Source of the DNA: Balanoglossus misakiensis
Taxonomy: Eukaryota; Animalia; Hemichordata
NCBI GenBank assembly: GCA_040954595.2
Contig: CM082581.2
Location: 10,787,099 to 10,851,098, forward strand
Direction: 5' to 3'
Length of the DNA stretch: 64,000 nt
Notes under the pieces: model-generated
Database searches by the model: none
Told to the model about the DNA's origin: nothing
Seen by the model: the letters and a program-made list of their open reading frames with translations, nothing else
Shown here: one piece after another, positions 1 through 64,000 of the stretch
Layout: each line of letters begins with the position of its first letter
Numbering within the stretch: position 1 is the first letter of the stretch
Program-made: the position numbers and the translations under genes

Positions 1-1224
1 AATAACATTGTTTGAATTAACCACAAGTCAATATTCCTAATATAAAACAGACAATTTTAGTGTACAGTTTATATTAAAAGATGAGATGGGCCCATAGCTA
101 TATCACTTGAGTGAAAACTCAAGTGATATAACTATCCGATTTGACAGCATAAAGATCAAAAGTTTTGACGAATAACAACCATGGTCCACAGGGTTTATGT
201 GCATATTAAAAACAGCCCAAAAGAGCAGATTACAAACTGAATTGTGATTAACTGGAAATATCGGTAAAACAACAGAAATGATGATCAGTTGTTTACACAA
301 ATACACTGAATAATATTTTAGGTACATGTATATGGTTATGCATGTGAAAGGAGGAAAATAACTTTACTAAAATCTGATTGCACTAAACGAAAAAACACCA
401 ACCAATCAAAAGTCACTTTTCTTATGGAGTGTAATATACATATTTTAGTATTTAAATTATTAAGAACTTTACAAGTCTAATAAAAGCAATTTCGAGCTAA
501 AGTAACATACACACAAAAAAGTACAGACCCGGCAAAAAACTTTCATGATGGGAAAAACACTGATGTAATCTGATCGTTCTGTACAGCTGCTAACAGGGTA
601 TTACCGATAAAAAGTTAAGGAGAGGTCTGTCATTGATGAAGAAATTCACTCAAAACACTTGAAGAGGACAGGAACAAAATAGAGCAAAAAAAAAATATCA
701 TATAAAATGGGAAAAACTTTGACATCGCACGCAATCCTCATATTCCACAACAGATTTCTGACAAAAAGTTACAAAAACAGCATTTTGCAGAAAGCGGTCC
801 ACTCACTACGATACAAAACTTAATTTCAATGAGAACTCATATTAGTTTCACACAAATAAATAAGCATAAACCAGCTATCATACGCTTTCACCTGAGGACC
901 AATTTTAATTTGATTCCATGAAACGGAATAATTACTCTATGCTAATTAAGAAAAAAACATAATTACCCATATACACAAGTTATAAATATTGCCATAATTG
1001 TACGTATATTTTTTCTTCTTCAAAAATCAACCCACGTTACCTACAGGGGGAGGGTGACGTGAAAAAAAATCACCAACTTTGTTTTTCCGTCATTCTTTTT
1101 TTTTATATAAAAAAACATCTGTACAGATAAGTTTACTTGTTCAATCCTCATAGAGACTGAATCATATTGCACTAACACTGGAGATTTGATTGCGTTTAAG
1201 AGACTGTTTCTGAATATGTCCGTG

Positions 1225-4200
1225 TTATAGGTTTTTGAATCGAGAGGAAAATCCTATCCTGCTGCGCTCTCCCGCCCACGATTTCGATTTCATGCGAAAG
1301 TGTCTCAAGTCGTGGGTGTGGTCCTTGTCCAGCATCTCTTTGTAGGTCTGTGGCTCACAAAGATCCTGCAGAGAGAAAAAATCAGTTTTAATTAATACAA
1401 TTGCATACATATTTCTCACCTAGTTTGTTGACATAATACTGCCTTTTATCCAGCAAAACAATATGTCAAAAAAAAAAACATGACCTGACAACACAATCTA
1501 CTTTTTCTTACATACAGTCGACTTCACAAGATATTCCCAAAAAATCCTCACCTTGCAACTCTGAAAGAATGCCTTGTATCCGCCCTCTATCAAATACAAC
1601 TCTGGATAATACAAAGCCGGATAATTGTCCTTGTTCAAGTCACGGTCCTTGTTTCGGAGAAATCGACAGAGATTTGGTGCTCTGTTGGACGAAAACTCAC
1701 AATGGAAAACAATGATGTGTCTCTTTTGGGTTTTGCCGAGGCTTTGTATCTTTGCATGCGACAGGAATTTTTCCATGACATCCTCTTTTTTATACACATT
1801 TTCCGCTCCCTGAAAGAGGTAAAAGAAAATTCAGTTTATTTCAAAAATTAGAAATTTCCCCCACCATGAAATAGTGGGTGCCCATTATTAAAAAAACGTC
1901 ACCAAACGCATAGAAAAATGTGTTAATATTCTTTTCAAGCAAATATAAGATTTTTTGGCGCTTATACTTACATCAATATGTCCTCCTTGGTATTCATAAG
2001 GATATCTACAATCCACAATTGAATACGCAATATTCTCAAATTCGTCGTTCAGCAATCGTCGAACAGTGTCTGGAGTGATCGCCTTCAGGTCTTGATGTTT
2101 GCCCTTTATCACTGGCAAGACACACGACTGAAAAAAATAAAAAATGCAGATAAATTTAATTGGATTAAATCCTGATAAGTTAGTTCTCTTGCATGGATAT
2201 TTGACAACAACCTGTGTGTGTTACCACTAAGCTTATTATGCAAACATGGAAATGATCACTGAATGGAATCAAACATTAAATGTAACAGGGGCGTGGGGGT
2301 TCCAAAGTTGAAGATTTCGACTTCTGATAGGACGGGCTATCCACAAACAAAATAATCTGCTTTAGTATAGATTTGATAGTGTGTCAGAACATGACTTGCC
2401 ATGGGCTAGCTTGCAGGTCATTTTACTTGTGAACGATGCCCAGACATGAAATGTGGCCAACTTGTTTTGTCGCTCCCAGACAAACCAATTAAGTGAGTGG
2501 TGATTATATTTCAGTAAATCGGGTATCACAATCACTCTGTACATTAACATCCTTGCACTCCTATAATAATGCATCATGAAAATCTGGCCTCACCTCAGTG
2601 AAATCACCAATCAAATTCTCTTGGTCAGAGCCAACCATCAGCGCTCGGTCAATATGATCAGGTGCCAGCACAGATTTGGAACGGAATAAACCTGGCCTCT
2701 TTGCAGGCTGTGGGGAGAAGAGATCAAGTGATTATGCAATGGCACACTAAGAACACCCCCTACACAAAATGTTTACTTTTAAATGAAAAACACTGTTATT
2801 GATAGTTTTATTTTTAAATTCTCATCTGATCATTTTTTTACGATGATTTATTCACAATCTGGCATGATGTCTTTTGATTTATAAAAAATGAAAATCTGCT
2901 AGATGATATTGCAAACATTTACCTTTGAGGTCAGACATTGGGGACTTGCAATGGAACATCTCCTCTTGCTTCTAATGGGACTGCATGAATCAGTTGGCCT
3001 GTCTGGTCTTTTCAAGAAAGAAGTGGACGCGGACATTCTGGACACGTTGCCGGGGACACTAGGAGATCGGAAGAGCCCCCTCTTTGGGCGCATCCGTGCC
3101 GAGGGGGTGTCGTCGTAACTGGGCCAGCGCGTCGTCGCGTGGCAAACTTGCGACTGGGGCGGCTCGGTGCATCCATCTACGCAATCGGTGCCGACGTGCG
3201 GTGACGACTGCGCTTGCAAATCGGCCGGCCCGTCAGTACAGTCGTGTCCCAGGGGTGAGAAACCCAACAGAGGGGCACTCAACAGCCCGGACATACCGGA
3301 AATGCCGCTGTTTTTATTCTGTAAAAGTAAAACAAAATATGATTTTTTATTTCTATTTTCAATTAGACTCAAATAAGACAAACTTGTAGGGGCAGATCTG
3401 ATTGAAATTCAAAGCATCATGTGCATACAAACACTCACCTCATGTGGACCATCCTCATCATCATCGATTAACTCAAGAAATCCATCATCATCTTCTTCCT
3501 CCTCGGTACTTGTCAGCTTAGATTTGGACAGCGACACTGGACTATCTTGATTGAGCTGTGGTAATAACCGAGGGAGTAAATACATGTAAAACTGCAACAA
3601 GTGTTTCACTTTCAGCAGGGGATTTTATTTTCCATGTGATCTCAAATAGCTGAATTTACTGCTTACCAAACTGGCTGGAGCTGATGTTGGCCTCTTCTTT
3701 GGAGGGGTGTACCCCGAGTTGGCAAAATTTCCGTTTCCCAGTGGCCTTCTTGGCGGGAGAGGTTCAACAAACTTAAAATCGTCTTTCAGTTGACACTTTC
3801 TTGAAACCACACTTTCCTGAAGAAGATAAAAAGTCAATGTCAGTCAAGACCCGACTTGTTGGTGCAGTTGTGTGATTCACCGTCAAAGAAGGCAAAATCT
3901 GTCATAAAACGAAACAGTAAAACTGTCTTGGGTTGGTGCCAATGGCTTTTTGTACTGCACCGTTTGGATAGCCTTCAGAGATAATGGTGGGAATTTCTTT
4001 CAGAGCTTCAACAAAACGCAATATTTTTTCTTCATCCTAAAGTTAAAACTGGCTACTGTTCAGATCCATTAAAAAGTTCTGATTTTTTTTTACTAACCTG
4101 AGTAATGTTTTCTTTGTCCATAGTTTCGCCAATATAAAAGGTCGTTCGCACATTGACTTGAGAAAGTGGACTATCGGGGGTTGGTGGCCTAACTCGGTTT

Positions 4201-7200
4201 TCCGAATCGAAGCTTGCGTCATTATTCCTGGAGTTTGCAGAAATCCGTGAAAATCTGCTCAATGCGGAAGAGGGGCAATTTTTCTTGTATGAAGATGGCC
4301 TTCTGAAATGTGACAAAAGAAAAGAAAAACGAGTGAGAAATAACAGTGGCACTAAAATCTTTCAGTAATAATGATCCAAGTATACTGCCATGGATTGATT
4401 TCCGTGCTGGTTCCAGGCACTGAGAAATTAGCATATCAAAGAAAACGATTAGCTGAACTTAAGTCAGCGCAACAGGCTCCATAAAACTCAGATATTGATT
4501 TTCTTCCCCCAAATAAAAAGTTAAGGGGCTCTGGGATTTGATTCCCTTGGTTGGTGCATCCTTTAAACTGCCGCACAAAGACACGGCCTTGGTTCAGAAC
4601 AGGGCGCTGGCCTTCAAGATATGCAAATTATATAGGTATAATAAACACAAAGTAGGCCATAAGGTTATAGCCAAGTTACAAAAAAGGCCGCTCAACAGCC
4701 TCCAATGCAGACCAGGCTAGGGGGCCACCTGTCACCCTATCACGAAAGAAAACACAATTTTCCCTAATAATACATGTTGGTTTTTGATTTCTGGATAATC
4801 AAAAATCCTTGTGTGCAGACTTCCTCATATAAATAAATTTCAACTGACCTGATAATGAGCTTCTTCCGTTCTTTGATATTTAAGAAGTTTTCACCATCAT
4901 TTGATGCCTCGCTGTCAGAATAAGTTCCACTACTGCAACTGCCATTACTGTTCTCATTGTGTTCAACATTTTCACCGTTTTCCGTCTGTGGCTGATGGAT
5001 TGCGGTAAATGTAAAACAATGACTACCAAACCTGGTGAAGAAAAATAAAAAATAAATGTATCACTCAGTTGATCAAATACACTATCGATTAATGACACAT
5101 TTAATACAAAAAAATCATACAAATCAAATCTACATAAATAAAAAAAATGAACACAATTACTTACAGTGGTGAAGGCGACTCCAGGGGACTTGGGGAGTCA
5201 AGACAACAACCTGCATGACAGAACAAAGAAAATAGGAATTTCAGTATATGTACTAGAGCACAAAGACTTGCTCACACAAATATATGCAATTTTTTCTCTT
5301 TCTACATCACTCACTCAAATCAGCATCACAATTCACTTAGTCAGATGCTTGAATATTTTAAAAATTGCAAAAATTATTAAAAAACTGAATTGTTTAAAAA
5401 ATTAATGTTTGATAAAACATCCACCAAAACTACAAAAATCTCTTTCTTTTTTTTCATTCATTTTTATCATCATTCTTATATCAGCTGGCCCAGAACAGAA
5501 ATTTACATCTGCGGTTATCTGTGGAAACCCTTATCTGATGCACGCACCATTAAAAGAAACGAAAACTCTTAATAGCGGTCCAGGGTGGCTTGAAGGCCTG
5601 TTTAAATTTGCCGGGCTTTCATCCACATGATTTACATGATAAAAAAATCCAAACTTCCGGAAGTGGTAAAAGCCATTATAACCAACCCGCAGCAGCCGGC
5701 AAGCTTTACAATCTCTTTGTGACCCACACGCTTTGTAAAATTTGAATAAATACGTCGGCCAGTCAGGCTGATACACTGGGGACCCCAATTCCTTTGCCTG
5801 AACTTTAACCTGGCTTTGTTTCAACAGTTCAATATCGGCCAAACCAAACAGCTGGCACACTTATCAACTAAACACTTTTCATTGACTTTCATATTTCCTT
5901 TGTGTGTGACACCAGCTATGTTTCTAACCAAACAAAGCCATCTCATTAGGGATTCAGGTGGCACACGCCAGTGATTAAAGTCCTTTGTTTTAATCCTGGC
6001 CCTTTTGTCTAGGCTTGAGGGCTACAAAATCAACATGCATAAATTTGCATTTAAATGAACTCCTCAACACAAAACATTGATTTTATTCCAGTTTGACTTG
6101 TCAATTTGAGACTGGAACAGCTGGCGGAAAATATGAAAGCAGGGAGTTTCTTTGTCACCACTGAGACAAGAATAAAAAGAATATCTAGTAAAAAAGTTTA
6201 AAATCTTAAACACTATCATTTTAGCAAATATTTTTCAATTTGAGCATATGACCCTCATACAACATTGTGATACCATCATTTTTAACTTATTTTCTTTTCT
6301 TTATTGTTACCTTACCTGCATCTGAGCTTAATGATGATGGTCTGTCTGGTGTGGGTGTTCCAATGGTACTGAGCGAAAGCCTTCTTTTAGGTGTTGCACC
6401 AAAGCTGAACAGAAATAAATAAATAAATATTGTTCTATTTTCCACATATAAATCAGGGTATTATTTTTCAATTTCATATTTATAAATGCCTTATATTAAA
6501 ATCTTTCCAAAGCATACTGAACTTAACTGAAGTCTGACAGCTGTTCACACACACAGAACAAATACTAATGTCAGAGGTTGGCACTTGACTGGGCCAACAG
6601 AGAACCCTTATCTCTTAACCCTTTGCTGCCCAGAGCGCCCTCATGCGCCCGACATGCGCTGCTGTCCAGAGCACCCGTAAGTGCCTGAGAATTCCAGAAC
6701 TTCCGGTAATTCAAAAAGTGTGGGATACGTAACGGTTTCCTGTGAAATACATGCTATCAGTTTTTAGTGACGTATTAAACATCTGTTAGGCTCTCATTTC
6801 CCGCCAAGAAAATATCATGTGACCATTTGACCTTTTGCCGTTATCAGCGATTTAATCTCAAGGGACGCTACAGGATGCTGCCGATTATTTTTAGTTAATT
6901 TATTCACGACATTTGTTTACAGAACTGACTTTTCCTACCACGATTTTTGTGAGAAAAACTGTGGCATATGCCGAAATAAATTGATTTTTTTTAAGGATGT
7001 CGATTAGGAATAATTTTTAGGACTAGAAAATGTTGAAACTGCTAGCGATTTTGATGAACATGCACGGGAATCTCGATGTGGGAAAATTTTGAATTTTGAG
7101 GCGGCGGCCGTTGAACTCTCACCGGGAGCACCGGGCGACTTGCGCAACGTTCCTGGGTTATCAGAGATAGAATTTTATTAAATTGTCGGGTTTTTTTTGC

Positions 7201-8449
7201 GGAATCTGGTACTAACCAACGTTTGGAAGTATGTGCCCATATTTTTAGCAGTTAATTGCCCAGAATTTTATGAAGCAACTTGCCAACGAGATCGTGCTAC
7301 ACAATGTCAACAAATCCACGCAGCGGACTCGATCAGTACTAAAATCAAGGCTGATGAAATACGGGAGTTTTAATATTTACGTGAATATTTTTATACGTGT
7401 TCGCTGTTTTCCACATGTCAAATTAGTTCACTGGTGACAGATTTCAAGTACCAGACATCGCTAAGATCATGCTAATGAGCAGATACAGAAAACTTTGCGA
7501 GTATTTTCCATGTAAAGAACAATGACCTCGCCTTGCCCTGAGGTGACCCGATCGTGATCGCGTGTTCAAAATCCGACCCCTGTTAGAGATCATTCACCTG
7601 TCATTTCCAGCTAAGTTTTATTCATTTTGGGAGCTGTTGATTGATCAGGCCACAGTGTAATTCAAAGAAAACGACAATATGATAATATCATATAAATGCC
7701 TGCAAAACCAGTCGAGTGGGAGTTCAATGCGTATGCATTGCAATGAACATAGTTGTCATCGTCATCAAATGTAGTGGAATTTTTGTAATTTCATAATCAT
7801 TTTAGCATCAATTGAAAGCCCATTTTTTTAGCTTTCATATGAATATTTGTTGCTATAGTCAATTTGTAGCTCATTTTTTGTTACATTGAAGAAAAGAAAT
7901 CACTGTCAGGCATTGAATAATATTTTCTAATTTGAGTGGAAAGTTCTGGTCTCCACTGTACATTGTTATGCAAATGATCTGGGCTGCAAAGGGTTAAGGT
8001 GGAAATGTAAAATATTAGGGTATACAATGAGAACCCTCTTTTTAGGGATCTGGTTAAAATTGTGATTTTCAGAAGAAAAAAATTGACAGTTTTCAGGGAT
8101 TAATTTTCCATGTTGGGAATTTTACCCTGGGGAAGCTGGGAGTTTTATATCGCCATCTATGATTGGTTGTTTGAAAATGGCAGCGTGTATGTATATGTGA
8201 ATGATGTTCTGATTATTTCTAAAGTAAAATAAAAATATATATATAAATGTGAAACAGATCAAAACTGAATTTTACTAATAAACTGAACAAACTGAATAAA
8301 TACCTTGTACTCAATCCGCTCATATTCATGGCCAAGTCGGTCATCGGTGATAACACTGTCGTGCCAACAAATGCCGATGGCGAAAATATTTCATGGCCGC
8401 CCAATAAGGGTAGTCCCAATCCATTTCTTCTCGTTGACTCCGCTGTCAT
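1225..8449 (-). CDS. cdc25: M-phase inducer phosphatase Cdc25 (12 coding exons, about 666 aa)
   Basis: Exons (minus): 8449-8304, 6404-6316, 5210-5165, 5031-4849, 4302-4098, 3816-3667, 3555-3439, 3318-2923, 2707-2594, 2127-1972, 1809-1552, 1365-1225. All are GT-AG with matching phases, total 2001 nt. Motifs: catalytic [45 protein letters not shown], Chk1/14-3-3 site LFRSPSVP, degron-like [13 protein letters not shown] and DDDGFL. Confidence 0.96.
6619..7993 (+). mobile_element. Internally deleted, degenerate piggyBac DNA transposon in cdc25 intron 1
   Basis: TTAA duplications at 6615-6618 and 7994-7997. TIRs CCCTTTGCTGCCCAGA and TCTGGGCTGCAAAGGG match at 15/16. Frameshifted transposase remnants at about 7470-7740 ([46 protein letters not shown]) resemble the piggyBac DKLFKIRPL, IDESMVPFKG and MPNKPIKWG motifs. 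Confidence 0.9.
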
Positions 8450-9079
8450 CTTCGAAGGTTATATGAAATACTTGGGGATGGTATTTTTCTTCAAGATGAC
8501 AAACCCAAATTTGAATGGGGGACGCGACGCTATCCAAATGAGCTCAATGTGCACGTAAGCACACACACGCTGGACTGGTTCCAAGATCTCAGATCAAGCC
8601 GGGTCCGCCTCTTGCAAAACGAAACCTCTGGTTGTATAAATTGCACTTTCCCGATCAAAAAGAATAAATGTTACCGATGATGGGACAGCTTACAGTAATG
8701 TGATGTCCCGATTTAATACATATTGGGCCAAGGTTTCGGCGATGCACAACTTGGTTCGGTAACGAAAGATGTTTGTAATTCTATCTTCCAAATCTTGAGG
8801 TCTGGTCTTGCTGGTTGGTGGTATGTGGACGTGTGGGTTGGTCAAAGGGTACTAGATCGGCTCCGGCGATCATGGATTTCGGCGAATCGCGGCAGATTTG
8901 AAGGAAGACAGGCTACGGCAGATTACACACAGCTACATAAATGACTACAGAGTTCGATCTTCGACAAATCAAGCTAAACTACTCAAGATTTGAGAAGGAA
9001 TAGCCTGAAAGTCCTGCACACGAGAGAGTCCTGACTGCAAATGATCAGCTGCTAAGAGAAATCAAGAGAACCGCCTTTA

Positions 9080-9620
9080 GTTGACGTTTGAAAAACAACA
9101 TCACGACAGCCAATCAGAAACCAGGGACGAATGCAAGCCAGCTGGATACCGGAGTGAACATACCATTCCCATATACTGGGGGACATAAAAAAACAACAAG
9201 TCAAAATTCGATATTTTTGTCGCTGCTCTGCCACTAAAACAATAATATTCTCCACAAACTATATTTTCTTTTACAATTTTATACACAAAAATTGAACGCA
9301 AACGAAAAAAATGTACACGTTTGACAACATATAAGGTTTTGTTCAAACCCAAAGCATAATAGTATCGTCTACTAAAAAGTGTTCTAAAAATCCATTTTTT
9401 ACGTTCTAAAACGACATTTTGCGGCAAAAATTCGTCTGTTTCATTAATGTTATCACATTAGAGGATCCATTTACTTGTAAAATAAAGAATTTACAGTATT
9501 CGCTGCGAATTTCGCCAAATGAACATGGAGATATTAATATTCATGAGTTCTTTCTGCGTACATTTCACTTTGCGCTTGCGTCAAAAATTCCGCGCCAAAT
9601 CTGAAACAGAACACAAAACA
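9080..9620. promoter_or_regulatory. Bidirectional cdc25/SLBP promoter with cell-cycle elements
   Basis: Start codons diverge (8449 on -, 9723 on +). CHR-like TTTGAA at 9087-9092 and CCAAT at 9110-9114 lie on the cdc25 side; E2F-like TTCCGCGCCAAA at 9588-9599 and TTTCGCCAAA at 9510-9519 lie on the SLBP side. TSS positions are inferred. Confidence 0.6.
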
Positions 9621-9722
9621 GGTCGAATCAGCTGAAGTCCCAGTAGCATCTGTGAATCGTCTTGCCAGTGTTCAGTTTAGTTCATATTTTCACCATTTTA
9701 CGCTGAATTTAATTAATTAATC

Positions 9723-12700
9723 ATGGCACCTGCAAGATCAACATGCCACGGCGAGGCTGAAGAATACAGAAATCGATCACAACACCGTGATCGTGAAAGA
9801 AGAGCGCAGAACCAAAGGTAAACTAACATAGCCAGCTGCATAGGTTTATTTCATTTGTTTACTCCAAAACTTTCGAGGTCAAGATGTTTTCTTTTTCTTT
9901 TTTTTTCAAATGGACCAGAGTGGCCTTAATTGTGACTTAGTATCGAACAATTGACCAAAATGTTGCTGACATTATGAGTTTGCATCGGGGGGAAAAAAAA
10001 GGTCTAGATAGAAATCCGGGTTCATCTTTCGCGCGTGTTTTCAACATGGCATTGGGCCAAACGCGGGAAATTCTTATTGATATTTTGGTCGATCATTTAC
10101 TTTGTACTTGACGCTGATTTGCACTCCAATGTCAAGTCCATTCTTATTCAAAGCAATACTCCATAGTTACCGGCTTTCGGCCAACCGATTTCATTGTTAT
10201 GGTGAAAACTGGACTGCGGTAAACAAAGCCATCTTGATTAGAATTATTCTCTGGACCCCCAAAACTGGCTTGAAAATATCGTTTCTATAGTGATGCAAAA
10301 GTTTCCCAGCGCAGCATTACAAACGTCAAAGATCCGTGGCTTTAGAAATAATGAAAATAATTCACACACTGATATTTTTGGTGTCTTGATTGCATTGTAA
10401 TTGTCGAGCAGAATTTTAACACTGCTGACATCAGTTGCTGTAGAAGCGAAATTACCATAGCAACACACTGCGCTGAAGTGAAATAAACACGAATACACAT
10501 TCTGTCATTCACTCATTCATTCCTGTCCTAGTTGAAATATTAAAGTATGTGGTAAATTTGTAGAAAAAAAATGTTTATTATGCTTAATACTTGCTAGCCT
10601 AGTTATGCAAAAAGCCTTGATGTGCACAAATAGTGACTGAAAGGAAGGATACTGAAAATAAAATAAACTACAAGTAGTAATACTTAGTATGGTAAGTCTA
10701 AGCTTGTTATGTGTAACATAGCAAGTAGAGTGTTGGGTTGAGATAGTGGGATAAAATAAACTAGTTATTAATTATAGTTTATAACAGACTAAACACATTG
10801 AACAGTGGTACCAGAGGTAATAATCAAATTTAAAAAAATGGTGAGTTCTGAGCAGATGTTGTATCAATGATTACTCTGTTTCTTATCAATATCTACTGTA
10901 ACATTGAAACTTTTTTCAAAGTTTTAAAAAGTTCAAAATTTAGATTTAAATGTCCAGAAACAGGATCGGCTCCAGGTTTCTTTCTTTTTGCAAATGCATT
11001 TGAACTCGTCATGTTTGTTGCTCTTGCAGAGAAAGACACCAGAGACACAATCAGTCGGGAGAGAAACTTGAAAGAGGTCTCAGCCCACTCAGAAGTCCAC
11101 GAAGACATGAATACGGAATGAGTTTGGATGAAGGAGTCCACAAGAGGTGAGCTTCAAATCCATTAGTCTTGCAAAAATGTGGTTTTCATCCCAGAATGAT
11201 GGCTGGTTTTAAATGCCTGGTAAATCTTAGTAACACTAATCCAGGTTTACATGTACCCTTGAAAAAAACACTGTATACTAAGTAGTTAACAATATTGTAC
11301 AAAAATGCCCCTTTTGACAAGAAGAGAGTGTTAGCTTTGTATTGATTTTTGCAAGTTTCTCCCGAAATCATTGTATGTCCAACACAATATTCAGGACGAT
11401 CTTTGACAGTTGTCTATGGTCTGTTCTAATTACCTAAACCATTGAAGGTTTACTCCCCAGAGCTCATGCTAATCACACAAATGTTTTGCCAGAGGTATTA
11501 TATAAAAAAAAAAAGCTGGTACCTCTGGTAGTTTTCCCAGGGCCCGCCATTGACACCTTCACAGTGGCTGCCGTGGACCCCAGTCCCTTTAAAGCCACTA
11601 ATCCTTCAGAATTCCCGACACATTCATTCCGACTTTCCATAGCCTGCACTGCTGGGCATTGACGTGCAAATTACAAGCGTTAAGACTCTCTGTTCAGAGT
11701 CAATTATTTCAAAGGGAGGACACTTTTGGGACATTTGAGTGAAAATTACCTAAATGTGACAAAATGACACCACCTTGCCAAGTATCTGTGGGTCTTTTGA
11801 AAAGCATTCATTCCTGGAGGGCTTGTTTGCTCCTAGCGCTCCGTGGGATGTCAAGTTCAACCTGACCTTGTGTCGTTTGTCACTTTTCAACAAGTTCAAC
11901 CCATTCATCAACAGATCTTGGTGAAGGTTTCATATCAACTTTTGAACATCCTGATCCAAGATGATTTGAGGAAAAGTGTGCCTTTCTTGGAGGCCTGGAG
12001 ATTCTGCACTAAGTGGGTGTGGTTCTTTGGTCTGCCCCAATTTAGTTTCTGAACTTGAAATATGTCCTAAGATAAAGACATTGAGAGCCAGGTGTATATT
12101 ATCCATCCAGTAATCCCCGGTGACCAAGAAAGTGCACTTGGCCTTGACCGTCCAATCTTTAACTTCTAAGAGATCTGCAAACTTCTTTAGCCCAAGTACA
12201 CATCATTAGTATTCATAGATATTCCCTGGTTACATGTATGTCATTATTGGTTTTCACCATAAGTGGCCGGCTGGCTCCCAGCAGACACCTCGATTTTACT
12301 TGGGATCATATGCGGTGTTTCCGGGATTGTGAGATTTGCGTAATTTGGCAGACCACACCCAGTCCAAAGTGGGAAGATGATGTTTGATGATGTCAATCAG
12401 GTTCCATGGTCAGGTGTTAGTGGGGGGTGTGGTTGTTGGGCCTTTCTCAAGTCATTGAATTTTTCAGTATGGATATCTCACAGGGTGAAATGGTTCCAGG
12501 GGTTGTCAAAACATACTATCATTTCAGCACCACCAACAAAACTCGCCCTTGCCCCATACTTTCAAAGAGAATTTTCTTTCAAATCAAAATCCATCGAAAC
12601 CAAACGTTTACCAGTATCTCATTTCGTGGTCCCAGTTCTGAAAGTTGGTCTCAGCAAGTACGCTGCATCCTTTCAAGTGCTAATCCCTGTTGAGTGATTA

Positions 12701-15700
12701 ACAGTTTTGACAAGTCCATTTAAATGTCTTGCAAGGAAATAACTGACTGGCAGATCTTGATGCTTGCTGGTGCCGGGGTGGTATGAAAAACAGTTTTGTG
12801 AGTCGCCCCCCAAAAAGTGACAGTGTTTTCACAGTCACCATATATGGCTTTCCTGACCAGTGGTTTCAATTTACCACAGTCACATTTTCGACACCAGAAA
12901 TTAATCAACCACTGTTAGTGTAAGGGCTTATAGATGTCTAATTAATTATGAAAATTATATGCACTGATAGAGTATAAGCATTTAATGTATTTGGCGACGG
13001 CTAATTTTTCATCCAGGCAAATCTAGCAGGCTTCAATAGGTGTTAATTTTGCTATGTAACTATAAGATTTGTGTTGACCCTTCAGATCATATCATGGCTT
13101 TTACAGAGAGTATAGGCTCACTATTTGAATTTGGCCCCCAGGCCAACCATTAGTACCCCACTGTGTCAAAGACTGGGGCTTTGTCAAAGGTTGGCCAATC
13201 ACCTATTTTGGAGGCATGTAGCTCCAGAATACATGTACTTCACACTGGGTTTTTTCATGTATATTTTGGCATTGATTAATGTCTTTCTTCCTATCCTTTG
13301 AGGTATCCAATGCTGAAAACTAACTTACAGGTGGATTTCAGGCCAGTCATACTCTGATTCATTTATTCCAGGGTCTATGGACTCAAAATGGAGAAATAAT
13401 ATTTTTTTGGTAATGAAAACAAGAGCACCTGTTGGCATGTTAACACTTGTGCTTTTGGAACGCTCACCGACTCTGCATAACGCCCACAACCTTCAGCACA
13501 AATCTATCAATGCCTGCATTGTCCGACTCAGAGATTTCTGGGCAAAGAGCCAACATAGATAACTTCCAGATTCCTCTCATGACTTCAAGATCCACTCGGG
13601 CATTTCATGACCGTACGTGTTGGGCGTGAGAGAAAAAGTCGGTCCTTTTTCCCCTTCATTATTTATTAACTTTGTGCTCTTTCTTGAAATATTATATTTG
13701 CTTGATTTAGTGATTTCTAAACATTTATGTAAAGTTTGTAGACAGCACGCACCACCTTGTGTTGACAAAATATTTCTTGTCTCTTGGTGTTGCCCATGAT
13801 ACTGCCCATGGTGATCACAGTTTTGCATTCACCATGGCAGTTGCAACGACCATTCTCAGTTTCTCCTAGCAAAGATTGTTATTTTCTGGTTGTTTTTTTT
13901 TCCTCAACAAGTACGGACAGGGCTCATGTCTGTTTGATCAACTGAACTGCGTGGACTGAATAACTATCATGGTGTCTACTCTACATTTCAAAGTCCTGAA
14001 ACCAACAATGACCAAAGTTGCTAATTGTTGACTTTCAACTCACCTTTACTCCTATGCAAATACCCCCTTTCACCTGCCCCTCTCCATTGTGTCGATTTTG
14101 TGAAAAATCTTTCATTTGGTTTGTCTAGCTATTCCGTCAGACAATACCCAACTATTCTTCTGCACCTACACCTCATTGAGGTGGACCATTCTCATGCTGG
14201 CTTCATTACCTGTTAGTTGTTCATTTGACCGATTCATGATCTGTTCATTTCCTGACTTTACTGAAGTCTTAATGAGTTCTCAATCTGGTGCGAAAAATTC
14301 TGCATTCGGCGATCATGCGCACAGGATGTAAAGTAATGGGGTGGAAAACTTAATGTTACAAAAGTGGTCTCGAGTTCCTTCCTGTAATTTGGCGTGCGTG
14401 GCTTTTCTTGGTGAAAATTGGTGGTTTGGACCAGACTGGACATGATTCCTGTATTCCAACAGGATCTACTGGTAACTCTTGGCGTGATGATTAAGGAAAG
14501 TCAGACCAAAATAAGTAAAGTCAAATTAGAATACCTGAAAATCTTCTCTGTATGTACATGTATGAGTATGACACAGGTTTACAATTGTACATCCACCTTT
14601 TGTTTTTTTGACAGACAATCCCATCGCTTCTCATCTGAAAGACGCTCAGCATGGAAATCTGTGGAGGCGACCAAGGCTGAATTGAGTTACCTGACAAACA
14701 CTCGAGACTTTCCTCCACTTAGTGCAAGTGATTTCAGGTAAGTCTTGAGTCGCTTACTTCACAACCAACTACTGTAGTATATATTGCCTATCGCACAAAC
14801 TCTCATTTGTTCAATTCATAACATCTTAATTGATTCCTCATCTTTGAATCGTCACAGGTACACACCCGAGGGTCCCAAGGCTGTCAGCCGAACCAGAGTC
14901 AAGGAACAAACTGAAAACTGGGACATTAAAAGCACCGACTGGGGCTCGATGGTGGAAGAACATGAAGCCCAGAATCAAATAGCCAAGAGGAAACTCGTCT
15001 TGGCCGATAAAACTGAACGGTAAGTTAGATATGTTGGTTCATCTACAGAGTGACTACATTCAGCTGTGCTGTAAATACCTCTGCAGTAGGATTGATTTTG
15101 GAATAATTTCCGGCATCATACACTTTCCTGAACTTATTTTTGTTCGTGCAGAGACAATCAACAAGAGAGCAAAACCAAAAGACCAGCAGAGACGGATCAG
15201 GCAGTGCTGGGAAGACGACAGAAGCAAATCGACTACGGCAAGAACACCGCATCTTATTGGAACTACGTCAAACAAATTGCCAGGTAACAAATTTTTGATT
15301 TTTTTTTTTCAAGTAATCTTTTACTTGGATTTTAATACAGCTCTGTATCATATATCTTCTTTAGATTCCAAAATGTTGATCATTCAAATTCTGTATTGTT
15401 TTAGTAATGGTATTGAATATTTTCCCTTCCTGCCTGTAGGTCAAAGAGATCGAAACACCATCCAAGGACACCCAGCAAATATCAAGTTTGCAGCAGACGA
15501 TCATTCGATGCACAAATCAAAACCTGGAAGAAGCAACTTCATGTGTGGGGAGACAACACAGACACTTCAAGTACCGGCAGTGTCGTCGATGCTGGGGCTG
15601 GAAGGTTAGTAGTCAAAGGCTGGCTTAATTTGGCCACAGAAATATTGTTGTTTTAATTGCAGAGGTTATGAGCGAATAGTAGACAGTGCAGTTCTTTCGT

Positions 15701-16252
15701 GTATCTGAATATCTGAAGTTCGAAATTTTGTCTCTCTCTGATAAAAAGGATGTCTTCTGGAAAGTTCAAAGTCAGCCGTAGATAAGATTTGTTCAATTCA
15801 CTAATTTTATCTTTTTTTCTTTACTTCTCATTTTCAGGAGAGATTTACTGTACAGCGATACGTCCTCCGACTGCACAGAATCTGTCGGAACCGAAGCACG
15901 GATGGACGTGGACGAGGCGGAAATCAGCGCGTCCGACAGTTACCCGACACCGCCCAATTCACAAGAAGATCCACACCCTCTCAGAACAACCAACTGCGAC
16001 TCGGTCGACCCAAACCAGAACCTGCCACCCCAGTGGTCAGAGCCCAATAGTGTGATGGACACCCTCATGGCCGCTTGCCAAGTGACGAATCGCTCGGTTG
16101 TGTACGACTACCAACACGGAATGGACAATTTCCCCGCACCAACCCGTCTCGGGGACCCGGTGCCCGATAACCGCGCCAAGAACTTCATGGATGAGTTCAA
16201 CTTGGACGACTGTCTGAGGCGGGAAGAGGATGCTGATAATTTCAATTTGTGA
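9723..16252 (+). CDS. SLBP: Histone RNA hairpin (stem-loop) binding protein (7 coding exons, about 402 aa)
   Basis: Exons: 9723-9817, 11030-11146, 14615-14737, 14858-15019, 15152-15283, 15440-15604, 15838-16252 (1209 nt, phases consistent). RNA-binding domain [20 protein letters not shown]...[30 protein letters not shown]; also YTPEGP, the SLIP1-type motif DWGSMVEE, and KRKL. Exons 1-2 are less certain than the RBD exons. Confidence 0.93.
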
Positions 16253-17211
16253 TCAGATATTTGAAGAGTGAAAAAAAAAATGGACAAATCAGATACTGCC
16301 AAAGAACATGTCAAAAACAGACAAGCAAGGGCTCCAGTTATTATTAGCCATTATTAGAGGTGTTTTTTTCTCATCCTATGTGAAGAGGGGGTTTGTGGGA
16401 AAAGTTTTCATTTTTACACCGTCTGCTTGAGACAGGTTTTTCAGTTTCTTGCCCTACAAAGTACAGATAATGCAGATTCATTTGGAACTACAAAGCAAGC
16501 GAAAAAAATATCGCTCTTGGTATACATGCAAAAATATTCTGCTGTCATTGATGTTGGTGCAATGGAGTTCTCAGGAAATACACAGTCAAGTCAAGGACAT
16601 ATACTCATCTGACAAGTGCATCTGTCTGTATTCTCACTTCCCCAGCCCACCACAAACATTGCGGGTGTTACACCAGGGAAGCTCGTCTAGAAACAAAAGT
16701 AACAACAAAACTTAGGCATTCCATTTGGGACCATAATAGTTTTATTTGTTTTGTTTAAAATCATGTTTTAGCAGATTTATTTATTATGTATAATAAGTTT
16801 TCTTTTTGCAATTTTCTGAAAAACGTTATGCTATTCTTTTTAAATGTTGAAAAAGGAACAAAACATGCATTCTGATATATTAGTGTTTTTAATAAGTAAA
16901 CGTATAATCAGTTTTGTTTTTGGTTCAATCTGGACTGGGTAGAGTTTCCCTTCTTTCTTTAGAGATAAATACTTGTTTATAAGTTGTTTGTCGCCCTCAT
17001 TGGTGTAAATCAAATCTGATGAAGGCAGAACAACATTGATTTCAAGTTATCAGGTTAAAGGGCTTCCTATCCTTTCATACACTTGTGTGCATGCTACTGT
17101 GAATTACTGCTGACATTTGAGTTGACCTGCTGCATTTCATAAGATTTAGTTGTATTTTCATTATGCAGGATTCCATATAAATATCTTGGAGATGTAACAT
17201 TGTTTTAAAGG

Positions 17212-17217
17212 AATAAA
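17212..17217 (+). promoter_or_regulatory. Likely SLBP polyadenylation signal
   Basis: AATAAA about 960 nt after the SLBP stop, followed by GU/U-rich sequence. Confidence 0.5.
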
Positions 17218-20200
17218 ATCAAGTGTTGAAGAAATTTCGTTGTGTCAGGGTGATGTCTTTTCCATGAATCACAGTTGTAGGGGGAACAGAAGTACGAGGT
17301 CAGAGATTGAGACCAGCAAGGTATAATGATAGTCTTCAACTTCACATATTATGAAGAATTACATAAAAATTATACACTCACCAATCAGAGTGCTCAAAGA
17401 AATTCGAGTGCAGAACTGACCCAAGAAGCGGAACCCGTTCACACCGCCCTCAACAAGCATGTTAGGCAGGAGTAGGCAGACTATAGGTGGCGCTCTACCA
17501 ATGACCAAACACCCCACCATTTCCGGTTTCACAAAACCCTAAAAAAATCACAATACAGATGGGATATGAACTCAGAACTATACTAATTTACACACACATA
17601 GTACGGTAAAGGTGTCAATACAAAATCAATTCTGCTAAAGATCCACCTCCATTACAATATGGCTGGTCACATACAATGTACATGTAATCACTACCGAGTA
17701 CATGTATTTCAAGCTTGAATTCCTCACACACAACACCCCCCCCCCACACACACACGCACTTGATTCTCCTGTAAATTGCAGTCAGTGGACACCACCACAA
17801 CTCAACATACGCTGATACCAATTTTATTGATATATATTTTCGTTTTACAAAAAAATTGTGGGCACACAAACTGATGAGTAGATACAGTCAAACGCAGTCT
17901 GATAACTCCCGCTGACTCGTTACCACATCTCTACTGATTACACACCCAACAACACCCCCTAAATTCTCTCAATTTTTTTTGTTAGATAATCATATTTTTA
18001 AGGGTTAAAATACAAAAAGGAAAAAAAATTGCCACCACTCTGCATTGAAAGTTTTGTAATAGCATAAACATTTCTAGATATTTTGTTTCTAGTAATAAAT
18101 CTCACTTCTTTTTCTCTCAACAACTTAAGGTAAATTTCCCAAAATATAGTTACAATACAAAATAAGGAAACAAAATTAGAAATGGATTTGTTTTGACACA
18201 AATTGATTAGCATAATACTGATGCTACAATTCGAAAAAAGTACATTTTGGTTGAAGAACTCACAGACAATGAACACCTATGAATTGTGTCTGCCTGGTGC
18301 TCCGTAAATTGCTCTCATCTGGTATACAAAGTTAGAATCATGCAAGTCTGTTTCACATATGTCCCCACACACCTCTCTTCAGCAATGTTAGAGTTTTTTT
18401 CTCATAAATCTACTCTACATCACGTTATGAAAACACACTATCTACACATACAGAGTTGTGACACATGGATTTATATGAAACAAAATATTACACACTGCAA
18501 ACTCGAAAAATTTTTGGAACACGAACGGAGTAAATAAAAGCCACTTGCTTACACAACTCTTGCTGACGGATGCATTCATGTTAAAAAATATAGAACTTCA
18601 AACAAGGCAAGAAAAAAAATACGACTGATCAAAATCAAGGTTAAACAAATTTTATTTAAAAAAAAAAAATCATTCCATAGAAAAAAAGGCACTCGATTGG
18701 TTTGGACACGACTGATAGTCACAACGTTTAAGGTTAGTTTTGATAAAGAACGGAAAATCAAACACTGATTTACATGCAATCAACCACATTACAGGACCAG
18801 CAAGCGACATGCAAATGATATGCAAATTACCAACATTAACATTCAAAAGAAACATCAAGAAATAACTATTACAATTACTGGCAGCACTGGATTAAATTTC
18901 ATTGCTCTTGATTTCACAAACATTTTCTTTCACGAATTTAAAATATTCTTGCTTCGGGTTATTGTCACTTTGATCCAAACAGTTGCAGTATTAGTAATCA
19001 AGCTTTGTATGGACTCGAAGGAAGGTCGTCGCACAACAGAATGGGCGAGTCGAATTTAATTCTGTCCTTGCGACAGGAAACAAATGGAAACGCAACCCTG
19101 GTAATTATATGGGGATTATTTCAAATCTAGACAGGAAATATAGTCCTCATCATTTCTCTAGCAGAATAAGCACCACATATACTTTGACAAACTTGTATTT
19201 TGTAAAGCTATGAAAATGCCTAGTAATACACAATAGTCAATACCCTACAACAAATTTACAAAAAAAAAACAATTCTGTACATAGACTCTGCACTTGATTA
19301 AAATGGACAGAACCATTATTTCCAGAAATAAAAACGAGTACATAAGGTTGTCAGCTCCAACTCAACAAACATCCCACACACGGATACATGTTCTACTTTT
19401 ATATTGCTTCATTGGTATATAACGGAAAACCCCAAAACACTGGAAATGTACTGAGTTTTAAATAAATTCATTGCTGCCTACACATAATGGCAATAATGAT
19501 CATTAAAAATAGGTGAAGTGTTGTTTGCAAAGAAGTGAGAAGCTGACGATCAGGAAGTATAAGACACAAGGGTACAGTTAATATTCACGCAAAGAACTGT
19601 TATTTCAACAACTCCTGACTTCCCATCTTTGCAGCTGTTTGGTCACTTAGGCAATCGATCGATCTACACTCTGAGATGCCATTCATCTTGCAGTCATGAT
19701 CAACGCTGACGTTCATCTCACACCGCCCTCGCCACGACGTGTTGCCATGGCAGTGCGAAACACAGTCTGTCGCCATGCCGATACAAATTCCGTCTATTGC
19801 TAACTTTGTCGGGATATTTCTTGCCTTGTTCGGGATTCAACTCGTCCAGAAATGTCACCGAGTCAATACAGATCTTTGACATTTTACGTTACTTAAATGT
19901 CACTGTTTATCTACAACATGGTCTTTAAGAAATAATCACGAAAAAAAAGTGTCCTGGAATAAGGTCTTCGGCTTGCAGTCAAATGTCTAATTCCATCCAT
20001 TTGAGGTAGCTTTTTAAATTTTTCAACAACATCCGTGTTAGAGCATAGGCATATTTTCAATAAAAACTTTTCTAACACAGATACTAACAACGGACACAAC
20101 TACAGATGACTGCAGTCATAACATTGAGTCTCAACTACGATTCTACCGACTACCACGACTTGCAAGTTGTCCGCACACGGCTGGTTCCAGATCCTCATCC

Positions 20201-20333
20201 CCCTCTGGGCACAGCCGATTCCCCCCCCGCAGTCAAGTGAAACTGTCCATCTACACAATGTAAATTAGCAGGTACCATTCACGATGCAGGTGTGGTTTAA
20301 TTTTTGTCGCGTGTGTGTGTGTTTTTTTTTCTC

Positions 20334-49798
<29,465 letters not shown>

Positions 49799-50099
49799 AT
49801 TTCGTTGTGTACGACAGTCTCAAGCTAAGAGATCTAGCTTACGGGGACATCTACAACGGCAAACAATTTTTTTTCTGGGCCAAATTCTAGTGAAGAACAC
49901 TGAACAGGCGCTTTATACTCTTGCGGCCGGGTACGTACGCTGTGAGAATGTCCATATGACCATCGATCCACAAAAATCTATCAATCGACGTCCGCGATCG
50001 AAAAGAGGCAACAATTGCGGTGGGTACAGTGCTTAGACCCCACAAATTCCCTTCTGATGGCCTTAAATATTAAATAGGTGGTCGTCAGCGGAAGGTTCA

Positions 50100-50560
50100 G
50101 TGAAATCCTCGGCGGGGACTGGTGTACAAACTACGAGATCACTCGCTAAATCCAACCCGGCCCCGTTGCCCGTCAAGCAAATAGATGCAGCTGCCTAATG
50201 AATGATAACACACATACGTTCACGTTACACGTAGAAGGCACAAAAAATCGGCTTTTACCTCCTGGAATGAGCTGAACCAAACGTCATCCTAAACGACACA
50301 AGTCTCCAAATATTCTGGAATGTTCCTGACTAAAGAAAACAGTTAGAAGCTCCGCAGACCTAGCAAAAATCGGGATATTACGTGCCGTCGCCGTCCACCC
50401 TACGAAAACCTTCGTTCTGTATTCAATGACAATCATGGGTGTATTTTTATGTGAAATGTACAACTTCCGGTCGTCGACACCAGCTTGAAATACGTCATAT
50501 CCGCTTCGGGTCGAGGTTGTTCACTTTTGCCTCTGACCTCTTTGGATATTGTGATGATTC
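50100..50560. promoter_or_regulatory. Probable RNF38 promoter region (divergent from PNRC)
   Basis: CpG-rich stretch upstream of the RNF38 start, with ETS-like ACTTCCGG at about 50463 and several ACGTCA half-CRE motifs. Confidence 0.4.
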
Positions 50561-51589
50561 GAGGAAATCTGTAGCAAGAATTGCCTCACACACCCCTTTC
50601 TTTACTGCTGTTTTACTTTATTTCGTGATTCATATGCCTTTTAGCTTTCTTTTTCATTCATTGCATTGTCTCTATCACTTTTTAAGGACATAGTTACTCC
50701 CGTCTGATTTTCTACGCACTGAAATACATGACTGGTTGTCACAGGTAAACTCACAACCTGTATATGGGATCAAATAAACTTAAAACATAATATATATATA
50801 TCATACAACAAAATGAGAGTGTGAATTATAAAAACATCATTAGGAGCAGCAGCATAGACAAACTTAGAAGAATGCAATGCATCTTTTGAATTTTAAACAA
50901 TAATAAGAAGTGATTATGAGGAACAAATTGATAAAAACAACTACACGGCACAAACATTACCGGAAGTTCTTTTTAGTTCCTTTTTTTATGGAGTGGCTGT
51001 GTTTGAGCATGACTTGTGAGACTGCAGGATGCAACCTGTGCCGATCTAACAATGGTGGTGGTCAGCAACTGAAAACATACATTTGATTCTGTACGGAGAG
51101 AAGCTTTGACAGAAAGTCAACACATCTAAAAAGTCAGAGAGGGTATTTTTCATGTTGTAACTTGAACAAATTGTGCACTCCATTGGTTGGCAGTCTCACC
51201 AACAAAAGGTGCATGCATGTGTACCACAGCTGACTTGGGGAAAGTGGGATTTACATGATGCAAAGATTCTGAGACTGACTGATTACCAGGAATTTGAATC
51301 GGGTGAAACTTTTAAAATCCATTTGGAATACATCCTTATAGTGAACAAGTTCTGCTGATGTCTGCTACCTGTAGTATTTCAAATTAGGATTGTGTTTCAT
51401 TCCAACTTTTTTTCATATCTTGTTCCACACTACTTCTAATCAGTGACTATATTTTTATATTATTACATTACTTTTTATCAATAATTTTCCAATTGGGAGT
51501 CTTATACTTTCGGAACGATGGTAGTTTCCATACTACCTACACAATGCTGAATGTAATAAATAAGTTACTTTGTATTTAAATAACTGGCC

Positions 51590-52000
51590 ATGACGTCATA
51601 AAACGCCAATGATAGGCCGATGCGATGCGCGGTATATACATGTATTTGTATACATACAAGCGAACAACAACAAAGAGTAGTGAAATGAAAACGCTCTAAA
51701 AAACTTGATATATGTTTTTGCGAATTATACTTGTACAGTCTGAAAGCTATGTATGACAGAGCGGCCTTAAAAGGCAAAAGAGGCTTCCCTTAGTAATATG
51801 AGTCAGAAAATTTCTAGGTAACTTGTTGTTTGTAATATTCCCCGAATCTAAAAATAGAAACGTCATCATTCGATGAAATTTACATAAAGGTCTGATTGGT
51901 CGACATGTTCCCTCGTGACATAACACTGGGAACTCATTGGCTAGAAAAGCTACATAAACAGTTGACTACGTCATTTCTCTTCGAGGTTTAGATTGTGTTA
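51590..52000 (+). promoter_or_regulatory. Probable PNRC promoter
   Basis: CRE TGACGTCA at 51591-51598, inverted CCAAT boxes near 51895 and 51937, TATA-like TACATAAA near 51882 and 51951, and TACGTCA near 51967. A YY1-like CGCCATTTTG lies downstream at 52212. Confidence 0.5.
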
Positions 52001-52365
52001 TAGAGAGGTACAACTCTTGCCAGTTTGTGGTGCAATTTTTGGAAGATTCATGCTTATTTTGAGCAAGATCAAGTGCTAAAGGCGTGATCAAGAGAGAGAA
52101 GAGTACATTCCCAGTATTGAGGTATACAGAAGAAGACGGTTTACGTGAGAATAACGATATCAGATTGGATCAATTTTTTGATCTGGTCGTTGTCTGCAGT
52201 GTGAAAAAAATCGCCATTTTGTTTCACAGTTGGCCGGGCATTTTGCCAAGAGAAAAAAGATCGTTGGTTTATCTTCCCGCAGCAAGGAAGGTCATCAATT
52301 CGAAGCTGTTCGGTGAGGTTCTTTTGTCGATCTCGCTGAGACTGTTTTCTGATTGGTGAGAATTA

Positions 52366-52473
52366 ATGCTTCGCTTCAGAAACGGATCATCGAGGACGAA
52401 GGTAGCGGTGACGAATCTCGGAGCACGTAGGCATTGTAGAACACAACTCGAGTTCAAAGTACATTTTACATGA
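52366..52473 (+). CDS. 35-aa uORF whose stop overlaps the PNRC start (ATGA)
   Basis: ATG at 52366 reads MLRFRNGSSRTKVAVTNLGARRHCRTQLEFKVHFT*. Its TGA (52471-52473) overlaps the PNRC ATG (52470-52472). Translation is not demonstrated. Confidence 0.45.
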   Translation: MLRFRNGSSRTKVAVTNLGARRHCRTQLEFKVHFT

Positions 52474-52937
52474 CCTACAGCATGACGCCAGGCAGCAGTC
52501 CAAGTACCAGTACTCGAAACATTCAGAATCGGCGAGGAGGTAACACACCCAAGAAGCATAGGGACCGAAACAGCAATACACCGTCCCCGAAGCCTCGCGA
52601 TCGCAGCGGCTATACGACACCCAACAACAACAGGGCTTCACCGCGCACAACAGCGGATATGGAGAACAACAACAGAGTTTGGAGTCAAAACAACACTCCG
52701 AACAGACACTCCCCAAAGCCGTCCAGAATGACCAACAGCAATAACGAAAGTCCCTATGCCGGTGCTAAATTTAATGATCCTCCATCGCCGAAATTACTGC
52801 CAAAACCACCAACTCATTGGGTCGAGTCCGTAAGAACCAAAAGGCCATCCAGTACAAGTTCAGACCTTGATATCGATACAAGTGAATGTGATTTTATGAC
52901 TTGTCAGCTCAAAATGATCCTCAAAGTAACTGCATGA
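52470..52937 (+). CDS. PNRC: Proline-rich nuclear receptor coactivator (PNRC1/2-like decapping/UPF1 cofactor), single coding exon, 155 aa
   Basis: Signature YAGAKFNDPPSPKLLPKPPTHW and C-terminal MTCQLKMILKV (compare vertebrate [22 protein letters not shown] and LKTLLKV). Confidence 0.93.
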   Translation: MTYSMTPGSSPSTSTRNIQNRRGGNTPKKHRDRNSNTPSPKPRDRSGYTTPNNNRASPRTTADMENNNRVWSQNNTPNRHSPKPSRMTNSNNESPYAGAKFNDPPSPKLLPKPPTHWVESVRTKRPSSTSSDLDIDTSECDFMTCQLKMILKVTA

Positions 52938-54246
52938 GTTTACTCTTTTTTAAAAAGAGGGAAAGTTCCATTTTTAGAAGTATCTTTTTGATAACAGAAA
53001 ATACGATTTTATAAGAAGATTTTGTATAGACGATGAGAAAGTTGACCAAATTGACAGATCAGGTTTTTGAGAAATGTTTGTACATATTGTACATGACTTT
53101 GCTACGTACCTTGTACTGTTTGTCAGTTCTGCCCAATTTTAGATTTGTTCTACATTTTACTGGTGAAATTTTTTGGCACATTGTGAAGGTGGAACAAAAT
53201 TTGGGCAGAATTGACGAACATTTGTTAAATTAGTATCAGATAATTTTGTAGCCTAAAATTTGAAGCGTAGGATAGTTCAGGTTTTTGTGGGTCCAGATTA
53301 ATCAAGACTTCCCCATTTCATTCCATTCTCTTCAAAAATTTTGTCATTTAATTTCGGGATACACCAGCTTACGCAGTAAAATTGCCAGTCTATCATTTAT
53401 TTCTTTAGAGTGATAGTTATGCATGTGATAATTGCAGTCTGTCCATTTCGAATCAATCACAAGCAATGATTATAAAAAAAATACCTAAACCTTAATATCT
53501 GTATATAAGAACATTTCCAGTAGGTTCCACATTTCGGCCATTTTAAAGAAATCTTATGGAGGTAAATGCAACACAGTCAAGAAAACTTTCATATGACCAA
53601 AGGTTCTTATAAATGAAAATTGATATTTTTGCCATCTTGGTGTTAATATTCAGGATTACCACAGATTTTTATGATAAATTTTTAACCGTGTTTGGTGTAT
53701 ATAGTATACTCAAGGTTTTGTAAAGTTTTTACAAAATGAAAGTTTTCTTGACAAGGTGCTATTGTATATACTTCATATGAGTGTTTTATCGTTTAGTGTT
53801 AGAAGTTAGATTAGGTCAGTTCATCGGTAGGGCAACTTATGAAGTTTAAGGGGGGTTTCATCCCAAAACGTTTTTTAAAAGGAACTAAAAAATACCGGCT
53901 GCCCCATTTTGAAAATATTTCTTCCCTAAAAGCAGACTGATTGTTCAGTTTGTGTACTTAAAACAAATTTTTCTATAGGAGCTCGGTCATTTCGGCTTGT
54001 AAATATCGGAAAACCCAACCAACAAGAGCACTCTCACTGCCAGTTGATGTTGCATCAACTCCATACGACGACTTTCAGAAACAAGAAGACTATCACAGTG
54101 GAACCTACTGGAAAGCAGACGCTGGCACACGCACAACTATCAACAGTCGCAGACGTCGCACAAGAAAAAATCAACATGCTACAAGAACATTTTAGAATAG
54201 AAGCTTCTTTCATTTCTTTACACCATCCTATCATCAACCCCTTCCC

Positions 54247-54282
54247 GGTCCTTTTCAGGACCACACATCCTCCAAAAAGGGA
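54247..54282 (+). promoter_or_regulatory. Histone-type 3' stem-loop plus histone downstream element (SLBP/U7 processing signal) downstream of PNRC
   Basis: GGTCCT-TTTC-AGGACC (54247-54262) is a 6-bp stem with a 4-nt loop matching GGYYYU-UYUN-ARRRCC. It is followed by ACACA (54263-54267) and purine-rich AAAAAGGGA (54274-54282). Confidence 0.8.
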
Positions 54283-54946
54283 TATACCGATAAAAAGGCT
54301 TGGTCTTTATTGACTTAGGCCTCTAAAGTGTATGAGTGTGCTGTGGTGAAGTTTGGGTGATGTGTGGGTTTTGTTTGTACTACGTGTTTGTGTGCCCCTT
54401 GCAGAAAGGGGACGTGTTCAAATTTGATTTATGTTTGTTGTTTCGTGATGTCTCTGAATGTTGAAGATTAACATGATGATTGGAACTGAAGATATGGACT
54501 GCTCGGTAATGGAGGTAGGTGACCACGACAATGCCAGACAAGACCATGGAAATTGTGTTGACAGCAGTGTAGGTTTGTATTGATCAATTGGAATGAAATA
54601 TGGAAGCGCAATAAGCTTATAACACGAGAAAGGGCCAAATTTTTATGTTTTCTGAACTGATCGTGAACACAAAAGACTGCGTTGCTATTACAACAAGACA
54701 TAGTCCGTTGCACGTCACAAAGCAAGCAAAATGTACCTTTCATATGCAAATACATGTTTAAATATTCATGTTTGCCGCCCTCTTGGCTTGACAGAAATCA
54801 ATGCAATTCCCAACATCAGATGAAATTTGAAACTGGCAGTTTGAAATTGGGAGTCAAATTCCAACAAGCTCAGAACTACATGTGTATTTTCAGTTTGCTT
54901 GATTTACGGCATTACCTGCCCTAACTAAGGGACAGAAATGTCCTTC

Positions 54947-54952
54947 AATAAA
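54947..54952 (+). promoter_or_regulatory. Likely PNRC polyadenylation signal
   Basis: AATAAA about 680 nt beyond the stem-loop. It faces a minus-strand AATAAA at 55111-55116, which may serve PRC1. Confidence 0.45.
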
Positions 54953-56377
54953 CACTTGGGTCACATCTGAAAAAAATAGACCTGCCATTATAAGCCGCTG
55001 TTGACTGATTCTGAATGATAACATACACACACACAGGTATAACATATCAATGGCTTGCCACAGCAGGCTACAGCTTCTAATCTACATCACAAAATGAATG
55101 ACAGCTGATGTTTATTTATGGGGACACGGCATATCAAAAGAATTGTGATATGACACACAAGCACAAAGCAAGCTAGAGGGTACAGGTGTTCAAATCATAT
55201 TTCTTGAAGTAAAGTTATTATTCACCCTGATGGCTACATACTCCCTAGTCAACTGCAGAATTTCAAATGCAATTGTGGCTGCTTTTAATACGCATGTACG
55301 AACCATCAATTCCAGTTCAACCTTGAATGACACCACCACCAGCATTCCTTATATGTTGGTGACTAGTATATTCCCAGTAATGCAGTCAACTGTCAGGTTT
55401 TATAATAATGTCGACTTTTATTTCATTATCACACACATGGGATATCCTATCAAGGCCACAAAATCTACCCCCCCCCCCAATAAAAAAATTGGCAGCTGAT
55501 TTTTGGGCTGTATGTACCCTGTGTATATTTGCTTTCTGATGTTGTATGTATTGCCATGTTTTGGTCAAATGTTACTGGACATATAGGACACATACATGTT
55601 ACAACACACAAAAATTACAAATACTAGTAGGCAGTGTTATAAAAAAAATAGAAATATAAATAATAGCTGCATGCACAAAATTAAGATAAAACTAACGTTA
55701 CAATTTATTAATTAAATTTCATGAGATTTCCCCTACAATCCAACACAAATCATAAGTATTTCAGTGTTTTGTGTGAGAAAACATGGCATCTTTGTACTAG
55801 AATATGAATTAAGGGTACCTATCTCCCACACAAAACACCCCCCCCCCCACCAATATGGCCCCCCTAGGCAGTGATAAAAATTGTTAAAATGGCAGTGTTG
55901 AATTCCCCTACAAACACAGGAAGTGAAAGGAGAAAGAAAAGACCTAATGTTTTTGTGTCCAGTGCCAAAAATTTAGTCAGAAAGAATGCATGTCCAAGGT
56001 TCTTATCATTCTACATAACAGTGTAGCCATTAAATTCTCAAATGAACCCCCTTTGCCATTTCCATGGTTACATTATCAGATACTGGTAATTTTGTCTCAC
56101 AAAAGTTGACCTACACATATACATTACTAGAAATATTTAATTCTGATCTATATACCGGTACTTAAAGAAAATTCAGTGGGCAGTGAAAAGAAAATTACAA
56201 AAAAATGGTAAATTTGAGACACAACAGCAGAACACGTTACACATTTCGGCATCAATGCTAACAAAAAACACTGTCTGTGCTTGTAAAAGGATCATTATCG
56301 GTATCATAAAAAGTGAGGCTCAAATGTTTTTCTATTTACAACGAAAGAAGGCAGCATGGGGGAAAAAAGGCAGTGGA

Positions 56378-59300
56378 TTATAATCCGGTGACTCGGCTGT
56401 GTGTTCCAAATGTCGGACTGGGCAGTGCGCTGCTACGGTAGTTGGATCGACCGCCTGAACTCAATCCATGCTACAATGAGAACAGATCAACAAGGCTACG
56501 GATTAGAAGACGAGATTTTAATAGTTGTAATTTCAGCCTCAAGATGCAGGAGTCTGGAGATGTACCATTATTTATAAAATTATGTCTGTTTTTTTCCCTT
56601 TTAATTCTACTAGTATATTTTGATATGTATATACTGTAGATATTTCACAGCTATTCACAGTGAAAAAATCCTAAATATTCAAAATGACTAAATGTGTACT
56701 AAAAAGAACAAAGGATCAATGCAAATGAAAGGAACATTCACTGTTACATTTTAAATCCTCTTGACAATATAGCTTGAATGACTGAAAATTTTTGGATATT
56801 GCAGACATATAATTGTCGATGTTTGATTTATACACTAATGGACTACCAGGCATACCTAATTTTACATCATTACTGATGAAGTCTGTTTTCTGTTTACTTT
56901 TTGGGCACCATCTTGTGGTAAAAAAATATTAATTCTGATTTAATAATTTATCAGGCGTTGAAATTTCTATCAAATGGCTTGAAAACTAGATGGTTAGGAA
57001 AACCTGCATGGAATTACCCAGGGGACTGCAGCAAAGCTGATAATTATGCATATTTGACCACAGCTGTGTTTACATCCATATCGCAGCTAATAAAATTTAC
57101 CATGAGCCACAACAATAAAAGCGGAATGAAAGACAGTCAATTTACATTGGCTAGCTTTTCAGCTTTGATCTGCAGATAAAAGAACATTTTCAGTACATCT
57201 AGTCCATGAGCATTATTATCCGACAAAGGGATGATTTATATACAGAAGAAACCAAGAAAAATTGCAGGGCTTTCCATGTGTCGCAAGGTGAATTGATGGG
57301 TGAACCAGCCCATCTATTTTGATGGCTACCCTTCTGCGTTTAGTGTTAGTCTGTATTCACATATTTATAACTTACAAAAGTGGGGATTTGGGAAGCTTTG
57401 GAATATGCAAATAAAGTAATATGCTAATAATAATAAGCCCTTCAAAAATCAGAAATTTGAACATCATACATGACTATGGTAGATAGTGTTTTTAGCTTTG
57501 ACCTGAGGTTGGAAGTGAAAATAAAAGCATAAAATACAATATTCATTTCAGTACAACCTGACAGTTTTGCTGCTCAGACAAAAATTAACTATGAATATCA
57601 AAAATAAACACCAGGTGACACAAAAAACTTTTGAACTTTGATAAGGACAAACACATTTGAAAAAGCATACATCTGGCTGATATGAAAAGTGACATGATAT
57701 GGCGAATGAAAAACAGAGTACCTCTATGATATGACACCAACCCCCAGAGCATTGTTTGACTGAAGTTAATAATTTAACTTACTGTGAAGTCGTCATATGA
57801 TCCGCATGTGGAAGCGATGGAGATATTAGTGGTTGCGTTGCTGCCAGTGCTGGCTGTGGCACCGCTCAGTGTTGTCGTGCTGAAAGCTGATGACGCTGTC
57901 GTGTCGGGGGTGTTACGGTCGCCTAAAGCTCTACGGTTGGATCGTCTTAGCGGGGTCTTGGAGGGTTTAGCCGGCGGCTGGAGGAATATGAGATGAGATG
58001 TTAGTTACTGGGTGGAGCCATGCATTTATCCTGGTGAGAGCAACCACCGAGGAAGACAGAGGACTCACATTTCGGCAAACTCTTCCTCGATTTCATCATC
58101 AAGATCGTCTTCCTCATGGATCTGTCGACACGCTAGCACTTTCTGAAAAAATCACGCCAGCAGCAACAAAGAATCACCTAAAGTCAGGTCATATTCGGCA
58201 ATAAACTTGAAATGATATCAAATTCCATGAATTTTCAGGAACATTCGAACAATGCACAGATACAAGTCCTGACTTCAATTCAATAAACATATGTGTAGTC
58301 ATAGATGTGTGTGTATGTGTGTTTGCAGAGAATGGTGTGAGCATGTCTTGCCAAATATGAAACCGCTGTATTTAGAAGCAATGACACATACCCCAGCTTT
58401 CTTGGCAGATTTTGGTGGTCGACCAGCTTTCAACGGTGATGGACAAATACTGGTGTGTGTGAAACCCAGTCTGGCTTTCGGTGATGGGGCCACAGTGCCA
58501 TTCATCTGTGGAACAAAAGTAAAAAGAAGAGAAAAAATGATGATCCATGATGATGTACATGTATATAAAGTTCATTTCATTTCAGTAGATGGATTCCAAA
58601 CTTCTGGTTTTTGGCTGTCCTACTTTCAACTTTTCTGTTCAGTGTAAAAACACTCACCCCTCGAAGTCTCTTTGGTGTTTTTGTGGGTGTTGTGGTTCCG
58701 ATGAATCTTCTTTTGACGGGCGTTGTTGGTTTGCTTCCCCATCTCATCTCTTGCTCTGTTTCCTTGGCTCTTGCTTTCAGCTTTAAAAAAGGGGAGATCA
58801 ATATTGTTCCACATAAGAAGTAGCATCAGACATTTGATAAAGATGACTAGTGTCAGCCAACTCAATCTTCAATGTGATTTACATTTCATAGCCATGCACT
58901 ATTTGCTAAAATGCCAAAAAAAACAAAAACAACATACCCTCAATTCTTTGTGAATTTGCTTCTCTTGTTCATGTGCCGTCCACTGCGCCTGTACATAATC
59001 CATAAATCTGCAGCCATCCACCAGGAACTCTACGCCTTTATCGGTTTCCCACTGTTTAATCCTTTCCCCCAGGTCCTTCTCAACCTGGCAACAGATCAAA
59101 TATCCGTGGAAATCAATGATAAATTCATACAATATACGCGGGAATAAAAATAACCATCACAAACTTTTTTCCAGAGTCAGCTGGTACAAGTATGTGTATA
59201 AATAATGATTCGTACTTGTCCCCATTTTATTTTTCAATATATTAGACATGCCCGATTAATGATTCAGGATTGATATCAGAGACAGATTCAACTTGATGCA

Positions 59301-62300
59301 TGGATGGGTCCAAGCCTACGGCATACACCGTCCTTCCTTCCTGGCCGATACACCCAGAGGGAATTTATAATTCTGTGAAACGTGGCAGCATTACAACATG
59401 TTATCATTTTACCTTCGGCAGTTCTTTTTGCAGTCTCTTTCTGGTCTTCTCTTCTTGCAGCAGATTACCGCCCCGGTTGGCAAATCTGTTTGGATCGTTG
59501 GCTTTTTTCTGAATCGAGAGTTTTGCAACATTTTGAGTTATATCAAATCACCAACACACTAAAAGCAACACGACTTAGTACAGGACACAAGTGCACAGCA
59601 GCTTTTGAAGTTGTGAGACATGGAAACGTGCAATTTACAACTACCCAGTATGCAAAGCAGATTGTAGAAGGGGTGCTACAATGCAAGACAAAATCACAGG
59701 CGAATGTCCTCTGTAGTTTTGTCTCAATACCCAGGAGAAGACCAAGTGCACATAAGAGTTTGATAGATTAGTACAGGAATTATTAGGGTCTGTTTGAGAC
59801 TGTTATCTCTTGGTAGAGGCTAGCAAAGCAGGTTCCATTCGGTTAACCTATAATTCTGACTATTCCCGAAGATGTCATGATTAGCTTTGGAACAGATTAG
59901 TTGCTGCCAAGTCTTCCTAGGCTGATAATAGCAAAGTCAGCATGACCATCGCACGGAGTTCAAACAGTCAACTAACAAACAGTGCTTACCTTCCTACATA
60001 CCTCAACCTACCTATGTACCATTTTATAACTATTTTTTTATCAACTGCAACAGACACTTCAGCATAAACTTAACTGATACTGCCCAATCAACCTGCTTCG
60101 ATTATAAAACTCATCTACTAAACTAAACTGAGGGGTAACTTTTTATCCCCTCTTCCTAAACTCAATGAATACCTACCTATACCTAGCAATGTTAGGAGAG
60201 AAAAAATTGGCTAGCTTTACCAAGAGTTAGAACATGCATGCATTAACAGGGAGTGAGTGAGTGAGTGAGTGAGTGAGTGAGTGAGTGAGTGAGTGAGACA
60301 ATCAGACACTTGGTGCGAGTGCAAATACTAGTATGTCAAAGTTAAGTGCAGCATGTTCTAAAGACACACAAAAGCAAGCCATCATGGGCAAAAACGCTGG
60401 AATTTAAAGCAAACACGCGAAAAACTGCAACTCGTACATGCAGAGCGTGTTCTCCGGACCAGCTGTCCCATCAAGAGTCTGACGGGACCTCGGGAGGACA
60501 ATTTTTGGTGTGTTTACCTCAAATTCCAGCATTTTTTTCCACATGTCTTCTCTCCTTTTGACCAGTTCCAGCATCTCCTGGTTTTCCTTGAAGTAATTCT
60601 TAACTTTCTGGATCTCCAGGTCGTGCAGTGCAAGCAACTCCTCCGTGAAATTGTCTGCCAAAAAAAAATCATACATATGAATACAGTAAACCCTTCACTG
60701 CTCAAAGTACAATATCATATTATGCAGTTTCTAACATTAGTTCATTAGTTCAAATAAAACTAGCTCGGACAGTAGCTATTACATGTACTTCTGGTATTAT
60801 TTTTAAATGCAAAACTATTTCCAGAGAAGAAAGAGAAGATTCTGTTACCATCATATGCCCCAATGAATGCATGTCTCTGTTGTCGACTGTAAAAACATTT
60901 ATCCCACCAAGTGACCAATTCCTGTCTGATCCCCTCCGTCACTTTCTGGATGTTCTGTTTCTTCAACTCCTCAAGTTCTGCCAGTTCCTTCCGTAGCTGG
61001 AAACCAAAATGCACCCACAGGTAAGGTTACATTTACCTCTCAGTGCAAAGTTTAGAAATCAATATGTATGAATACAGAACAAAGAGGACAACTTACAGCT
61101 TCAATAGTTTTTGGTTTGTATCCGTTGTGTTCTGCAAGAAACTGCTCTCTTTCTGACTTTTCTACCATCAGCCTGTCCCACAGTGTTACGATTTCTTCTC
61201 TCAGAATGTCGGCAGTGCTTACAGCTTCCTTCTGTTTGTCTTGCAACTGAAATAATAGTATATAGTCAGAAATGTGATAAATCCCAGTTTTCAGTGTTCT
61301 ATGGACATCAGACATTTGTGCATTTCTATGTGCAGTTGTGCACGCACAAAATTGTTCTCTATGAGAGCGTGAGGGAGGGAGAGTTCCAAAGAAAATGATT
61401 CTTACCTCTATGTGCAGAGTTTTCAGAGCGTGCATGTTTTCAGTGGAAAGAAGGAATGAGTCTTCCTCTTCACAAATGATGTCGCGTTCAAATGATGTGT
61501 TGGGACACTGTTCCAGGTCTTCCAGGATTCCAATGATGTCATTTTTGGTTTTTGTGAAGATGGTGGAGCGTGTGTCCTAGAGGTGGAAAGGTTACAGTCG
61601 TTGAAACACAGCCACTTCAAGAAATATGTGCAGTGTATCAAAGTTGACAAGTTGATAAATAATAACAACAACAACAAAAAACAACTGCAGTAAATTCAAA
61701 GTTATACCTTCTCAGCTTGCAGAGAATCAATATGTTCTTGCAGTGTTTCGAGTTGTTCTTCACTCGGTACACTACCAGTTGGCACATAGTATGGCGTGGT
61801 ACACAACACATCGCACAGATGCTGTTCTTTTTCTTTGTAGCGTTTCAGTTTCTGTAGCCTTTCGTGTTTCACCTTGCTCAGCTTATCAACCTGGGATCTC
61901 AGGTCTTTTTCCAACTGAAGAACGGTCAGATTTTCATCGGCCTGAAGGAAAGAAAAATCAATACAAGAATCAGATACCATGGTGAGTATGCTGCATTCAA
62001 CTTGATGCTGGAAAAAGACAATTTAGATGGAATCGAAGATAAATGTTCAAATTCCGCCAGCGAATGCAGCCATTAGGTCTGCTAATACATGTACACTGAA
62101 CCATCCCCGAGGCCCCACAACCAAATCTACCCTCCGACTCTGATACCAACCACACAGGCTGAACAACTCACCTCATAAGGTGGCAACGACAATTCTTCAC
62201 ACAATTTCATCAAATCTTCCACACACGATTCCACACTTCTCAGCAGTTTCTGGCGCAAACCCTCTTCTTCCGACACCATTTCATCCAGGAGAGCTCGCAG

Positions 62301-63232
62301 GTGGTGCATCACTACTTCCTGTCTTTCAACCCTCTGACTTTCACCAATGCCAATTTCGTCCCATATGGAATGTAACCTTTCCAAGGCTTGGATCAAGTGG
62401 GACCCAATCTCTTCCTTGATCATTTCCCTGCGATGAAAAAGTAAAAAAAAAAAAAACCTGAATTATTTTAATTGCTCACCCACATAAAATTCTGTCATTC
62501 ATGTAATAATCATTTCATGTTCTGTCTCTGGAAATGTGTTGACTGTCTTGGAGCCAGTCTATTCACATGTTAATAACCAAACAAAACACTGGGCATAAAA
62601 CAAAAGAATAGGCAGGGATTGTGGGACTGTCTGCCTATGTATTTACACAGGAAGACTGTGTATTGTTGACAACTGTTAATTTATGCAAGTGCCTAGAAAT
62701 GTGTGAATGTCATGGAGAAGGACGATTGTTATGAAGTTTGAGTTCTTTTCCTTAGTTACCAATCCTTCTTTCCAAGATTCATGGCAATATGATAGCTGCT
62801 GGTAGCACCGGGTTTCATTTGAACCCAAGCTTTGATAAATGCTATTTTCCAAAAGCATCATCATTGTATCCTTAGATCACCTCACCGTGTCATTTGGAAA
62901 GGGCGTCAGTTCCGTTGCGTCGAAATTACTGCTTCCGGTTGGCAGGGGATGATCGATGTCGTTTTGATTTCGGAGACAGTTCTGAAGTGCGAAATTCCAT
63001 GATCACGGACATGGATTTCTCCCAACTGATTGCAGTAATCTTATCAACATAATGACACACCAATGACCAAAATACAAGCTAAACCCTGAACCCGTCACAG
63101 ATCGTTCGCAATGACCAAATTGATATGTACATGTACACACATCTGATGAACATTGCACATACCTTACTACTGTACTCATTCATAAAATGACACAAAATTG
63201 ATCAGAAATGGCACTCACCGTTTGTTCTCCAT
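56378..63232 (-). CDS. PRC1: Protein regulator of cytokinesis 1 (MAP65/Ase1/PRC1 family; 13 coding exons, about 625 aa)
   Basis: Exons (minus): 63232-63219, 62427-62172, 61941-61708, 61576-61406, 61246-61097, 60996-60849, 60654-60518, 59508-59413, 59084-58938, 58780-58658, 58505-58392, 57977-57783, 56470-56378 (1878 nt). Motifs: [47 protein letters not shown] sites [10 protein letters not shown] and TPTKTPKR. An in-frame upstream ATG at 63238 is possible. Confidence 0.95.
60251..60297. repeat. (GAGT)n microsatellite, about 11 units, in a PRC1 intron
   Basis: Perfect tandem GAGT run read directly from the sequence. Confidence 0.95.
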
Positions 63233-63329
63233 TATCATTTAACCTAAATGAAGAATTTGACGAGTGAAAACTCTTGGGCGTGGCATAAAATTCTCTGTTT
63301 TGCTTCTCATATGCTCGGAACAGTTCCTG

Positions 63330-63480
63330 AGCTGGTTTTGAAAATCGTACCAAAATACCGTTCTGTGATTGGTCTATTCAAACTTCCTTTGTACCCATCA
63401 TGCATCGCGAAAGAAGGTGAACGAGAATGTTTCTGTGAATCTGTTTGAGGGCGCAAATCTCTTTGATCATTGGTAGCTTT
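63330..63480 (-). promoter_or_regulatory. PRC1 G2/M-type promoter (CHR and CCAAT boxes)
   Basis: Minus-strand TTTGAA at 63377-63382, CCAAT at 63368-63372 and 63469-63473, plus-strand TTTGAA at 63337-63342, and an E2F/CDE-like GGGCGCAAA near 63449. Confidence 0.55.
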
Positions 63481-64000
63481 TACACGTGGTGGTAGGTTCC
63501 TTGTGACAAAACTTCCGAACTACCACCTGTGGTTCTCGTTTTTTTTTTCAAGAAGCATGGTACAGTCTCTAACTTGACGTGTCAGCATGATTTGTTAGTA
63601 CATGACTTTGTTAAAAGTAAATGACGCATGCAGCCTCACACCGAAAAATATGTTTCACAAGCGCGTGTAATTTTTTGCTTATTTTTAAGTTTATTTTTAA
63701 GTCATGACGCCACCGTATGTATATATTGAACTTTTGAACCTATACCAGTTATACAACTGTTCTTCCATTGGTTGTTTTGGTCAACGTTGCGGGGCAAGGG
63801 TTACTTTTAAATGATAACAACGCGGTATTTCCCGAAGGTTCTGGTATAACTGCCCTTACAGATAAGTGTGGGTTTCGCATCCTACTGCCACATCACACCA
63901 GGCAATCCATCGAACTACTAGCAGAAAGGCGAACTCCGATACAATTTGGACTTTTTCAACTCAAAAGTCGTCTTTACAAAAACGATAAGTTGACTGCGAC

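What the first reader, a model, noticed from the sequence alone, without database searches (positions are those of the whole stretch)
54241..54285. Canonical histone mRNA stem-loop and downstream element at the 3' end of a non-histone gene (PNRC)
Seen: GGTCCTTTTCAGGACC then ACACA, with AAAAAGGGA starting 12 nt after the hairpin, on the PNRC sense strand about 1.3 kb past its stop. An AATAAA lies further downstream at 54947. None of the three upstream frames translates to a histone, so this does not look like a histone pseudogene. Established: this 16-nt hairpin with an AC-rich tail and a purine-rich HDE is the SLBP/U7 snRNP signal, essentially confined to replication-dependent histone mRNAs in animals. 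PNRC2 bridges UPF1 to DCP1 and has been implicated in histone mRNA decay. A rough equal-base-frequency estimate gives about 1e-3 chance of the hairpin consensus in 64 kb on both strands, and less with the flanks. Inference: PNRC may make a poly(A)-minus, SLBP-bound, S-phase-coupled isoform in addition to a polyadenylated one, putting a histone-decay cofactor under histone-type control.
Basis: partly seen in the sequence, partly recalled or inferred. Interest (0 to 1): 0.92.

Follow-up and report, generated by a model that had tools for sequence, protein, structure and literature searches.

The report
Histone-type mRNA end behind PNRC gene
An acorn worm's PNRC gene, whose human relative helps destroy histone messages, is followed 1.3 kb downstream by a complete copy of the hairpin and downstream signal that end histone messages; this likely ends PNRC's own message, but no RNA data show it yet.

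Summary
The only canonical histone hairpin in the window lies at 54247-54262, 1309 nt behind the stop of a PNRC gene of a ptychoderid hemichordate. It is more than a hairpin: the 49-nt cassette 54246-54294 recurs, with the same borders, at 2-3 other low-copy loci of this animal (one seems to follow an H4-like stop), and both metagenome hits to hairpin plus downstream tract are H1 genes. No histone relic, multi-copy repeat or credible separate gene lies upstream. New here: the stop-to-hairpin interval is single-copy and strongly folded (two perfect 17-bp long-range helices; z about -3.9), has no AATAAA/ATTAAA, and the cassette sits where PNRC and the convergent PRC1 gene meet. Best reading (0.5): a likely functional histone-type 3' end of a long PNRC transcript, with an overlapping GATAAA as poly(A) alternative. 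S-phase-coupled decay is doubtful, since that needs the hairpin near the stop codon. Main rival (0.25): a recently captured, idle histone-gene fragment. No RNA run, U7 gene or orthologous locus could be examined. The scan noted histone-type ends on non-histone genes in other genomes (unchecked notes).

The parts
52470..52937 (+). PNRC coding sequence, 155 aa, one exon
52368..52473 (+). short upstream ORF whose stop overlaps the PNRC start codon (ATGA)
   Evidence: sequence
53046..53357 (+). folded domain 1 of the putative 3' UTR (20-bp helix 53117-53136/53201-53220; G-U pairs favour the + strand)
   Evidence: (z -4.0)
53411..54142 (.). folded domain 2: nested long-range helices, among them two perfect 17-bp pairs 53514-53530/54098-54114 and 53576-53592/53736-53752; strand not settled
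   Evidence: z -4.2 +; z -6.7 -
54247..54262 (+). canonical histone stem-loop (6-bp stem, 4-nt loop)
54263..54267 (+). ACACA tail; predicted cleavage site after 54267 (inferred from the known rule)
   Evidence: established knowledge
54268..54294 (+). downstream tract with purine core 54274-54282; shared with H1 genes L032/L033 up to 54283 and with 2-3 other loci of this animal up to 54293-54296; predicted U7-pairing region (HDE)
54289..54294 (+). GATAAA, candidate variant poly(A) signal overlapping the end of the HDE tract
   Evidence: PMC9756948 passages for mouse GAUAAA
54300..54450 (+). G+T-rich tract, candidate downstream element; the A+C to G+T switch at about 54295-54300 is the strongest in the window
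54306..54311 (-). AATAAA on the - strand, candidate distal poly(A) signal of the convergent PRC1 gene
56378..56470 (-). last coding exon and stop of the convergent PRC1 gene

Best explanation
A complete histone-type 3'-end cassette (stem-loop, ACACA, downstream element) sits 1.3 kb behind the PNRC stop codon and likely ends a long, folded PNRC transcript: SLBP would bind the hairpin, U7 snRNP would pair with 54268-54291, and CPSF73 would cut near 54267, giving a poly(A)-minus mRNA. The overlapping GATAAA and G+T-rich tract would give a polyadenylated form about 50 nt longer that keeps the hairpin inside. Because the cassette lies where the PNRC and PRC1 3' ends meet, the cut would also stop + strand read-through into PRC1's 3' region. 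Shown: the cassette, its sharing with histone genes, its position, the folding potential of the interval. Inferred: transcription through the interval on the + strand, SLBP and U7 use, both end forms. Not expected by default: rapid decay at the end of S phase, since the hairpin is far from the stop.
For: (1) 6 of 19 contig records laid on 52000-56000 fit only the cassette, from 54246-54256 to 54293-54296, with unrelated flanks; they group by loose ends into 2-3 low-copy loci, 2-5 letters different. Similarity ends at the same borders each time, as expected of a unit kept by selection. One loose end reads Gly-Gly-stop about 19 nt before the stem (H4-like); others have the A-rich flank of histone stem-loops. 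(2) 2 of 2 metagenome hits to hairpin plus tract are intronless H1 genes, 37 of 39 letters identical, stem-loop 27-30 nt behind the stop; the tract was in the pattern, the histone identity was not. (3) No AATAAA or ATTAAA on + between stop and hairpin, 2.3 expected (weak, P about 0.1). (4) The interval folds better than 44 of 44 shuffles (z -3.9); two perfect 17-bp pairs, against 0 of 3000 shuffles with two pairs even of 13 bp; outside this interval only one inverted-repeat element in the window has such pairs. No other contig matches the interval, so it is not a recent MITE. Domain 2 spans the weak poly(A) variants at 53471-53735 and uses the candidate small ORFs as its 3' arm. (5) Strongest A+C to G+T switch of 6350 positions falls at the cassette's end (bin sizes chosen after looking). 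(6) An inserted histone stem-loop in a polyadenylated reporter recruits SLBP (PMC4132728, section 14).
Against: No RNA evidence of any kind. The three runs are one sample of one study and may be the window's source. The 5' flank lacks the A-run of the consensus (though L032/L033 also end in CTTC). 1309 nt from the stop, against 20-50 nt in the histone genes seen here; folding does not bring stop and hairpin closer than in shuffles (graph distance 37 against a median of 18). Domain 2 folds at least as well on the - strand, its two internal mismatches in the outer helix would be G-U on -, and a - strand AATAAA at 53401 lies just beyond it, so it may belong to a PRC1 or other antisense RNA. Other native 750-nt regions reach z -3.5 and -2.75 (2 of 15 controls). 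Variant poly(A) hexamers with T-rich tracts exist earlier (53375-53884). The read-laying tool drops human-like contigs, so a histone donor locus matching longer flanks may be hidden. The H4/H1 labels of the paralogous loci rest on 30-letter loose ends only.
Confidence: 0.5

Rival explanations
1. The cassette is a recently captured piece of a histone gene's 3' end (DNA-level templated insertion or orphon-like fragment) lying idle between the PNRC and PRC1 3' ends.
For: Only 2 letters and a 3-nt gap separate it from the nearest paralogous locus, against about 1 difference per 100 bases between haplotypes here, so a young age is possible. It lacks the A-rich 5' flank that paralogues have. The 50 nt upstream resemble the pyrimidine-rich 3' UTR of H1 gene L032 (p 0.0065, but p 0.42 for L033). 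No histone coding sequence came along.
Against: Both borders coincide, within about 3 nt, with the borders of conservation among the other loci, which a random fragment would rarely do (unless the donor was filtered out). No joint skipping the cassette in any of 3 runs (one sample). It falls exactly at the strongest compositional switch of the window and at paired poly(A)-like signals.
Confidence: 0.25
2. The cassette ends a separate small or decayed transcription unit at about 53960-54250 (orphan ORF, NAP-like relic or non-coding RNA), not PNRC.
For: Stops at 54193-54195 and 54198-54200 lie about 50 nt before the hairpin, a histone-like distance; one frame gives a weak Pfam NAP match across an in-frame stop (E 0.0011, 18.6 bits, cut-off 28.6; 1 of 9 frames); an AG acceptor-like site at 53978; higher GC and CpG than the proximal flank. 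Earlier scan notes describe such small genes in other animals (unchecked).
Against: No PDB match at E 10; the 3 hits among 1.84 billion representatives are repeat artefacts, none NAP; the only ATG ORF (54047, 88 aa) runs through the hairpin and has no Atlas hit; the NAP-like residues overlap a 17-bp helix arm that pairs 570 nt upstream; two haplotype differences fall in the acceptor's pyrimidine tract.
Confidence: 0.13
3. The cassette and its surroundings are the remnant of a mobile element that carried histone-type ends.
For: Six fetched loci with a long H3-like ORF and one without, which look like retroelement interiors, carry the same hairpin and a related downstream tract; similarity of the tract p about 0.01 for L024 and L025. 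Nested inverted pairs upstream could be decayed terminal repeats.
Against: No other contig matches anything but the 49 nt; no protein similarity between 53000-56000 and those loci; p 0.07-0.25 for L011 and L006; the H1 genes match far better; no hammerhead core or Rfam ribozyme near the hairpin; helices are perfect blocks with unequal spacers, unlike a decayed inverted duplication.
Confidence: 0.08
4. Chance occurrence of a hairpin with a purine tract.
For: The bare 18-mer does occur by chance: 17 of 30 hits in prokaryote genomes lie in bacterial-looking sequence, in line with 596 billion bases.
Against: Hairpin plus tail expected 1e-5 times in the window; an exact 17-nt downstream match to H1 genes about 4e-10; 39-49 nt shared with other loci of the same animal.
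Confidence: 0.01

Closest known systems
Metazoan replication-dependent histone mRNA 3' end (Rfam RF00032 stem-loop, HDE, SLBP, U7 snRNP, CPSF73)
   Same: Canonical stem-loop, AC-rich tail, purine core from the 12th base, downstream tract shared with histone genes. Mechanism as described in PMC7026596 (passages).
   Different: Upstream gene is PNRC, not a histone; 1309 nt from the stop instead of 20-50; no A-rich 5' flank; long folded interval upstream; use in vivo untested.
Dual-end histone genes such as human H2AC18 and its mouse orthologue (poly(A) signal overlapping the HDE)
   Same: A poly(A)-signal hexamer overlaps the HDE tract; GAUAAA is named as functional in mouse (PMC9756948, passages).
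   Different: There the hexamer overlaps the 5' part of the HDE of a histone gene; here it lies at the 3' end of the tract, behind a non-histone gene.
Histone orphons and pseudogene fragments (recalled, no call)
   Same: A solitary histone-gene 3' piece away from a cluster.
   Different: No histone coding sequence at all; borders match the functional cassette.
PNRC2 as UPF1-recruited decapping cofactor in histone mRNA decay (PMC4132728, abstract)
   Same: The upstream gene belongs to the PNRC family and keeps the C-terminal motif.
   Different: Shown in human cells only; nothing in that abstract or section 14 concerns PNRC mRNA's own 3' end.

Membership tests
Replication-dependent histone 3' end | 6-bp stem, 4-nt loop consensus hairpin | tested here: met
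Replication-dependent histone 3' end | RF00032 score at or above gathering (34 bits) | tested here: not met
   29.6 bits; but 7 of 10 matches in 7 control loci, among them both H1 genes, are also below 34
Replication-dependent histone 3' end | AC-rich 5-nt tail after the stem | tested here: met
   ACACA
Replication-dependent histone 3' end | A-rich 5' flank used by SLBP | tested here: not met
   CTTCCC; H1 genes L032/L033 also end in CTTC
Replication-dependent histone 3' end | HDE shared with histone genes | tested here: met
   37 of 39 with two H1 genes of another animal; 39-49 nt with 2-3 loci of this animal whose histone identity is only suggested by loose ends
Replication-dependent histone 3' end | Complementarity to this species' U7 snRNA | not testable with these tools
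   no genome held
Replication-dependent histone 3' end | Stem-loop close to the stop codon | tested here: not met
   1309 nt from the PNRC stop; 27-30 nt in L032/L033; folding gives no special proximity
Replication-dependent histone 3' end | Histone coding sequence upstream | tested here: not met
Replication-dependent histone 3' end | Intronless transcript | tested here: inconclusive
   coding sequence is one exon; no donor scoring 7 of 9 or more in 51900-52881, five further down; no RNA
Replication-dependent histone 3' end | Poly(A)-minus RNA ending after the tail, SLBP bound, S-phase-coupled | not testable with these tools
   no RNA holder listed
Histone pseudogene or orphon | Recognisable histone coding relic | tested here: not met
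   five histone proteins of L027 against the window: no significant match near the site in the output seen (cut in the middle); H1 DNA of L032/L033 scores as shuffles; Pfam none
Dispersed repeat or MITE | Many copies with shared body and terminal repeats | tested here: not met
   2-3 other low-depth loci share 39-51 nt only; contigs may be filtered
NAP/SET histone chaperone relic | Significant similarity to NAP proteins | tested here: not met
   Pfam 18.6 bits under cut-off 28.6; none in PDB or among representatives

The most novel reading that the evidence does not exclude
PNRC mRNA of this acorn worm is a true non-histone client of the SLBP/U7 pathway: made as a poly(A)-minus RNA with a 1.3-kb folded 3' UTR, and coupled to the cell cycle like histone mRNA, so that a cofactor of histone mRNA decay is controlled by the pathway it serves. 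(U7-type processing without cell-cycle coupling is likelier, about 0.4.)
Probability: 0.13. Interest if true: 0.9.

Novelty: new variant of a known kind. Interest (0 to 1): 0.6.

Why it matters
Histone mRNAs are held to be the only animal mRNAs ended by SLBP and U7 snRNP. A conserved, well-studied non-histone gene using that end would widen the pathway's client list, and PNRC is the most telling candidate because its human relative acts in histone mRNA decay. The locus also makes two questions directly testable: whether U7-type cleavage works outside a histone locus at the end of a long UTR, and whether translation and decay control by the stem-loop survive a 1.3-kb distance from the stop codon. 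The shared tract also predicts the 5' end of this animal's U7 snRNA (reverse complement of about 54269-54291).

Tried and rejected
No whole genome is held, so U7, SLBP and the main histone clusters could not be searched. No RNA holder listed (no evidence either way). Cassette patterns found nothing in viral contigs or genome contigs. NAP-like reading of frame 53902 rejected; it stays untested by protein-language-model features. ATG ORF 54047-54310: no usable Atlas hit, low recognition. Histone relic upstream rejected. Idea that folding brings the hairpin next to the stop: not supported, shuffles are as close or closer. U7 gene on the - strand considered and rejected by eye: no Sm-like site, and the hairpin is canonical on +. 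Hammerhead core: 12 matches in the window, none within 53000-56000. Variant depletion: 0 of 9 variants in the major helices, P 0.09, not significant. Host of L032/L033 could not be named (47 H1 hits, none named; not in the cluster table). Literature: searches listed no paper whose title or abstract start reports a non-histone mRNA with this end or a stem-loop behind PNRC; most subscription papers are not searched, and PMC2151031 was not held. No supplements were read.

Full report
Observation. The hairpin GGTCCTTTTCAGGACC lies at 54247-54262 on +, followed by ACACA and, from 54274, AAAAAGGGA. It is the only match to a loose stem-loop consensus on either strand; the strict consensus is expected 0.006 times in the window, and 1e-5 times with the tail. 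Rfam RF00032 gives 29.6 bits, E 7.9e-6, under the gathering score of 34; real H1 genes with the same end score 29.8 and 31.4. The 5' flank is CTTCCC rather than A-rich. The upstream ORF 52470-52937 is PNRC, 77% identical to Ptychodera flava and 56% to Saccoglossus kowalevskii PNRC2-like, so the animal is an acorn worm close to Ptychodera. cdc25-like exons lie upstream on -; PRC1 converges from the right, its stop at 56378-56380. No genome is held and no RNA run was listed.

The element is a cassette, not just a hairpin. Three DNA runs of one sample were laid on 52000-56000. Of 19 records, 13 are this locus; 6 fit only from 54246-54256 to 54293-54296 and go on with unrelated letters. Shared loose ends group them into 2-3 loci with 2 letters plus a 3-nt gap, 3 letters plus a 4-nt gap, and 4-5 letters of difference. 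Their depths (27-38 against about 62 in X1; 95.5 against 112.7 in X2; 5.5 in X3) point to low copy number. One loose end reads Gly-Gly-stop about 19 nt before the stem, as H4 ends (compare H4); others end in the A-rich flank typical of histone stem-loops. These labels rest on 30 letters each. The tool drops human-like contigs, so the main histone genes may be hidden. A metagenome scan for hairpin plus tract gave 2 hits; both are intronless H1 genes (Pfam linker histone) with 37 of 39 letters identical to 54246-54283 and the hairpin 27-30 nt behind the stop. The tract was part of the pattern; that 2 of 2 hits are histones was not. Their host could not be named. The 5' part of U7 snRNA pairs with the HDE (PMC7026596, passages), so I infer that 54268-54291 is this animal's HDE and that its reverse complement predicts the U7 5' end.

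What lies upstream. Five histone proteins from L027 give no significant match near the site in the output I saw (cut in the middle), H1 DNA scores like shuffles, and Pfam finds no histone in 9 frames. One frame gave a weak NAP match (E 0.0011, under cut-off) across an in-frame stop; PDB gave nothing and the 3 hits among 1.84 billion representatives were repeat artefacts. The only ATG ORF runs through the hairpin and has no Atlas hit. So a histone pseudogene is rejected and a separate small gene is poorly supported.

The interval between stop and hairpin is unusual. It has no AATAAA or ATTAAA on + (2.3 expected), only variant hexamers. It holds two perfect 17-bp inverted pairs, 53514-53530/54098-54114 and 53576-53592/53736-53752, nested inside 53411-53427/54126-54142. 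In 3000 dinucleotide shuffles 1 had one 17-bp pair and none had two pairs even of 13 bp; 4 of 97 native tiles have a perfect 15-bp pair, 2 from this interval and 2 from an inverted-repeat element at 23573-24190. The 1309 nt fold better than 44 of 44 shuffles (z -3.9) into two domains. Domain 1 (53046-53357; z -4.0) has G-U pairs on + and no A-C. Domain 2 (53411-54142) is the best of 16 regions tested, though 2 controls reach z -3.5 and -2.75; it folds on both strands (z -4.2 and -6.7 with 20 shuffles each), and its mismatches lean weakly to - (5 A-C against 2 G-U, several at helix ends), with a - strand AATAAA at 53401 just beyond it. No other contig matches the interval, so it is not a recent MITE. 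I read it as a structured RNA; if on +, it ties PNRC's proximal UTR to 54142, 104 nt short of the hairpin, and explains the candidate small ORFs as a helix arm. Folding does not bring stop and hairpin unusually close (graph distance 37; shuffle median 18).

Position. The strongest A+C to G+T switch among 6350 positions of the window falls at about 54295-54300 (bins chosen after looking). GATAAA (54289, +) followed by a G+T-rich tract faces AATAAA (54311, -) followed on its own strand by a G+T-rich tract. This is the pattern of two convergent 3' ends, and PNRC and PRC1 are the only recognised genes on either side. A poly(A) hexamer overlapping the HDE, GAUAAA in mouse, is known from H2AC18 (PMC9756948, passages).

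Mechanism. Most likely (0.5) the cassette ends a long PNRC transcript: SLBP on the hairpin, U7 on the tract, a cut near 54267, with a polyadenylated alternative about 50 nt further on; all of these steps are inferred. A stem-loop placed inside a polyadenylated reporter does recruit SLBP (PMC4132728, section 14), and human PNRC2 is recruited by UPF1 in histone mRNA decay (same paper, abstract). The main rival (0.25) is a young, idle fragment of a histone gene: the nearest paralogue is only 2 letters and a gap away, and a donor may be filtered out; against it, both borders match the borders of conservation, and no empty-site joint was seen (one sample only). A separate small unit (0.13) and a mobile-element remnant (0.08) follow. 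For the latter: of 30 hits to the bare 18-mer in prokaryote assemblies, 5 loci are ordinary histone genes on contaminating animal contigs, 6 carry a long H3-like ORF in a retroelement-looking setting, 2 are unclear animal-like pieces and 17 look like chance; the tract of two H3-like loci resembles the window's (p about 0.01), far less than the H1 genes do.

Conservation could not be tested: no orthologous locus in genome or viral contigs.

Comparison and novelty. It works like a replication-dependent histone 3' end but is not a member of that gene class: no histone coding sequence, and the stop is far away. Nine literature searches (listings only, except the papers named) showed no report of a stem-loop behind PNRC or of a non-histone mRNA with this end; PMC3597683 (passages) calls the element confined to one gene class; the soniCLIP preprint (passages) did not name non-histone stem-loop targets in the passages seen. 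Earlier notes of this scan describe histone-type ends on small non-histone genes and mobile elements in other animals; they are unchecked and were used only as leads. I file this as a new variant of a known kind, interest 0.6: the cassette is real and well formed, the gene behind which it sits is the most suggestive possible, and everything about its use is still untested.

Noticed in passing
L006, L009, L019, L024, L025, L026 (hairpin at 4002-4017 in most); L011:117-132: Animal contigs inside prokaryote assemblies carry a long H3-like ORF (364-718 aa; H3 N-terminus, long insert, histone fold by Pfam in the two tested) ending in a canonical histone stem-loop, beside ORFs that look by eye like envelope and integrase-tail proteins (Pfam gave no family for them). 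L011 has the same end behind a non-histone frame. Possibly LTR retroelements carrying a histone-type gene; one literature search and one scan look-up showed nothing on it.
   Followed up: partly
window 53046-54142: Single-copy, strongly folded region with two perfect 17-bp long-range helices; strand of domain 2 unsettled; no Rfam match at gathering.
   Followed up: yes
window 52368-52473: 35-codon upstream ORF whose stop overlaps the PNRC start codon (ATGA), a layout known for termination-reinitiation (recalled).
   Followed up: no
window 21682-21756 (-): SNORD49 family snoRNA, 42.3 bits, above gathering.
   Followed up: no
window 23573-24190: Inverted-repeat element with long arms (128 and 49 bp perfect blocks), MITE-like.
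   Followed up: no
window 1500-62430: PNRC lies between two mitotic genes: a cdc25-like gene on - upstream and PRC1 convergent downstream; several CCAAT boxes in 51489-52352.
   Followed up: partly
window 54268-54283; L033, L025: The tract behind the hairpin can itself fold into a short second hairpin in the window, L033 and L025, with different stem letters in L025; may matter for U7 access.
   Followed up: no
L003:3978-4017: Two histone-like stem-loops in tandem, the first with one mismatch, with no histone ORF upstream, on an animal-looking contig.
   Followed up: no
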